DNA of 64,000 bases, from NCBI GenBank assembly GCA_001179505.1, contig CDMY01000553.1, positions 124,001-188,000 of the forward strand. The letters are read 5' to 3'. The translations under genes were made by a program, and so were the position numbers. This document shows positions 1-64,000 of this stretch, piece after piece. The DNA comes from Vitrella brassicaformis CCMP3155 (taxonomy: Eukaryota > Protista > Chromerida). Below the pieces are notes generated by a model. That model made no database searches. It saw only the letters and a program-made list of their open reading frames with translations, and was not told the origin of the DNA. Numbering within the stretch: the first letter of the stretch is position 1; every line of letters starts with the position of its first letter.

Positions 1-2078
1 CAGAAGTACCAGTCGTCAACGACCAACCAGCGGCACCAGCTGCACCAGCAGCAGCGGCATCTGAGGAGAGCCGGCCAGTCGATGCTTTACAGGCGAGTCA
101 GCCAGCGGGGGACGAAGGTGTGGTGGAGGAGAGAGAAGAGCCGGCGGCGGGTGTGGAGGAAGCCGTCATTGGCAGGCCTGCAGCTGAGTCCCTTCCGCGG
201 CTGACTGAGCTGGCGCAGCAAGAAAGGGAACAACCGGCGACGGAGGCTCGTGCTGTGAGTGCTACGAGGGAGGATGAGTCTGCGAAGGAGCAGTCGCTCG
301 TCTATCCTTTGGTACAGCCGCCTGAGAGCCCAGAAGTGATTAAGGCAGAGCAGACTATGTCGAGCAAGTCATCGTTCCCATCCGCGGCTGTCATCGACAC
401 TAGTGACAAGACAGCCTCTGCCCCCCCAATGGCCACTGTTGTCGAGTCCTCGGAGTTCCTTCCCATCCACCAGGTGCCGCAGACGCAGGACGCCGTCACT
501 TCAGCAGCAGCAGAGGAGGAGGAGAGCCTTGGCGTGGTGTCATCTTCGCTGGAGGCGTACGAGGTGATGCTACAGCGTGAAGTCGTCGACACGGCCACCG
601 TGGCCACCTACCGCAATGAGGTGATCGCTGTCTTCGAGATGAGCGAGAGTGAGTTTGTCAACCGCCACATGGACCCGGCAGAGGGCAGCAATCCCTTCTT
701 TTTGCTGCTGCAACGGTGTTGGAAGACCTGCGACGCCCTGCATCGGTTCAACTTGGAGGTGCTTTCCAGGCGGATCGAGTTGCTCAAGGAAGTCGAGGGC
801 CAGCTGTGGAGCAAGAGGACGGCCACCATAACGGACAGCACCTACTGCATCCACTGCGGCCACCACCACACCGCCACACACAGCTTCGAGCGATTCGACT
901 ACCAGCCGTCAAGGCAGGACACCCTCTCCAAGAGCTTGCGGGGCGCCCGATGCACCCTCCCCGTACAGAGCGCCGATGCCGTCTTCGCATTCCGGGAGGC
1001 AAAACGCGACTGCGACCGGTACGTCAAGCAGACGCTGCAGAGGCTGCTGTTGGCGGCGTGCGGCTACGCGGCCGAGCGGGGAGAGCCGGGGGTTGGCGAG
1101 CGCGATCATGATGCGCTTCGTCAAGTGGACGACGTGTGTGAGGATCCGACAAGAGGGGACTACAGCGGTCTGCCCGTGGTGCATTGGATTCACTACGGCG
1201 CGCTGCAAGGGGGGCTGCATCAGGACCGATACAACCTGCGTGATGCTCTCGCTAGAGCTAGAATGGGTAAGTCTGTGAGTGAGAAGCACAGAGACAGCGA
1301 TCGCCCGTCTGCCTGTCGTGATTGATTTGCCTTGTGTGTATGTATGCCTTCCTTCATGTGTTTGTGTCGTGCACTCACTCAGTATTGGATGCCGTGTTTT
1401 GGTTCCTGCGTGGCCCGTGTCGCCTGGTCTCCACACCCAAAGCCGTCGAGGAGGCCATGATGACACACCTGCAAGGCTGGAGCTCGCCGATCGTGGGTGC
1501 CATGCTGCGTGTGGCGCCCCTCTCCGACCACTATTTCCTGGCGCAGCACCTGCTGCGGTGCGGCCAGGGCGTGTGCGAGTGGGCGGCGCCTTTCCTGCAG
1601 CTCCCGACCAGCGTGGCTGCTGATGCGGGGGGCGATGGTGGTGATGCGGACAGTGGTGTGGGTGTGTGTGTTGGGTTCCCTCATGTCAGTGATGGTGTAG
1701 TGACCCATTGGACAACTCAGTCCCGCGACTATTTCTTGACGCTGCTGTCTGCTGTGGTGAGGCCGCTGCCGGAGAAGCCACCCGAAAAAGGTACGGACAC
1801 ACACACACACAGGCACACGCGTAGTCAGCCAGAGAGAGATAGAGGGGGGCGAGATGAGTGAGGCAAGGCACTCATAGTTCCCTTTGCCCTCTGGTTTGAC
1901 CGACGTGAGGGGCAAGGCATACCCAGGGGTGCTATAGTAACACACACGCACTCTGCGCATTCTGGAGGGGTCGCACACACACACCGACGCACCTCCTGGG
2001 AAACCGCAGAGACACTCAGTCCTGCATGCCATGCATGTGATACGTGTGTGTTGTGTACCCACACGGGCGTTGATGCTT

Positions 2079-2112
<34 letters not shown>

Positions 2113-5100
2113 GTGGTGTTGTGCAGCAGAGGATGACGATTGGTGTGTGGTGCCCGATCAAGGCGCCCTCTTGTTGACCGAGTCCGACTTCATCTCATTA
2201 TTTGAGCAGCTGCCCTTTCACTCATTCCTCGACTTCCTGTTCTACACGCCGCAAAGTGAGCCAGCCAGCCAGCCATGGGCGCACCACATGTCTGTCTGTG
2301 CGTGTGTGTGTGTGCAGGGAGTGTGTCGCCTTACGTGGAGTGGCTGAATGCCCTGGCCTGCGTCAGGCATCTGTGTGATACCATTCAGCAAGGTATGTAT
2401 GTATGTGGCGGGCACACACACAGACAGACGTAATGCAGCAACACACAACCCAATGCGTCTCTGCTGACTGACTGACCTGTGTGTGTTTCGCCGTACAGGT
2501 ACATTGCGTGTGTCGTGTGACAGTCCTGCGCTGGTGACCCGTTTGAGCCACGCTCTGGTCTACACCCTCTCGCGAGTGGCGGCACAGGTCATGACTACAT
2601 GCACTCTGCTCGACGTGGACCAAGCCAAGAGGGGGCGGCTGGAGAAGGAGCTCAATCTGCTCGTGCTGCGGGCCATACCCACCCTCATGGCTTCAAAGAC
2701 CTCTCAGAAGTTCCTCGTCGACCTGCCCGTGCAGCTCATGAGATTCGAGACAGGTCACACACACACACGGAGGCTGCTGTGCATGTTTGGACCCCCTTCC
2801 CTGTCTTGTCAGTTTGGGGAATCCTCTGGGCGGTGTTGAACGCCCCCTCTCCCCCCACCGTCTCTGTTGTCTCCCCCACGGCCGCCCCGCCCCCCACACG
2901 TGGCACGTACGAGGACTTCATCAACAGCTCACTCCGGCCAGTGGCGCCCGTCTTCACGCTGCAGAAGTGGCTGCTCAGGTCGGCCACCTACCGCCCTTCG
3001 GCGCTTGCCGAGCGGTGTGGCTTCAGTGTGGTGCTGAGTGAGCGGCTGGACAGGGGCGAGATTGCGTTGGAGGTGGTGCTGGCTTTCTTGACGCGGCTGG
3101 GTGTGACTAAGGGGGATCCCATGTGCCTCGTGGTGTGCCACGAGGTCATACAGGTGAGGACTCAAAAGCGACCACGCTCGAGGACACCCTGCCTGCAGTG
3201 ACTGACATACACTGAAGCGTTCCTTGCTTTGCTGCAGGTGTGTCTATTGGGTCCTTCCTCGGACAGCGGCGCACCGGCATCCCTCGAGGCTCGACTCAAG
3301 ACATGCGCCAACCAGCTGGCCACCCTGGCAGACCTCTACCCCTTCACCCTCTCCTTCATCCTCTGGACGCTCAGCAGACACAGACACCGGCTCGCGCCGC
3401 TCCTGCCATACCTCGTCCACGAGCTCCCCTTCGCAAAGTCCCTCGCCTCGCCGTCTGGCTGGGCCCCCACCGTGGAAGACCTCTCGGTCGTCGCCTGCTG
3501 GCTGGAGAACAACGATCATCCCGACGGCGTCATCAAGGCCGGCATGTATGTCATGAAAGAGGTCTGCGAGGCGGCGGGGCGTGACCCCATGTTCCGCGAT
3601 GGTGAGGACAGGCGGGGGGCTGCGAGTCGGCGGCGGCATCTGCTGCTGATGTCATGTCTTGCTCGCATCCCCGGCCGCTACATGAATCGGATGGACGCCA
3701 AGAGCAAGAAGACCCGGCTGGAGATCGACAGATGGGCGATGGAGTGCATGGCGCTGCTCAACCCGTCCACCACCGACGAGGGCACCGACCACGATGACCG
3801 CAAAGGCTACAGCCACCCATCCCTACCACTGCTGCAGTACCGACTTGACCCCCCCGACAAGCCGCCAGTTTTCCTGGACCCTTCATCCGACCGCAATCAC
3901 GACACACCGGGCTTTGCCAAGGACTACTACGGCATCCTGTCATCGCCCAAACATTTGGGCGAGTGGATCAGGGGTCTGTGCGACGGCACGGTTGAGGGCT
4001 GCAACAGCAGCTTGCTGCACATGGCGGCGTGGCTGGGGTGGTCATGTCACTTCTGGGGGGCGATGGAGTGGCGCATGGAGGCGGGACGAGACAGCGGGCT
4101 GCGTGAGGAGGAGGGAGGGCTGCCGTGGGGAGGCGACGCCAAGAAGACGCCGCTGCTGATGCTCAAAAGGTGAGCAAGGGAGAGGATGGGGGGAGGGGGT
4201 GGCTGTGGGGTGCGTCGTGTGGATGAGATTGCATGCACGACGGGCGGACTGACGGCCCCCTGGCTAGGTAGCCGGGGGGCCGAGGCTGGAGAGATCAGTG
4301 CTGCACTGAACGACACACAAACATAGGCAGACAGGCAGATCAGTGATTGCAACATTGGGTGCATGGTGCAGAGTAGACGACCAGCCATGCACTCACTGGT
4401 CCTGTATGTGTGTTGTTCTGTTCATCAGGTCATTGGAGCTTGTGTTGCTGGACCGCTACACGGACGCGGCGCTGATGATGGTGCACTTTGTCGTCCCGTG
4501 TGCCTTCGTTGCCACGCCGGCCACCTGGCGCGCAGAGGGGCTGAGGGGTGTCGTGGATGGGCTCACCACTTCGGTCAAGTACAGCAGCCCCAAACTGGAC
4601 CAGAAAGTCATATTCAAGGCCAAGTGAGTCTGTTGAGTGGGGGATGAATGGTTGACGGGCGCAGGCAGCACCATGCAGCGCTGCTGTTGTGTGTGTGTGT
4701 CAGGGCCGTGGTCGCTGCCGTCACCGGCGGCTATGCTATCGAAGACCCACAGAAGGTTGGCGACACGCACATACAGCCAGCCAGCGGGGCCGGGCACATT
4801 CACACGTTGGCTCGTTTCTTGTGAAATGTCTGTCGTTAAGGTGTGCGGGATGGAGTATGGCGCCCGTCTCTCCTGGGCCGTGGGCCTCAGCATCGTCCGC
4901 ATGCAGAGGCTATTTGTCACCGACAGATCGCATAGACCATCGCAACACGGTAGATACCACACACATGACATATATATAGCAACATCACCTTGTCACGTCC
5001 GCTTCTCTGTCCCGCCGGCTCCAGATCTTGTGTACAGCTACCTGAGCCAGTGGCTGCGCGTGATGCCCGTCATCGAGCTCCACACGCCATTCATCGCCAT

Positions 5101-8100
5101 GTTCGGCAACGCCACAGCCAGCGCATCACCCATACATGCGGGCTTCGGGCAGGGACTGCTCACCCTGCTCGACCGTGACCCCCTCTCACCCCCGTCCAAC
5201 ACGTTCGATGCACCGCCCTCGTCGTCACCGTGCTGCGTGGCGCTGCGGGGGCCGCTGGCCCGCGGGCTGGAGGAGGGTCGGGGGAGCGGATGGATGGACA
5301 CCTGGGGCGATGTTGCGAGTGGTGACGTGATGCAGCCACCGCCACACTTCAGCGAGGAGCTGATGGTGCAGGCGCCGCGGCTGGCCGTCGCATGGATGCA
5401 GATACTCATCGTCAAGCAGGTAAACATGGGTCCTGGTCCTTTTGTGTCATAGGCATCTGATATGTGTGTCATCTGTGATGTGTGTCATCTGCAGTTGCCG
5501 GCACTGCACAGTCTTCGCAGCGTCATGACCTCATCCCCCCGGTCAGACCTCCGTGCGGGCGTGCTCCACACCGTCGCCGGCCGACCCGACCGCTTTTTCG
5601 CCTTCTACCACATCCAACGATGCCTGGAGGTCGCCCCGCTCGACTCGCCCCTTATTCCCATCATCCTCCAGCTCCTTTTGCGCCTCTTTCTCGCCCACGA
5701 GTTCCCCCCAGCCAACACACACGTCGGCGACCACCTGCCGTATCGCTCAAGGGAGGGGGCGACGCATGACCGGCTGCTGGTGGGCAGCAAGTTCCTCTCG
5801 GGCAAGTGGTATGGTCGGCAGCGGGATGCCATGCGAAAGAAGCTGGAGCAGCTGTCGCACCACTACCGGTCCCACCCGCCGGCCGGCGGCGGCAGACGGC
5901 CGTCCTTCAGTGCGCAGGCGACGGAGATCCTCCTCAGCTTGATGAAGTTCATGGTGGAGTGTCTGGACAAGGTCAAGCAGAAGCCGACCCCGCTGTCGCT
6001 GCTCGACCTGCAGCCCATCATCGAGGGGGCGGGGGCCGACCGCATCTTTACCCTCATCTCCGACCAGAACAGGCAGGGGGACCCCCTTGTGGACCTCTCG
6101 GGCTGGTGGTGGGACCTGCTGCCCCCATCATACCATCTGTGGCCGCGCTCGTGGCGCCTCCCCGTCAATGAGCAGCGGGAGAGCACCACCGCCAGCAGCA
6201 GCAGCGGTGGTGGTGGCGCGTCGATGCACATCTTTCAGGCGAGGAGCCCTCAGCGCAACCCGACAGAGCCTGTGGCGCCGCCGGCACCACAGCTGCCGGC
6301 CGGGTGCTACACGCCACTGCTGGATCGACAGCTCAAGGAGCTGGGCACTGACGAGAGGGTGAGAGAGTCAGGGGATGTAGGGGCGGGCGTTGAACCATGA
6401 CAGCAGGTGCCTGTCGTGTCGTGTCGTGTCGCCGTGTCTTGTGAGTGCAGCGGGTGCAGCATTTGATATCGCGGCTCAAGGAAGCTTCGCTGACGTTCGT
6501 CGAGAAAGTCAACCTGTAAGCCACTCACTGCTGACCATACAACCAACCTCGCTTGGTTGACCGATCTCCTGTGTATGTGTATGTGTGTGCGGTCGGTGTG
6601 TGCAGTCTGTGTGACATCGACAGTGAGTACATGGCGATGCTGCCCCGGCTGTACAAGAGCCAAGTGCGGCGCATCCGGCAGCGTGTGCAGCGGCACGACC
6701 GCCTCCCTGATGGCCGCGCCTGCACACACTGGGTGGACGTCGACATGGACGTGCCCACCTACACCAGGGACCCTTCCGTCCAGAGTGCGCTGGATGAGTG
6801 TGCCGGCCAGAGAAGGGAGCTCATCGATGCAGAACACACCATCGACACGGTGAGGGGGGGGGGGGGGGGGGGGGNNNNNNNNNNNNNNNNNNNNNNNNNN
6901 NNNNNNNNNNNNNNNNNNNNNNNNNNNNNNNNNNNNNNNNNNNNNNNNNNNNNNNNNNNNNNNNNNNNNNNNNNNNNNNNNNNNNNNNNNNNNNNNNNNN
7001 NNNNNNNNNNNNNNNNNNNNNNNNNNNNNNNNNNNNNNNNNNNNNNNNNNNNNNNNNNNNNNNNNNNNNNNNNNNNNNNNNNNNNNNNNNNNNNNNNNNN
7101 NNNNNNNNNNNNNNNNNNNNNNNNNNNNNNNNNNNNNNNNNNNNNNNNNNNNNNNNNNNNNNNNNNNNNNNNNNGGCAGGAGGGAGAAGAAGACAGACCC
7201 ACGGATGGGTGGTCTCCACTCCATGTATGTTATGTATCTCTGCATACGCAGGAGTTCGTTGAGATGGCCTATCGTGTGGTGCTGCTGTGTCAGCGGCTGG
7301 TGCGTCTCCACGCCACATCTCCACTGACCCACTCCCTTCTCGACCCCTTACTCTCATTGGCCAGCAAGCGCGCCGCCGTCCACTCCCACCCAGTCTACCG
7401 GCTCATCCACACAATTCTCGACGCACAGACGGCCAGCACCGCACCGCTCAGCGACTTCGCCAACCGGAGCATCGCCCCATATGAGGTCACCCTGGCTTCC
7501 ACCAACCGCACCGTCACCGTCGGGCCGAGCCCATCGCTCATGTGCTCGACGGACGTCATGAGCCGTGCACTCGAGGCCATCACTGAGGCACTGTCTGCCG
7601 AGGAGGGCGGCGGAGAGATCCTGTTGAGTGGTCTCGGCGCCAAGGGCTCGTGGTGGCGGTTGTTTCGGCCCCATCTCTGTCCTGCCCGCTTCGTGGCGCT
7701 GTACTGGGAGGCCTGTCGGTGTCTGGATGGGGAGGACAACGCGGCACGGCTGCTGAGGCAGTTTGATGTGACAGAGTGGCTGAGGAGCCCCAATATAGGC
7801 GATGTGGCCAACCGTGGGGAGGTGGAGAGCGAGTTTGCCGTGCTGCTGCTGGGCGAGCTCTCGATGCACAATCCGTCGGCGGCTCAGCTCCCCTTCAGAG
7901 AGCACCTGTGCAACCTCATCGAGGCCCGCCCCCACGTCGTCCACGCACTTCTCCCCTACATGATTGCGCCCTCGTCACTCAGGTGGCGACCCATCTGCAT
8001 CACACACACCGGCCCGCCAGCCTCGCGCGACACCGATGGGCGCCAGGCAGCCTCAGTGATAAGCTTCACGAGCGATGCCTTCCCGGCGTCAGTGAGCGCT

Positions 8101-11100
8101 GCGGTTGAGAGGGTCGTTGGGGGCTGTGACGGCGGGCTCTTCGATCGAGAGGGTCGGCCGTACGCATACAGTGAGGTCAACCAGCTCGCTAACGCACTGG
8201 TCCCTTTCATAGAGCAGGTGGGGTGGGCAGACCCTGGATGGGAGGGAGGAACCAACGGCGAGTGACTTACTACGCGCTCTCTCTCTCTCTCTCTCTCTCG
8301 TGGTGGTGTAGGAGTGCAGCGTGGATGTGTTGGTGAGGTCGGAGGCGACGCGGCTGCTGACGGCCGTCACGGCGCAAATTGCTGAGGTAGGTGAGATACA
8401 TTGGTATGGACAGAAAGGCCCTTGTATTGCACGTCGGCAGCCATTTCCACGTGTTTGATTCATTCGTTCAGCGTATGTGTCGCGGCCTTGCCGGCGGCAC
8501 ATCTATCGACCCGTCAGCCCAGATCATCGACCAGACATTCTTGTCCCTCATCCAGCGCACACAGTGGCACCAGACGGCAGCCAACGCCCCCGCTGTCCTG
8601 CCGGGTGTCACTCTCCTCCTCGACACCTTCGCCAAGACGGTCACCGCCATCTATCCCGACAGTCACACGCGGCTGCTCTACTGCTGGCACGCAATCCAGC
8701 GGGTTCTCAGCTCTCATTCCCCGCAACTTGACGGCGATCCGCCGTGGATCGGCATGCACAAGGCCGAGATGATCACACGGGCCTTCGGGCCGCGGCTCAA
8801 GGAGGCCGGTGGCCTGAGGCGTCTGGGGGCCAGCTGGCCTCTCCTGCGGGAGATTCAGGGGGTGCTGAGCCACCTGTCCATCGGCTGCTATCGGCGGCAC
8901 AGGCGGTGGCATGCTTCTCGGGTTGACGAGGGCACGGCCATCGATGAAGGGTACCTGCTCGAAGGGTCGCCCACACACCTGCTCGGCCTGATTGAGGCGT
9001 GGCTGACGGACATTGACGGAGCGAAGCGCGGCATGTGGGTGAGCTTCCTGGAGGGGGAGCCTGCGGCTGCAGGCGGGGAGAGGACGGTATGGGACCCCTA
9101 CATCGAGACACTTCTCATGGTGCTGCTCGTCGATCCATGGCGACCAGTGGGCCCATCGACACTGGCGTTTGTCCACGATTGTCTAGGCCTAGCGACGGGC
9201 ACCATACAGACGCCACCAGGGTCACCTCTGCTGCCAGCCAAGGAGCCATCACAGGACCATGAGGAGAGCGGCAGCGCGTATGCCCATCTCGACCGGCCCG
9301 CCCTGCCTGCGATCTACGTGAGCACGTCGGCCTACCGGCACTCTCTCAGCGTGCTCGGTGGACTCCTCTTTCCCTCTGCCCATGTGGAGCACCACCCCGC
9401 CGCCCCTAGCAGCGAGACTCGACCGTCAGACGAGCCCTTCCCCCCCGTCTCTGTGCGGCGCAAGTGGCGCGAGGACGGCGATGTCAGCTTCCTCGGCGGC
9501 TACTGTCACCCCGAGAGGCTACAGCTGCTCGACACCATCCTCTATGCTGGCGCGACGCAATGGATACCAGCCAGCGAGGCTCACCAACGAGTGGAGCGTG
9601 GGCTGACGGGCCCGGGGCCGCACGAATGGCAGGCCCAGCTGCCGAGGCTGGCGCCACTTGTGCAATTCTGGATGGCTCCCGTGGCGGACAGCGCGGCCAT
9701 GAGACAACAGGAGGGAGCGGCAACAACAGCACCTCAGACAACGACAGACGGCGGGAGTAGCACGACAAATGCTTCCCTGTCTGCGGCGGCCATGCAGACC
9801 CTCAGCTCGTTGGCGGCCACAGTGACCGACCCGGCTGCGTCGGCTGTCGGGTCTGTCATCAAGTCGACCTACGAGTACACGTCGTCACTCGCCAGCTACC
9901 TGCCCGTCAGCTTGTGGCCGCTGGTGCAGACGGAGGATGGAGAGACCCCTCGAGCCGGTGACGGGCTGGGCTTCCCCCCCTCTCTCGGGATTGTGTGCCT
10001 CTTCTCCATCTGCTGGCGGCTGTTCGAGGCGATAGAGGAGTTCGTCAACGGCCTGGATCCCTCCGATCTGATGGAGACCCTCCGCAAGACGCGGCGAAGG
10101 GGTGAGAGAGTGCTGCTGTGCCTCACACACGAGTGTGACGGTCCCGACAGCCATCCATCGTCACGGCGCTCCAGTTGGACGTCGGAGGAAGCCCTTATTG
10201 ACCTCGAGAAGCTGTACAAGCCGTTTGCCCAGCTGCTGAACTACTATGGCGACAGGAAGGACGAAGGTCCCGCTGTGGGCCAGGTCAAGTGTGGGTCGGG
10301 GCAAGTGGTGGCTCTGCTCCAGGCTGTCGCGTCGCTGGTGGAGCCCCAAGTGGCCAAGTGGATCGGCTCACCGGCAGCCACGTCATGCCCACCGAAGACG
10401 TCGTCGTACATGAAGCTGCTGGTGCTGATGAAGTGGATCCTTGACGAGGACATCATTGCCCCATTCTGCTATAGCCTCTGCACCGAGACCCTCCTCCCAC
10501 TCACCGCCCCCACCAGCTGTCTCGATTGGGCCGCCCTCTGCTTCTCGCCACCATTCGATGCGGCCAAGTTCGAGACATTCTGTGCGTCGAAAGGCCTCAC
10601 GGTGTGTTTCGCAGTCGCGTGGGAGAGGAGCAGGGCGGTCGCCGCGCTGCGGTCGCGTCTTCAGCTGAGCGAGACGGCGCCGTCCACTTATCCCGGTGCC
10701 TTCCCCGCCGTCCCCAGGCCCTCGCCGGACCTGGTCGATGCGTCCCGCGTTATCGGGTGGATCAAGAGTGTCTCCGAGGAGCGAGAAACGGCCCTCACCG
10801 CGACACTGGATCGGCTGCTGTCCCACCCATCGATGGGGGAGAAGAGCAGCTCACCACACATGGCCGCAAGGACAGTGGCACCGGTGCGTCAGGGGCTCGA
10901 TAGGCTGTTGCGCGAGGGGCAGGCCAATGACGCAGCGCTCGCCGTTCTGCTGTATGCGGTCCTGTCGGACTTTTCCAAAGAGCCGGGGCAGTACGCGACG
11001 GACGGCAGGGCAGAGCGGCTGGTGGAGGGACTTGTGCGCCTTGCTGGCTATGACCCTGCCCCCATACTGGCGTCCAAAGCACACAGAGACGGGTAGGCAG

Positions 11101-11869
11101 GGAAAGACACACGGGAGAGATACATACGCAACGATGACCCATTTGTCGCATGCGCGCCTGTGTGTGTTGATCAATCAGGTTTCTGGGTCGTTTTTTCCAG
11201 CGTGGCGGTGGTCGCCGGGCTGGTGGGAGTGCGTCGATCCAGAAGCTGGTAGAGGCCGCAGCCAGCGACCCCTCCCTGCTGCCGCCCCTCGCCCAGCTCC
11301 TCGGCGCTGTCCGCATGCAGACACTCGCGGCAGCACTGGCCCTATGCCTCAGCGCGACGGCGGAGCGTGCGTCGCCAGCCGGCCAAGCTGCCGGCCCCTT
11401 CCACGCCGTATCGCAGCACATGAGCTCGGTTTTCGCCAAAGAGACGATGCCGCCAGGCCTGGCGTCGATCGGGCAGCAACCGGGGGGCAGGTCGAGTAGC
11501 GGGTCACTCGGCAGTGAGCCCTTCGAGCCGTCGGCACCCGGCGAGAGTGAGCACCAGCCTTGGGTGTGCTGGGAGAGGACGGTCGGCGGCACCATTGAGT
11601 GCTGGAAGCAGGTGGGCGTCAAGTGTCTCCTACACCAAGAGATGGTGGTCAAGGGCGGGAAAGACAGGGAGACCAGCAAGCGTGGACGGCGGGGCAGCTC
11701 CAGCTCGGTGTCCGAGGATGAGCGGGCGACGGCTGCTGCTGCTGACAGTCCGGGTGTGTTGATGGGCATGGTGCGGGAGGTGGTGCAGATGTGCGGCTAT
11801 CACAAGGCGGTGTTCGTGAGGCGGGCGATGGATGAGCTCGACGGGCCCGATGCGCTGGGTCAATCGTAG
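1..11869 (+). CDS. EPG5: Ectopic P-granules protein 5 homolog (autophagosome-lysosome tether); multi-exon, start lies upstream of the window, one intron spans an assembly gap
   Basis: Exon translations match EPG5 hallmark segments in order: QLWSKRTATITDSTYC..HSFERFDY (cf. LWSFKEEQMSVQGIC..YHRYQRVE), DHYFLAQHLLRCGQGVCEWAAPFLQL (cf. [26 protein letters not shown]) and LLLTESDFISLFEQLPFHSFL (cf. LLNEDDLVTILAQFPFHELF). GT-AG introns link the ORFs 120-1325, 3229-4173, 5462-6400, 7185-8265 and 8391-11096; the last exon ends DALGQS* at 11869. Confidence 0.88.
6875..7174. other. Assembly gap (300 N) inside an EPG5 intron, preceded by a poly-G run
   Basis: Run of N seen directly; G-run at about 6854-6874. 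Confidence 0.99.
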
Positions 11870-12195
11870 TGTCTGTGTCTTTGTCGGACGAGCACGCAGT
11901 AGGCAGCCATTGTGCGTCGAGAGAGAGATAGGCTAGGTGTCTGTTGGGCGATTGATTCGGTTTTTCGTAGGTAGGATACAGCTGTTTGTCGTTGTACGAT
12001 CGATGGATGATATGGATGGACAAATATGGAGGGAGGGAGGCTGATTGACTGATTGATTCGGTGTACTATAGTACTGATATTAACTATATTGCGTGACGTG
12101 ATGAGTGTCATTCTACGTGAATGTTTGCTTGTACGTATCCGCTGCCTGCCCAATAATGGCGATTGAGTGAGTCGTCGTCATCTCATTGAGTGGGG

Positions 12196-12250
12196 AAACC
12201 CTAAACCTAGGAAAAACCTTTTCTTGGTCAAACCCTACATCCTAACCCTT
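12196..12250. promoter_or_regulatory. Cluster of telomere-like AAACCCTA(A) motifs (telo-box-like) in an intergenic region
   Basis: aaaccctaaa at 12196, aaaccctaca at 12230 and cctaaccct at 12241, upstream of the ATG at 12344. Regulatory role is inferred only. Confidence 0.4.
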
Positions 12251-12343
12251 GAGTTGTCAGCAATTGGAATGAACGGCTGGCTTTCATCCATGAGCAACCT
12301 GCCGTGAAGTTGATCGGCCCTGCAGGAGCGTATAGAGGGCGAG

Positions 12344-14164
12344 ATGGGCAACAACCACACTGCGGACCGCCATGGTGCCGTTATCGACGAACACGCACTC
12401 GACTTCCTTCACAAAGACGACAGAGATGCCCTCCACACGTATGCAGACCACACAGAAATGACATGAGGGAGGGAGAGCGGCAGTGAACAGGTGGGTGTGT
12501 CTGTTTGTGGGTGTGTGATCTGCGTATGTGTGCAGCCAGCCGGAGGTCGGCAGCCTCAGAGCCACGGCGCACTTCCTCTGGGAAGTCGACTTCTCGGCCG
12601 CCGTCCTTCGCAACCGACTCAATCGCTGCCTGGTGGCCAGGGGGCTGCAGACCATCATCGCATTCGACGCTCAGCTGGACCGCCCTCTGCTGCTGAAGGC
12701 CATCTGGCTGGTGGACACGCAGCAGTGGACCGAGGTGACCAATGCGCTGCGCTTCGCGCGGCAGAGGGGCTTCTGTCAGCTGCCCATCACACTGGCTGTG
12801 GTCGACCTGCAGCGGCACGATAGCAAACAGGTGGGCAGATGAGCGCGGGGCGGGTGGGTGGCACTCATCGGTCTGTCTGTCTGTATGTGTGTGTGTCTGT
12901 CTGTCCGTCGTGTGGTGTCTGTGTAGGCGTATTTGGCCGGTGTGCGTGTGATTGGGTTGTGGAAGATGGTCGGCAGACACGTCAACTTCGGCGGCGACTA
13001 CGGCCGTTTTGAGCTGTTCGACCAGCCGGGCGGCGGTGTGCGTGCCCTCCGCGACGAGCCGGGCTACGAGCTGGACATCAACCCCCTCCTCCCCCCCGCC
13101 CACCCATACCACACACACACCATCAACGACAACCCGCCCGTCAAATGCCGAATCCGCCCGCAGGGGGGCAGCTGGACGGCCGGTGATGAGGTGATCACTC
13201 ATGCTTCGGTGTCGTCCTTCATCATGAGGACCATCATGGCCCCCCCAATGGCCAATTGGGGCAAGACGCCTTTGGTTCACGTGGATCGGTACGCAGGCCA
13301 CACCACACTCAGGCAGACATCCATCCATCCATCCCATGACGGCCTCTTCCCTCTGTTATGTGTTGGTCTGTTTAGGCATGCCCACGGCGGTGTGCTGGAC
13401 GGCCTCCTCAACCAGTCGCCCCACCAGCCCCCCAACCGATGCACCGCCATTGTGGCGACCAGGGTGGACAGTAGCCATCCCCCCGGTGAGATTCGCACTG
13501 TGCTACTGACACCACTCGACAGCCCATTCGTCGCATCGATCGATCTGGGTATCTTCCCCGACGTCCACATGGGTAAGGGAACAAGATAGCAGATTATCTG
13601 CTGAGTGAGTCGTCCTTTATGCAGTGTTTGTTTCTGTCGTCACCAACGAGCCGCCAGTCGGTGATGCATCTGATGCCATCAAGGACCGCCGGCCCACCAC
13701 CGCCCCTCTGGTGGGCGGCCTGCTGGGCAGCACCATCGCAGACATGGTGGTCAACCAACAGGAAGCCGCTGATGAGGGTGAGTGTGCAGCCGGCCGCCCC
13801 CGTCTCTGTGTGTCGGTTGGATGAATCGGCGTGTGTGTGGTGGTGTGCAGATGAGGGTGCGGATGACGACGATGGCGATAGTGGTGAGGGTAAGTGGTGT
13901 GTGTGCGGTGCCCAGCCCGCCTTGCTAGGTGTCTTACTCCTATGTATGTGTGTGTCTGCAGAGGATGACGAGGATAGTGCGGATGACGGCGACAGCGATG
14001 AGGGTGAGTGGGAGGAGGATGAGTGGGACGACACCGACGGAGAGGGCGAGGGCGATGGCCAGCAGCAGGAGGAAGAGGGTGAGATGGGGGCAGAGGATGA
14101 GCCAGATCAGAGCGACACACATGCATTCATTGTGTGCGTCATGGATGTGATGTATGCAGGTTGA
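12344..14164 (+). CDS. Lineage-specific hypothetical protein with an acidic C-terminal tail; resembles an expanded Vitrella-type family
   Basis: Spliced model MGNNHTADRHG..DALHT/QPEVGSLRATAHFLWEVDFSAAVLRNRL../..FELFDQPGGGVRALRDEPGYELDINPLLPPAHPY..NDNPPVKCRI..HASVSSFI../..VTNEPPVGD..TTAPL, followed by D/E-rich exons. Exon phases were checked for the first junction. Confidence 0.7.
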
Positions 14165-14718
14165 TCGACTGCGACACTGGTCGGTGGGGTGGGGGGTGGA
14201 CGGATGGATGGACGGAGGATGGACAGGAGGCCAGACGTGGCGTATGCACGCAGCCAGCTGCCTCTCATGACATGATGTAGACAGAATCCATGCGCTTTTG
14301 CAGCAGACAGACTTGCATGCATTGCATTGATGTGTCCTTGTGTGTCTGAAGAACCCTTTCTGTGTACACGTATGGTATGTGTTCTTGACGGAAGCTGCTT
14401 TCCGTTTGTTCTTCGTTTCCACAGACACACACACGAACCAACGGCATGGCGCACACAACCTCGGCCCATAGCATAGACACACACACGCACAACAGACGGA
14501 TAGGCAGACACCTCACCTCCCTCACCACAAAGCATCCACCAACTATAGCCTTTCTGCTATACTATCTACCTACCTCTCTGCCTACGGCTCGCATCATCAC
14601 CTCGCCCCTCTCCCCCCCTGTCTGCTGCTGCTGCTCCTCCGATTCTTTGCGAGTCCGATTCAGTACCATGCTTCTGAATCCATGCATGTCTCACAGATCA
14701 GTAGATCGTCGGTCTATG

Positions 14719-14737
14719 AACCCTAGACCCTAAACCC
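14719..14737. promoter_or_regulatory. Telomere-like motif (aaccctagaccctaaaccc) about 60 bp upstream of the CLP1 start
   Basis: Motif seen directly; function inferred. Confidence 0.35.
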
Positions 14738-14798
14738 GCGATCGCGATTTACACGGTTCCACGGCAGCAGTGCCAGCAATGCATGGCGGTGCGCAGTG

Positions 14799-17341
14799 AT
14801 GAACACTCGCCATTGGCATCTGAAGACCAACCAGGAGCTGAGGCTCCTCATCGGACGAAACGACAATGTATCCGTCACGGTAAGGAGGACACGACACAAG
14901 AACAGACACACAGATGGCATGCTCTTCACTCATTCATCGCCTGTGTGTGGGCCATCTCTCTCTCGGATGCAGTTGCTTCCCGACCAGGACCGCAGCGAGC
15001 AGCCTCAGGGTCGGCAGCAGTTCCTCACCCGGCCTCCCCTCTCGGCAGAGATCTTCGGCGCATCACTATGCCCAGGACTGCAGCGCAACCTCGCCCGCGG
15101 CGAGCAGACGGCCGTATACACCTGGACAGGCTGCACGCTGGAGGTGAAAGGTCTGGAGAGCACCGACCTCTGCTACCAGGACCAGAACCCGCCGATGAAC
15201 GAGTACCTCAACACAGCGGCGGTGCTGCATCGGAGGCGACTCGACGCCCTCATGACCAGCAAGGGGGGGCCCAGGGTGGGTGGGGAGAGGGGGGGAGAGG
15301 ATGACAGACACAGGAGCTAGCTAGCTGCAGAGTGGTTGGTTGGCAACTTGTCCTCCTGTGTGTGTGGGTGTTGGTCAGGTGTTGATAGCGGGGTCGAGCT
15401 CGTCGGGCAAGACATCCCTTGCTCTGCTGCTGTGTAACTATGCCGTCAGACAGGTGAGTGAGTATGTGTGCTGTGCATGCCAGGACGAGAGGAAAGGGGC
15501 TGAGAAGACCTACCTCACCATTGTTCGTCTGTCTGTTGCCTCTGCGTGTCGATATATCGATCAGGGCTGGACCCCGGCTTACGTCGAGCTGGACCCAAGG
15601 TGAGCATCATTATCAACGGCAGGACGTGTGTGTGTGTATGTGTAAGTGTGTGGTCTGACCTGACAGGGGCGGCAACGACAAGCTTCAGCTGCAGTTTTTG
15701 CCAGGCACCATCGGCGCGACCCTCATCGATTCTGTCGAAACAGAGGTAGGTCACCAGCACAGCAAAGACAAAGCTGGCAGAAAGCCGGGGCTTCGCATGT
15801 TTGGCTGGCTCAGGAGGTGAATCGGCCGTTGATGTACTTCTTCGGCAGCCTGCACATCAATGACGACTACCCCCTCTTCAAGAAGGTAGGTACCCACCAG
15901 ATGGAACGACAGACAGACAGACAGACTATTGCGTGTCTGTCCATCAGTTGTGTTCTCGTCTGAGCGCGGCCCTCAACGTGCGCATGGGTGACGATGCGCT
16001 GTTGGACATGGCTGGTGAGGATGAGCACCACCCGCACAGCAAGCCGGTGGAGATGAGGGCCCCCGAGAGGCCGCCGCTCGTGCCAGACCTGGTCATGCGG
16101 CAGGAGGACGGGCGCGGCGAGCCTACTGTCCGCGACCTGCCGCCGAGAGAGAAACTCACCTACTCAGGTATGTCCATGCATCCACAGAGTGTACGTGACT
16201 GACATGGTGGGCTCATCTGTTTGGGGGGTGTGTGTGTGTGTGTGTGTTGTTTGGCTTGACCACAGGTGTGATATTGAATGCGCCCCCCCAGGCCAGCAGG
16301 GACCACATCCGCGACATCGTGCGGCTCTTCCAGGTGGACGTCGTGCTGGTCCTCGACGACCCATCGCTGAGGCAGGCCCTCGCCCAGCACTACGACAGCA
16401 GCCACCAACACGATGTGGGTGGCCACCTGGCCGCACTCCTGCCCAAACCAGACCACGGCGGCGAACAGTCGCCATCGGCCACGCGCAAGGTCGATGTGGT
16501 CGCCTTGCCCAAGGCTGCTGGCGTCGTGCAGGTCAGCACTCAGCCAGACAGTCTGGCGCGGAGAGAGACAAGGAAGACGTTTGGGTGGATGGATGTGTGT
16601 GTTTAGGTGACTGAGGAGCGTATGAAGGATTTGCGTCAGCGTGTGGTGGGTCGTTACTACCACGGCGACCCCGAGTATCCCCTCCACCCACAGGTCATCA
16701 CCCTCAGCTCCACCGCATGCCACTTCTACAAACTCGACGCATCAGCATTCTCCTCCTCACTACTGCCGGCAGGTCAGTCAGTCATGCAGTCATGCCTTGT
16801 TTCTTTCCTCTCACTCGTGTGTGTGTGTGTGTGTGTGTGTTGATTGCGGTGTGTGTCCATCAGGTCAGCAGCAGGCGATGCTGCAGGAGTTCCGGCCGTC
16901 GGCGTACACAGGACGCCCCCCCGACCTGGCCCTCTCATTCCTGGGCGTCACATACGCCCGCCCAGGCAAAACTGAGGACCTCCTCTTCGCCAACCTCGCG
17001 GCACTCGTCTTCGTCCAGGCAGTCGAGGTGACCTACCAGCGGAGGGAGGGACACACACACCGGATCGGACACACACAAACCCTTCCTTCGGCGTCACTCG
17101 ACTCTTGGTGTCTGTCTGTCAGGCTGAGAGCACCGCTGAGGAGGCGGCGGCAGCTGATGAGAATGTGGCCATGGGCGACGACGCCAAGGCGGCTGGTGGT
17201 GGTGGTGGTGGTGCGCCGACGTCGTGGAAGCTGCAGCTGCTGTGTCCTGCTGGTGGGGAGCTGCCGTCCAAGATGTTTGTGGTTGGCCAGCCGCAGAAGC
17301 TGCGGATGCCCACGGGCGTCCACCCACTGCACCAGCTGTGA
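14799..17341 (+). CDS. CLP1: Clp1 (mRNA cleavage/polyadenylation factor; polynucleotide 5'-kinase family); multi-exon
   Basis: N-terminal WHLKTNQELRL..AEIFGASL..AVYTWTGCTLEVKG..PMNEYLN; P-loop GPRVLIAGSSSSGKTSLALLLCNYAVRQGWTPAYVELDP; LPGTIGA; PLMYFFG; LPKAAGVV..YYHG; C-terminal LFANLAALVFVQAV..LLCPAGGELPSKMFVVG. Confidence 0.93.
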
Positions 17342-18404
17342 TGAATGGATGTGACGGACAGACAGACGCTGATTGACGCCCATGTGGATAAGTGACCGAC
17401 CGACAGACAGACAGACAAACGCTGGTGGTGGTGTGTGGTATCAGCCGTCTTTGAGAAGGTGTATTGCAGGCTCTGTCGCGTGTTAGGTCGCGTGCACGAC
17501 GATAGCACCTGCAGCAGTGCTTCTCCAAGGCGGCTGGATGCACCCACCATCCATTGCTTCGATGCCAGTGTGGCGTGGCGTGTGTGTTGTTGTGATTGGA
17601 CCATGCGCACTGATGGATGGATGGATCCATAAACGACGTTTGCAATGCATTGCAAAAGTCCCTCGATGAAACAAACAAACGTCGTTCCATTTGCCAGATC
17701 GATCGATTCACTCTATCGAGGTATACAACAGCACAGCACAGCACGATCGCGCAAGTGGTGGTGAGGTAGATAGAGGCCATCCTGACGAATGTATGGGAGA
17801 GAGAGAGACACATATGTGTCAGTAATTCCGATCTTCCATACTCGGCACCAATCCATCCATCCATCCGACATATGCAGTCCGTCCATCTGCAGTCGTCCCT
17901 GCTCGAGCCCAGCCCGTGTGTGCGTCTTGTGGCCCTGCCCCTCACCCAGTGAACTGAAGGGAAGGACCCACAGGACACACACACTTCAGGCTCAAGCCAG
18001 GAAGCGACAGAGATGTCCATCCATCCTTCCGCGATGCATGGCCATGGCATCCACGGATAGTCGACACGCTCATCTAGCTAGGTCCAAACTCAGGATGGAT
18101 GTGTGTGTGTGTCCATGCAGTCAGTCAGGACAGAAAGAAGGAAGCCTCACGAGTGAGTGAGTGGAGGCCGTCAGCTGCACTTGTCTGTCTACCCCCCCCC
18201 CCACACACACACAGTCACACACACAGCCGGCCCCCTGCGATCGAAAATGGTAGGTAAGGACACACACCTGAACCAGGCCCAGGCAAGACACACACACACA
18301 CCCGCACACAGTGGTCCACATCCGTTAGTCTGTCTGTCTGTCTGTCACTGTGCCACCGCCCACCTGCAGCTGTGGTGGGCTACGCTATGCGCCAATTGGG
18401 TATG

Positions 18405-19348
18405 CTAGTCGGTCCTGCAGTTGCCCTGTGCGGCGGTGCCGTCCTCGGACGCCTGCACCTGGCTGCGGATCTTGCGCAGCCGATCTAACACCTTCCCAAA
18501 CGCAAAACTACCCTGATTTACACACACAACACACGACACACAATGCTTGTTGTGTGTTTGTCTGTGCGTGTGGTGTGTGTGGTGTGTGCCGACCGCGTTG
18601 CTCCAGAAAGGGTCTTGGTACTTGCGGCCGTCCTTGTGTTTGTTCTCGTTGCACACGCCCTCGTAAAAGGCAAACTGCTCCACGAAGCTCTCCTTGACAA
18701 TGCCCCGCAGGTCGTCCGGCAGCCGCCCGCTGCCCGACGCGTATCGCCTGCTCATGTCGAGCAGCTTCCTGGCGTACTCACCCTCCTTGTCGCTCGCGGA
18801 TGCCGACGTGCTGCTCGTCGACGGCATGGACGCCGGAGGAGCGGGCTGCGGCTGGCTGCTGGGGTGGGATGCCTGGGCGGCACTCGATGACCTGGCAGGC
18901 TGGTCGGGAGGGGGCGAGGTCTTGCCTTCGTCGGCGAGGATGGACTCGACCACCGAACACACGGCCTCGCGGAGGGTCTCGTAGCGGAGCACATCGTTGT
19001 AGGCCGCAGCCTGGGGGACAGACACGGGCACACAGACACACACACACAGAGAGAGAGGGAGGGCAGTTGGTGTGTCTGTGCAGGAAAGGTGCACGCCAGA
19101 AGCTGACCACTGTGGGGATATTGTGTTCAAAGTTTGCCTGTGTTGTGTGTGGAAGGACACCGGATGGGCGTGTGTGTGGAGGACGGCAGGTGGAACCGAG
19201 CTCCTTCCCATGTCGGTCCACCTAGGGGCGCTCTAAGTAGAACACTTATGGTCTCCTTCCAAAGCGCAATCGCATCTTCATCAATGTCAAAGAAACGCTT
19301 TGCTTTGGTTTTGAGCAGCGTCGCCTGGTCGCTGAGAATGGGCAGCAT
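18405..19348 (-). CDS. UBE2Z (USE1)-like ubiquitin-conjugating enzyme; C-terminal region clear, catalytic core not recognisable (possibly degenerate or partial)
   Basis: YNDVLRYETLREAVC, LPDDLRGIVKESFVEQFAFYEGVC, DGRKYQDPF and GSFAFGKVLDRLRKIRSQV parallel the UBE2Z tail ([62 protein letters not shown]). The upstream exon structure is unresolved. Confidence 0.6.
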
Positions 19349-19460
19349 CTTCCTGAAGACAGGCAGACACAAACAGAGAGAGATCTCAGCTGGGGAGCCT
19401 TCTGGCTGCTTCTCGCTTCGTGTGAGGACTTCTGTGTGTGCGCCTCTCTGCGCCGTTGAA

Positions 19461-19951
19461 GGGTTTGCAAACCCTACACCCCAAACCCTAATACTTTCGC
19501 TTTGGAGGCTTTTCCCCATTGCAGGGGGGCNNNNNNNNNNNNNNNNNNNNNNNNNNNNNNNNNNNNNNNNNNNNNNNNNNNNNNNNNNNNNNNNNNNNNN
19601 NNNNNNNNNNNNNNNNNNNNNNNNNNNNNNNNNNNNNNNNNNNNNNNNNNNNNNNNNNNNNNNNNNNNNNNNNNNNNNNNNNNNNNNNNNNNNNNNNNNN
19701 NNNNNNNNNNNNNNNNNNNNNNNNNNNNNNNNNNNNNNNNNNNNNNNNNNNNNNNNNNNNNNNNNNNNNNNNNNNNNNNNNNNNNNNNNNNNNNNNNNNN
19801 NNNNNNNNNNNNNNNNNNNNNNNNNNNNNNTATGTGGCCTTTCTGAGCGGGAGCCTCTCTGCTGGTTCCCTGGGATTCGGGGTTTGTGAACCCTACACCC
19901 TAAACCCTAATACTTTCGCTTTGGAGGCTTTTTCCCGTTCTTGCAGGGGGC
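19461..19951 (+). repeat. Two diverged copies of a roughly 70-bp telomere-like element flanking the gap (about 19461-19530 and 19880-19951)
   Basis: Both copies read gggtttg..aaccctacacc(c/t)aaaccctaatactttcgctttggaggctttt..ccc..ttgcagggggc, with several mismatches. Confidence 0.85.
19531..19830. other. Assembly gap (300 N)
   Basis: Run of N seen directly. Confidence 0.99.
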
Positions 19952-20386
19952 GGAGAGGCGGCCGACGTGCTCATCTAAACCCTAGTTATGCGTAGGGCTT
20001 GCGAAATTGGTGAATGCGGTTGGTGCAGCGACGCGTGGCAGACAGGCAGACACACTCACACACAGGCTCATGTCCACAGGGGTCCACGCACGCGCAGAGA
20101 GGCAGGAGGGGAGGCCTGTGTGTGCAGTGTGTGTGTGTGCAGTGTGTGTGTGTGCAGTGTGTGTGCGTGTGTGTGCCATCATCGCCCGCACACGCGCACC
20201 CTCACACACACACACACACGTCCGTCCTCTACATCTTACACTCTCATCGACTGCACAGAGAGAGAAACCCACTTGAGCCAAAGAGAGAGGGAAACCCACA
20301 CAATCACATCACTCGCGGGTCTTCTACACACATACAGCCCGACCATGTGCCCCAGGTGGCTGGCTGGTGCTGTGGGCTGCTCTGCT

Positions 20387-22148
20387 TCACCAGCCCGGCG
20401 TCCCGAATAGCTGTGTCAGATACCATGTGCCATCGCTTGAGCACGCCACCCCGATGCCGCACACAATGAATGGCCCGACGAGATTGCGACGGTGCCCCTC
20501 AGAATGGATCCACCCGTCCACTGCCGCCTTGGCCACCTGCACAAAGTAAATCGCCGAATTCATCCCTCCATCCATCCACTCAGACGGCCGGTCCCTCCCT
20601 CCCTCCTCACCCACCTCATAGATGCCCTTGTTGTGCGCCACGTTCTCAGCTGACCGCGACGACCGATATGGGTAAGACCGAAAACGCTGCTGGGCGCCCT
20701 GAACCAACACACACACACACACACACGATGGGGGCGAGCGTGTGTGTGTGTTTCTCTCTCTGTTGTGTGGGAGCTTGGCTTACGTCATGTCCGAATGGCA
20801 CTCTCCCCGCGGCCATGTTGCGGCTGTGGACCTCAGCAATGCGGCACAGCTCATCCGACCACACCAGCCCCGGAAGACCCAGACTCGCACGGTAGTCATT
20901 CGTGTAGTCGAGGGCCTGCTTGCCAATGTAGACTGGCTGGAAATCGAGTCTCCTGAAGTCGGCGAGCGTGCGGAAGGGGCCGTGCTCCCTCTTCATCTGC
21001 TCAGCATACCGGCCGTGCGACACGGGGGCGCGAGAGGGAGCTGAGACCACTCTCTGCTGCCGCACGGACGAAGGCTGGGCGGCAGGGGAGGGTGCGGCAG
21101 CAGGGGGGCGTGCACCGCCCGCAGCATCGAACCGCTCCTTTCGCTGTGAGCGGATGGCCATGAGCTGGTCCTCCTGCTCCTGCCGCGTCTTCTCCCGCTG
21201 CTGGTGCTCGCGCCGGGACGATTGGAAGGAGGACTTGACGGGGAGAGCAACTTGCCGGTCGATCTGGGTCCTCCGGGCTCGGTTGGTGCTCACGATGCGC
21301 TGCTCATGCAGTCTGGCCAGCTGGTCTCGCGTCGGCGCGCCCGTGAATGACGGCGCAGGGGCAGAGGGGTGGGTCTTGGTGGGAGAGGTGGACGCAGAGC
21401 GGTCTTGCGGTGACTCCTCTGGTGAAACCGCCGCCTTGGGAAGCGACTGCAGCAGCTCATCCAGCACCGTCTTCACCAGCCATACCTTGCCGAATGTGAG
21501 CTCGTCGTTGGGGTCGTCGATGGCCATCTCATCTTCGCCCTTCTCGTTGGTGCGCTGCTTCCAGCCGGCCGCCTCGAGCAGCGCACACGCAGGCGAGTGC
21601 CGCATGACGGCCTGCTGGATCTTGGGATTGCTGGTCTTGAACGAACGATACTTGAGGCTGTCGGGCTCTTTCAGCAAGTTCAGGTGCAGCCGCATGAGGA
21701 CAGAGCCACACTGCTGCCTATCTTCGATAGACTCGATGGCCGTGAGCGCATCCACGGCCTTGTAGATTTGCTCCTCCACTTGCACATCATCTTGGTCAGT
21801 CGGGGAAGACGGGGAGGCATCATTGCGGGTGTCATCAGCCGGTGCTGAAGGGCCGTCCTGTGTTGACTCGTGAGCGTCTTCCAGGACCACCGACGGTGGC
21901 TCCTCGCTGACGTGAGCTGTGGCAGATGGCGCAGAGAGCTCCAGCAGATGGTCCAGCATCACTTGAAGCGAGGGCGGAAACCTGTTGGTTTTCGTCGCCA
22001 CCTTGGTGAGCTCTTCCTCGATTGCGAGCGCAGACAGATGAGGGAAGAGGTCCTTCAGGACGGCGGGAGAAGCGTTGTCATCTTGGCTCTCGAGAAGAGA
22101 TGCGTCCGATGGAAGAGGCGGGGCGCTGGGTACTGGCAATTGGTTCAT
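20387..22148 (-). CDS. CUE-like + PUB + CAP/SCP (bacterial YkwD-type) domain fusion protein
   Basis: LKDLFPHLSALAIEEEL (CUE-like FP motif); VLMRLHLNLLKEPDSLKYRSFKTSNPKIQQAV..LLEAAGW (PUB); ALDYTNDYRASLGLPGLVWSDELCRIAEVHSRNMA..FGHDG..AENVA..AVDGWIHSEGHRRNLVG..CGIGV..YLTQLF (CAP). Two short introns lie in the CAP region. Confidence 0.85.
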
Positions 22149-22352
22149 AATCTGGGTAGCTCCTGAGAAACCGCAGTTCTGTCCCCAAAATAGTGCGAGC
22201 TGCCTTCTGGGGGCACAGCACTCCCCTCCCTCCCCTCCGGAGACTGAGGTCAAACAACGAATCCATACAGCTCGTCAAACAGCTCTCCCGTGAGTCCCAT
22301 TCTGATTCTTCTTGTTTGTTCAGGTCAATTTGGTTCAGGTCTTGTCGGCGTC
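22149..22352. promoter_or_regulatory. Putative bidirectional promoter between the CUE-PUB-CAP gene and the ZP-module gene
   Basis: Head-to-head ATGs at 22148 (-) and 22353 (+). Confidence 0.5.
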
Positions 22353-24095
22353 ATGCAAGCGCTCTCCCTTCTCGTTGGCCTCCTCCTCCCCTTGATCGTC
22401 GGTCCAGTGGGTGTGGCTGCCCAGCCGCTTACCGTGTCCGCCCGTACCATTTGTGGCAACGCCACCCATTCATTTCTCGGCGGCTGCTTCTCCGAGACTG
22501 ATACGATTCAGTGGCGGCTGGAGACCACCTGCGACGAGCCGCCCCTGTCGCTTCCTGGATCAACCCCTCCTGAGGTGTGCGTCGTTGCACCTCTGGAGGG
22601 CTGCGACACACAGAGGACATCCCGAGGCGATGGGTATCTCGGAGTCACGAACCTCGTCATCGGCGACAGCACGGAGTTTCGATACCCTCTCGAGTGCCTC
22701 TATGACCCAAATGGACAAGAGGTCCCGCTGCCGCGACAGGGCAAGGGCTTCGGCTGGACGGCGGGAGACAAGAGTGTGGCAGTGTATGCGAGTCTGTGTT
22801 CGGACTACCTTTGCAACGAGCCTCTCGACAACCCCATAACTATCAACTGCCCCCTTACAGACCAAGGTGGGCCCTTCGACTTTTGCCAATCGCTGGCTGA
22901 CAACGACAACGAGCCGTACAAGTGGGCCTACCTGCGGCTGAATGTCCCGGCCATGAACGACTCGCTCTTCATCCAGCCCCGCCAGTGCTACGCCACGCCG
23001 AGCGTGAGTGACGCCAGCCAGAAGGCCGTGCAGTGGCTCTTTGACGGCTGCAATGTCGACGTCTTGACGCTCCCCAACGGTGTCTCATGGCCAGTGTTGT
23101 ATCAAGTACACGCGGAGGGCCTGACGATGCTCAGATTTCCCGTGTTTCGGATGGGCACCTCCCCATCGATCGACTTCATCTACATCTACTGTGAAGTGGC
23201 GCTCTGCAACGGCCCCAACTGCCTCAATTGTCCTATCACAGTCGTCAACCAGACGACAACCGAAGGCATCTTCGTCGGCAACGTCGATCAGGCCGGCCAG
23301 CAGGGGACGCTCATCACCTCCCAGTTGTACAGCCAGCCCGTCAACAGCACTACCAGCTCTGGCGCAGAGAGCCAGCAGCTGGGCGTGGGGCCGCTAATCA
23401 TGCTGGGCGATGGGGGCCGGAAAGCAGAAGATGACGAGGGCAAGAGGGCCAAAACGACCGATTTGCAGAAGTCCCTCTCTGGCCCAGTGGCGCCCATCCT
23501 CTTTGTTCTCATCGGCGTTGCCTTGCTGACGGCCGTGTGCTTCCCGATCGTCAGGGGCATCCAGCTGAAGCGCGCGCAGAGGATCAAGTGCGCCAAGGAC
23601 AGGAACGAGAAGCCGGCGCAGGTGAAGCAAGCTGAGACTACCCTGGAGAAGCTCCGCGCCAAGCAGCGGCAGAAGATCGCCGCCCTCTCGCAACAACAGA
23701 CCACCGCCAGCCCAGAGGCATTGCAGGTGCCGATTTATGCGACAGAAGACAGGCTTGTCGGGGGCAGCATCCGATCAGGCGATGCAATGACTGAAGACCT
23801 GGATGCCGCGCTCAAGCGAGACGGCGGGGGGGTCATGACGCCATCACAGACGTACATCTTGGCGGACCACATTGTCGCATCGCCAGCGGCACAGAGCGCG
23901 GCGTCACCGAGTGGGCCAGAGCAGCATCCGATCACGGACGACAGTGAGGGGGAGAGGGCGGCTGGTCTGCGGCTGGACGGGATTGCTGTTGGCGTGAGAG
24001 CTTCGATCGCTTCGCTGTGGTCTACAGAGGCGAGACAGCGGTCGCCGAGTCATCGGGGTGGGGCCTCGCCCACACAGCGTGCGGACGACGTGTGA
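22353..24095 (+). CDS. Intronless type I membrane protein with signal peptide and zona pellucida (ZP-N + ZP-C)-like module
   Basis: Single ORF. Signal peptide MQALSLLVGLLLPLIVGPVGVAA; ZP-N-like APLEGCDT..TNLV..YPLECLY; ZP-C-like QCYATPS..WLFDGC..LRFPVFRM..IYIYCEVALC..C..C; EHP-like LGVGPLIM; TM helix PVAPILFVLIGVALLTAVCFPIV followed by basic residues. The CDS is secure; the domain call is by eye. Confidence 0.8.
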   Translation: MQALSLLVGLLLPLIVGPVGVAAQPLTVSARTICGNATHSFLGGCFSETDTIQWRLETTCDEPPLSLPGSTPPEVCVVAPLEGCDTQRTSRGDGYLGVTNLVIGDSTEFRYPLECLYDPNGQEVPLPRQGKGFGWTAGDKSVAVYASLCSDYLCNEPLDNPITINCPLTDQGGPFDFCQSLADNDNEPYKWAYLRLNVPAMNDSLFIQPRQCYATPSVSDASQKAVQWLFDGCNVDVLTLPNGVSWPVLYQVHAEGLTMLRFPVFRMGTSPSIDFIYIYCEVALCNGPNCLNCPITVVNQTTTEGIFVGNVDQAGQQGTLITSQLYSQPVNSTTSSGAESQQLGVGPLIMLGDGGRKAEDDEGKRAKTTDLQKSLSGPVAPILFVLIGVALLTAVCFPIVRGIQLKRAQRIKCAKDRNEKPAQVKQAETTLEKLRAKQRQKIAALSQQQTTASPEALQVPIYATEDRLVGGSIRSGDAMTEDLDAALKRDGGGVMTPSQTYILADHIVASPAAQSAASPSGPEQHPITDDSEGERAAGLRLDGIAVGVRASIASLWSTEARQRSPSHRGGASPTQRADDV

Positions 24096-24261
24096 AGTGC
24101 GGCTGGTGCGGTGTGTGTCCACGCTTTGAGTGCTTAATTGATGTGGCCAATGACCTTGAGACTTCTCGCTAATTGGCTTTTACATTGATCTAATTGATAA
24201 TACATAGCAGTCTTGATGCACGCATCACGCATCACGCACACATGGCTGCCTGGCTGGCTGC

Positions 24262-25472
24262 TCACCAGCTCAAGAAGCTCTTGCTCAACTTGTGATAGTT
24301 GACCCCGAAGTATGAGAAGAATCTGGGCCAGTCTCTCTCTGGGTTCGTGACTAACATTGTCCTCAGTTTGATCCGCATCTCCGCCTCCCTGACCTCTTGC
24401 GGTGTCATCCTGTCCTTCTGAATGGTTGCAGCCGACGCGTTGTACCTACATGTGCACAGGACAAGAGACAGACAGACAGACAGATAGACAGACAGGGAAT
24501 GTGAGCCCCGCTTCCGCGTGTGTATGAGCCATGCCTTGCCTGTGCCATGAGACGAGGAAGTCTCCGCCTTGTAGGTAGTTCACAAAGAGCCCACAGCCAA
24601 GCATGCCGGGCACCAGAGAATACTTTGAACCTTCGATGTTGGCCTTGAGAACGATGCGGTCGATGCCTCCCCTGGTCACCCGAGGGATGAAGTCGCACAG
24701 GTCGATGTTCTTGACATCTTCACAGGTGACATCCTTGCCGCCATTCAGCCTCTTGTCTGGCTCGATGCTGCTCCCGACACTCATATCCTTAATGACAAAG
24801 AGAGAGAGGCATCCATGTGTCGATAGATATCGGCCCACCTCGTAGCTGCCTTGCCAGAAGCCCTTCTCACGAAACGGCTCCGAGCAGAACCGAATGGTTC
24901 GTCGAGCGTCAAAAGCAGTAACAGCAGCAGGACAGAAGACCTCTATTTGGCCGCAGGCGCCCTCCAGCTGCTTGGCCACTTTCTGCAGAGGGCCACACAG
25001 CTCCCGGTTCCCTTCGAAGGCGTAGACGGTAACCTTCTTGTCGAAGCCCTTTTTGCCGACCAGACTTCGATAGAGACTCTGTAGTATGCGGGGCGAGTGT
25101 CTGGTCTTTCGTGAGAGCCTCTTCCTGATGTTGGCGGGGATCGGCGCCTCCTTTCCGCACTGAAAACACAAACGAGAAGCATCAATGAGAGAGGGCAGCG
25201 CATAGAGAAGGAGTGCTGACCATGTATGGAAAGCTGTCTCCTATGTTCGCTCCTAAGTCGAAGAACAGCACGCGGGGCGGGCCGCCCCTGACCGCTGAGC
25301 TCTTCTGCACTGAAGATCTCGGCGTGGCGGTCCGTTCCTCCTCCGTGTGGTGGCCCTGGTGTTGTGGGCGGCAGTCAAAAAGGCTTCTCCAGTTGCTGCG
25401 AACGGTGAATAGGGCAACAAGCGACGCGACCAGCACGCCCCCGAACGCGAGAGCACTTGCGAAGCCCGGCAT
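24262..25472 (-). CDS. FkbM-family SAM-dependent methyltransferase with an N-terminal membrane anchor; multi-exon
   Basis: N-terminal hydrophobic ALAFGGVLVASLVALFTV; SAM motif VLFFDLGANIGDS; VYAFEGN; IDLCDFI..RIVLKANIEGSKY; FLVSWH. Last exon YNASAA..KSFLSW*. Confidence 0.8.
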
Positions 25473-25853
25473 TGGCAGGCGAATATCTTTACATTCACGT
25501 GTAAACACAGCGAGGGCGCGTATGGGCTCGCTGGCGTGGGGACATATCTCGATCACCATCAGCGACACACAATTAAAGCCAGCTCCGCATTGCTGGGCGC
25601 TGGTCACACACATGTCACACATCTAGTCTACACACACCTCACATGACATAGACGATAAATACTTGTTCTTTCTCACACCACTCACTCGCCCGCACGCGCG
25701 ACCTCACAACACGCACAACACAAAAAAATGCACATCGCATCAGTAATGGTCACGTGGTGGGGCACATCAGTCGATTGTTTCGCAAATGTCATCCACCCAT
25801 CGTGCAGAAGCTAAGCGCGTTTCGCATCTCCTCACGAACGAATATCGATCACT

Positions 25854-28411
25854 TCACTTCCTCTCGACGTGGTTGTAGTCGGTGTAGACCCAGCGCCTCT
25901 CCAGCCCATACAGCCGATACGCTCCATAGCCACACACAAGAGACAGTACCAGGGGGATGCGCCACAGCGCAGCCCCGCCCATGGTGGACATCAGGAAGCG
26001 GCTCAGCAGGCCGCCGGGGGGAAAGAGGAAAGCCATGGCCGCCACTGACGTGAGGGCATCGAGACCAAGACCGATCGACAAGACGGTGGTGAGGTAGCGG
26101 AGGACCCTGGTGATGGCATACCTGCAGCCGTGAAGACACTGCCGTGTGTGTATGTGATGGGACTCCGTGTCTCTGTCTGTCTGTCTGTCTGTCTGTCTGC
26201 GGTGACTTACGCTTTCCTGCAATGGGGCAGTATTTGGTGTGAGACTCCCACCGGTCGAAGAGCTTCCTCCGGTCGGTCATGAGAGGCCCCAGCTGCCCGG
26301 TGCTGCCCTTCCATAAGGGCTTCCCTCCGGCGTGATTCATCAGCCACCGACGGAAGGACCTCACCGCCGTGTCGGCGGCAGCCGGCATGTAATAGGCCCG
26401 GTCAAATTTCTCGAGACCTGTACACACACATGCATGCTGTCATGTCAACCAACGCATGAAGCTTGGTGGGATGGGATTTGGCGGCCGTTCGCCATGCATC
26501 AGATCAGCTGACCGTCTTGGTGTTCCCTCAGCCTGCGTTCCTGGTAGTGGACATGCATATTGTCTCCGTCTGTGACAGCAAGACTCTCCAGGTGGTCATC
26601 CCATCGCAGCGGAGACGTTCTGCAAACACACACCCACACATGGCACACACACACACATACACACACACACACACATGACACATACATTCACTGAGCGTCG
26701 CTGACGTAGACATGCTCTCACACACATCGGCCGCTTGCGAAAGGGCACCGTTGCGGGGAAGCGCGTGAACAGATAACTCTCCCCTGGGGCGGACGGCACA
26801 GCGTATGCCACCAGATAAAACCTGTGCCCGTCAAGCTTGCCGCTTCTAAGGGGCTTGGTGATCTTCGGAGCCATGCCGATCTTGGACAACAACCTGGCAA
26901 TGGGAATGGGAGGAGCACGATGCAGTGCGGGTGTGTGCAGCAAGGGAATCGGCTGACTTGATGATGGGCTTCTGCTTCAGCCTTTCGACAACCGGTGACA
27001 GATCAAACTCGTAGTACAAGAGGCAAGGGGGCATGAACCTGATGCGCGTCGTGAGGCCGGCGCCTCCGAGATCTTGTAGGGATGTGACGACGAAGCCGTC
27101 GCCGGTCAGATTGTCCAGCTTCATTGCAATCGGCCCGGCTTGGTCACGGTTGCCCTGGCGCAAGGATTACACGCAAACACTTACCTGACTCTTCTCAGTA
27201 TGGCTGGCTGGTCCGACGTACCTGTATCCCGTGATGGGCGAATGGCACGTGCGATGGGTCGCCAACATCTTCAACCTGCAGCCATTGACACAAGCATGCA
27301 CGACCCACACGAGCCTCAGGTGGCTGCCTGGCGTGTGAGTGTGTTGGTTGTGATGTCTGTGGGTCTCTCACAAGTGTGTCATAGTTGTAGTGCAAGACCC
27401 GAAAGAAGAGGCCGTCGTCTTTTCTGTTGATCAGCTCGGGCACTGCATCCAGCTCAGCCACTGTCGCCGGCTCTACCTCTGTAGAAGCTGCCCAACCCTC
27501 CCTCGTGCTGCAGACACACCAACATGCATACATACATGTCTGCGGGCTCCGATGTGCCCACCCCACCTGTCAGGGAATATCCAGACGAGTGAGTCGGCCT
27601 CCTTGCACGGCACTGTCTGGAGGCACGCCCGCTTGTTCTTCCTGGCGGCCTTCTGCGCCTTGGCCTCAACTTGAGGGATCTTCGTGCACGCTCCTGTCCC
27701 ATCGAACTCCCAGCCATGGTAGGTGCAGTGCAGCTTGCCGTCTTCGCTGATGCGGCCCTCAGACAGCGGCGCCAGGCGGTGCGGGCAAGCGTCCTTAGCC
27801 GCGACGAACTTGTGCGTCGCCTCGTCCCACCACACCACGAAGTGCTCATTGAGCACGGTGAACTGCCGCGGTTGCTTCTTGTCCAGATCACTTGCAATCG
27901 CCACGGGATACTGCACAAGACAAGACAAGACAAGACAAGAAGGCAGCGGTCGATTGTGTGTGTGAGCGGGAGCCTGTGTGGCTCATTCGTCTGCCTACCC
28001 ACTGTCGCCACCAATCGAAGGTGCCGCCATCCGCCTTGTCCGAAGCCTCAGACGCCTGCAAGGCATCAATGAGGCGTGCAAGAAGAGCGGCCGCGTGGTT
28101 CATCCAGCCTGAGGACGGATCATTGCTCACCGCTGGTGTGAATGACAGCTCGATGCTCTCTGACCGAGGCGGCGTTATCTTGGCTGGCGGCGATGGTACG
28201 GTCAGCACTGCAGATGGCAGCGCAGTGCGACGCACCGACCTCTTTCCCGAGCTGCCAAACAGCTGGCCTGCAGTGAAGGCAACGAACATACAAACAAAAT
28301 GGCGATGGTTGCATCTGACCGACCTGGCTTGATTGCGTGATAAGCAAGACATCCTTGCAGAGCAAATGTCAAGAGTGCTGCGCTGCCGCAGACCACACGC
28401 TGCTCCTTCAT
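25854..28411 (-). CDS. Plastid-targeted Rieske non-heme iron oxygenase, pheophorbide a oxygenase / PTC52 / Tic55 family; apparent 1-nt frameshift near the 3' end
   Basis: Rieske motif DACPHRLAPLSEGRI..LHCTYHGWEFDGTGACTKIPQ; mononuclear iron motif EDVGDPSHVPFAHHG; F.PPC; Y.MP.AAD.AV..FRRWL; DRWESHTKYC; C-terminal hydrophobic helices. The N-terminus MKEQRVVCGSAALLTFALQGCLA followed by a Ser/Arg/Pro-rich stretch suggests a bipartite plastid presequence. Confidence 0.9.
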
Positions 28412-28627
28412 TTTGATTTTACAACGGGATTTCTAGCGAGGACGAGCTCCCAATGCACGTAGAAGCGGCCAGATCTCCGGAAAGAAGGAAGAACAGGTGA
28501 GAAGGGCTGCAGCGGTTTAGGGCTCTGTGAAACATTTTCCAGGGGGGGGGAGTGGGGGCGATTTCCTTTCCATCCCTTCCGCTGCGATGTTATGGACCGC
28601 TTTCTGAGGTTTTGAGGCGCTTCCGTA
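28412..28627. promoter_or_regulatory. Putative bidirectional promoter between the Rieske oxygenase and receptor-like genes
   Basis: Head-to-head ATGs at 28411 (-) and 28628 (+). Confidence 0.5.
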
Positions 28628-31600
28628 ATGGAGTCCGTACTGCATTTGTTCGTCGGCCTTGCAGCTGCCTGTCTGTGGCTTCCCTGGGCCGCGGCGCAGC
28701 AGGATGTGTGGCTCTTGAGTATCTGCTCGGGTGACGTGAAGGTCGGTGGACTGGGGAACAAATCCAAGCCGCTCGTCGACCTGGGTAAGTGGCACTAGCA
28801 AGGCAGGACCACCTCCGTTTGTCGCGTGTTCATTCCTGCATGCAGCTCTTTCTGAGATCAACAACCGCACCGACATTCTCAATGGCTATGAGCTCAAGGT
28901 TGAGCATGTCGGTGGAGTCGACAGACAGACAGACAGACAGACAGACATAACAGGTGGATTCTCAATGATCTGTGTCTGTGATGTCTGTGATGTCGCCTGT
29001 ATGTCTGTCTGTCTGTAGGTCGACTCCGATTGTGATCCAGGTCACATTATGATATAGAGCTACAGACAAAAGCACCCATTGTTCCTTGCAATGTGGGCTG
29101 TTGTGTCTGTGTGTTTCAGTGGAAGGCTCTTTCCGTGTTACCAAGGCTCTAAAGGAAGGTCCCCCGAAGGTGAGCAGCCACAGGCATGCTCAGTCACGCG
29201 CAAATACCCATCATTCTCTGTGCTGGGTGCTTGCATCTCAGGTAGGAATCATGGGCCCCTGCTACTCGCCCGTGTGCGAGGTCGTCAGCCCCGTTGCGCG
29301 GAGCTATAACCTAGTCATTAAAGTGAGACGAACATGGACCGTCTCTGGCGGTACGGCTGTATGTGTCTGTGTCTGTGGTCAGGCTGCTAGTTGTGTGATA
29401 GGTGAATTCAGGTGTGCACGATGGCCCAAGGGAGGCGCGGAGACGAGTTCCCAACACATACATGTTTGTGTGCGAGCTGTATGTGTGTGCTTTTGGTTCT
29501 AGCGATGAGGAGAAGTATCCATTGTTCACGCGCATCTTTCCCCCCACGGTACGCAATGGATTTGGTGGCTGACATCCGCCATATGCATCCCTTCGGCGTG
29601 CACCTGCAGGGAGAGATGGTTGTGTACGCAATGGTCCAGCTGGCCGGCATGTTTAAATGGGGACGCTTCACATTCGTGACGCAGGCAAAGCACCGGGCCA
29701 GGCAAGAACGTTTTACATGATTTGAATTCTGTTTGGTGTCTCAACTTGAAGGACATCGAGATATGTCTCTTGTTGGCCGGGGGAGTCCATCAGACCTTAG
29801 CTGCAACATTCCCAAATTTCGATCATGTCGCCACCCTACTCATGGCGGTATACAAGAGCAGAGGCCATCAACCACTTTGACAGTCGCCTTGTTTATCCCT
29901 CACACAGACGCACGATGACGCTTATAATGTTGTGGCAGAACTTCCTTCTTATCGGCCGCGTATCCTCGTGCTATCGGCCTACGAGGACTTTGCAGTCAAC
30001 TTCTTCTGCGCTTTGTACCAAGCTGGCATGTATGGCCCGTCAAGTAATCTGGTTATGCTCTCGCCCACACACTGGTGTGACGATGTAATACATGAGCGGC
30101 TTGGCAAGCTGGCGTTGAAGTCGAGCTATGTATGTATGCAGGTGGAACTCAAACTTTATCGAGGAGCTCGTAATGGTTACAACTGCACCGTTGCAGAAAT
30201 ACTTGAGGTAAGCACCGCCGTACAGGCAGGCAGGTCGAAAGGCATGGTCTCGATGCTAAAGGTGCGACAGCCAGCTGAATCCTTCTCTCACTTCGATGTT
30301 CGATTTGCAGGGTGCCAGCAATATCATAGGCATATCGATGGCCGGACGGCAGCCAAGCGACGACCCACATGGGCTTTCCGGACGAAAAATCAACGATGTA
30401 GTCAAGAAGGGGGGCATGCGCAACACAAATCGCCAGTGCATGGGAATCCTTGCATGCCCCTCTATACATCAGATAATGGCTGACTACCAAACAGCCTGCT
30501 CGGTCTCCACGGACGGCTGCCATGTTGGGGCAGGTGAACGGACATGATTCTTTCTGCAGTCATGACAATTCTATTTGGAGGTTACTCTTATGATCCTTCT
30601 GCAGGTTACTTTTATGATTCTGTCTGGTGAGCACTGCCTTCCTGTCGATCGTGCGCATCGACATACAGATGCCCTGATGCAGGTCGTGGGCGAAGGTGCT
30701 GGATGACTGGTTCCTTAGTGGAGGCTGAGAACGAATGCATGTCTCGTGCTGTAAGGACAGTATGGATGGTCTTTGTAGGACTCTTGCCGACCTTGAGAGC
30801 CCCAACAGCACAACTGCGGAGTGGATGTTTAATCAGACCATCAGTCAAGTGAACACATGGACGGATTTTCTCCCCAACCCTACGCGCACAGATGCGTTTG
30901 TGTGTTCAGTCCTTTTTGGGCACACCGGGCCTAATATCCTTTAAAGGGACGTCCCCCGGCCCTGGCGACGCCGTGGGCCAGCTAGACATCAAACAAACAA
31001 GGGTACCGTATCCCTTGTATAGCCGAGACGTGTTTCCTCTTGTTGTCATGTTCTATTTGTACCGTGTCGCTGCCTCTGTGCCTGCAGAATTCCAACGACT
31101 ATAGTCTAATTAGCAACTGGCTGCCTTCGACGGCAAGCTACAGGCAAGGTCGCTATGCACGAAAAAGCCCACTGGAAGAAGTTTCTTCCGGGCAGCTTTC
31201 GAAGCTACTTTGAGTGGAACGACGGCAGCACTTTCAATCCTTTGGCTAGCCCGCCAGGCACTGTGCCTGGAGACACGCCGCCAGAGTGCCCAGCTGGCAA
31301 TTACGTCAACGAAACGGTTCGGTTCGGTCGTCAGCGGAGGGACACTGCTGTCAAATTCACAAGCATTGGAAGCGTTGTCCCTGTGTGTCTGTGTGTCTCC
31401 GGCAGGGTGACTGCGTCGCTTGTCCGACTGGCTCGGCCAACAGCCAGCCTAACGTACGCTTGGAGTGTGTGACGTGTCGTCCTGGATTCTATCAGAATGA
31501 GACGGGCCAGGTGGAATGCGAAACCTGTCCGGTAAGCGCCCATTCATCCACTGGCGTCTCGGCATCCTGAACTGAGTGTCATGGTACGTGTGGCTCGACT

Positions 31601-34600
31601 GACCTATTCAGCTGGGGACATACTCTGGGGCTGCGGCCGAGACTTGTATTCCCTGTTCGCCAGGCTTCCACCAGGACTTGGCTGGTCAGAGCGAGTGCAA
31701 GGTCCGACATACCAACACGCACACGTGGCCGGCACGGGCCGTAAGTGCGACCCGTCTTGAACATTAGGCCTGCTCACCCGGCTCATTCACTGACACTCAA
31801 GGGAAGGTGCTTTGCGACCTGTGTCCGAAGGGCACCTTCACAGCTGAGCGGAACAGCAGTGTGTGCGAGGCATGCCCGCCGTACAAGGTATACACATTTC
31901 TCTCTTCATTCATCGAGACACAATGTGATGTGACGGCACTCTCACATTGTATTTGCAAAGACCACACTTGTGAGAGGCGAGATATCGGTGGACAAATGCA
32001 CGTGTGACGAGGGTTCCTATCTTGACGTCAAGAACGACCGATGCAAAGGCAAGCAGACGGCAATGTTGTCGTGCAATCTATGTATGTATGTGCCGGGTTG
32101 GTTGGTTGCTGGCTGCAGACTGCGACGAGTACCTTGAATGTCCCGGCTCGTCTGCATTGCCGAGAGTGAAGGAGAATTACTGGGCGGCCCTGGAGGATGA
32201 CGTTAGCGCCTTTTCAGCGTTGGATGTCTACGAATGCAGAGAGGCGGGAGCGTGCCTCGGTAAAAATCGCTGCAAAAGGATCGTTCGAGGCCGCCCTGCT
32301 TCCTTATTGATACGGCACGATGTGTGTATGCAGGTGGGTCACCCGACCCCTCCCTCGCCGACCAATTCCCCATGTGTGCTCCGGGCCGGGAGGGGATTGC
32401 ATGCAGCCTGTGCAGCGACGGGTACTACAAAGCCGGCAAAGACTGTGATCCGTGCGGCAGTGGTAATGCGGGCACTGCGCCGCTGATAGCGGCAGTCTTC
32501 CTTGTGTTCTTTGGGGCCCTCGTCTTCCACTTATTCGTAGACACAATTGCCCTCGCGATGTCTCCCTGATTGCTTTGTGGCTTATGAGTGCTGCCTTCTG
32601 GATGTTTGCAGGTCAATTCCCCTCTCACGCGGAAGCTTGCCGTCACTGTCAACATTTCGCTTACAGTGGGGATGATGATCAGCTGTAAGCTCCTCTAGAC
32701 ACTGAAGCAAGAAGCGCGGCTGCATTGGAAGTGTGGATTGCTGTCAGTCTTCCAGTCGCTGTCGATTGTCGGCACATACAAGATCGGCTTTCCCGACGAG
32801 ATTTCAGCAATTCGTAAGTCAGTCATGGGCACAGCCACCTGCAGCACGAAAAATACCCATCGCTCCTGTCTCACTTATGTGTATGCAGTAAAGTTTTCTC
32901 GCATCTTCTGTGAGCACCGCGCACTGCCGACAGCAGCGCCGAGAGGATGACATTGTGTCCACGCCATGAGTACGTGTTTGTGTGTCAGTGTTCGACGTCA
33001 AGTTCCTTCGCATTGGCTGCGTCCTCGGCAGCGACCCGTTGTCAGACTACGCAATCCGCCTGGCCATGGCACCCATGCTCGCAGCGGTGTTCCTGATCAA
33101 CTGTGGCATCGCCAAGCTTACATATCGATACCTCGTCGGTAGGGAGACATGAAATGCATCATGTTCATCTCTGAGAGGATGCATCGCTGCAGGTCCGATG
33201 ATCCTGAAAGACGCCGAAGGAGGGGGTGGCGAAGCCAAGCCCTGGCTAATTGATCGCTTCACCGGCCATCGTCAGGACAGCGACTCACCCGTGCCCAAAT
33301 CGCTGAAGAAATACTCCTTCATGACAGGTGCGCCAAAGGTAGCATCATGTGGTGTGAACCAGACACACTCACCATCGCCCTCGGCTGCAGGTGGAACCCT
33401 GGTTGAGGGCGTCGCAACTAAGGACGGTTCTTGTGAGATGGTGGCGGTGCAAGATATCAACGATGAAGACCAGCAAAACCACAACGTCGACAACGATGTT
33501 AAGAAGAGCGACGACACGGTGCCACAAGACGCGAACGAAGCCGATGATGCAAGACCCAGAAGAAAGAGCGTTGTATTCGGCCAGGCGAAAGGAGACAACG
33601 CAGGCAATCCAAAGGAAAGCCAACGCTCAGGAACAGACACAAAAAGCAGCCAGAAAAGCAGTCAGAAAAGCAGCCAGCAGCCGGGGTCAGACGGCGATGA
33701 CTTAAAGAAGAAGGACAAGCCGTGCAAAGACCAGCTCGGACGCGCGTCGATCGCGTCGATTCCGTGGCAGCAGTCGAAGGTAAGCGGCGTCATTCGTTGG
33801 GTGCGTGTGTCATCCGCTTACGTATTTCTTTCGACATGCAGTACGTGTTGGATCGGAAGAGGTACATGAGGTCGATCCTCGACTGGCGTACGTGGGCCAA
33901 GAGCGACGCCATGTCGCTCGACAAGACGCTCAACTCCATCGGCATGCTGACTGTGAGCACGCAGGATGAGTGGAAATACGAAGGCATTCGCATGCTGATT
34001 GCGTCCGTGTGCGTGTCTTCTGCTTGCCAGATGATTCTGTACATTTCCTTTGTGGCCAACGCCTGCCTGCCATTTCAATGTGTGTCGAACTCCAGCGGGC
34101 GCTCAACGATCCGAGAGTGAGCTAACCGGTGTGCGCATGACTGGTGATTGAACAAGTCATGGATCTCTGTGCAGGTACCCCTCCATAACTTGCGACTCTG
34201 ACGAATAAAGAACCGCCTTTATGCCACTGGGATTGCTGGGAATGCTCGTATACGTGGTATGCTAGCACGGAATATCACTGATTCGACTAACGTGCTTGTC
34301 GATCCCTCACCCCGTCTCACATGTTTCCATGCAGATTGGGCTCTTCTCCTTCTTCGCATATGCTAGTATCATCGCGCCGTGGCACTTCGCCAAGCCCAGC
34401 TACAGAACGAGATTCAGATTCCTGGTCTTCAGATTTAGGTGGGGAATTGTGTCTCCACGTCTCCCCAGCGTGTGCACTGCCTCTCTCTGCCTGCGTAAAG
34501 ACCGGATGTATATTGGTGGGGTGTGGTGCTGCTGGCTCGGAACGCTCTGCTGGCTACTGTTACCGTGATGGAGCCAGGCAAGTCACAGATACAAGCAAGT

Positions 34601-36764
34601 GTACACAGAATGGACACCTGCACACTGTGACTAGATGGGTTTGCCTGTTCTTGTGTGTCTGGCCAGATGACGGTGGGAGCTGTTCGAGTCGTCAGTATAC
34701 ACACACAAGCATCTTTGTACAGGCTAATGCGTGTGTCAGGCTTAATGCAAATCTTTGTCACGGTCCTGATCCTCCTCGTCTCCGCTTCTGCACAGGTACG
34801 TACACTGCTTGCCTGGTGAGCACCCTCCCAAAGTCTTGTCTGTCTGGACTTAATTAAGATATTCTGGTGGCCCTGGTCATCCGTCGCCAACAACTGTAAC
34901 CAAACACAGGAAGAGCCTCGCTTCCGCGTATGTGTGTTGCTGTGTGCAGTCCTGGATGTGTTTCTCCTTATGTGCCTGACTCTAATCTCCGTGGCCGGAT
35001 CCGTCTTCATCGAGAAAAACACAAATGAAAAGGTGCCAAGTGTCCCACACATTGATACATCCAAGTGTGAGGGTGGTGCAGTTCTTTTCCGGCGCGATAA
35101 TCTTCATCCTCTCGCTTTGCTTCTTCAGTGTCGTCCTGGGCGTTGTAATGATATTGCCTTTGTGCACGTCATTTGTCGCTCCACAAAACGGAGAGGTTCT
35201 CTGCGTGTTGTTCCTTTCTTTGCAGATCATTCCGTTCGCCTCACAATTCAGTGAAAAGTTCCAAAAGAACGAGGAGCGGAAGGTCCTTGGACTGGCCTTC
35301 GACTTCAGAATCGTGAGCGAGCCTAACCGCCAGACACGTCATGCATCGTTGTGGATCACAGCATGTCTCTCCATGTGTGTGTGTGTGTACCCAGGTGGGG
35401 ACTGCAGCCTCTCAGATGACGACCGAGGCAGTGATGGGTGAGCTCAATCAGGTGCCCGCAGTCGATCTGTACAAGCTCCGATCGTCCATCAACATGATCA
35501 AGGTGGGCTGATCGGCGACACATACATTGGCGCATTCATGAGTAGTGACTTTGGTGGAGTCTTTTTCTTGGTCGTAGATGGAGGTGATCCCTCACATCAG
35601 GTGAGAAATACGCGACTACGATCGCTGAAGTGGAGTGGTCTACCTCTACCGCAAGCCGCTCGTTGGTTCGCTGCCGTCAGGTACATAAGTGCCCTGAGAG
35701 GCGTGTTGAGCACTGAAGGTGAGTAGGGACCACTTCGATGCGGTTGATCGACTGATTCCCTGCCTTGTGTGCGTGAATGTTCTTCTTTAGGCTACCTCGA
35801 CGAGCGTCTCGACTCCCACGCATTTGGGAGGGACATGCCCACAGCAAAGTCAGCAGGCAGCAGAGAGGGCATGCTGTGTCTCAGTTTGTTCATAAGAAGC
35901 ACTGCGAGACCATGACATGGATTCTTGTCCAGGCGCCTCTCCTACCGAAATACAACAGTGCTGGAGGAGGATGCTGCCTCGGAGTACGAAGTCGATCAAG
36001 CTGTCGAGCACTTCAGGATGGTAAGACCGACAGAACAACACACAATACCTCCAATGCAGCCCGTCCACGTGTCTCTGCCCTCCTGGCATGGATGCAGAAG
36101 CGTGCGATGTCCGATCCCGAGCTCCACCTTGACGACGGACTCGGAGGGACTGTCGAGCAGGGCACTTCCATGTCTCCGGTCATCCAGAAGAAGCGCAGCG
36201 TGGATGACGGATCCCCTCGCAGCGTCACCTCCAAGCGCCCGTCGGTTGGGCAGATCCTCGCAGCCATCAACTCACCGCAGATGAATCAAGAGCGGCAAAA
36301 GAAAAGGCATTCTGTAACGAGGATGTCAAAGCTGATGTCTCTCGACGACAAGAAGGACCTGGCCATGGCATGGGTGAGCAAGAGAGACAGGCGAAATGGC
36401 CCACATGATGTCTCACCTTATTCGTCAGGCCAAGACAGAGCGAAATGTTGACGAGTGCGGGAAAGATGAGGTGCCTGACGATGATGAGCTTCCAATCGTT
36501 AAGCTGCCGCTGGGTAGGGTTGAAACATGGATCGCTTGATGGTGGCCTCTTGATCATGTGCTTTGTGGGGCCCAGGCAACATCGAGTTCGATGAAAAGGG
36601 GGTCGTTAAAGTTGCTACAGATATTCTGCGTGATCTGACCACAGAGGCAGACTCACCGCGGATGAGAACTCTCAAGGCATTCAGGTGCGCGGAATGTCAC
36701 GGGAACAGCTGTGCGTGCATCCGCTGTCTGTGCTACCAGGACGGAAATGGACCGCGACTTTTGA
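28628..36764 (+). CDS. Large receptor-like membrane protein: signal peptide, GABA-B-type Venus flytrap (ANF_receptor) domain, GCC2/GCC3 (ephrin-receptor-like) Cys repeats, multipass membrane region; many short exons, 3' end approximate
   Basis: MESVLHLFVGLAAACLWLPWAAA signal; PLVDLALSEINNRTDILNGYELKVEHVDSDCDP, IMGPCYSPVCEVVSPVARSYNLVI, SDEEKYPLFTRIFP and RPRILVLSAYEDFAVNFFCALYQAGMYG parallel GABBR1/2; repeats CPAGNY..CVACPTG, CRPGFYQNETGQVECETCP, CDLCPKGTF; CAPGREGIACSLCSDGYY; then several hydrophobic helices including YISFVANACLPFQC and RFRFLVFRFR. Confidence 0.82.
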
Positions 36765-37881
36765 CAGAGCAGCAGAACGAGAGGAAGCGGGGCGGGACTT
36801 TCTGTGTCTCCTGTACTTTGTGGAGAGTTTTTGAGGCTTTGCCATGTCCCTGATGGAGGGATGGCTGGATGGATGGGCGGGTGGACGGGTGCCGCATGTG
36901 TCTGTTGAATGTCATTAACGTACGTACTAGGTAGGGCCTTTCCGGGCCTGTTGGCACAGCGCGTCTCGAGATGCCTTTGCTTCCAGCCACCCGGTGGCGG
37001 CCTGGCAGCACTGGCAGATGAGCACGCGTCTGACTTGGGGGCTGGGTGTGGTGTGGGCCTGGGGTGCTCAAGCCAACTTTCTAGTTACCGCGATTGCATG
37101 CAATGCATTGAAGGAGGGAGGGAAACGGCCGCGAAATATTCACATGACCGGCCGTCCCTAACATCCATCCATCCCACAAGGGAGGGAGAGACGGCGGGTC
37201 CTATCTGGTTCCCGCAACCTGCACGTTTTCCTGCCTGCCTGTCTGCCCTGCATGCCTGCATCTCGGCAGCAACGCCATGGTGGCTGCTGCCGGCTGCTGC
37301 CTCACTGTGACAGGCAGCAGCCACCATGACGTTACGGCAGAGAGAGTGACACAGGAAGACAGACAGGCAGGCAGGCAGACGTAGGATGCATTGTATCGTC
37401 CACCCAGTCAACACGAGTAAGAGTATGCACACGAACGGGACGGATGCATGCCATGAGCCCGCCCAGCCCACACAGAAAGAAATGCAGCACGAGATATAGA
37501 TCATGGGAGCAAGCACACCGGCAAGCCGCCTCCCTCCCTCCCTCCGTATGCATAAAAGGAAGCGATCGGACGAAGGGAGGGCGCATCTCATTCATGCATA
37601 GCTACCTCATGCACACATGGCCACGAGCACCATCCATCCATCAGGCGTGCACATGCCATGAATGGCACCCCACCCAGCCAGCAGCGACCCACCCCTCCAG
37701 CCATCCCCACAGCCAGTCTCTATCTATCTGTGTATGGCTACCATCCGCCCACCCATCCCCATCGGTGTGGGCATCAACCCACCCCCCAGTGAGTGTCTCT
37801 CAGCTACGTCCGTCAGCCGCTACCTGTGTATCGCTATCTATCTATCGCTCGGTCGCGTGTGGGTCGGAGTGTGTGTGCGTG

Positions 37882-39825
37882 TCAGTTGTCCTGTTCGCCC
37901 TCGCCCTCGTCGAGTTTGGGTGCCAGGTAGAAGCACAGGCTGCCGGCGTTGTCACGGTTGTCCAGCAACGTGTACTTGACGCGCACAGGGGTGCCCTCGT
38001 TCATGCCTACACACACACATGGATGGATGGATGGATGGGTGCGTGTGGAGTTCATTGCAGGCACACGTGGCGTGTGCTCACTGAGTTCGACGAAGTCCGT
38101 GAGGGGTGTGGCACGTGTGAAGTAGTTGAGGTACCGCAGGGCGAACGACAACTCGACCGCCTCCTTGACCACAACCGTCACGTTCTCGGATTGCTGAACA
38201 GACGTCCACACAACACCATGCACCAGTGTGTGTGTGTGTGTGTGTGGAGTGGGGACGGTCCATTTGAATCTCACGTTTTCGTCCTTCTTGGCCTTCTTGG
38301 GTTTGAGGAAGACCTCCCCCTCGCCGACGTCGCCCTGGACCGAAAACGTGATGCCGTTCCTATTGCACGATATCTTGACTGAAGGAACGAATCACACCAG
38401 ACACACCAGACAGACAGACAGACAGAGAGACAGACAGAGCGAGCGTGGTGGGCATGTAGGTCTATGAGCGTGGTGTGTGGTGTGTGTTGTGTCGATTCCG
38501 TCTGACTGGTGTCGCCGAATCCCGCCATGTCCCTGCAGATGCGCTGGAAGTCGCTGGCGGGTATCTTGGCGGTGCACTGGTAGTCGGTGTCCTGAGGGAG
38601 GCCGAGCTGCTCGGTCTCGATGTCCATGAGCTTCATCTTGATGCGGCTGCTGCGGTCGGGCTTCCAGCTGTCCTTGCGGATTTTCTCGTCCACGTTGGCC
38701 AGGGTCTCCTTCTCGTCGTCATCGCCGTCATCTAGGTCGTCGTCGTCGTCAAACTCCAACTCGTTCGTCTCTGCACGCACGCACAGACGGACACACATCA
38801 ATGTCACACCCATGTGTGCCGCGTCTTGTTTCTCTCTCCCTCGCTGTGTATGTGTGGGGGGGTGTGATGCGATGCGCACGGACGCACCTCCGTCCTCCAT
38901 CTTGACGTCTTTGGTGCTGGGCTTGCTCTTGCCCTCGTCCTCATCCATCTTGTCCTCCTCCTACAACACAACACAACACAACACAACACACACAGGAATC
39001 AAGCGCCCATAAACAAATCGGCGCCCGCTCCCGTGTCGACCCGTCCGTCCATCTTACTTTCTCGTCGGCATCCTCGTCCTTGACATCGTCGTCCTCGTCC
39101 TTCTCGTCCTCGCCGTCCTCACCCTTGTCCTTCTTGGCCTTCTTCTTGCCGCCCCCCGTTTTGCTCACGGTCGGCTTCTTGCGGCAGTCCTTCTTCTTGT
39201 CGGCCTCTATCTGCCGCAGCCTGGCGCGCACCAGCTGGCTCGGGGTGTCGAAAACGAACTCCACGTAGTCGGTGTCGGGGTGGGCCAGGAGCGTCAAGCG
39301 GTCCTCGCTGCCCATCAGACGCAGGATCTTGGTCACGTTGGCCATGCTGCTCACACACACGCACACACACACACACAGAGGGAGAGGGATGGGCGTGTGC
39401 AATGTTCGAATGCGAGTGTGGGTGTCGGTTTGGTGTTGTGTGTGTGGGTGGTGTGTGTGGTGTGGTGTGGTGTGGTGTGGTGTGTGTGGTGCGGTCACCG
39501 ACATACTTGAATCCGAGGACGTATTCCTTGTCGCATCTATAGCGTTTGAAGCAGGAGGATGAGTCCATGGCGTTCATCTCCAACACTACCAGCGACACGT
39601 GGCTGCTGTCCATCGCCTGCAAACGGATCCCAGTCGAACCTGCACAAAACACACACACGCACACACACACACACACATACCCACACGCACATTTCGCAAG
39701 TGTGTGTGGAATTGTCCCTCCCGCTGCTGCTCACTGAGCGTGAAGTTGACGTCGGTGCACAGCTCCTTGACCGCATCGAAGATCTTCTTCAGGATGACGC
39801 CCTGCGATATGACCGCCTCGAACAT
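37882..39825 (-). CDS. PCNA: Proliferating cell nuclear antigen with a long charged insertion; multi-exon
   Basis: MFEAVISQGVILKKIFDAVKEL, GIRLQAMDSSHVSLVVL, MKLMDIETEQLGLP, ASDFQRICRDM..FGDT, VELSFALRYLNYFTRATPL, FYLAPKL. Confidence 0.96.
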
Positions 39826-40536
39826 GATGCTGCTGCGGCTGCTACTGCAGGGCTGCCCGAGGAAACGCCACCGGCAGATGCACAATGACCGATGACACGA
39901 TCGCTACTGCGAATTCGCCACAAAACGAAGTGGCCGGGAAGGAAAGATGCGAGCTTCAAGCACGGAAGTGAAGCGTGAAAGATCGTGTGTGGACAGTCGC
40001 TATACAATGACAGACAGTCAATACAGCATACATCACCTAGATGGGGCACTCACTCTTCCCATTGCACTCGATGTCTGCGTGGCGATGGCCAAGATGTGCG
40101 ACCTGAGTCCCTGAGTCGGCCTCTGCAGAGGAAACCCAGTAACTCAAAGAGCACACCGCACCGATACCCACACACACATCACCAAGGGTGCCAACCACAC
40201 AGACAGCCATCAACCATCGACCTGATCCTGAGGCTGGCGTATGTCTGTGGCCGTCTTTTTGCACGTCGCACCTCCCGGAGTTCTTTACCACCCCTGGTAA
40301 TGGGACAAAGAACGCCAGCAGGATGATGTGCACTAAGGCCAGCCCCAGACAAACACCCACCTCGTTGTTTTGGATAAGAAAAGAGGACAAGCACACACAT
40401 CAGCCTCTCCACTCAGCACACCCATGCCATCCATTTCATTCAATGGATAATTGACATCAGCGAAAACTGCACATTCAGCCAGCCAGCCGTCATCGACAAT
40501 AAACAAAACACCACTTATCCAACCTCCCCATCTTAT

Positions 40537-41841
40537 CTACCCCACCGCCACAAATCGCCTTGGCAGCGCCTGTGGGTCGCTCGTCCCGCCGACCCCGCCC
40601 TGCACAGCCCCGCCCTCCTGAAGAGCGGCGGCAAACGGCGACGTGATGTTGGGCGTCGGTGGCACGAAAGAGACGTTACGCGCCTGGGTGTGGCTGGAGT
40701 GGTCTGATGCAAGGGAGGGGAGGGAGGGGACGGGTGGCGGGAAGGCAGAGAGGCCTGACGGGCCCGAGGGGCCGGGCGGGGAGCGGGGGGGAGGGCTCCT
40801 GTTCGACTTGGGTCTGTAGCCGCACCCGGTTAGGGTACACCAGATGGAGAAGACCTGGTCCATGAAGGGGGCTGAATGAAACACACACACGTTCACATGG
40901 ACAACAGTGTAGTTGGCGATAGGTGTGTTGCGTGGATGGCTTCGTGAGTGTGAGTGAGTGAGCCTCCAGACATACCTGTCGGGTCGAGGATGGACGGCTC
41001 GTTGAAGTCGGCTGGGTCCTCGTCAGCCGAATCTAACTCTGCGACCTGCTTACGACACTTGACCACCTGGATGAACACAACACACAAGACAGCACAGAGC
41101 CTTGGCTTTGTCGCGTGGTCGTGTTTCCTGCCGTCAGCGATATATACCCACCCGCTCATAGAGGTTTGCGAGTCGAAGGCTGTACAGTCGCGCGTGGCCG
41201 CTGTGGCGAGCACCGCACGGAACACACTCACACTCCTGGAAAGAAAGAACAAACGCCATACCCACCCACCCCATGAGCAGGCGTCCCTCTCTCCCTCCCT
41301 CCCCTGTGCTTTCCCCCAGTAAGCAGGCCTAGCGTACCATCCTCTGCAGCTCCTGGTCGATGGCCAGCGACTCCCGCTCCAGACGAGCGACCTCCAGATG
41401 GATGGAGGCCATGTCCGGGGCCGCCCGGGGGGTAATGCTGCTGCCGAGTGGGCTGTTGCTGCAGTCGTGGCTGTCGCAGCCGTCATGGCTCGCTGTCCTG
41501 GCACTCAAGGCGCTGCAGTCACCGGTCATGTTCTGGGTGTCGGGGTCCCACAACCACCGCAACTGCGCAAAAGGAGCAGACAGAAGAAAGATAAAGGGTG
41601 CCTTCTCCCTTTGTAGTCAAGTCAGCAGAGTGCCGAATGTGTGCGCTTACGCACCTCTGCCTCGACCTTACACAGAGCCGCCTCGAAGGAGCGCAACTGG
41701 CCCTCCTGAGCAGAGAGCGAAAAAGCGATACAGTAAGAACGTGCCTGTGCACTTCTGCTGTTTGTCGCTTACCACGTGTTGCGCGAGAGCGTGATATTTT
41801 TGCTCCTGCCTGTCCTCCGTCACCAAGCCCTCGGATTTCAT
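40537..41841 (-). CDS. Hypothetical protein with a short coiled coil and Pro-rich C-terminus; exon model tentative
   Basis: Exon-like segments LRWLWDPDTQNMTG..IHLEVARLERESLAIDQELQRM, VVKCRKQVAELDSADEDP and APFMDQVFSIWCTLTGCG..FVAVG*, separated by microsatellite introns with GT-AG ends. No family recognised. Confidence 0.5.
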
Positions 41842-42067
41842 TGTCGCTTCAACCAACGCCGAAAAAGATCACAGGAATGCAATGCTATCAAAAGAGCAGG
41901 GAGGGGCGCTACAAACAACCACGGTTCCTGAGGGAAATGGATCGGGTTAAAGCTCGCAATCGCATGCAAGACGCCCCCTTCTGCCCCCTTCAACGCTCTC
42001 TGCCCCGATGGTATTTGCAATGAATTGTGGATGATGTAGGGCGGGCGACTCCACTCCCATTGCGAAG

Positions 42068-45000
42068 ATGCAGAGCTACGCTGTGGGATTCACCGTGCAC
42101 GATGCCGAGGGCCTCGTCACGAAGCGCGGGACGATTGATCCGGTAAGCGCATGGAAGGCTGATCACGTTTCTATCTCCGTGTCGTATGCGTGCCAGCTGG
42201 TGGTGGTGCGGTGCTGCGGCCGGGAATATCGCACCGAAGTGAAACGGTAAGCACCTTCCCACATGGCTGGCTCGATAACACCAGCCATCTTGCTGTCTTG
42301 ATCTTCTGCCGCCACCATCTATTTGTCTGCATTCAGCGGCAAAGCGTCTGTAGTGAGTTGGGATGAGAAGTTCATCTGGTCTCACATGCCCCTCACCCGA
42401 GAGGTCACAAAAGGAGAGACAAAGGAAATCTGAGACTCAGTGCCACGCGCCTCTACATTCATTTGGTGTCTGTGCAGGAGTGGGAGACGGCATTCATCGA
42501 GTTTGAAGTGCAGGTGATGTCAATGCATTCCGTGGCATGTCAAGCGAGGCACTCACTCCTGCGCGCATCCGTCCATCAAACTTTCTCTCAGGATGCGAAT
42601 TCCTTCTGGCGCAACGATGTCGTCGGCATCGCATCCATACAACGTACGTATTCGCTGGATGGGTATTCAGATCGACTGACTGGTGAGGTCTCGTCTTTCT
42701 CTCTGTGTCAGTTGTGTTGGTGAATCGGCGTCCCTCTCACCAAGTGCGACGGAGGCGGCTGTCCCTGTTCGACATCGAAGACACCGCCAAGAAAAGAGTG
42801 AGATGCCTAGCATAGGCCTCTCGCTGCCACTCGGATTGTTGGTCATTTATGCCAGGGCACGCTGACCGTGACTGTCTTCGCGTGTGAGCCAGGCCAGAGC
42901 CCCCCAAATGCCGAGATTAGACAGTTCGAGTGAGGGAAAGAAAGACGCTCCCGAAAGGGCTGGACAGAAAGGCTTTGCATTGGTCTCTTGTTGGTTTGGT
43001 GCTGTCAGCGACTCTGGTGAGGTGCCTGAAGAGTCCTTTGAGGACCTCAGAAAATTTGTGCTCGGGCGACAACGTGAGCAGTGAGAGCGCTCTGAGACGC
43101 CTCACATCCTACCTACATTCTATGGATGTCTGTCTTCAGGTAAGGAATTGGATGCGACTGGAAAGCCCTACCATCTGTTCGTCACCGTGACGAGGATTGA
43201 AGACCTGCCCCTCACGCCAGCTGGAGGTCAGCTGGCTGAAATGAGAATCGATGAGGGGGTTGATGTCGATGAGAGCAGGTCTCATTCTTCTTTCCTTCAG
43301 CGCTGCCCAACCCCTTCATTACGGTCGAATTTGGAAGTAGTGTGCTCAAATCAGTGAGTTCAGGGGGAAGGCAAGCCCTTCACGACTGACATGTCTCATG
43401 TGTGTCTGTTAGTCAGACAGAGGCTTCGGGGACGACCCACACATTCAATGAGACATTCAGGCTCCCAGTGATCGCTCCCGTCCTCGAGGTAGCCATTCAT
43501 TACACACACGCAAGTGCACGCACACAAGCATATCTTTGTTGTGTCTACCAGGATACAATTCTGGTTCGGGTGTGGGACCACCAAGGCATGGCCAACGACT
43601 ATCTCATCGCACAGGTAGTAAGCCATACACGCATAGGAGGAAGCCACGTCGTCTCAGGCAGATGTCTCTCTCATGCACGCAATGATCCATCAGGGCAGGA
43701 TTTCCTTCTCGGAGCTGCGAGGCCAACAATTGCAGCCACGGTCGGTCGGCACAAGATGATATGTATGTATACTGCCCGAACGGAATCCAAACAGTAACCA
43801 ACTGCATGTATGTATGCAGGTGGTATAACTTCTACGGTTTCCTGCCTGGCGAGTCTCCTGCCCTAATGCCTGATGGCGGCGAGATGGCGAGTGAGGGCAA
43901 TGTGTACCTCGGCCGCATTCTCCTCTCGGCAAGGTTTGTTTGCACCTGTGTTGAGGAGACACAACTCAGCACCACAACAAAAGAGACAGCATGATAGACA
44001 CATTGGCAGGCCATCTGTGGGCTGTGCTGCAGGCTGGAGCGTCTCGAAAGCATCGCCAAGATGCAGTCACTCGGGGTCCGTGCAAGACTCACGACACAAG
44101 AATGGCACACGTTCATCAAGGCACTGTCTGTTCTCTCGCATCAGATCCTCGTAGCGCGGCCCGTCGAGGAGCCTCAGAGGCGGCCATGTCAGGTGTTGGC
44201 GGACGTCTACGAGGTGCACGGCATCGAGGCGTCATACGTCAGTGTGGAGGTGGCGTGGGGCCCATACAGACAGCGGACGCCCAGATGGGGTGCGCGGGTG
44301 GCCGGCAGCGAGGCCAGGTACCCTTTTGAGTACCGGGAAGGCAGAATCGAGGTCTTGTCTGCACTGGTGGGCGGCAAAACGCTCAAAGAGTCGGGGTCCG
44401 GATGGATGGATGGATGATGGTTGGGTTTGTCTGTTGTGTGTGTGTGCAGGTGCCTGTGGATGAGGAGCAGCAGTGGGAGGTGATCGTCAGTGTGTACAGC
44501 AGGACCATGCAGCCCGGAGAGAGGCGAGTCGCATACCATCGATTCACGTACACAAGCAAGCAAACGAACACTTGCACAGCCCCTTATCTCTTGTGGCGGA
44601 CACACAGCTTGGAGGAGCTGCCAATTTTCACCGGCACGGTGCCTCAGCAGCCGCTGTGGATTCCTCTGCACCCACTCACACACTACGGAACGAGGGGCAC
44701 AAAACAAGTAAGACCACAGTCATCTGTGCCTCTCCGCGTCTCGTCACAAGCATGCGTGTCCCGGCAGTTGAGCGGCTCTGTGCTGGTTTCCCTGGAAAAA
44801 TCCTTCGCAGAGAACGTCAGTCGAGCAAGGTATACATGCATCGGTATCGCGACACAAGCACAGCTGAGTCGTCTCTTGCAATGATCCGCAGGCGGCCTCC
44901 AATCTCCGTTGTGGATTACGAGCTGCGATGCTACATCTACGCCGCTCGCTCGCTGGGCTTCCCCGCCACCGCACACACACTCACAGAGCCGCCCAACGCG

Positions 45001-48000
45001 CTTGTGGAGGTGTGTGAAGCACAAGGGAAGTCGACCGTTTCGTGCTGTGTATGGCTTTTGCTCGTTTGTTGTGTGTGCGCAGGTGCACTGTGCGGGCGGG
45101 AAGGGTGAGACTGTCTGTCAGAGAAGTCACTACCCCGCGTGGATGCAAAATCGTCAAGATTAAACTCAACCTCACAGTGAGGGATGATCATCATGCAAGC
45201 ACCGACGTCTCTCTCATTCACGCCTTTCTGTCCACACAGGTGGATGTGTCGACCAGTGTGCCGTCCCTCCAGCCAGTGGAGCTGCGTGTGATGGACCACC
45301 ATCGGTGGACCGGCCGCACACTCATCGGCCAAGCAACCTGCAGAGTGGACAAACTCAGAGCATCCGGCGCACCTGACGTCAGTCAGTCACACGCTGTGAA
45401 CGATTCAGTGGCTGGATGAATAAATGCACTCGCCATGTGCGCATGCCCGCAGGACAAAAAGGCTTCTCCGGTGTTGCTCAAGATCGACCCGCAGTGGGTG
45501 AAGCTGCGAGGCGGGCATCACCTCAACGTCCACACGGGAGACCTTCTCTGCTGCTGCGAAGTCATTCGGTCAGCCGGCAAGCGCATACAAACAATCATGT
45601 CTCAGAAACGCTTTCACGCTTGTGTGTCTCCATCAGTCTGAAGGAAGCGTCAAAGGTCGCTCCGATGCCGATGGTTCCCGAATGGCGCCTGTGCACCTTC
45701 TACTTCTCCCTCTACGGCCTCGTCGGCCTCACCACCAAAGACGTCACCAGGACAGACATCGGAGAGGCCATCCTCGAATCCCCACATCGGCTGCTGTCGA
45801 TCAAGGGCGCCATGGACTTCCTCAACATGGCCGTCAGGCAAGTGCAAGGTCCGCAAGAAGCCGAGGAGGGGAATGTCACCAAGCCACTCGTCGAGCTGTC
45901 CGTGACGAAGTATGGCGAAAAGGGCGGCGATGGCCTGCCGATCGACGTGCCCGAGATGGTGATTGCGTCAGTGGAGTACGATGAGGTGGTCGCATGGGAT
46001 CCGCTGGAGAGGAAGCGCAATTGGCGGACGGCTCGCGGCAAGTCATTCGACTTCTTTGCCGTCGTCAAGGGAGACGCCATGCTGCCGGAGCTACCGTTCC
46101 TCGATCCAAGGCTCTTCATCAAGGCAGGCAGGCCAGCAAGGGCCGTGTCATTGGATGGCCCCCATCTGTCTGGGAAGTGCAGGTGTTCAGCCAGTCGCCC
46201 AATGGCGACCGCACCTACATCGGTCAGCACACCATCCGGCTGCTGCCCCTCTGCCCGTGGCTCAAGAACATCCAAGCCTGTGAGCTGGCCACCCGGGCTC
46301 AAGAGGATTTCGTCCACACGCTCAACCTCGACACGATGCAAAAGGAAGTCGACCGCATCAAGGATGAGCAGCGGGCGCTCAAGGCGCGTGTGGTGGGCAA
46401 GAAGGACCAGGTCGAAAATCCGGTTCTGAAGGCGTTGAGGCTGGCTGACGAGGAGGCGCAGAGAAAGGAAGAGATGGAACGAGAGGCGGCCAGAAGGGAA
46501 AGCGGAGAGTATGTTGAGGTAAAAAAGGGTCAAGGGGACGCCAGCTCATGAGTCACTTTGGAATATCTCTGTATTGTTCAGACCGACTACACGTGGCTGC
46601 AGCCGACTGGTCTGCCCACCGGCTTCCCAATCGTGAGCTGACTGACCACAGACATACGAGCTTCATGCACAAGTGTCTCTTCCGCTAAAGGATGGTGCAT
46701 TGGATGAGGAGACGGGCAAGTATCCGTTCACGCCGATACTCCACAACATGCTTACTCTCAACCTCTACATACCAAGAAAGTGAGCGCCCAAAGAAGGAGG
46801 AGGAGGAGGAGGAGGAGAAAGACTGCGTTGCTTTTGTGGGTCCCTTTCGCAGTTTTGTGGTCCATTGCGAGGGTGACGGCCTGCAGACTGACGCTGAGCT
46901 GGAGAACACGGCTGGCGTGAGGCCGTCAGTCGACGGACCTTTGGAAGACTTCCTTGACGGTCGGCCAAAGCCATCCTTACTGCACACACACACGCGCGAA
47001 CTCATGTATGTCTGCAGACCTGTATTGGCCGTTGCTGCCCCTTCATCGCGCGCTGATCCCCTGCCCTGACCCTGGACTGGGGAGGGGATACGTCAAGTCA
47101 TGCTTCTTGCTCATGACCCAGGAACAGAGTACGTACCTGAGGCAAACCACAGGAGGTTTCGTTTGACGAAAATCTCAGTGCATGTAAGCAGATGGCCGGA
47201 CGATTGCGTCTGACCCCGTGAGTGCCGATGTGACGTCGTATGCATTGGACCCCAAGACGTTTCGCACCCGATTCAGGGACCGAAGCCGACTGCCAAGCCT
47301 AATGAGGCTCAGGTTCGCATACGGAAATTCATGCAGACAGAGGAGTATTCTGCGTCTGTCTCCTTTCTGTCGCAACAGGCTGTACATCATTCGTGCAGTT
47401 GCCTTGCAGGCTCGCGATGCGACGGGCTCGTCAGACCCATATCTTGTCATCACCTACGGAGCAGACAGCGTGAGCTGAGCTGCGGCTTCACCCACCCACC
47501 CACCCATTCACCACTCGCCCCTACAACCTTCATTCATTTGTGTGTGTGTGTGTCTCTAGGTAGACTACCGGTTCACGGCCAAGAAGCAGACCCTGCAGCC
47601 TGAGTTCTACCGCACGGAGGAGCGCGACATACGGCTGCCCGACCAGAGCCAGGTCATCATAGAGGTGTGGGACAAGGATGAGGGCATCGGCCAACACGAT
47701 GACCTCATCGGCGCAACCACCATCGACCTCGAAGAGCGGTAGGTGGGGGCTTTCACTCTCTCCGGCAGGGAAGGAACATCTATGCGAGATGGTCATTGAT
47801 CGCAGGTGGTTTTCGCAGCAGTGGCAGAGTCCACCAGGCGGGGGGCTGGTCGGATGCCGATTGAGCTGAGGCCCCTCTGGAACTATGTCAGAGACATAGG
47901 GGACCCTGTCAAGCAACACACGAGGTGAGCGCAAGGAAGGCGGACACGCAAAGAAGAAAGGGACACGATATGCAAACCGTTCCCACGTACTTTTGTGCGT

Positions 48001-49013
48001 CAGTCGGGGCACGCTGGAGCTGTGGCTGGAGATGCTGGATATCAACGATGCGGCAGACATTCCCCCAACAGAGCTCAGGGACCCCTCCCCTGTGGAAGTG
48101 GAAATCAGGCAACCGACAAACAAGGAGAAAGACCCCACATGTGTTTCATACGCATGTGTCTGACACAGGTTGGTCATCTGGGCCGTCCGCGCTCTCAAGC
48201 CCAACGTGGGCTCCTCCAAGAAATATGTAGACGCGATGGTGCGCGTGGCTCTCGACTGCGCCACTTACGAGGGCCGGCAGCCGACCTCACAGACGACCGA
48301 CGTCCACTACTCGGCCAGCGACACAGCAACCTTCAACTGGCGAGTGGTTTTCTCAAACATCCAGACGCCCTCGGCCGTCTGCGTTGCGCAGATATCGCTG
48401 CTCGACTTCAACTCGGTCGGCGCACCGACCTTCCTGGGGGAGGTCAATTTGGATCTGGACAAGTATGTGGACCGCGTGGCTGCGGAGCTCACCGCACTCA
48501 AAGCTGATGCTGAACTGAAAATCACAAACGTGTACGTTTCGAGAGACTTCTTGTTCCGGCACGGGAGGGAATGAGACACGCTCCTTCTGTGTGTGTGTGT
48601 GTGCACAGGTCTGCGCCGAATCCCAACGAGGCTCAGGCGTATGTGCAGCTGAGTCTGGAGGTGCTCTCACAGCCCGAGGCCAACAGCAGCAGGGTGGGGC
48701 TGGGCCGCGAGAAGCCCAACCGGGGCCCTCGGCTGCTGACGCCCACTGAGGGGCGGGGATGGGACGACTATCTCAAGGGACTGGATTTCGGCCTTGGGGC
48801 GTTTCTCAGGGAGGTGTGGCTTCGGGTGAGTGAATGAGGGAAAGAGGAGATAGATGTCTCAGAGACATGCATCGATGCGGCAGAATCTTCGTTTGGTTGT
48901 TTGTGGGTGTGGTGTGGTGTGCTTTGGTGCAGCTTCGTGTGGTGCTGGTGTTGTTATTTACGGCCCTCTTGATTGTGATCCTCATTGTGTATCCCGCGCT
49001 GGTCTACCAGTGA
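42068..49013 (+). CDS. Ferlin family protein (multiple C2 domains, C-terminal tail anchor), alveolate type; many exons
   Basis: C2 segments IDPLVVVRCCGREYRT, FNETFRLPV..VRVWDH, LRCYIYAARSL, LYIIRAVALQARDATGSSDPYL, TLQPEFY..IEVWDKD..DDLIGATTIDLEERWFS, PIELRPL, GTLELWLEM, LVIWAVR..QTTDVHY..FNWRVVF, VGLGREKPNRGPRLLTPTEGR; terminal TM LRVVLVLLFTALLIVILIVYPALVYQ*. Confidence 0.93.
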
Positions 49014-49594
49014 TAGCTAACTGCACTGCAGCACGGCATGTGAGTCTTTGTTCGTACTCGTCATCTCCTGGACTGAGGGTGTGCTCTCGCCCATTTGTAA
49101 AGCGATTTACATAGCGACGACATGTTTGCCTGCTTTCTGCTTCTCTAGGGTCTAGATGACAGGATCTGAGACCCAGAGTGTCAACTCTGAAACGTGACGA
49201 CACAGGTCTTCAGAGGTCACCCTCGGTGCATTCGGGGAGAAAAAGAAATGCCTTTGATCAGCCCTTGATTGGCAGGAAGGTCCATGCATCCATCCATCCA
49301 TCCGTCCATCTCGCTTGGCATCCAGGCAGCCACCAAAAAGCAAAAGACAGCCATTCATGCACCACACTCTCTCCCTCCCTCCCTCCCTCCCTCCCCCCCC
49401 TGTACAATCACAACTGCACACAGGCAGGCAGGCAGGAAAGAGGCATGCCAGGCGGAAATGATAGTCACAAACGTGGCCAACCAGTAGATGCAGCCAGCCA
49501 GCCACACATCAGGCCGGCAGGCGGGTCGACGTCACGCCCATTATGCAGTGTAATCGGGTGAGTGTGTGAGCGTGTGAAGGGTTCTGTCTGATTC

Positions 49595-50451
49595 TTAGCA
49601 GCAGTAGCAGTGGCTGAAGAGCAGCTCCATCACTGCGCGCTCCATCTGGGGGTACGATTTGGGCTTGCCCTTGTTGTAGCTGTCGTACCTGATCTGGTCG
49701 ATGATGTCATTCCTCCCCTCTTTGGAGCAGCTGTAGTACTTATGGTGCGGTCTAAGCTGAAGGCCGGTCTTTCCCTGGAACTTGTCCGCTTGACGAGATA
49801 TCGTGTTCGGATCAAGCATGCAATTTGTGCCGTACAGGGCCCGGGCGGGGCTCGTTGATCGGCAGTATTCTTGGCCTGCAGACCAGGTCGGGTGGTCCCC
49901 AAACGCACACCCTGCACCATTCAAAACAGCCCTTGTTCATAGCATGGTCAGTGTGCATGGATGCGGCTCACGTCGGTTCTTGTCGCACAAGGGTTGGTAG
50001 GTATCTAGACCTGAGCGGGGCGGCATCTCAGCAAATGATCCTGCACACACGATGTCATGTCACACACCTCCATAACAAAAACTCTCACGCTGTTTAATTG
50101 TCTCCTCAAACAATGCAGACTTACCAGGTGTTCCCGTCATGATGCCCTTGAGCTGCTGCCGTGCCTGTTCGAGATGGTCAAGGGCCCCACTGAGCAATAC
50201 ACCGTTCCGACCAATGGCGGCCAGGGAGGCGTTGATGCCGGCCTTTGCAGCCGTGAATGAGTGCTGCAGGAGCGAAAGGTCATCACTGCTGTCTGCACCA
50301 CACAGAACGAACAAAGAATAAGTGCATCAGAAGGCCAGCGTGGGTGCATGGATCAGGTCGGCGACTCACCCTGTGAGGCGCGGCTGCCGTCGAGGCATTC
50401 GGCAGCACTGCTGGTGCACACCAGCACGCAAAACGCGACCAGTGCACTCAT
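49595..50451 (-). CDS. Small predicted secreted Cys-containing protein (4 exons)
   Basis: MSALVAFCVLVCTSSAA signal-like start. Exon phases are consistent across three introns; last exon ..GCAFGDHPTW..YCRST..NCMLDP..YYSCSKEG..HCYCC*. Confidence 0.6.
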
Positions 50452-50538
50452 GTGGGCCGGCAACACCCTCTCTTATCGCGTTTCTCATCTGCAGCAGACC
50501 GCGAGCTTGAGCTCGCACAAAGGGAGCAGATCTCTCCT

Positions 50539-50578
50539 CTGCCATAAGCGGCATAGATCTGCCATAAGCGGCATAGAT
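50539..50578 (+). repeat. Perfect 20-bp tandem duplication (ctgccataagcggcatagat x2) in the spacer between two divergent genes
   Basis: Seen directly. Confidence 0.9.
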
Positions 50579-50619
50579 CCTGTATTCCATTTCTACCTGC
50601 AGCTGCGTCGTGAGTCACG

Positions 50620-53107
50620 ATGACGATGAATCAGCTCTACGGTAAGTACTTACGTGCGGGAACAAAACACACAAGGACTGACTGGTAGATGCTTCCTCTG
50701 CCGCCTCGCCTTGTTGTTCATTGAATGGTTTGGTCAGTTGGCAACTTCCCCTACGACGCGACAGAGGATGAGCTCAAGGAGGTCATGTCACGCGTAGGAC
50801 CCACCTCTAGCGTGAGAATCGTGTACGACAAGGAAACCCGCCACTCCAAGGGCTATGGATTCGTCGAATACCGTGATCCCGAGCTCTGCAAAGCCGCCCT
50901 CGACAACCTGCAGGGCGTCCACGTCAGAGGTAGGGGGACCATGTGAGCAAGGATGCCAACAGCTGGCTGGTTGTGCGGTCAGTCATCCTTGCTGCTTCTC
51001 GGTGTGCTGCCTGTCCTGTCCTGTCCTGTCCTGTCCTGTCCTGTCCTTCCCCTCTCTGTGTATATCAGGGCGGCCACTTCGGCTGGACTGGAAGAGCGAC
51101 GAGCAGCGGCGGACTCTGGGGCTGGGAGACAACCAGGACTCGCGAACGGCATCCAGACGTACGCACACATGACCACACACCCACGCATCCCCAAAATGAC
51201 TGACTGCATCTGTTTGTGTGTGTCAGGTCCAGGCCCATCTCCATCGCGTGTTGGTGGGGTGGACACAGCGGGTGGCAGGGGAGGGGGATGGGATGTCCAG
51301 GGCACCACAGCACCCGCAGCTGCACCGGGGCAATCGGTACGGGCGGCGCAACGGGCGAGGGGAGATGGGAAGCACAGCACTGGCATCGGCCAAGGGAGTG
51401 TGGGTGTGTGTGTCCGCGCGGGTGCGTTGTAGATCTACGATGAGGAGGGCTCGCTCGTCGGCGAAGTGGCCGAGGTGAGTAGAGAGATGGACAGACAAGT
51501 GGCTGACTTGACTGGCCCGCTTCTCCTCGCTCCATCCATCCATCCATCCATCCCCACTTGCTTGTCCGCCCTCCCCTGGCTGGCTGCAGATAATGCAGAA
51601 GATGTCCACTGCGCAGCTGTTCTACATCCTGGGACATATGCAGGTCGGTCTGTGTGCACACAATGAATGCACCACAGCCGGCACATCCACCGGTGGGGTC
51701 TGTTCTGTGTGTGCTGCAGAAGCTGGTCATCCAGGCGCCTGACGTTGCGAGGGCCCTGCTGCTGGGTAAGTAACCGGGGCACAAGAAATGCCGTCAGTCA
51801 GTGACATACATGGCCATTCGATTCCCTCCCGCCCGCCGGTGCTTGCCGTCCCTCCCTCCCTCAGACAACCCCCAGCTGTGCTATGCGCTCCTCCATGCCC
51901 AGTTCATCACGGGCATGATCGACGAAAAGTTCCTCGTAAGACAGACAAGACATGCTCACATGGCTTGTGCAGACAGAAATTGGGCCTTCTTTGTGCTTCT
52001 GTGGCGCATGCAGCCTCTGACAAAGGACCAGCTAGATCGCGCCCGTCAGGTGCAGGAACGAAAGAAGGTAACCAGCACACCAGGGACGGCACCTGACCGA
52101 CCCGACCCGGCGACAGCACATACACACCACGGGCTCTCTCCCTCTCTCTTCTCTTCGCCTTTGCTTTTGCCGTGCCGGCAGGCTGAGTTGGAGCAGGCAG
52201 GAGTGTTTGTGCCCGTCATGACCGCACCGGCAGCTGCCGCCGCCATGTGTAAGCAACGCAACGCAACGATGAGATGGGGGCCCAGGATGGATACGATCGA
52301 CACATCATGTCTGTCCATTCTGCCTGTCTGTGTCTGGGGGGCCTGTGCTGTGCCACATACATCTGTCTGCAGTGGGTGCTGCCAACCCGGCACAGCTGGT
52401 AAGTCCCTGCGGCATGGCCACTGGACCTCCCTCTTGCGTGATCGCTCTACCATACATACCTGTCGGTCGCTTCAGGCCCGTGACGTGGTTGCTGCCGCAG
52501 CGGCAGCAGCAGCCCCCCGTTATCGGTCGCCCCAGCCGGCCCCCGTCAGCGTGCCCGCCGGCCTGGGCGGCCTCCCCGCTGCTGCCGCTGCTGCTGCTGC
52601 TGGTGGTGCTGCCGCGGCACCAAGTGCTGCCACGACAGGTGGGGGGATTGACAGACAGACACAGACAGACGTGCTGTTGTATGTTGGCGTACATGGCCAT
52701 GGCCTGTACGGTTGGTGTGATTGTCCCTAATGGTGTTGTTGAAGGTGTTGGTGGGATCCCAGCCGCCTTGCAAGACTTCCCGGGCGGCATTACTGAAGTC
52801 CTCAACAAGTGAGCTGTGGCCGCTCCCCTCACTCATCCATCGGCCGACCGATGCATCTTTCTTATTCTTGGGTCGGTGATGGATGGTTGTATGTGGTTGT
52901 CACCCAGGTTGAAGAACCTCACGCCGCAGGAGCTGGAGTCGCTGAGCCCGGAGGACAGGAGCCGCCTGCTCAACCTCAGACAGGTACACACCACACCACA
53001 TCGAACCACACGAACACACACCAATGTCAGGCAGGGGGTCTGCAAAGCTGTTCGTTCGGTCTTGTGTGCTGTGTTGTGTGCAGCAACTCCTGGCTGGTGC
53101 GGGGTAG
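50620..53107 (+). CDS. CSTF2: Cleavage stimulation factor 64 kDa subunit (CstF-64/Rna15); multi-exon
   Basis: RRM VGNFPYDATEDELKEVMSRVGP..RIVYDKETRHSKGYGFVEYRD..GRPLRLDW; hinge IMQKMSTAQLFYILGHMQKL..ARALLL.DNPQLCYALLHAQ; C-terminal LKNLTPQELESLSPEDRSRLLNLRQQL. Confidence 0.92.
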
Positions 53108-53406
53108 CAAGGCAAGAGTGGAAGTCACGTCTGGCAGATAGATCAGAATGTATATAGGCATTCGTACGTCAGGCAGTCAAGTGAGCACGGCAAACGGCCC
53201 ATGCGAGTGCGGGGACGGTGGACGTGTGATAGGCGGATATCCTGACGTGGCCGTTAGCGTGTGCGCCTGCCACGTCCGTCGTCGCCGCATCCGCATGGGC
53301 CGTTTGCCGTGCAGAGTAGGACAAGTATGTGTCAATGTTTCTGGTTGGCGTTGCACGAAGGAAGCACCACAGTGACTCCACAGTGACTCTGAACTGACGA
53401 ACACAG

Positions 53407-55621
53407 ACACTTCTTGAACGCATTAAGCCGGCTGCTGGGGGCGGCCCCCATCTCGAGACTGAGACTGCAGTGGAACGGCCCGGATCTGTTTGAGCGCTGG
53501 TCGGCTTGTGCAGAAATGCGACCATCCTTGAGCTTCCCATTTGCCGGGTGCCGACTGCCTGAGGCGCCCCACACAGTTTTGCTCACCGATGCAGGTTCGT
53601 GGACGAACATGACACAAAGGGCAACGCACAGACGGTCCTTCATGTCATCGTTACTGCAGGTAACAACGCCATCTTGGTGTGCAGCAGAGACGACGGGACA
53701 TTGTCGTGCCTGCACGGCAAGCAGTGGAAGCAGCCCGCCGGTAGGTATGCAGTCCATGCGCATCAAGACCTACCGCTTTGCCGCTGTTGTGGTTGTGTGT
53801 GTGGATGCGATGCAGGCATTGCTGTCTTCTCCGACACTTCAGCAGTAGTTGCAGACAGGTATGCGTTGCACTGCACTGCACGTGGCCATCTGCACTTCCT
53901 ACTTTCTCTGTACCGACCGGTGTTCTGTCCGCCTGCATTGCAGCGGTCACCACCGCATCAAGATCTTGGAGATGGCGAGTGAAGGTCGTGCAACGGGTGT
54001 GAGGGTCCTGGCGGGCGCTGGGCATGCTGGCTATCGAGATGGGCCGGCAAGAGACGCATGGTTCCACACGCCCACTGGTATGGTGGGATGGAAACACCCA
54101 AGTGCACGTCACGTCGATGGGCGATGGCATGCAGTGCACTGCAATGCATGGATCCGATGCAGGTCTTTGTGTGGTAAAGGAGACGTCACGAGGTTGCTCT
54201 CGGAGGCCAGAAGCGACAGATGGACGAATGGTGCTGGGTGAGGCACACCACGCGCCACCCCAGCCGGCGAATAGCAGTGCAGTCAGTCCGTTGTGTGGTG
54301 TGTCTCATCTGTCCTATACACAGTCGCCGACAGTGGCAACTCATGCATTCGCTACATCAAGCGAGGCATCGACGGCCAATGGACAGTCGGCACCCTGGCA
54401 GGCAGCACCGTGCCAGGCAGCATCGGCGGCCTCGCCACCCACTGCAGATTCGGCGCCCCATCGCACATCCTTCCTCTCCGGCTGCCCCCCGCCACACCCC
54501 TGCCAACTACCGACCCACTCACCACCCTGCCCGACGACATGACTCTCCTGGTCCTCGACAATCCCCCGCTGACGACGAGAGAAGGGGAAGATGTGACGCG
54601 AGATGAGTTTGGGTGTCTGCGGTTTGTGTATCGCGCCAAGAACGGGTTGATGAGGTGCAGGGGTGTGGGGGGGGAGTGGGCGGAGGGGGAGAGCGGGGCG
54701 GCCCGATTGAGGAGGCCCATGTCTGCGGCGTGGACGAGGTCAGGATAAACTGAGGAATGGATGGACGGATGCTTGACGCCACGTATGTTGTGAGCATGTG
54801 TCGTCGCGTCTCGTCGTTTCCTTCAGTGATGGCCGTGTCCTGATCTGCGACGGGTCATCGACCCATGCCAAAATATGGTCAGTCACCGGACCTGCCTGCC
54901 TGCCTTGCGGCATGGCATCTGCGTTGCCCATTTCCTGCAGGCAGCTTGACCTGGGAAGCCGGCGGGCCTCCCCTCTGCACATCTTCATCCACCACCACTC
55001 CCAGCCAGAAGTCACGACACCGGCCGACACGGACACCCATATGTCGCCAAGAGACATGTTCCATCACGGCTTTCTGCCATTGTCTCTGGTGCCATGCTTC
55101 GCCCCGCCCCCGGCCCCCCTCCCCCCCAAGCGCAGCATTGAGGCGCGAGACAGCAGTGAGACCGAGGATGAATATCTGCTGACTGGGGTAATGGTGAGAC
55201 ATGGGTCTGCAGAGAAGGCGGCCAGTGATTTCCACCCGCTGAGGTGTTTGGGTGCTATGGGTGGAGGTGGAGGTGGCGGAGACACGCAGGGATGGTTGTG
55301 GAAGCTGTCTGTCGGTGAGTTTGAGGGTGGGTGGGAGGGAGACTTGTCATGTCTGCTTTGTCTGCAGGCAGGCGTGATGAGCCGGCGAGAGCCTCCCTTA
55401 TTCATCCTGGCTCCCTGCCGGCCCCTCAGCCCCTATCTGCTGCAAAAAACAGCGACGCCATGACACACCCTAAGCCCCCTCCCGCCCCTGTGGGTCTGCC
55501 CCCGCCACCACCCCTGGTTGTAGAGGACAGAGGGAGGGGTGAGAGGTGTGCTTCCGTGAGTTTGATGGACTACCTGAAACAGAGAAGGGCTGCCGAGCGG
55601 AGGAGGGCAACACATGTGTGA
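53407..55621 (+). CDS. NHL-repeat (beta-propeller) containing protein; start and end uncertain
   Basis: NHL-type blades VLLTDAGNNAILV, VVADSGHHRIKIL..VRVLAGAGHAGYRDGPARDAWFHTPTG and VADSGNSCIRYI..VGTLAG..CRFGAP. Confidence 0.65.
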
Positions 55622-55754
55622 CGGTCTTTCCAGGGGGCGAGAGAAGAGACACTATGGCAGATGCCCTTAAGCTAGCTGAGTCCACCGTGGTTCAGAATAT
55701 GTCGGTCTGTCTACCTAAGATTCGTCTCAGGCCATGATGATATTGGTCCGTACT

Positions 55755-57203
55755 AGCACTAGATGTCTCCTCGCCCCGCCCCCCGCAGCGATCAATCCAT
55801 TCACCCACCCACATCGTTTGGCCTGACTGGTCTCCCTCCCACATCCCTGGACAAGATCAGAGCTAAGTTCGGTGGACGAGCTGCTCTAGAGTCAACTAAC
55901 CCGCACAGACGCACGGACCGACTGCTACCGAGCACCCCCAACAATCGCACACACACTTTTTGATGAACACACTTTGATGAAAACAAGGGGAACACTTTGA
56001 TGAAAACTACTTTGAAGAAAGACCAAGACACATAGGAGTAGACAGGCAAAATGACATACGGAAGGAATCACAGCAGCGTCGAGTGCAGACACACACACAC
56101 ACACACACAGACAGAGAGAGCGAGAGAGAGAGAGAGAGAGAGAGGGGCGGGGGGGAAGACACGTCTCGTCCGGGGTATGCAGTCAGCAGTGCTCGCACGT
56201 CGAACCGTCACCGCACAGAGGTCGACGTCTGTCTCTGTCCCTAAGACTTGCCCGCCCTCTCGTCGGCCTAACTCTTCTGCATTGCCGTAAGAACGCACTC
56301 TCCGCGACCCCTGCCGGACAGGTGACCTCCCGGTCCTTTTGCCTTCACCTCGGCACACACCTTCGTGACTTTCTCGAAGGTCATTGGCTCCGTCAGTCCG
56401 GGAATCTGCACACACACACACACAGACACACAAACACACACAAACACGCACACACAGATTGGCCAAGATGCGTCGCTTCAGGTGTGAAGAGTGTTGCTTA
56501 CGGTGACTTCTATGATCTCCTTGACGTCGAGGTCTGCCCGACGGTAGCAGCAGGGCTTCCTGGATCCTCTGCAGTGAGCCTCCCCCAGGTTGACTGTGAG
56601 CATATCAAGGACCTGACCCTCATCAGCCTCGATGCAGAAGACCTTGCTGCACGAATGGCGCTTGCCGTCCGCTCCGGTGGGCTTGGTGGTGCAGTCTAAG
56701 TCCTCCTTCTTGGACGACACGGCCAGCTGTCGAACCTGCACACACACACACACACGCAGAAACAGCGTGACACAAGTGCCCGGTGGTACACAGTTCGGCA
56801 ATCAGTAATTGATCCCTACTGGAGCAGTGGCAGCGTTGTCGTGGTCGTCCTGGATGTGGCGGAGGGAGGGGGAACGCTCCACGCCGGGTGCAGCGCCGAC
56901 CAGCACGAGGGCACCGACAAGGCACACGAGAAGCTTCATTGCGAGCACAAACGCGATGGCCGAACCAACACACGAAAGAGCGAACGGTGAAAGAAGCAAG
57001 CGTGGGATGGGATCGATGCGTTTCCGCCCGCGATATCTCTTCCCCCCATGCATCCCTCTCCTCGATCTCCAGGTTTACGAATCATACAGCGGTTTTACGG
57101 GGGAAGGACGATGCCCTAGGCCGATTGATGAGAGAGGTCTGATCAACTCGCGGTGCAGTGATATTCAGCAGCACTAGATGTCTCCTCGCCCGCCCCCCGC
57201 AGC
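55755..57203 (+). repeat. Pair of roughly 35-bp direct repeats (55755-55789 and 57170-57203) bracketing a small gene
   Basis: agcactagatgtctcctcgccc(c)gccccccgcagc at both positions, differing by one C. Confidence 0.9.
56268..56939 (-). CDS. Small predicted secreted protein with 8 Cys (3 exons)
   Basis: MKLLVCLVGALVLVGAAP signal; two phase-0 GT-AG introns; mature part LDCTTKP..SCSKVFC..HCRGSRKPCCY..KVCAEVKAKGPGGHLSGRGRGECVLTAMQKS*. Confidence 0.72.
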
Positions 57204-60200
57204 AGTCAACACACGTGCCCACACTGCAAGGATGAATAGAGCCAGCCACATAGCCAGACGCGCAGACACGGCCATCAATCACCACGAGTCAGTCAGTCGC
57301 CTCTGAAAGGCGGCGCACAGTCGTCGGTCGGGCGGTCGAATTGGGTGAGCCCGCGTGCTGCCGGCTGTCCGTCAACACAACTGACACACATGATACCACA
57401 TGCAGGCCCTCACTGACTGACTGACTGACTGACTGTTGGCCTCTTCTCCTCCGGACACACACACACACTGAAAAAGAATCAGCAGGGGGCAGGCAAATCG
57501 AGGAGCGAATAAGGCCGTCCGTCTACACACCCACCAAATGCCATCACAGCCATGCACACATGCACACAGACAGACAGACACAGATAGCGTTACGGTAAGT
57601 ACGGTCCAGCAAGATGTAAGATGCTCGATGTGCGGGCGTGTGAGAGGGGGGGGAGGGGGGTCATGTCAATAGACACTCAGAAGGAGAATCAGTCAGTCAG
57701 TCAGTCGGCAGGCATCTCCCGAGGCTCGCCTTCTCCCCGTTTCTCAACAACACATAAACAGCTAGCTAGTGACCAAGGGAGGGAGGGCGAGAGGCATGCA
57801 AGGTGGCAAGTGCAAGATGGTGCTCCACAGCCGACTTGCCAGCCAATCATGGAAAAATCGTCATGTATTACTGTTCACCGTTTCCCCTGTGTTCTGTCTG
57901 TGCCGTACGCGTTAGTGTGGATCTCTTCCTCAGGAGGCGCCTTTCTCACCCACCCACACCTCCACCATCGACTACCCTGACCGTGACGCAGGATCGTCGA
58001 ACGTGACGGTGCTGGCGGGGCAGGACAGTGTCTCCCACTGGTGGCGAGATCCACAAGAGATGCACATCGAGGTCCCTCGTTCCGTGTAAATCGACCTCGC
58101 AGCTCGCTCTCTCTCTCTCTCTGTTGGTTCTCTCCAAAAACATCCCCACGCCCACATTGACCAGCCAGACAGGACCAGATGAGGGTCGGGACAGACACAC
58201 TGCCATTGGAATGCGTCTGTCCCCTCATCGGCCTCCTATTCCGTCTGGCTTGCCCCCATCATACGCACCACACACGCAAAGCCAAAAACTCGTCACCTCA
58301 GGAAAGGATAGAATAGCAAGGAGGGAGGAAGGCCGGTAGGTCACTCGCCCATTCATTTCTTACGCTTTTGACATATAGATCGATCAACTTGTACACTGCC
58401 TGCCTGCCTCCCTGCCTGCCTGCCTGCCTGTCGTTCACTGATTGGTCCCTTAAGGTACACCATCCATGCATCCATCCATCGATCCATCCATCCACCCAAG
58501 TGCCCACATACTTGACGTACATGTGTTTGTCTCTCTCTGTCTGTCTGTCTTGCTGCGAGTGAGCCAGCCAGTCTTATTGATTCGTTCCTCTCTTGGTTGA
58601 TGAGATGAGGCGACGCGAGGCGAGGCGGTACTCGCTCGCTCGCCTTCCATGCAGACAGACAGACACGCACCCCATCCATCGGCAGGCCAAAACTTGTGTT
58701 CATTTATTCGACGCTCATGGCTGGCTCACACCATAGACACATGTCTTCATCCATGACTCCCACGTCCACATCCACACCACACAAACCAGTCAGTCGATCA
58801 GTCAGTCAGTCAGTCGGTCAGGCAGGCAGGGTATGCAAAAACGAAACGAGGTGACAGACAGTCGATGCATGCAGACAGGGTTTCGGAAAAATGGTCCGTC
58901 CATGGTGTGACGTGTCTGCGTGCACAGGAGTGCAGCCGAGTGAGGTGAGTGATGTGGCGTGAATGGATGGCATGGCGTACGCACATCACGTTCACACGTT
59001 CACATTCACGAAGAGCGATTGCGGGCAGCCATTACAGCTGTTACTCCTAGTACTCCTTGTCTGTCTGTCCGTCAGTGACTGTCCGTCAGTCCCTGTCTGT
59101 CAGGCAGAGAAAGAGAGAGAGAGAGAGGGGAACAGGCAGGCAGGAGTGAGTGCGCGACAGGTGAAGGAAGGATAAGGACCCGCCGCGAATTAACCAAGTC
59201 AGTAGTAAGTGGACAAACAGCCCCCTCCCTCCCCGTTCCGCCCCTCCTACCCTCTCTAAAACACCCCCCCGCCCCCCCCACATACACACACACATTGGAT
59301 GCACACACAGCGCAGAAGGGTGTGAACTTCAATCTGAAGTTCGTTCATGGCACGCAGGCACCCACCCTTGTGCTTACACACAACACACCACTGGCTGGCT
59401 CCATGCATCACGGCAGGCAGCCAGGCAGCCAGTCAGTCAGGCATGGAGCATGCAGGCGCCCTTTGGGCTAGACGGGAACCACTCTCTCTCACGCACACCA
59501 ACACGCACACGCACGATCCGGCCCTCCTCTCTCTCTGCCCTCACTCCCCTGCCCTCTTCCCCTCCCTCCCCTCTCCCTGTACACGGACGGACGGGCAAAT
59601 CCAGCGCGCACACACACGCGCGTGCATTGGATTGCAAGCGAGGGCGGCCAAGGGCCACCCCCACCTCTTGCACTGCAGCCGGCATGTCATGTCCCTTCGT
59701 GTGCCTCCGCCCCGCCCGACACACCGGTGCGCGCAAAAACAGGCACGCACCGCACCGCACCAACGACCCTTCTTCTGAATATGTGTCTGTCTCGTCTCTC
59801 GCTCATCCATCCATCCATCCAGTCATTCAGTCAGTCCGTCACGTCACGAAGAAACTGCTGGCGAGGTGAGGGAAACAGGAGGGGAGAGGGGGGAGCCAAT
59901 CCAATGGAGAGAGAGATAAAAAGAAGGAAGCTAGGCTAAGAACTGCACTGATGGATATATGCGATACGGAGATGGATGGGTAGCATAGCAAGGCAAAGCA
60001 AGTGGGTAGGATACACACACAGGCACCGCACATGGTACACACACAGACAGACAGACACATACGTCACACACGGCACGCACGAGTAAGCAAGCAAGCAAGC
60101 AAGGCAATCATGTCATGTCAACACAAAACTTCGTTCGTAACAACTGCGACATTACATTCCCTCCTCCCCTTGTCCCTCCATCCCTCCCCTCCCCGCCCCA

Positions 60201-60219
60201 CCATCCATAGGATCAATCA

Positions 60220-60790
60220 TCAAGCGGCCTGGCAGCACGATGTCTGCTGCACGGGCAGGATGCGCATGTGCCGACTACTCTGCACACACACAACACAAGG
60301 CGATGGCCAGTGTGTGTGTGGTTGTGTGTGTGTGTGTGTGTGTCTGAGCTGTGTGTCTGGTATGGTAACCCACCCACCCTGTCGACGGTGCAGACGTCTG
60401 TGAGTGGTGGGCTGCTGATGAGGTCGATCAGCTTGGTGCAGTGGAACACCGTCTGACACAGCTCACGGTTGAACCTAGTAACACACACACAAACACATAG
60501 CAACACCGCCCGCCACCACAAGTGCGTCCACATTCCATTCATTCCGCCTTGTGTGCGCTCGCCCGCCCGCCCGGTCGGTGGGTCGCTCACTTGGCTTTGA
60601 TTTTCCTCTTGAGAGTGGAGAGGTTGAAGCCGTTGGGGTAGAGCACCAGCAGAGTGGCGAGGTAGCGCTTCAGCTCCTCCAGATCGGTGATGCAGTCCTT
60701 GCCGGCACGCTTCTGATCAGGGATACCCTGCCATGGCCACACACACAACAAACACAAGCCACAAACCGTCTCTCTCTCTCTCTCTCCCTC

Positions 60791-60827
<37 letters not shown>

Positions 60828-62190
60828 ACCAGGTTGGCGTAGCAGACGTTGGAACATGAGGCGACAGGTTTGAGGACGTTGTCCTCGTATGCCAGCAGCC
60901 GCCGCCTCGAGATCGCCAGCTGCACCAGGTGGCAATACTCACCCAAACTCATACCCCTGACAGACACGAACAAACAGACAGACCAAACACCACATCCAAA
61001 CCAACACACATGCAGTGAGATCAGATTATTGTGGCCCTCTTGTGTGTCTGTCTGTCGTTACTTGAAGAAGGGCAGCTCCATCTTGCGCAAACTCTGAGCC
61101 ATCCCATACCTGACAACACAGCACAGCCACCCACACCAACACAGAGAGAAGAGCAGCCCTCACCATCAGTCCTTCCGCTAGAGGGCTCTCGTGTGGTGTG
61201 CATTGTGAGAGCTGTGTGATCTCACCGTCCGCCGACGAAGGAGTAGGCGACGGAGTCTCCACTGGTGAGTCGCTCTCGCAGCCACTGGGCGAATTCGGTC
61301 CACATGGCCTCGGCGTACTCGTCCTCCTCACTGTTCGGATCAACCCATCCCCGGAACCAAACGGGGGTCTCCTTCAGCAACACAGCCTGACCACACACAC
61401 ACACGGATGGATGGATGGATGAACCTTCTGTGTGTGTGAGAGAGTGTCCCCCGGGCCTCACCTCTTCGTCCTGTCCTGCGGGTGTGAGTACGACATAGAT
61501 GTCGGGGAACATGCGGTAGACGGTCATGAACTGGGCCTTGACGAAGGCCGAGGCGCTGAGCTCGTGCAGCCGGCCCTTCAGATTGAAGTACACCGGCACG
61601 ATCCGATCTCGGTACAGCGACACTATCGCCTCGTGCAGTGTCGACAGGTCGTCGTTCCGCAGCTGGAACACAGGCACCACCACCGACGGGGACCCGCTCT
61701 CACGGCTGCTGGTGCTCCCGGACGCCCCGCTATGAGTCGAGCCGCCCCTGTTGGCCGACCCATTGGGACTCGAGAACCGCCCTCGGCTCTTCCTCGGTGA
61801 CACTGGGGGAGGGGGAGGCTGGGGGTACACGCCGCCATACGACAGGTGCCTCACCAGAGGGGGTGCAGGGGGGGCGGGGGGCACCAGCTGCCGCTGCGTG
61901 GTCGCATCGTGGTATGACGGCCTCAGCGTGTCGGGCGAGCACATGGTCATAGTCCTCGGACGATGGACGTGGTGATGGGACTCGGAATAGGCCCGAACGA
62001 GAGGCGGTGATGGCTCGGGGAGGATGCCACACTCGTGAGGCCTGCCATCAGGGCAAATCTCACTGGGGTGAGGCGGAGGGGGTGGCGGCTGCGACGGTGG
62101 ACAGGGCGGCTGGTTGTTGGACGCATAGACTCGCACGGACAGCGAGGGAGCCATCACGGCAGCCGGGGGAGATGGGGAAGGATGCGGCAT
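60220..62190 (-). CDS. OHA (OST-HTH associated) + OST-HTH/LOTUS domain protein with a Pro-rich N-terminus; multi-exon
   Basis: LHEAIVSLYRDRIVP, GWVDPNSEEDEY, FVGGRYGMAQSLR..MSLGEYCHLVQLAISRRRLLAY (OHA-like); LLVLYPNGFNLSTLKRKIK..RFNRELCQTVFHCTKLIDLI (OST-HTH-like). Confidence 0.8.
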
Positions 62191-62511
62191 CGAATTCGAT
62201 TCGTCGTTGGACAACTACACCTTTGTCAAGTCGACTCCTCAGCGCGTCAGGCATGCCCACGGCTCCGCCTCCACGTACCGCGGGTACTTCCGTGGATAGG
62301 CACCGAAATAGCCGATCGACGCAAAGGCCATCAAGACCATAGTGGACGGCACAGGATGAGGGCAGGCATCTTGAGAACAGTCTAGTACAGCGAAGACAGC
62401 CAAAAGAGGACAGATCTGCAGGCGATGATCTCGCCTAAGTGGGGTAGAGCAGGGATTGCGTTAAACACGAGACTGAGGGGCTAAGCTTGCAGACGCCGAT
62501 GAGTTGAGGCG

Positions 62512-64000
62512 ATGAAGACGTTATTGCCGGGCACACTCATCGGCTTCCTTCTTGTTTTCTCCGCCCTTCAAAGCCGAAGAATCTCCCCATCAGCTGTTGC
62601 GGCTGCAGATGAGCACCAGGCGCTTCATGCTGCGGCCGACTCCCGTCCACGATCATCGCCCGACAGCTCTTCGCATCTCCCACCTGACGGTGCACCATCC
62701 CGGCAGGCAGCTCCACCCGGGCCGCATAGATCGGACCAGAGCAAAAGCTGGTGGTCGCTTGTGAGGGCGCTGCTCGGCATGATGGGCAAGAGGACACACC
62801 AGAGCGACGTCAGCGATGCATCGGACCATGAAGGCGATCCCGATGGCACGGCTGAGAGCGGCGTGAGTGACGAGAATGGTTCGGAGGACTTGCCAATCTC
62901 GCCGAAGCCTGGTTTCTGGGCATCGTTTGAGCGGCCTGCGACTCCCGTCGGCTCCCTCCCGCCACCCCTTTCGTCCCCCTCTGCGTCGCCACCTGCTGCC
63001 GCAGCATCAACCAAGGCCCCAAGTGACCATGATGTTGCTGCAGCGAAAAGTCCCTGTCCCTCAAGGAATCCGTTTGCGAGGACAGCAGATGGCAAGTCAC
63101 GTTTGGCACTGGTTGCGTCGCCACAAGATGCCAGCCAGGGACGAGCAGATCTGGATGAGCACGATGGCGATGATGTGGCGGAGTGGGGGAGGAGCAGAAA
63201 ACAGGTGAGGGAGCTCACCAAGCCATTGATGTAGACACGCCTGTGTGCCTACCAGGCCAGAAACACAAGTGGATATGTCGAATCCTGTGTGGTTGTGTTG
63301 TGCGTTCCTCAGGGTTTTCGCCTCACAGCGGCCCACTCCCGTCCCCCTTACCCATCCTCACCCAACCCCTATTTTGCAACCGCTTCAGCCCCCTCACGCA
63401 AGCCCGCCGACCGCCCTGTTGCCTACACCACCATTCCGCCTCTTATCGAGCCGCCAAATCAGCCGGCAGCAAGACCAGCCAAGTGGACGCCTCATGGCAA
63501 GACAGACAAGGCGGCTCTGATCCGGAGGGAGCCGCGATTAACGTTTCGCGGTTTCTGTCACGGCTTGGTGATGGAGGCGGTCAGGCTCTGTCGAGGCAGC
63601 AGAGAAAAAATGGGGCCGCCGGCGCCGGTTGCAGAGAAGACCCTGCGTGGCAAGCAGGTCGATGACGGCCAAGCGGAGGTAGAAAGCGGTTTCCTCTCGC
63701 CAACGCCATCCGCTCCCCGCCCTGCCAGCGGGGGACAGCCGCCACCGCCCACATGCAGCTCTCTCGAGTGGCTGAAGGTCGCCTCCACGCCACAGTGCGT
63801 CGACGCTGATCGAGAGGCAGAGGAGAGGCGAGCTGAGGCTGAGGAGCCGGCCTGTCCCGTTGAGACAGCATGGGCAGTCAACATGGGTCTCTGGCAGACG
63901 AGCAAGGACGGCCTGTGGGTCGGCCACGGCTGTCCAGCACACAGGCCAAGACACCCGCCGCCCCCTGTCCCACCCCCCTACAACGCCACCTACTGGAGCA
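62512..64000 (+). CDS. Hypothetical protein with an N-terminal signal peptide and low-complexity Ser/Pro-rich sequence; 3'-partial
   Basis: MKTLLPGTLIGFLLVFSALQS start; phase-0 intron at about 63203-63311; second exon (GFRLTAAHS..YNATYWS) stays open to the window end. Confidence 0.65.

What the first reader, a model, noticed from the sequence alone, without database searches (positions are those of the whole stretch)
22353..24095. Apparently complete zona pellucida (ZP) module protein outside animals
The layout follows animal ZP proteins: signal peptide; ZP-N-like region ending in PLxxCxT..N.V..C-x-Y (about 22452-22703); an IHP-like strand (VAVYASL); ZP-C-like CYATPS, FDGC, RFPVFR and IYCEVALC..C..C (to about 23231); EHP-like LGVGPLIM (about 23379-23402; cf. 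ZP3 VTVGPLIF); then a TM helix. ZP modules build polymeric egg coats, cuticles and tectorial membranes and are generally treated as metazoan. In an alga with walled sporangia and zoospores this could be an undescribed filament or coat system. The gene is intronless in an intron-dense genome, which fits retroposition or horizontal acquisition.
Basis: partly seen in the sequence, partly recalled or inferred. Interest (0 to 1): 0.9.

Follow-up and report, generated by a model that had tools for sequence, protein, structure and literature searches.

The report
ZP-module membrane protein in Vitrella alga
A single-celled alga related to malaria parasites (Vitrella brassicaformis) carries a native, intronless gene for a membrane protein whose outer part very probably is a complete "zona pellucida" module, the building block of animal egg coats that reviews still call animal-only, but it lacks the cleavage site animals use to switch on filament assembly.

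Summary
Window 22353-24095 (+) is one uninterrupted 580-codon ORF, identical to a public 580-aa protein. The genome matches Vitrella brassicaformis CCMP3155 exactly (72,700,666 bp, 1064 scaffolds).

The layout is signal peptide, ZP-N, IHP, ZP-C, Thr/Ser/Gln stalk, EHP-like strand, TM helix, then a 180-aa cytoplasmic tail.
- **ZP-C:** Pfam's model passes its gathering cut-off (27.3 vs 24.6 bits).
- **ZP-N:** supported by ESM Atlas features and model neighbours (only animal ZP-N families, TM up to 0.69) and by Pfam ZP-N hits in homologues.
- **Cysteines:** all ten canonical ZP cysteines (C1-C8, CysA, CysB) are present, plus two family-specific pairs.
- **Family:** two intron-containing paralogues (contigs C227, C272) and one Digyalum oweni transcript.
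- **Origin:** codon usage is native, so contamination or recent transfer is unlikely.

No family member has a conserved basic cleavage site between ZP-C and the EHP, so animal-style activation of polymerisation is unsupported. I prefer a membrane-retained surface protein.

Both AlphaFold2 runs failed (pLDDT 36-39).

The scan has already reported 11 other ZP-like modules on other DNA of this genome. This one is a further member, close to the canonical sequence pattern.

The parts
22353..24095 (+). Single-exon coding sequence, 580 codons plus stop; type I membrane glycoprotein (P0001)
   Evidence: identical over its full length to a public 580-aa protein model; an independent Logan contig is 100% collinear with window 21867-24495
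22353..22424 (+). Signal peptide (residues 1-24; hydrophobic core 4-23; likely cleavage after VAAQ)
   Evidence: sequence; all four family members start with an equivalent hydrophobic leader. No signal-peptide predictor was available, so this is an inference
22440..22736 (+). ZP-N domain (residues ~30-128). Six conserved Cys: C34 (C1), C60 (C2), C84 (C3, in PLEGC-DT), C115 (C4, in ECLY), plus a family-specific pair C45/C76
   Evidence: Atlas search of residues 26-140: best feature hits are ZP-N clusters (0.92), and all 10 structural rows are animal ZP-N proteins with TM 0.55-0.69. Pfam ZP-N hits the aligned region of the homologues P0002 and C272 (E 2-4e-4). Alignment
22773..22796 (+). IHP-like first strand of ZP-C (SVAVYASL, residues 141-148)
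   Evidence: position and hydrophobic alternation are conserved in all four members; the Atlas ZP-C alignments start at residue 141
22797..22814 (+). Family-specific C-x4-C pair directly after the IHP strand (C149, C154)
   Evidence: conserved in all four members. It resembles the lineage-specific IHP-stabilising or AB-loop disulfides described in nematode and fish ZP-C (PMC7456536). The pairing itself is inferred
22773..23237 (+). ZP-C domain (residues 141-295): C212 (C5, QCYATPS), C233 (C6, FDGC), C280 (C7), C285 (CysA), C290 (CysB), C293 (C8). An insertion specific to this paralogue carries C166/C178
   Evidence: Pfam PF00100 27.3 bits on the whole protein and 29.2 bits on the domain piece, against a cut-off of 24.6. 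Atlas search of residues 141-362: features 0.91, and all 10 structural rows are ZP-C proteins with TM 0.56-0.59 over 148-163 residues
23133..23156 (+). Motif at the position where I place the ZP-C FXF motif (RFPVFRMG; reads F-R-M here, FQF and FSF in two relatives)
   Evidence: alignment; role of FXF in uromodulin polymerisation from PMC7737619. The positional equivalence is my inference
23238..23378 (+). Thr/Gln/Ser-rich stalk of 49 residues with two N-glycosylation sequons (N299, N331) and no basic residue
23379..23402 (+). EHP-like strand LGVGPLIM (residues 343-350)
   Evidence: an equivalent G-P-(F/L)-(I/F) strand precedes the TM helix in P0002 and the C227 paralogue. The Atlas structural alignments of the ZP-C half run on to residues 354-362
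23415..23450 (+). Two dibasic sites (R356-K357, K364-R365) lying after the EHP-like strand and before the TM helix
   Evidence: Any cleavage here is hypothetical
23487..23552 (+). Transmembrane helix (residues 379-400) followed by a basic stop-transfer stretch
   Evidence: hydropathy maximum 2.87. AF2 gives a confident helix at 380-399, the only confident part of that model
23553..24092 (+). Cytoplasmic tail of 180 residues, rich in Ala/Arg/Ser/Gln, with no Pfam domain and no conservation among paralogues

Best explanation
This is a genuine, resident gene of Vitrella brassicaformis. It encodes a type I membrane glycoprotein whose whole ectodomain is one complete zona pellucida module, homologous to the ZP modules of animals.

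The module consists of ZP-N, a linker with an IHP strand, ZP-C with the C5, C6, C7, CysA, CysB, C8 cysteine set, and an EHP-like last strand. The gene belongs to a small family with three paralogues in Vitrella and one transcript in the gut parasite Digyalum oweni.

Likely mechanism (inferred, not shown):
- No family member has a conserved basic cleavage site between ZP-C and the EHP-like strand.
- All members keep a TM helix and a sizeable cytoplasmic tail.
- The EHP therefore most likely stays docked as the last strand of ZP-C.
- The protein would then remain a monomeric or dimeric cell-surface protein, acting as an adhesion or recognition receptor or as an anchor for wall or coat material. 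This resembles the membrane-retained ZP modules of betaglycan and endoglin more than the released filament subunits uromodulin and ZP3.
- If it is shed at the dibasic sites behind the EHP, the ectodomain would leave with its blocking strand still attached.

My confidence in the identity (a true ZP module, native gene) is about 0.85. My confidence in the membrane-retained, non-polymerising mechanism is about 0.45.
For: **Sequence profiles**
- Pfam ZP-C scores 27.3 to 29.2 bits, above the 24.6-bit gathering score.
- Each of the three relatives hits ZP-C at E 1-2e-4.
- Two relatives also hit Pfam ZP-N at E 2-4e-4, N-terminal to the ZP-C hit.
- Genome-wide, PF00100 rings only at these three loci, and at none in 14 control genomes.

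**Language model and ESMFold model**
- The whole ectodomain, the ZP-N half alone and the ZP-C half alone each retrieve animal ZP families. The two halves retrieve only those families.

**Cysteine framework**
- 14 Cys are conserved in all four members. They include the ten canonical positions, in the order described for ZP modules in PMC7456536.

**Native status**
- GC3 is 0.75 against 0.73 for the neighbouring gene. Codon-frequency r is 0.75-0.83 against 0.20 for an out-of-frame control.
- The gene lies on a 339-kb contig, and an independent contig is collinear with it.
- Six runs from three studies hold the stretch.
- The paralogues have GT-AG introns.

**Mechanism**
- There is no K or R from residue 267 to 355. 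Dibasic sites occur only after the EHP.
- The canonical switch needs cleavage between ZP-C and the EHP (PMC7737619).
- Betaglycan keeps the EHP in the stretch that joins ZP-C to the TM helix (PMC3695229).
Against: - Pfam ZP-N does not hit the window protein itself.
- Both AlphaFold2 models are unusable (pLDDT 39 and 36). Foldseek against the PDB gives nothing significant with them.
- The supporting ESMFold model has low confidence (pTM 0.37, mean pLDDT 0.45 for the whole protein). It is also not independent of the language-model features.
- Sequence searches against PDB chains are blank.
- Expression is untested here.
- The Digyalum transcript came from cells picked out of a mollusc gut, so host contamination is conceivable. 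However, its only detectable relatives are the Vitrella genes.
- Against the mechanism: proteases that do not need basic residues could still free the EHP, and membrane anchoring is itself a requirement of animal ZP polymerisation.
Confidence: 0.8

Rival explanations
1. The gene encodes a polymerising coat or wall precursor. The protein is cleaved between ZP-C and the EHP-like strand by a protease that does not need basic residues, for example a subtilisin-like enzyme. The EHP leaves, and the ectodomain assembles head-to-tail into filaments that contribute to the laminated cell or sporangium wall or to a zoospore coat, as animal ZP proteins do.
For: Every structural element needed apart from the cleavage site is present: IHP, a motif at the FXF position (true FXF in two relatives), an EHP-like strand, and a membrane anchor. 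Membrane anchoring is required for animal ZP polymerisation (PMC7737619). The 49-residue unstructured stalk before the EHP would be accessible to proteases.
Against: No conserved cleavage motif precedes the EHP in any of the four members. The cytoplasmic tails are long (about 75 to 180 residues). From my own knowledge, that is unlike the short tails or GPI anchors of animal polymerising precursors. The window protein reads F-R-M rather than FXF. There are no localisation or proteomic data.
Confidence: 0.28
2. This concerns origin and is compatible with the best explanation on structure. The family entered an ancestor of chromerids and squirmids by ancient horizontal transfer from an animal host. 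On this reading it does not descend from a pre-animal ZP module.
For: The distribution is patchy. An exhaustive phmmer search of 1.84 billion representatives found only the Digyalum protein. Digyalum lives in animals; from my own knowledge, Vitrella was isolated from a coral. The module has the complete canonical animal cysteine set, including CysA/CysB. The 2026 review finds only incomplete ZP-like domains in choanoflagellates.
Against: Codon usage is fully native and the paralogues carry introns, so any transfer would be very old. No animal protein reached E 0.001 in the exhaustive search. Earlier notes of this scan report further, more divergent ZP-like modules in this genome with relatives in Cryptosporidium, gregarines and Toxoplasma (I did not check this). 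That would fit long residence in the lineage.
Confidence: 0.3
3. The resemblance is convergent. The ectodomain is a cysteine-rich tandem of Ig-like beta-sandwiches that is not homologous to ZP modules, and the profile and language-model hits reflect composition and cysteine spacing.
For: Scores are modest: 27 bits for ZP-C and sub-threshold 21-22 bits in the relatives. No confident 3D model exists. PDB sequence searches are blank.
Against: Two different Pfam models hit in the right order in several members. All ten canonical Cys plus PLxxC-T, C-x-Y, C-(W/Y)-A, GC, the FXF position and a G-P-hydrophobic EHP are collinear with animal modules. Each half separately retrieves only ZP families, never other Ig-like families. 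PF00100 hits nothing else in 72.7 Mb.
Confidence: 0.08
4. The ORF is an artefact: animal DNA contaminating the assembly, a chimeric contig, or a spurious ORF.
For: No read-level check was possible. Expression of this gene was not shown here.
Against: GC3 and codon usage match the neighbouring PUB-CAP gene. The ORF is embedded in a 339-kb contig. An independent contig spans the ORF and both flanks at 100% identity. Runs from three studies hold it. Two diverged paralogues lie on other contigs. An intact 580-codon frame with domain hits is not expected from noise.
Confidence: 0.03

Closest known systems
Uromodulin-type ZP modules (UMOD, UMODL1, CUZD1, DMBT1, ZP2/ZP4)
   Same: They share ZP-N plus ZP-C with an IHP and an EHP as the last ZP-C strand, and a C-terminal membrane anchor. 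They also share the six-cysteine ZP-C set C5, C6, C7, CysA, CysB, C8 (PMC7456536). Here C7, CysA, CysB and C8 are C280, C285, C290 and C293. These families are the nearest structural neighbours of the Atlas model for both halves.
   Different: This protein has no consensus cleavage site before the EHP. It has no upstream EGF, D8C or CUB domains. It carries a TM helix plus a 180-residue cytoplasmic tail instead of a GPI anchor or short tail. It has two extra conserved cysteine pairs (C45/C76 in ZP-N, C149/C154 after the IHP). The organism is an alveolate alga.
Betaglycan (TGFBR3) and endoglin membrane-proximal ZP modules
   Same: Both are type I membrane proteins that keep the ZP module on the cell surface. 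In betaglycan the EHP lies in the stretch that joins ZP-C to the TM helix (PMC3695229), and the module serves ligand binding rather than filament formation. Betaglycan-type clusters give the longest Atlas alignment of the ZP-C half (163 residues).
   Different: Those receptors have a large ligand-binding orphan domain N-terminal to the ZP module. Endoglin lacks the C6-C8 and CysA-CysB disulfides. Here the ZP module is the whole ectodomain and keeps all ten cysteines. No ligand is known.
ZP3-type egg-coat subunits
   Same: The overall plan is signal peptide, ZP module, EHP, TM helix.
   Different: ZP3 has a furin-type site before the EHP and a ZP3-specific ZP-C subdomain with extra cysteines. 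It lacks CysA/CysB, which this protein has.
ZP-like domains of choanoflagellates (Salpingoeca rosetta), as treated in the 2026 review PMC13361971
   Same: They are ZP-related sequences outside animals.
   Different: The review describes them as lacking the full bipartite architecture and the invariant cysteine pattern. The Vitrella protein has both. It also comes from a different eukaryotic supergroup.
Other ZP-like modules noted by this scan in the same Vitrella genome (for example s1-239424, s1-226918, s1-201633)
   Same: They come from the same organism and show the same unexpected module. Two of the notes describe membrane proteins whose ectodomain is a ZP module, and these may be the C227 and C272 paralogues found here.
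   Different: Several of those are reported to have furin-type or RRRR sites and extra domains (unchecked). This gene is intronless, lacks such a site and passes the Pfam ZP-C threshold.

Membership tests
ZP module proteins (Pfam PF23344 ZP-N + PF00100 ZP-C) | ZP-C domain recognised by the family profile above the curated threshold | tested here: met
   PF00100 scores 27.3 bits (whole protein) and 29.2 bits (residues 140-380) against a cut-off of 24.6, covering profile positions 35-129 of 133
ZP module proteins (Pfam PF23344 ZP-N + PF00100 ZP-C) | ZP-N domain directly N-terminal to ZP-C (bipartite architecture) | tested here: met
   Pfam ZP-N does not hit the window protein. It does hit the aligned region of two homologues (21.3 and 21.8 bits, E 2-4e-4, below the 24.7 cut-off). 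Residues 26-140 alone retrieve ZP-N clusters by features (0.92) and only ZP-N proteins by Atlas structure (TM 0.55-0.69). The motifs PLEGC-DT and EC-L-Y are at the expected places. The feature is met on combined evidence, not on the Pfam threshold
ZP module proteins (Pfam PF23344 ZP-N + PF00100 ZP-C) | Conserved cysteines C1-C4 in ZP-N and C5-C8 (plus CysA/CysB) in ZP-C | tested here: met
   C34, C60, C84, C115 and C212, C233, C280, C285, C290, C293 are conserved in all four family members, in canonical order (definitions from PMC7456536, and PMC13361971)
ZP module proteins (Pfam PF23344 ZP-N + PF00100 ZP-C) | Disulfide connectivity C1-C4, C2-C3, C5-C7, C6-C8, CysA-CysB | not testable with these tools
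   No confident 3D model was obtained. This needs mass-spectrometric mapping or a solved structure
ZP module proteins (Pfam PF23344 ZP-N + PF00100 ZP-C) | Fold: two ZP-type immunoglobulin-like beta-sandwiches | tested here: inconclusive
   AlphaFold2 gave pLDDT 39 and 36, and Foldseek against the PDB gave a best E of 0.4. The ESM Atlas's own low-confidence model (pTM 0.37) has only ZP-N and ZP-C neighbours for the two halves
ZP module proteins (Pfam PF23344 ZP-N + PF00100 ZP-C) | Internal and external hydrophobic patches (IHP as the first strand of ZP-C, EHP as the last) | tested here: met
   SVAVYASL (141-148) and LGVGPLIM (343-350) have conserved counterparts in the relatives. The Atlas ZP-C alignments span 141 to 354-362. 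This is evidence at the level of sequence and predicted model only
Polymerising ZP precursors (uromodulin / ZP1-4 type) | Consensus (furin or hepsin type) cleavage site between ZP-C and the EHP | tested here: not met
   There is no K or R between R266 and R356. None is conserved at this place in the three relatives either. The dibasic sites lie after the EHP. The requirement is taken from PMC7737619
Polymerising ZP precursors (uromodulin / ZP1-4 type) | C-terminal membrane anchor downstream of the EHP | tested here: met
   TM helix at 379-400 with a basic stop-transfer stretch
Polymerising ZP precursors (uromodulin / ZP1-4 type) | FXF motif in ZP-C | tested here: inconclusive
   At the position I align with FXF, the window protein reads F-R-M, P0002 FQF, C227 FSF and C272 FRL. 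The motif's role is from PMC7737619. The positional equivalence is my inference
Polymerising ZP precursors (uromodulin / ZP1-4 type) | Demonstrated assembly into filaments or a matrix | not testable with these tools
   This needs cell-based or in-vitro polymerisation assays and localisation
Membrane-retained ZP co-receptors (betaglycan / endoglin type) | TM helix and cytoplasmic tail, with the EHP retained between ZP-C and the TM helix and no processing site before it | tested here: met
   betaglycan layout from PMC3695229
Membrane-retained ZP co-receptors (betaglycan / endoglin type) | Large N-terminal orphan (ligand-binding) domain, and orthology to TGF-beta co-receptors | tested here: not met
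   ZP-N starts about six residues after the signal peptide, and there is no other domain. The protein may work like these receptors but is not a member of that family

The most novel reading that the evidence does not exclude
The complete, canonical ZP module (ten cysteines, IHP, EHP, membrane anchor) is not an animal invention. On this reading it was already present in the common ancestor of chromerids, squirmids and apicomplexans, either by descent from an early eukaryotic module or by very old exchange with animals. In Vitrella this family would use a cleavage-independent or non-furin switch to assemble an extracellular coat on the cell or sporangium wall or on zoospores. That would be a second, independently regulated ZP polymer system outside Metazoa.
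Probability: 0.25. Interest if true: 0.88.

Novelty: new variant of a known kind. Interest (0 to 1): 0.68.

Why it matters
A 2026 review (PMC13361971) defines the canonical ZP module as a metazoan synapomorphy and accepts only incomplete ZP-like domains in choanoflagellates. The library held no paper that mentions zona pellucida together with Vitrella or Chromera. The 14 papers that mention it together with apicomplexans appear unrelated to ZP modules in alveolates (judged from titles and abstracts; I read one).

A sequence-canonical ZP module in a free-living relative of apicomplexan parasites would have several consequences.
- It would move the origin or spread of this module outside animals.
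- It would provide a natural variant without the cleavage switch, useful for asking what the EHP does when it is not released.
- It would give a candidate surface or wall component in chromerids, and by extension in parasites with oocyst or cyst walls.

The database annotation (a precomputed PF00100 hit on the public protein) shows that the hit has been sitting in public data without being discussed.

Tried and rejected
**Structure prediction**
- AlphaFold2 on the window ectodomain with an 8-row family alignment gave pLDDT 39. On the Digyalum ectodomain with a 6-row alignment it gave pLDDT 36. Both models are unusable because the alignments are too shallow.
- Foldseek of both models against the PDB gave a best E of about 0.4. 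ZP entries (endoglin 5hzv, uromodulin 7pfp/6zya/6tql, ZPD 28yj) appeared only among the noise. I count this as no evidence either way.

**Sequence searches**
- phmmer and a family profile against PDB sequences found no ZP hit.
- Three word-indexed homologue searches returned only the query itself. The exhaustive phmmer search added only the Digyalum protein. It did not list the two Vitrella paralogues either, so its blank for other taxa is weak evidence.
- The family alignment was too divergent for a pattern scan of metagenomes. Single-protein scans of metagenomes found nothing.

**Reads and expression**
No read depth, splice or expression evidence could be obtained.
- The listed runs are of unknown kind, so they do not show expression.
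- I could not tell whether the 2.6-kb Logan contig is RNA or DNA. It ends in a GACA repeat.

**Not run**

**Readings rejected**
- Recent horizontal transfer or contamination, because of native codon usage and intron-bearing paralogues.
- A TRAP/MIC2-type adhesin reading of the cytoplasmic tail, because I see no conserved motif (own inspection only).
Full report
**1. The observation**

Window 22353-24095 (+) is a single open frame of 580 codons. Its translation is identical over its full length to a public 580-aa protein that sits on a 339-kb contig and already carries a precomputed PF00100 hit (P0001).

- signal-peptide core, residues 4-23
- C34
- PLEGCDT, 80-86
- LECLYD, 113-118
- SVAVYASL, 141-148
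- QCYATPS, 211-217
- LFDGC, 229-233
- RFPVFRMG, 261-268
- IYCEVALCNGPNCLNC, 278-293
- LGVGPLIM, 343-350
- a TM helix at 379-400, followed by a basic stretch

**2. The organism**

The window's assembly has 72,700,666 bases in 1064 contigs. The chromerid genome paper gives exactly these numbers for Vitrella brassicaformis CCMP3155 (PMC4501334). That paper's main text does not contain the word "zona".

**3. Is it a ZP module?**

I used three kinds of evidence.

(a) Curated profiles.
- Pfam ZP-C (PF00100) scores 27.3 bits on the whole protein and 29.2 bits on residues 140-380. Both are above the 24.6-bit gathering score, at E 4e-6 to 1e-6.
- The window protein's ZP-N half is not hit by Pfam ZP-N (PF23344). 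Its homologues are, however. The Digyalum protein P0002 scores 21.3 bits (E 3.5e-4). The main exon of the C272 paralogue scores 21.8 bits (E 2.4e-4).
- In both cases the ZP-N hit lies N-terminal to a ZP-C hit of about 22 bits. The second exon of the C227 paralogue also hits ZP-C, at 21.8 bits.
- In a six-frame scan of the whole genome, PF00100 matches only these three loci. It matches nothing in 14 control genomes. PF23344 matches only C272.

(b) Language-model features and the ESM Atlas's own ESMFold model of this exact protein.
- The 400-residue ectodomain has animal ZP clusters as its nearest neighbours (0.92).
- Residues 26-140 alone retrieve ZP-N clusters by features (0.92). By structure they retrieve only ZP-N-bearing animal proteins, with TM 0.55-0.69 over 89-107 aligned residues.
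- Residues 141-362 alone retrieve ZP-C clusters by features (0.91). By structure they retrieve only ZP-C-bearing proteins, with TM 0.56-0.59 over 148-163 aligned residues. The alignments run on to residues 354-362, beyond the EHP-like strand.
- The Atlas model is of low confidence (pTM 0.37, mean pLDDT 0.45 for the whole protein, including the long tail). Features and structure count as one source of evidence.

(c) The cysteine framework. In an alignment of the four family members, 14 cysteines are conserved in all four.
- ZP-N: C34, C45, C60, C76, C84, C115.
- Directly after the IHP strand: C149, C154.
- ZP-C: C212, C233, C280, C285, C290, C293.

The published canonical set is C1-C4 and C2-C3 in ZP-N, and C5-C7, C6-C8 and CysA-CysB in ZP-C (PMC7456536).
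- That set maps onto C34, C60, C84 and C115, and onto C212, C233, C280, C285, C290 and C293.
- This mapping is my assignment from order and sequence context.
- C45/C76 and C149/C154 are then family-specific extra pairs. The second pair recalls the lineage-specific IHP-stabilising or AB-loop disulfides of nematodes and fish.
- C166/C178 lie in an insertion found only in the window protein.

Taken together, I put the probability of a true, complete ZP module at about 0.85.

**4. What could not be shown**
- Both AlphaFold2 jobs failed for lack of alignment depth (pLDDT 39 and 36).
- Foldseek of those models against the PDB is not significant.
- PDB sequence searches are blank.
- The fold and the disulfide connectivity therefore remain predictions.

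**5. The family and native status**

Relatives in the same genome:
- Own-genome searches with the protein, with P0002 and with a family profile find two further loci.
- C227 (minus strand) has two exons joined by a 71-nt GTAAGT...AG phase-0 intron inside ZP-C. It has its own signal peptide, an EHP-like FGPFFIT and a TM helix.
- C272 (minus strand) has at least five exons, with one intron placed between C7 and CysA.

The one relative elsewhere:
- The only relative detected in 1.84 billion representative proteins is P0002 (E 6e-4). It is a 385-aa complete ORF from the EukProt transcriptome of Digyalum oweni.
- It has the same layout and matches C272 at E 6e-21 to 7e-22.
- Digyalum is a gut parasite of Littorina and branches outside Apicomplexa in the strict sense (PMC6733595).
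- Host contamination of that transcriptome is conceivable. However, a word-based search with P0002 found no other relative at all.

Evidence that the window gene is native:
- Its composition matches the genome. GC3 is 0.75 against 0.73 in the divergently oriented PUB-CAP neighbour and 0.80-0.87 in the paralogues.
- Codon-frequency correlation is 0.75-0.83, against 0.20 for an out-of-frame control.
- An independent Logan contig from run ERR558149 is 100% identical and collinear with window 21867-24495.
- Six runs from three studies hold the stretch.
- Contamination, chimerism and recent transfer are therefore unlikely.

The gene is the only intronless member of an intron-bearing family. That fits an old retroposition, but I saw no poly(A) remnant. 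At 24-30% identity to its paralogues, the duplication is ancient.

**6. The mechanism**

In animal polymerising ZP proteins, a protease cuts a consensus site between ZP-C and the EHP. The EHP then leaves, and the module is incorporated head-to-tail into filaments at the membrane. The FXF motif of ZP-C and membrane anchoring are both required (PMC7737619).

Here the 49-residue Thr/Gln/Ser-rich stalk between C293 and the EHP-like strand has two N-glycosylation sequons and no basic residue. There is no K or R from residue 267 to 355. None of the three relatives has a conserved basic site at this place either. Dibasic sites (RK 356-357, KR 364-365) occur only after the EHP-like strand.

At the position I align with FXF, the window protein reads F-R-M, while two relatives read FQF and FSF. 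All members keep a TM helix and a cytoplasmic tail. In the window protein the tail is 180 residues, has no domain and is not conserved.

The layout therefore resembles betaglycan, where the EHP lies in the stretch that joins ZP-C to the TM helix and the module binds ligands rather than polymerising (PMC3695229).

My preferred reading (about 0.45) is a membrane-retained surface ZP protein that acts in adhesion, recognition or matrix anchoring. The rival (about 0.28) is a coat or wall precursor activated by a protease that does not need basic residues. Neither has been tested.

**7. Comparison with what is known, and novelty**

A 2026 review defines the canonical module as a metazoan synapomorphy, marked by bipartite architecture, eight invariant cysteines and polymerisation. 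It treats choanoflagellate ZP-like domains as incomplete (PMC13361971).

The library held no paper that mentions zona pellucida together with Vitrella or Chromera. The 14 papers that mention it with "apicomplexan" appear unrelated, judged from their titles and abstracts. I read one of them, and it concerns a GO term, not a ZP module.

The Vitrella protein meets the first two criteria of that definition. The third is untested, and the cleavage switch is missing. I therefore class it as a new variant of a known kind.

This scan has already noted 11 other ZP-like modules on other DNA of this genome. Two of them are membrane proteins that may be the paralogues found here. Those notes are unchecked by me, except for the review's wording.

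**8. Limits**
- Expression was not tested. 

Noticed in passing
G000:C227 (L007:4463-5901, minus strand): This is a paralogue with a signal peptide, a full ZP-like cysteine framework, an EHP-like FGPFFIT, a TM helix and a ~110-residue tail. It has two exons joined by a 71-nt GTAAGT...AG phase-0 intron between C5 and C6 of ZP-C. Pfam ZP-C scores 21.8 bits on exon 2.
   Followed up: partly
G000:C272 (L006:7300-8838, minus strand): This is a paralogue with at least five exons, and it is the closest Vitrella relative of the Digyalum protein (E about 1e-21). Its main exon hits both Pfam ZP-N (21.8 bits) and ZP-C (22.4 bits). One intron falls between C7 and CysA. I did not verify the splice junctions with RNA.
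   Followed up: partly
P0002 (EukProt EP00916, Digyalum oweni, 385 aa): This is a complete SP, ZP-N, ZP-C, EHP-like (LGPFIL), TM protein from a gut parasite of periwinkles. It is the only relative outside Vitrella found in 1.84 billion representatives. Host (mollusc) contamination is not formally excluded.
   Followed up: partly
window 20649-22148 (-): The divergently oriented upstream neighbour has Pfam PUB (35.7 bits) and CAP (32.8 bits) domains in one open frame, as another first-stage note on this window says. Its open frame runs up to about 100-200 bp from the ZP gene's ATG.
   Followed up: partly
window 22842-22970 (residues ~164-206): This is an insertion specific to the window paralogue. 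It holds an extra cysteine pair (C166, C178) and a ~20-residue stretch, absent from the three relatives, that carries an N-glycosylation sequon (N202).
   Followed up: no
window ~24465-24495: A GACA/GATA simple repeat lies about 400 bp downstream of the stop codon, and the independent Logan contig ends there. The 241-codon open frame on the minus strand at 24449-25171 has no Pfam hit.
   Followed up: no
   Followed up: no
Atlas feature search of window:22353-23552 (rank 16): A cluster of 183 hypothetical proteins, commonest in diatoms (Bacillariophyta), scores 0.88 next to the animal ZP clusters. This is a weak lead that ZP-like ectodomains may exist in other algal groups.
   Followed up: no

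What the first reader, a model, noticed from the sequence alone, without database searches (positions are those of the whole stretch)
28628..36764. GABA-B-like Venus flytrap domain fused to a CRMP-type Cys-repeat/multipass membrane module
The ectodomain closely follows GABA-B receptor motifs (ALSEINNRTDILNGYELK..DSDCDP; cf. ALEDVNSRRDILPDYELK..DSKCDP). It is followed not by a recognisable class C 7TM domain but by GCC2/GCC3 repeats, a C..GR.G..C..C..GY module and a multipass region with FQC and RFRFL motifs, interrupted by a long polar loop (33198-33780). That back half resembles alveolate cysteine-repeat modular proteins, which in Toxoplasma and Tetrahymena are tied to triggering rhoptry or mucocyst discharge. 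The chimera suggests a small-molecule sensor coupled to secretion or channel-like signalling in a lineage with little canonical G-protein machinery.
Basis: partly seen in the sequence, partly recalled or inferred. Interest (0 to 1): 0.8.

Follow-up and report, generated by a model that had tools for sequence, protein, structure and literature searches.

The report
GABA-B-like flytrap on CRMP-type membrane core
A coral-associated alga related to malaria parasites carries a gene that joins a neurotransmitter-receptor-type ligand-binding "flytrap" to the nine-helix membrane module of the proteins that trigger parasite invasion, a combination shared by a whole family in its relatives, although this particular copy contains a premature stop codon.

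Summary
On the + strand from ATG 28628 lies one gene of more than 45 exons. It encodes a signal peptide, a GABA-B-type Venus flytrap, three Pfam Ephrin_rec_like repeats plus further Cys modules, and a nine-helix membrane module. A disordered polar loop of about 175 residues sits between helices 3 and 4, on the cytoplasmic side.

The membrane module is not a class C 7TM domain and not a canonical TRP channel. Models of two relatives match no solved structure. It matches protist and animal clusters carrying Ephrin_rec_like, DUF7630 and sub-threshold PF06011 "TRP". By eye it shares motifs with published Toxoplasma and Chromera CRMP cores.

An intact Vitrella paralog (CEM29294.1) has the same architecture: ANF_receptor 3e-31, best solved relatives GABA-B R2/R1 at 2e-23. 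Dinoflagellate relatives put other binding-protein sensors (Peripla_BP_5/6, Bmp, OpuAC) on the same chassis. Some add a C-terminal TIR domain.

New caveat: this copy has an in-frame TAA (34206-34208) in a transcript-supported, conserved exon, so it may be a young pseudogene.

Function as a ligand-controlled transducer or channel is inference. The scan holds no other note on this family.

The parts
28628..28730 (+). Exon 1. It holds the start codon and a signal peptide (28628-28696, hydrophobic core then AAA|QQ). Donor GT at 28731.
   Evidence: Direct reading. Intron 1 (28731-28806, 76 nt, GT..AG) restores the frame into the flytrap. This boundary was inferred, not seen in transcripts.
28807..31181 (+). 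Venus flytrap (ANF_receptor type, GABA-B-like), spread over about 17 short exons. These include a 22-nt exon (29019-29040, VDSDCDP).
   Evidence: The exons align collinearly with residues 9-392 of the Vitrella paralog P0029. In P0029 this region scores ANF_receptor E 3.2e-31 and GABA-B R2/R1 E 2e-23/3e-21. For the window's N-terminal exon, the only PDB hits are five GABA-B1 entries, at E 0.67-1.6. Transcript contig pieces lie at 30682-30848.
30683..30848 (+). Flytrap exon region with unsettled splicing. One transcript contig keeps 30682-30848 whole and so carries an in-frame TGA at 30726-30728. Another removes 30696-30778 (83 nt), which shifts the frame.
   Evidence: Canonical stop-free alternatives exist (for example introns 30696-30755 or 30710-30760) but were not seen in the rows shown.
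31182..31316 (+). Bridging exon. It holds the end of the flytrap (SYFEWNDGSTF) and the start of the Cys-rich stalk (ECPAGNYVN) in a single exon.
   Evidence: Transcript contig piece 31193-31315. It aligns with P0029 residues 393-433 at 47% identity.
31406..31887 (+). Three Ephrin_rec_like (GCC2/GCC3-type) repeats, one per exon: 31406-31531, 31612-31701 and 31768-31887.
   Evidence: Pfam PF07699 with E 5.5e-9, 7.8e-9 and 5.5e-8, all above the cut-off. Transcript piece 31766-31884.
31961..32259 (+). Two further Cys modules: 31961-32048, and 32119-32259 with the motif ...NYW...YEC..GACL.
   Evidence: They are collinear with P0029 residues 546-631. Transcript contig record 3 joins 31766-31884 to 32117-32250 through an 89-nt exon. 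The same pre-membrane pattern occurs in the published Chromera CRMP Cvel_14651 (by eye).
32334..32536 (+). Membrane-proximal EGF-like/DUF7630 module (32372-32464) and helix 1 (32477-32539), in one exon.
   Evidence: Pfam DUF7630 E 0.0024 and EGF_laminin E 0.019. In the HMMER search of 1.84 billion representatives, this exon finds the Vitrella paralogs P0003 (E 8e-11) and P0002 (E 1e-15).
32612..33138 (+). Helix 2 (32633-32812, conserved Q in FQSLSIVG), the outer loop FD..C..DP (32988-33050) and helix 3 (33051-33137).
   Evidence: A profile of dinoflagellate relatives only hits piece 32970-33149 at E 1.9e-6. The conserved columns Q60, D89 and C97 of alignment A1 are present. The exon end at 33138 is supported by a transcript joint.
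33193..33779 (+). Polar, low-complexity loop of about 175 residues between helices 3 and 4, predicted to be cytoplasmic and disordered. It has one in-frame intron, 33328-33390.
   Evidence: Exons 33193-33327 and 33391-33779 lie in one 2584-nt spliced contig. The equivalent loop of the paralog has pLDDT under 50. The loop is absent from dinoflagellate relatives. A long polar loop sits at the same place in Chromera CRMP Cvel_14651.
33842..34116 (+). Amphipathic pre-helix, helix 4 (N..G motif, 33914-34081) and the first Cys of the outer hairpin (FQC).
   Evidence: Transcript joints. The region is 35-50% identical to P0003/P0029. The A1 columns N143, G146 and C166 are present.
34175..34256 (+). 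Exon holding the second hairpin Cys (YPSITC), an in-frame TAA at 34206-34208, and the start of helix 5.
   Evidence: The exon is contiguous in the transcript contig and identical in two DNA runs. The reading frame is fixed on both sides by homology. The TAA aligns with W in paralog P0028. An AG at 34209-34210 could serve as an in-frame alternative acceptor, but using it would delete the conserved Cys.
34335..35144 (+). Helix 5, the cytoplasmic motif RFRFLVFRF, and helices 6-9. This stretch includes a GC..AG intron and a 6-nt microexon (34667-34672, ATGACG).
   Evidence: All joints are transcript-supported. The frame stays open. The A1 near-invariant positions R-F-L, R (LLARN), Q, PW and N..D are present. 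Profile hits have E 2.6e-4 and 0.058.
35226..36539 (+). Cytoplasmic tail in several exons. About 311 nt of introns between 35503 and 36020 are not resolved. The probable stop is at 36537-36539.
   Evidence: Transcript joints 35312|35395, 36019|36097 and 36372|36428. Homology to P0029 runs up to about residue 1245. More than 15,000 stop-free intron combinations fit the hidden part, so it is left open.

Best explanation
The locus is one gene for a receptor-like membrane protein of about 1,500 residues.

Shown here:
- The order of parts is: signal peptide; an extracellular Venus flytrap homologous to those of GABA-B receptors; a rigid Cys-rich stalk (three Ephrin_rec_like repeats, two more Cys modules and a membrane-proximal EGF-like/DUF7630 module); then a nine-helix membrane module.
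- The module has a disulfide-type outer hairpin and conserved polar residues inside the helices.
- It has a disordered loop between helices 3 and 4 and a long polar C-terminal tail. With the N-terminus outside and nine helices, both lie on the cytoplasmic side.
- The membrane module belongs to a widespread eukaryotic family. Pfam sees this family only as sub-threshold PF06011 'TRP'. By architecture and motifs it is the CRMP core of apicomplexans.
- In Vitrella and in dinoflagellates the same stalk-plus-nine-helix chassis carries interchangeable binding-protein sensors, and sometimes a cytoplasmic TIR domain.

Inferred:
- A small ligand (an amino acid or similar) closes the flytrap, probably in a dimer.
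- The stalk passes the movement on to the nine-helix module.
- The module changes its cytoplasmic face, or opens an ion (Ca2+) path.

Caveat: this particular copy has an in-frame TAA between helices 4 and 5. It is therefore either a recently disabled paralog or is expressed through a minor isoform.
For: One gene:
- Bridging exons and collinear alignment to a single paralog over more than 40 exons, with canonical splice sites.
- Spliced transcript contigs.

Flytrap:
- Paralog P0029 scores ANF_receptor E 3.2e-31.
- Its best solved relatives are GABA-B R2/R1 at E 2.3e-23 and 3.3e-21, against mGluR at 6e-9.
- The window's N-terminal exon hits only GABA-B1.

Stalk: PF07699 three times.

Membrane module:
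- AF2 models of P0018 and P0029 reach pLDDT 78 and pTM 0.76, with nine helices.
- There is no solved homolog.
- ESM-Atlas matches by shape reach TM 0.7-0.88, to clusters carrying Ephrin_rec_like, DUF7630, PF06011, LRR and TIR_2.
- PF06011 is the only Pfam family hit by more than one member: 6 of 13, best E 9e-7.

Modular sensors: Peripla_BP_5/6, ANF_receptor, Bmp and OpuAC, plus a C-terminal TIR.

CRMP link:
- Published CRMPs have Cys repeats plus nine helices, with no solved homolog (PMC9815656, PMC9670195).
- Collinear motif matches by eye to the TgCRMPA/B and Cvel_14651 cores.

Calcium link: PF06011 proteins of fungi are tied to calcium homeostasis (PMC9600462, PMC8618638, titles and abstracts only).
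Against: - No ligand, dimer, ion flux or localisation was tested.
- PF06011 scores stay below Pfam's cut-off (26.4 against 28.5 bits).
- The short loops between helices 6 and 9 leave no room for a TRP-type pore loop, and no TRP channel appears in the fold searches.
- CRMP homology has no statistic behind it.
- The window's own flytrap was tested only exon by exon; single exons give no Pfam hit.
- The in-frame TAA sits in a conserved, transcript-supported exon. Transcript contigs also show unproductive forms at 30683-30779. This copy may therefore make no full-length protein.
Confidence: 0.6

Rival explanations
1. This copy is a young pseudogene or a truncated allele. The architecture is real, but the locus makes no full-length receptor. 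At most it gives a flytrap-stalk protein ending after helix 4.
For: - An in-frame TAA at 34206-34208 lies six codons after a nearly invariant Cys. The frame is fixed by homology on both sides.
- The sequence is identical in two DNA runs and one transcript contig.
- Both transcript forms seen at 30683-30779 are unproductive.
- No gene model containing this exon exists in the protein collections, whereas two paralogs are annotated.
- Two near-invariant prolines of the family are replaced.
Against: - Apart from the TAA, a stop-free model with canonical splice sites can be threaded through more than 40 exons.
- More than 400 codons downstream of the TAA stay open, with most family-invariant residues intact.
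- The gene is transcribed and its many tiny exons, a 6-nt one included, are spliced correctly.
- Only part of the joints was shown (14 joints were hidden), so a productive isoform may exist.
Confidence: 0.45
2. It is a divergent class C G-protein-coupled receptor, a GABA-B homolog whose 7TM domain has drifted beyond recognition.
For: - The flytrap is specifically GABA-B-like.
- Weak GPCR rows appear in Foldseek for the Vitrella model, at E 1-5.
- PANTHER calls TgCRMPa 'GPCR-like', according to PMC9670195.
Against: - No 7tm_3 hit in the paralogs or in 13 relatives, even at E up to 1.
- Nine helices, not seven.
- GABA-B and GPR156 membrane domains score only Z 4.5-4.7 and TM 0.14-0.18, which is within noise.
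- A Cys-rich Ephrin-type stalk is not found in GABA-B receptors (established knowledge).
Confidence: 0.03
3. Two adjacent genes were read as one: a secreted flytrap protein and a separate CRMP-like membrane protein.
For: No single transcript contig spans the whole locus. Transcript depth is zero at 32300-32499 in the one run that covers the gene.
Against: - Exon 31182-31316 contains both the flytrap end and the first Cys repeat.
- No start, stop or long gap lies between the two parts.
- One paralog protein aligns collinearly across the junction.
- Transcript-derived proteins of Vitrella (P0003) and of dinoflagellates (P0018, P0039) carry sensor, stalk and membrane module together.
Confidence: 0.04
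4. The nine-helix module is not a signal transducer. It is a transporter or a membrane anchor, and the flytrap serves nutrient capture or adhesion rather than signalling.
For: - The sensor domains on this chassis (Peripla_BP_5/6, Bmp, OpuAC) are the classic partners of uptake systems in bacteria (established knowledge).
- Yeast PF06011 proteins were named flavin carriers (PMC9600462 abstract).
- Conserved polar residues inside the helices fit a substrate path as well as an ion path.
Against: - C-terminal TIR domains in several relatives point to signalling output.
- CRMPs act in triggering exocytosis, not in uptake (PMC9670195, PMC9815656).
- No transporter fold stands out in the searches; the best Foldseek E is 0.049 at TM 0.17.
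Confidence: 0.15

Closest known systems
Cysteine repeat modular proteins (CRMPs) of Apicomplexa, ciliates and Chromera (TgCRMPA/B, PfCRMP1-4, Cvel_14651)
   Same: - Cys-rich EGF-like and Ephrin-receptor-like repeats sit directly before a nine-helix core.
- There is no solved homolog.
- A long polar loop lies between helices 3 and 4 in the Chromera member.
- Motifs are collinear by eye: Cys module then helix 1; IGFP/IAFP; a Cys-about-20-residues-Cys outer loop; F.FL..(G/R)(F/Y)...(Y)WW......R(N/K/E); and P(W/F)....N.L(D/E).
- Sources: PMC9815656 text and supplements and alignment A1.
   Different: - Described CRMPs carry adhesive ectodomains (MAR, Kringle, lectin, EGF), not a ligand-binding flytrap.
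- They act as an A/B heterodimer at the rhoptry secretion site of parasites.
- Vitrella is a free-living alga, and nothing is known about where its protein sits.
- Homology was not scored with a tool.
GABA-B receptor subunits 1 and 2 (class C GPCRs)
   Same: - The flytrap is homologous over its whole length: paralog E 2e-23, residues 8-386.
- The overall logic is the same as in class C receptors such as mGluR and CaSR: flytrap, then Cys-rich spacer, then multi-pass domain.
   Different: - The membrane domain has nine helices and is unrelated to 7tm_3.
- The spacer is made of Ephrin_rec_like repeats.
- No G-protein link is implied.
Fungal PF06011 'TRP-like' proteins (Flc1-3, Pkd2, TrpR)
   Same: - The membrane module gives repeated Pfam matches to PF06011 positions 220-410: 6 of 13 relatives, best E 9e-7.
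- UniRef names paralog P0028 'TRP C-terminal domain-containing protein'.
- These fungal proteins are tied to calcium homeostasis (abstracts).
   Different: - All scores are below Pfam's cut-off.
- The fungal proteins have a different N-terminal domain, with no flytrap or Ephrin repeats.
- Whether either group is a true channel is not shown here.
Cnidarian and sponge LRR/DUF7630 nine-helix proteins, and protist Ephrin_rec_like/PF06011 proteins (ESM Atlas clusters, uncharacterised)
   Same: The same predicted membrane fold, with TM-score by query 0.80-0.82, and the same membrane-proximal DUF7630 module.
   Different: The ectodomains are LRR, PMP repeats or Cys repeats only. No binding-protein sensor was recorded for these clusters.
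Other flytrap fusions: receptor guanylyl cyclases (ANF receptors) and ionotropic glutamate receptors
   Same: A type I binding-protein fold is recruited as the extracellular sensor of a membrane transducer (established knowledge). They share the Pfam family PF01094.
   Different: The transducers are different: a single helix plus cyclase, or a pore-loop channel. Neither has the nine-helix module.

Membership tests
ANF_receptor / class C-type Venus flytrap (PF01094) | Pfam PF01094 match above the gathering score | tested here: inconclusive
The window's exons were searched one by one and gave no hit at E up to 0.1, because they are too short. The paralog P0029, to which the exons align collinearly, scores 109 bits, E 3.2e-31, covering profile positions 7-350 of 353.
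ANF_receptor / class C-type Venus flytrap (PF01094) | Closest solved relatives are GABA-B receptor flytraps | tested here: met
   P0029 residues 1-400 score GABA-B R2 2.3e-23 and R1 3.3e-21; the next group, mGluR, scores 6e-9. P0003 residues 1-210 give the same ranking. For the window's N-terminal exon, all five PDB hits are GABA-B1 at the correct position, but E is only 0.67-1.6.
Class C GPCR | 7tm_3 seven-helix domain after the flytrap | tested here: not met
   No 7tm_3 hit in P0003, P0029, P0028 or in 13 membrane modules at E up to 1. The models have nine helices. GABA-B and GPR156 7TM domains appear only at noise level.
CRMP (cysteine repeat modular protein) | Cys-rich EGF-like or Ephrin-receptor-like modules directly before the membrane core | tested here: met
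   Three PF07699 repeats and a DUF7630/EGF_laminin-like module share an exon with helix 1. The CRMP definition is taken from PMC9815656.
CRMP (cysteine repeat modular protein) | Nine transmembrane helices | tested here: met
   AF2 models of the Vitrella paralog and of a dinoflagellate relative have nine helices. Hydropathy agrees. The window has exons for each helix.
CRMP (cysteine repeat modular protein) | Sequence homology of the core to recognised apicomplexan or Chromera CRMPs | tested here: inconclusive
   Only comparison by eye with the TgCRMPA/B and Cvel_14651 cores printed in the supplements of PMC9815656. At least six collinear motif matches were seen, with no score.
CRMP (cysteine repeat modular protein) | Role in regulated exocytosis (rhoptry or mucocyst discharge) and A/B heterodimer | not testable with these tools
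   This needs localisation and knock-outs.
PF06011 'TRP' (fungal Flc/Pkd2-type) | Pfam match at or above the gathering score (28.5 bits) | tested here: not met
   The best score is 26.4 bits, E 3.8e-6, for P0003/P0029. Six of 13 relatives match below the cut-off, with a best E of 9.2e-7 on the cut-out module. This is probably distant kinship, not membership by Pfam's rule.
Canonical TRP / polycystin channels | Six-helix fold with a pore loop between the last two helices | tested here: not met
   No TRP or polycystin chain appears among the Foldseek or VIA matches of either model. The loops between helices 6 and 9 are only 4-18 residues long.

The most novel reading that the evidence does not exclude
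The CRMP-type nine-helix module is a general receptor chassis of myzozoans.
- Chromerids and dinoflagellates plug at least five families of small-molecule binding domains onto it: the GABA-B-type flytrap, Peripla_BP_5, Peripla_BP_6, Bmp and OpuAC.
- Different cytoplasmic outputs follow: a disordered loop or tail, or a TIR domain.
- If so, these are ligand-controlled transducers or channels of a kind not described before.
- They would be natural, ligand-defined models for how apicomplexan CRMPs turn an outside signal into rhoptry discharge.
Probability: 0.4. Interest if true: 0.8.

Novelty: new variant of a known kind. Interest (0 to 1): 0.6.

Why it matters
[quoted passage not shown] How their nine-helix core signals is unknown, and no ligand is known for them.

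A family in free-living relatives carries recognisable small-molecule sensors on the same core, and in dinoflagellates a TIR output. That makes the question testable. A candidate ligand class can be guessed from the sensor, the flytrap can be purified, and the transducer can be assayed.

The family is also a second, independent solution to the layout of class C receptors: flytrap, Cys-rich spacer, multi-pass domain. It arose in lineages thought to be poor in G-protein signalling.

It also points to how coral-associated algae and dinoflagellates may sense amino acids, nucleosides or osmolytes.

Tried and rejected
- Single-exon Pfam and PDB sequence searches of flytrap and membrane exons mostly gave nothing, because the exons are 7-60 residues long.
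- The word-index protein search limited to the conserved helices of P0003 found only P0003 itself.
- The look-up of encoding contigs had no record for P0003.
- tblastn of the dinoflagellate ANF_receptor proteins P0025 and P0027 against the window found only the Cys repeats, not the flytrap. Their flytraps are a different subgroup.
- I enumerated the hidden introns of the tail (35395-36020) from the contig-length constraint. More than 15,000 stop-free solutions came out, so I left the tail open.
- I looked for a way to splice out the TAA while keeping the conserved Cys. No canonical site allows it.
- Literature searches for a flytrap-CRMP or flytrap-dinoflagellate receptor found nothing relevant in the held library. 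Templeton and Pain 2016 on chromerid extracellular proteins is not held.
- No CRMP-named cluster appeared in the ESM Atlas.
- I joined exons only inside scripts, to check frames and stops. The joined protein was sent to no search or folding tool.

Full report
WHAT THE WINDOW IS

The window is eukaryotic DNA with about 57% G+C and many short GT..AG introns. That fits what I found: the closest proteins are annotated Vitrella CCMP3155 paralogs. I did not prove the identity independently.

GENE STRUCTURE AND TRANSCRIPTION

One run (X1, guessed to be RNA) and a second run (X2) hold spliced contigs that are 99-100% identical to the window. Two DNA runs hold the unspliced stretch.

From 33138 to 35395 every exon boundary is given by a transcript joint with GT..AG ends. 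The exceptions are one GC..AG intron and a 6-nt microexon, ATGACG, at 34667-34672.

It is interrupted only by a 63-nt in-frame intron.

Upstream, transcript pieces cover 30682-30848, 31193-31315, 31766-31884 and 32117-32250. No contig spans 32300-32499.

A splice-aware alignment of the Vitrella paralog P0029 to the genome threads 44 exons from 28836 to 35699. All have canonical splice sites, and most boundaries coincide with the transcript joints. Exon 1 (28628-28730) supplies a start codon and a signal peptide.

ONE GENE OR TWO

- Exon 31182-31316 holds both the last flytrap motif and the first Cys repeat.
- Exon 32334-32536 holds both the last Cys module and helix 1.
- One paralog aligns collinearly over the whole locus.
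- The transcript-derived proteins P0003 (Vitrella), P0018 and P0039 (dinoflagellates) contain sensor, stalk and membrane module together.

The reading as separate transcripts is therefore unlikely.

THE FLYTRAP

Single exons are too short for Pfam.

The window's N-terminal exon finds only GABA-B1 flytraps in the PDB, at the right position, but with E 0.67-1.6.

The paralog P0029 (CEM29294.1, 1518 residues) settles the family:
- ANF_receptor scores E 3.2e-31 over nearly the whole profile.
- Its best solved relatives are GABA-B R2 (2.3e-23) and R1 (3.3e-21), fourteen orders of magnitude ahead of the mGluRs.

The window's exons are 26-59% identical to the paralog's flytrap, block by block.

THE STALK

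Three Ephrin_rec_like repeats pass Pfam's cut-off. The membrane-proximal module gives weak DUF7630 and EGF_laminin hits.

THE MEMBRANE MODULE

A HMMER search of 1.84 billion representatives with the exon for the Cys module and helix 1 found only 16 proteins. The informative ones are Vitrella paralogs. The window's own product is not in the collections.

Word-index searches with the paralog and with a dinoflagellate relative brought in eleven dinoflagellate relatives of 1400-1855 residues.

Their aligned membrane modules (A1) share these features:
- C..C before helix 1
- Q in helix 2
- FD..C..DP in the first outer loop
- N..G in helix 4
- two Cys in an outer hairpin
- FRFLFFRF.P..Y.FG...LLRN
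- Q in helix 7
- PW
- N..D in helix 8

The window has nearly all of them. A profile built from the dinoflagellate sequences alone finds the window's exons in the right order.

AF2 models of P0018 residues 720-1090 and of P0029 residues 668-1182 reach pLDDT 78 and pTM 0.76. Both show nine helices and a small outer beta hairpin. In the Vitrella protein the loop between helices 3 and 4 is disordered.

With the N-terminus outside and nine helices, the polar loop and the C-terminus are cytoplasmic. This fits the TIR domains that follow helix 9 in P0017, P0018 and P0023.

WHAT THE MODULE IS NOT, AND WHAT IT RESEMBLES

- Foldseek against the PDB gives nothing: best E 0.049 and 1.1, TM below 0.3.
- The exhaustive VIA search tops out at Z 6.5, which is noise for helical bundles.
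- Class C 7TM chains score Z 4.5-4.7, and no TRP channel is listed.
- No 7tm_3 hit was found anywhere.
- By shape, the module matches ESM Atlas clusters at TM 0.7-0.88. These come from haptophytes, chlorophytes, ciliates, cnidarians and sponges. Their members carry Ephrin_rec_like, DUF7630, LRR, TIR_2 and, in 12-25% of members, PF06011.
- PF06011 is the only Pfam family matched by more than one of the 13 modules: six members, best E 9e-7, all below the cut-off.

THE CRMP LINK

The two CRMP papers define CRMPs by EGF-like or Ephrin-receptor-like Cys repeats and nine helices. They note homologs in Dictyostelium and 'many diverse CRMPs' in Chromera, and state that no homolog is solved.

I read the TgCRMPA/B and Cvel_14651 core sequences in the supplements and compared them by eye with A1 and with the window. 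The following agree in order and spacing:
- the pre-membrane pattern (..NY...Y.C..GACLG..C..G..G..C..C..Y....C..C)
- the IGFP/IAFP motif
- the GC motif before helix 3
- a long polar loop after helix 3 (in the Chromera protein)
- the Cys-to-Cys outer loop
- the F.FL..(G/R)(F/Y)...YWW......R motif
- the P(W/F)...N.L(D/E) motif

It is a lead with some weight, not a scored test.

THE FAMILY AROUND IT

On the same stalk and nine-helix chassis, relatives carry these sensors, all above Pfam's cut-offs:

| Sensor | Relative |
|---|---|
| Peripla_BP_5, two copies | P0017 |
| Peripla_BP_6 | P0018-P0020, P0022 |
| ANF_receptor | P0025; P0027 from Polarella glacialis |
| Bmp/PnrA-like | P0024 |
| OpuAC | P0026 |

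Vitrella has at least three paralogs: this locus, CEM29294.1 and CEM02220.1.

THE DEFECT IN THIS COPY

In exon 34175-34256 the frame reads YPSITCDSDE, then TAA (34206-34208), then RTAFMPLG.

- Both sides are in frame with the paralogs. The Cys before the stop is nearly invariant in the family. The stop aligns with W in CEM02220.1.
- The exon is contiguous in the transcript contig, and the DNA runs show no other letter at that place.
- The only way round the stop is an AG acceptor just after it. Using it keeps the frame but deletes the conserved Cys.
- In the flytrap, one transcript contig retains 30696-30778 and so carries a TGA at 30726-30728. Another removes exactly that stretch, 83 nt, and shifts the frame. 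Stop-free alternatives exist but were not among the joints shown.
- Everything else is intact.

I put the chance that this copy makes no full-length protein at about 45%.

MECHANISM

Shown: the domain order, the topology, and the modular swapping of sensors and outputs.

Inferred from class C receptors, ANF receptors and the predicted CRMPA/B dimer: ligand-induced closure of a probably dimeric flytrap is passed through the rigid stalk to the nine-helix module. Conserved polar residues inside the helices (Q, N, R, Q, N, D), together with the calcium phenotypes of fungal PF06011 proteins (abstracts), make an ion path possible. The TIR outputs make a conformational or oligomerisation signal equally possible. 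Neither was tested.

NOVELTY

The proteins exist in databases under automatic names. I found no paper in the held library that describes a flytrap or other binding-protein sensor on a CRMP-type core. The review most likely to mention it is not held.

I rate this a new variant of a known kind and of real interest to apicomplexan and protist biologists. The interest is tempered by the stop codon in this copy and by the lack of any functional test.

RULES FOLLOWED

- Read laying was given 6,000 letters.
- The joined spliced model and the CRMP sequences from the paper were not sent to any tool.

Noticed in passing
window 34578-34739: A 6-nt microexon (ATGACG, 34667-34672) is supported by two transcript runs. 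A GC..AG intron precedes it. The gene also has a 22-nt exon (29019-29040).
   Followed up: partly
window 28912-28950 and other introns: (GACA)n and (GT)n/(CA)n microsatellites fill several introns. The same short repeats recur elsewhere in the genome: DNA contigs of other loci lay on 31378-31400 and 35368-35391.
   Followed up: no
window 27473-27928, minus strand: An ORF with a Rieske-type iron-sulfur motif pair (C.H ... CTYHGWEF) lies just upstream of the gene, on the other strand. It was not examined.
   Followed up: no
P0017 1396-1482, P0018 1088-1186, P0023 1097-1204: Dinoflagellate relatives of the nine-helix module end in a cytoplasmic TIR domain directly after helix 9. In P0023 the TIR_2 score is above Pfam's cut-off.
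   Followed up: partly
ESM Atlas cluster, row 8: In one cluster with Ephrin_rec_like plus PF06011 (61 members), Nucleocytoviricota is the commonest recorded phylum. Some giant viruses may therefore carry this membrane module.
   Followed up: no
window 33391-33779 (polar loop): The disordered loop contains a basophilic-kinase-type site (RPRRKSV) and Ser/Lys-rich repeats (SSQKSSQKSSQ). It may be a regulatory phosphorylation region. This is speculation.
   Followed up: no
window 38271-39245, minus strand: A PCNA gene with an acidic/basic insertion lies downstream. The scan has already noted it (s1-242896).
   Followed up: no
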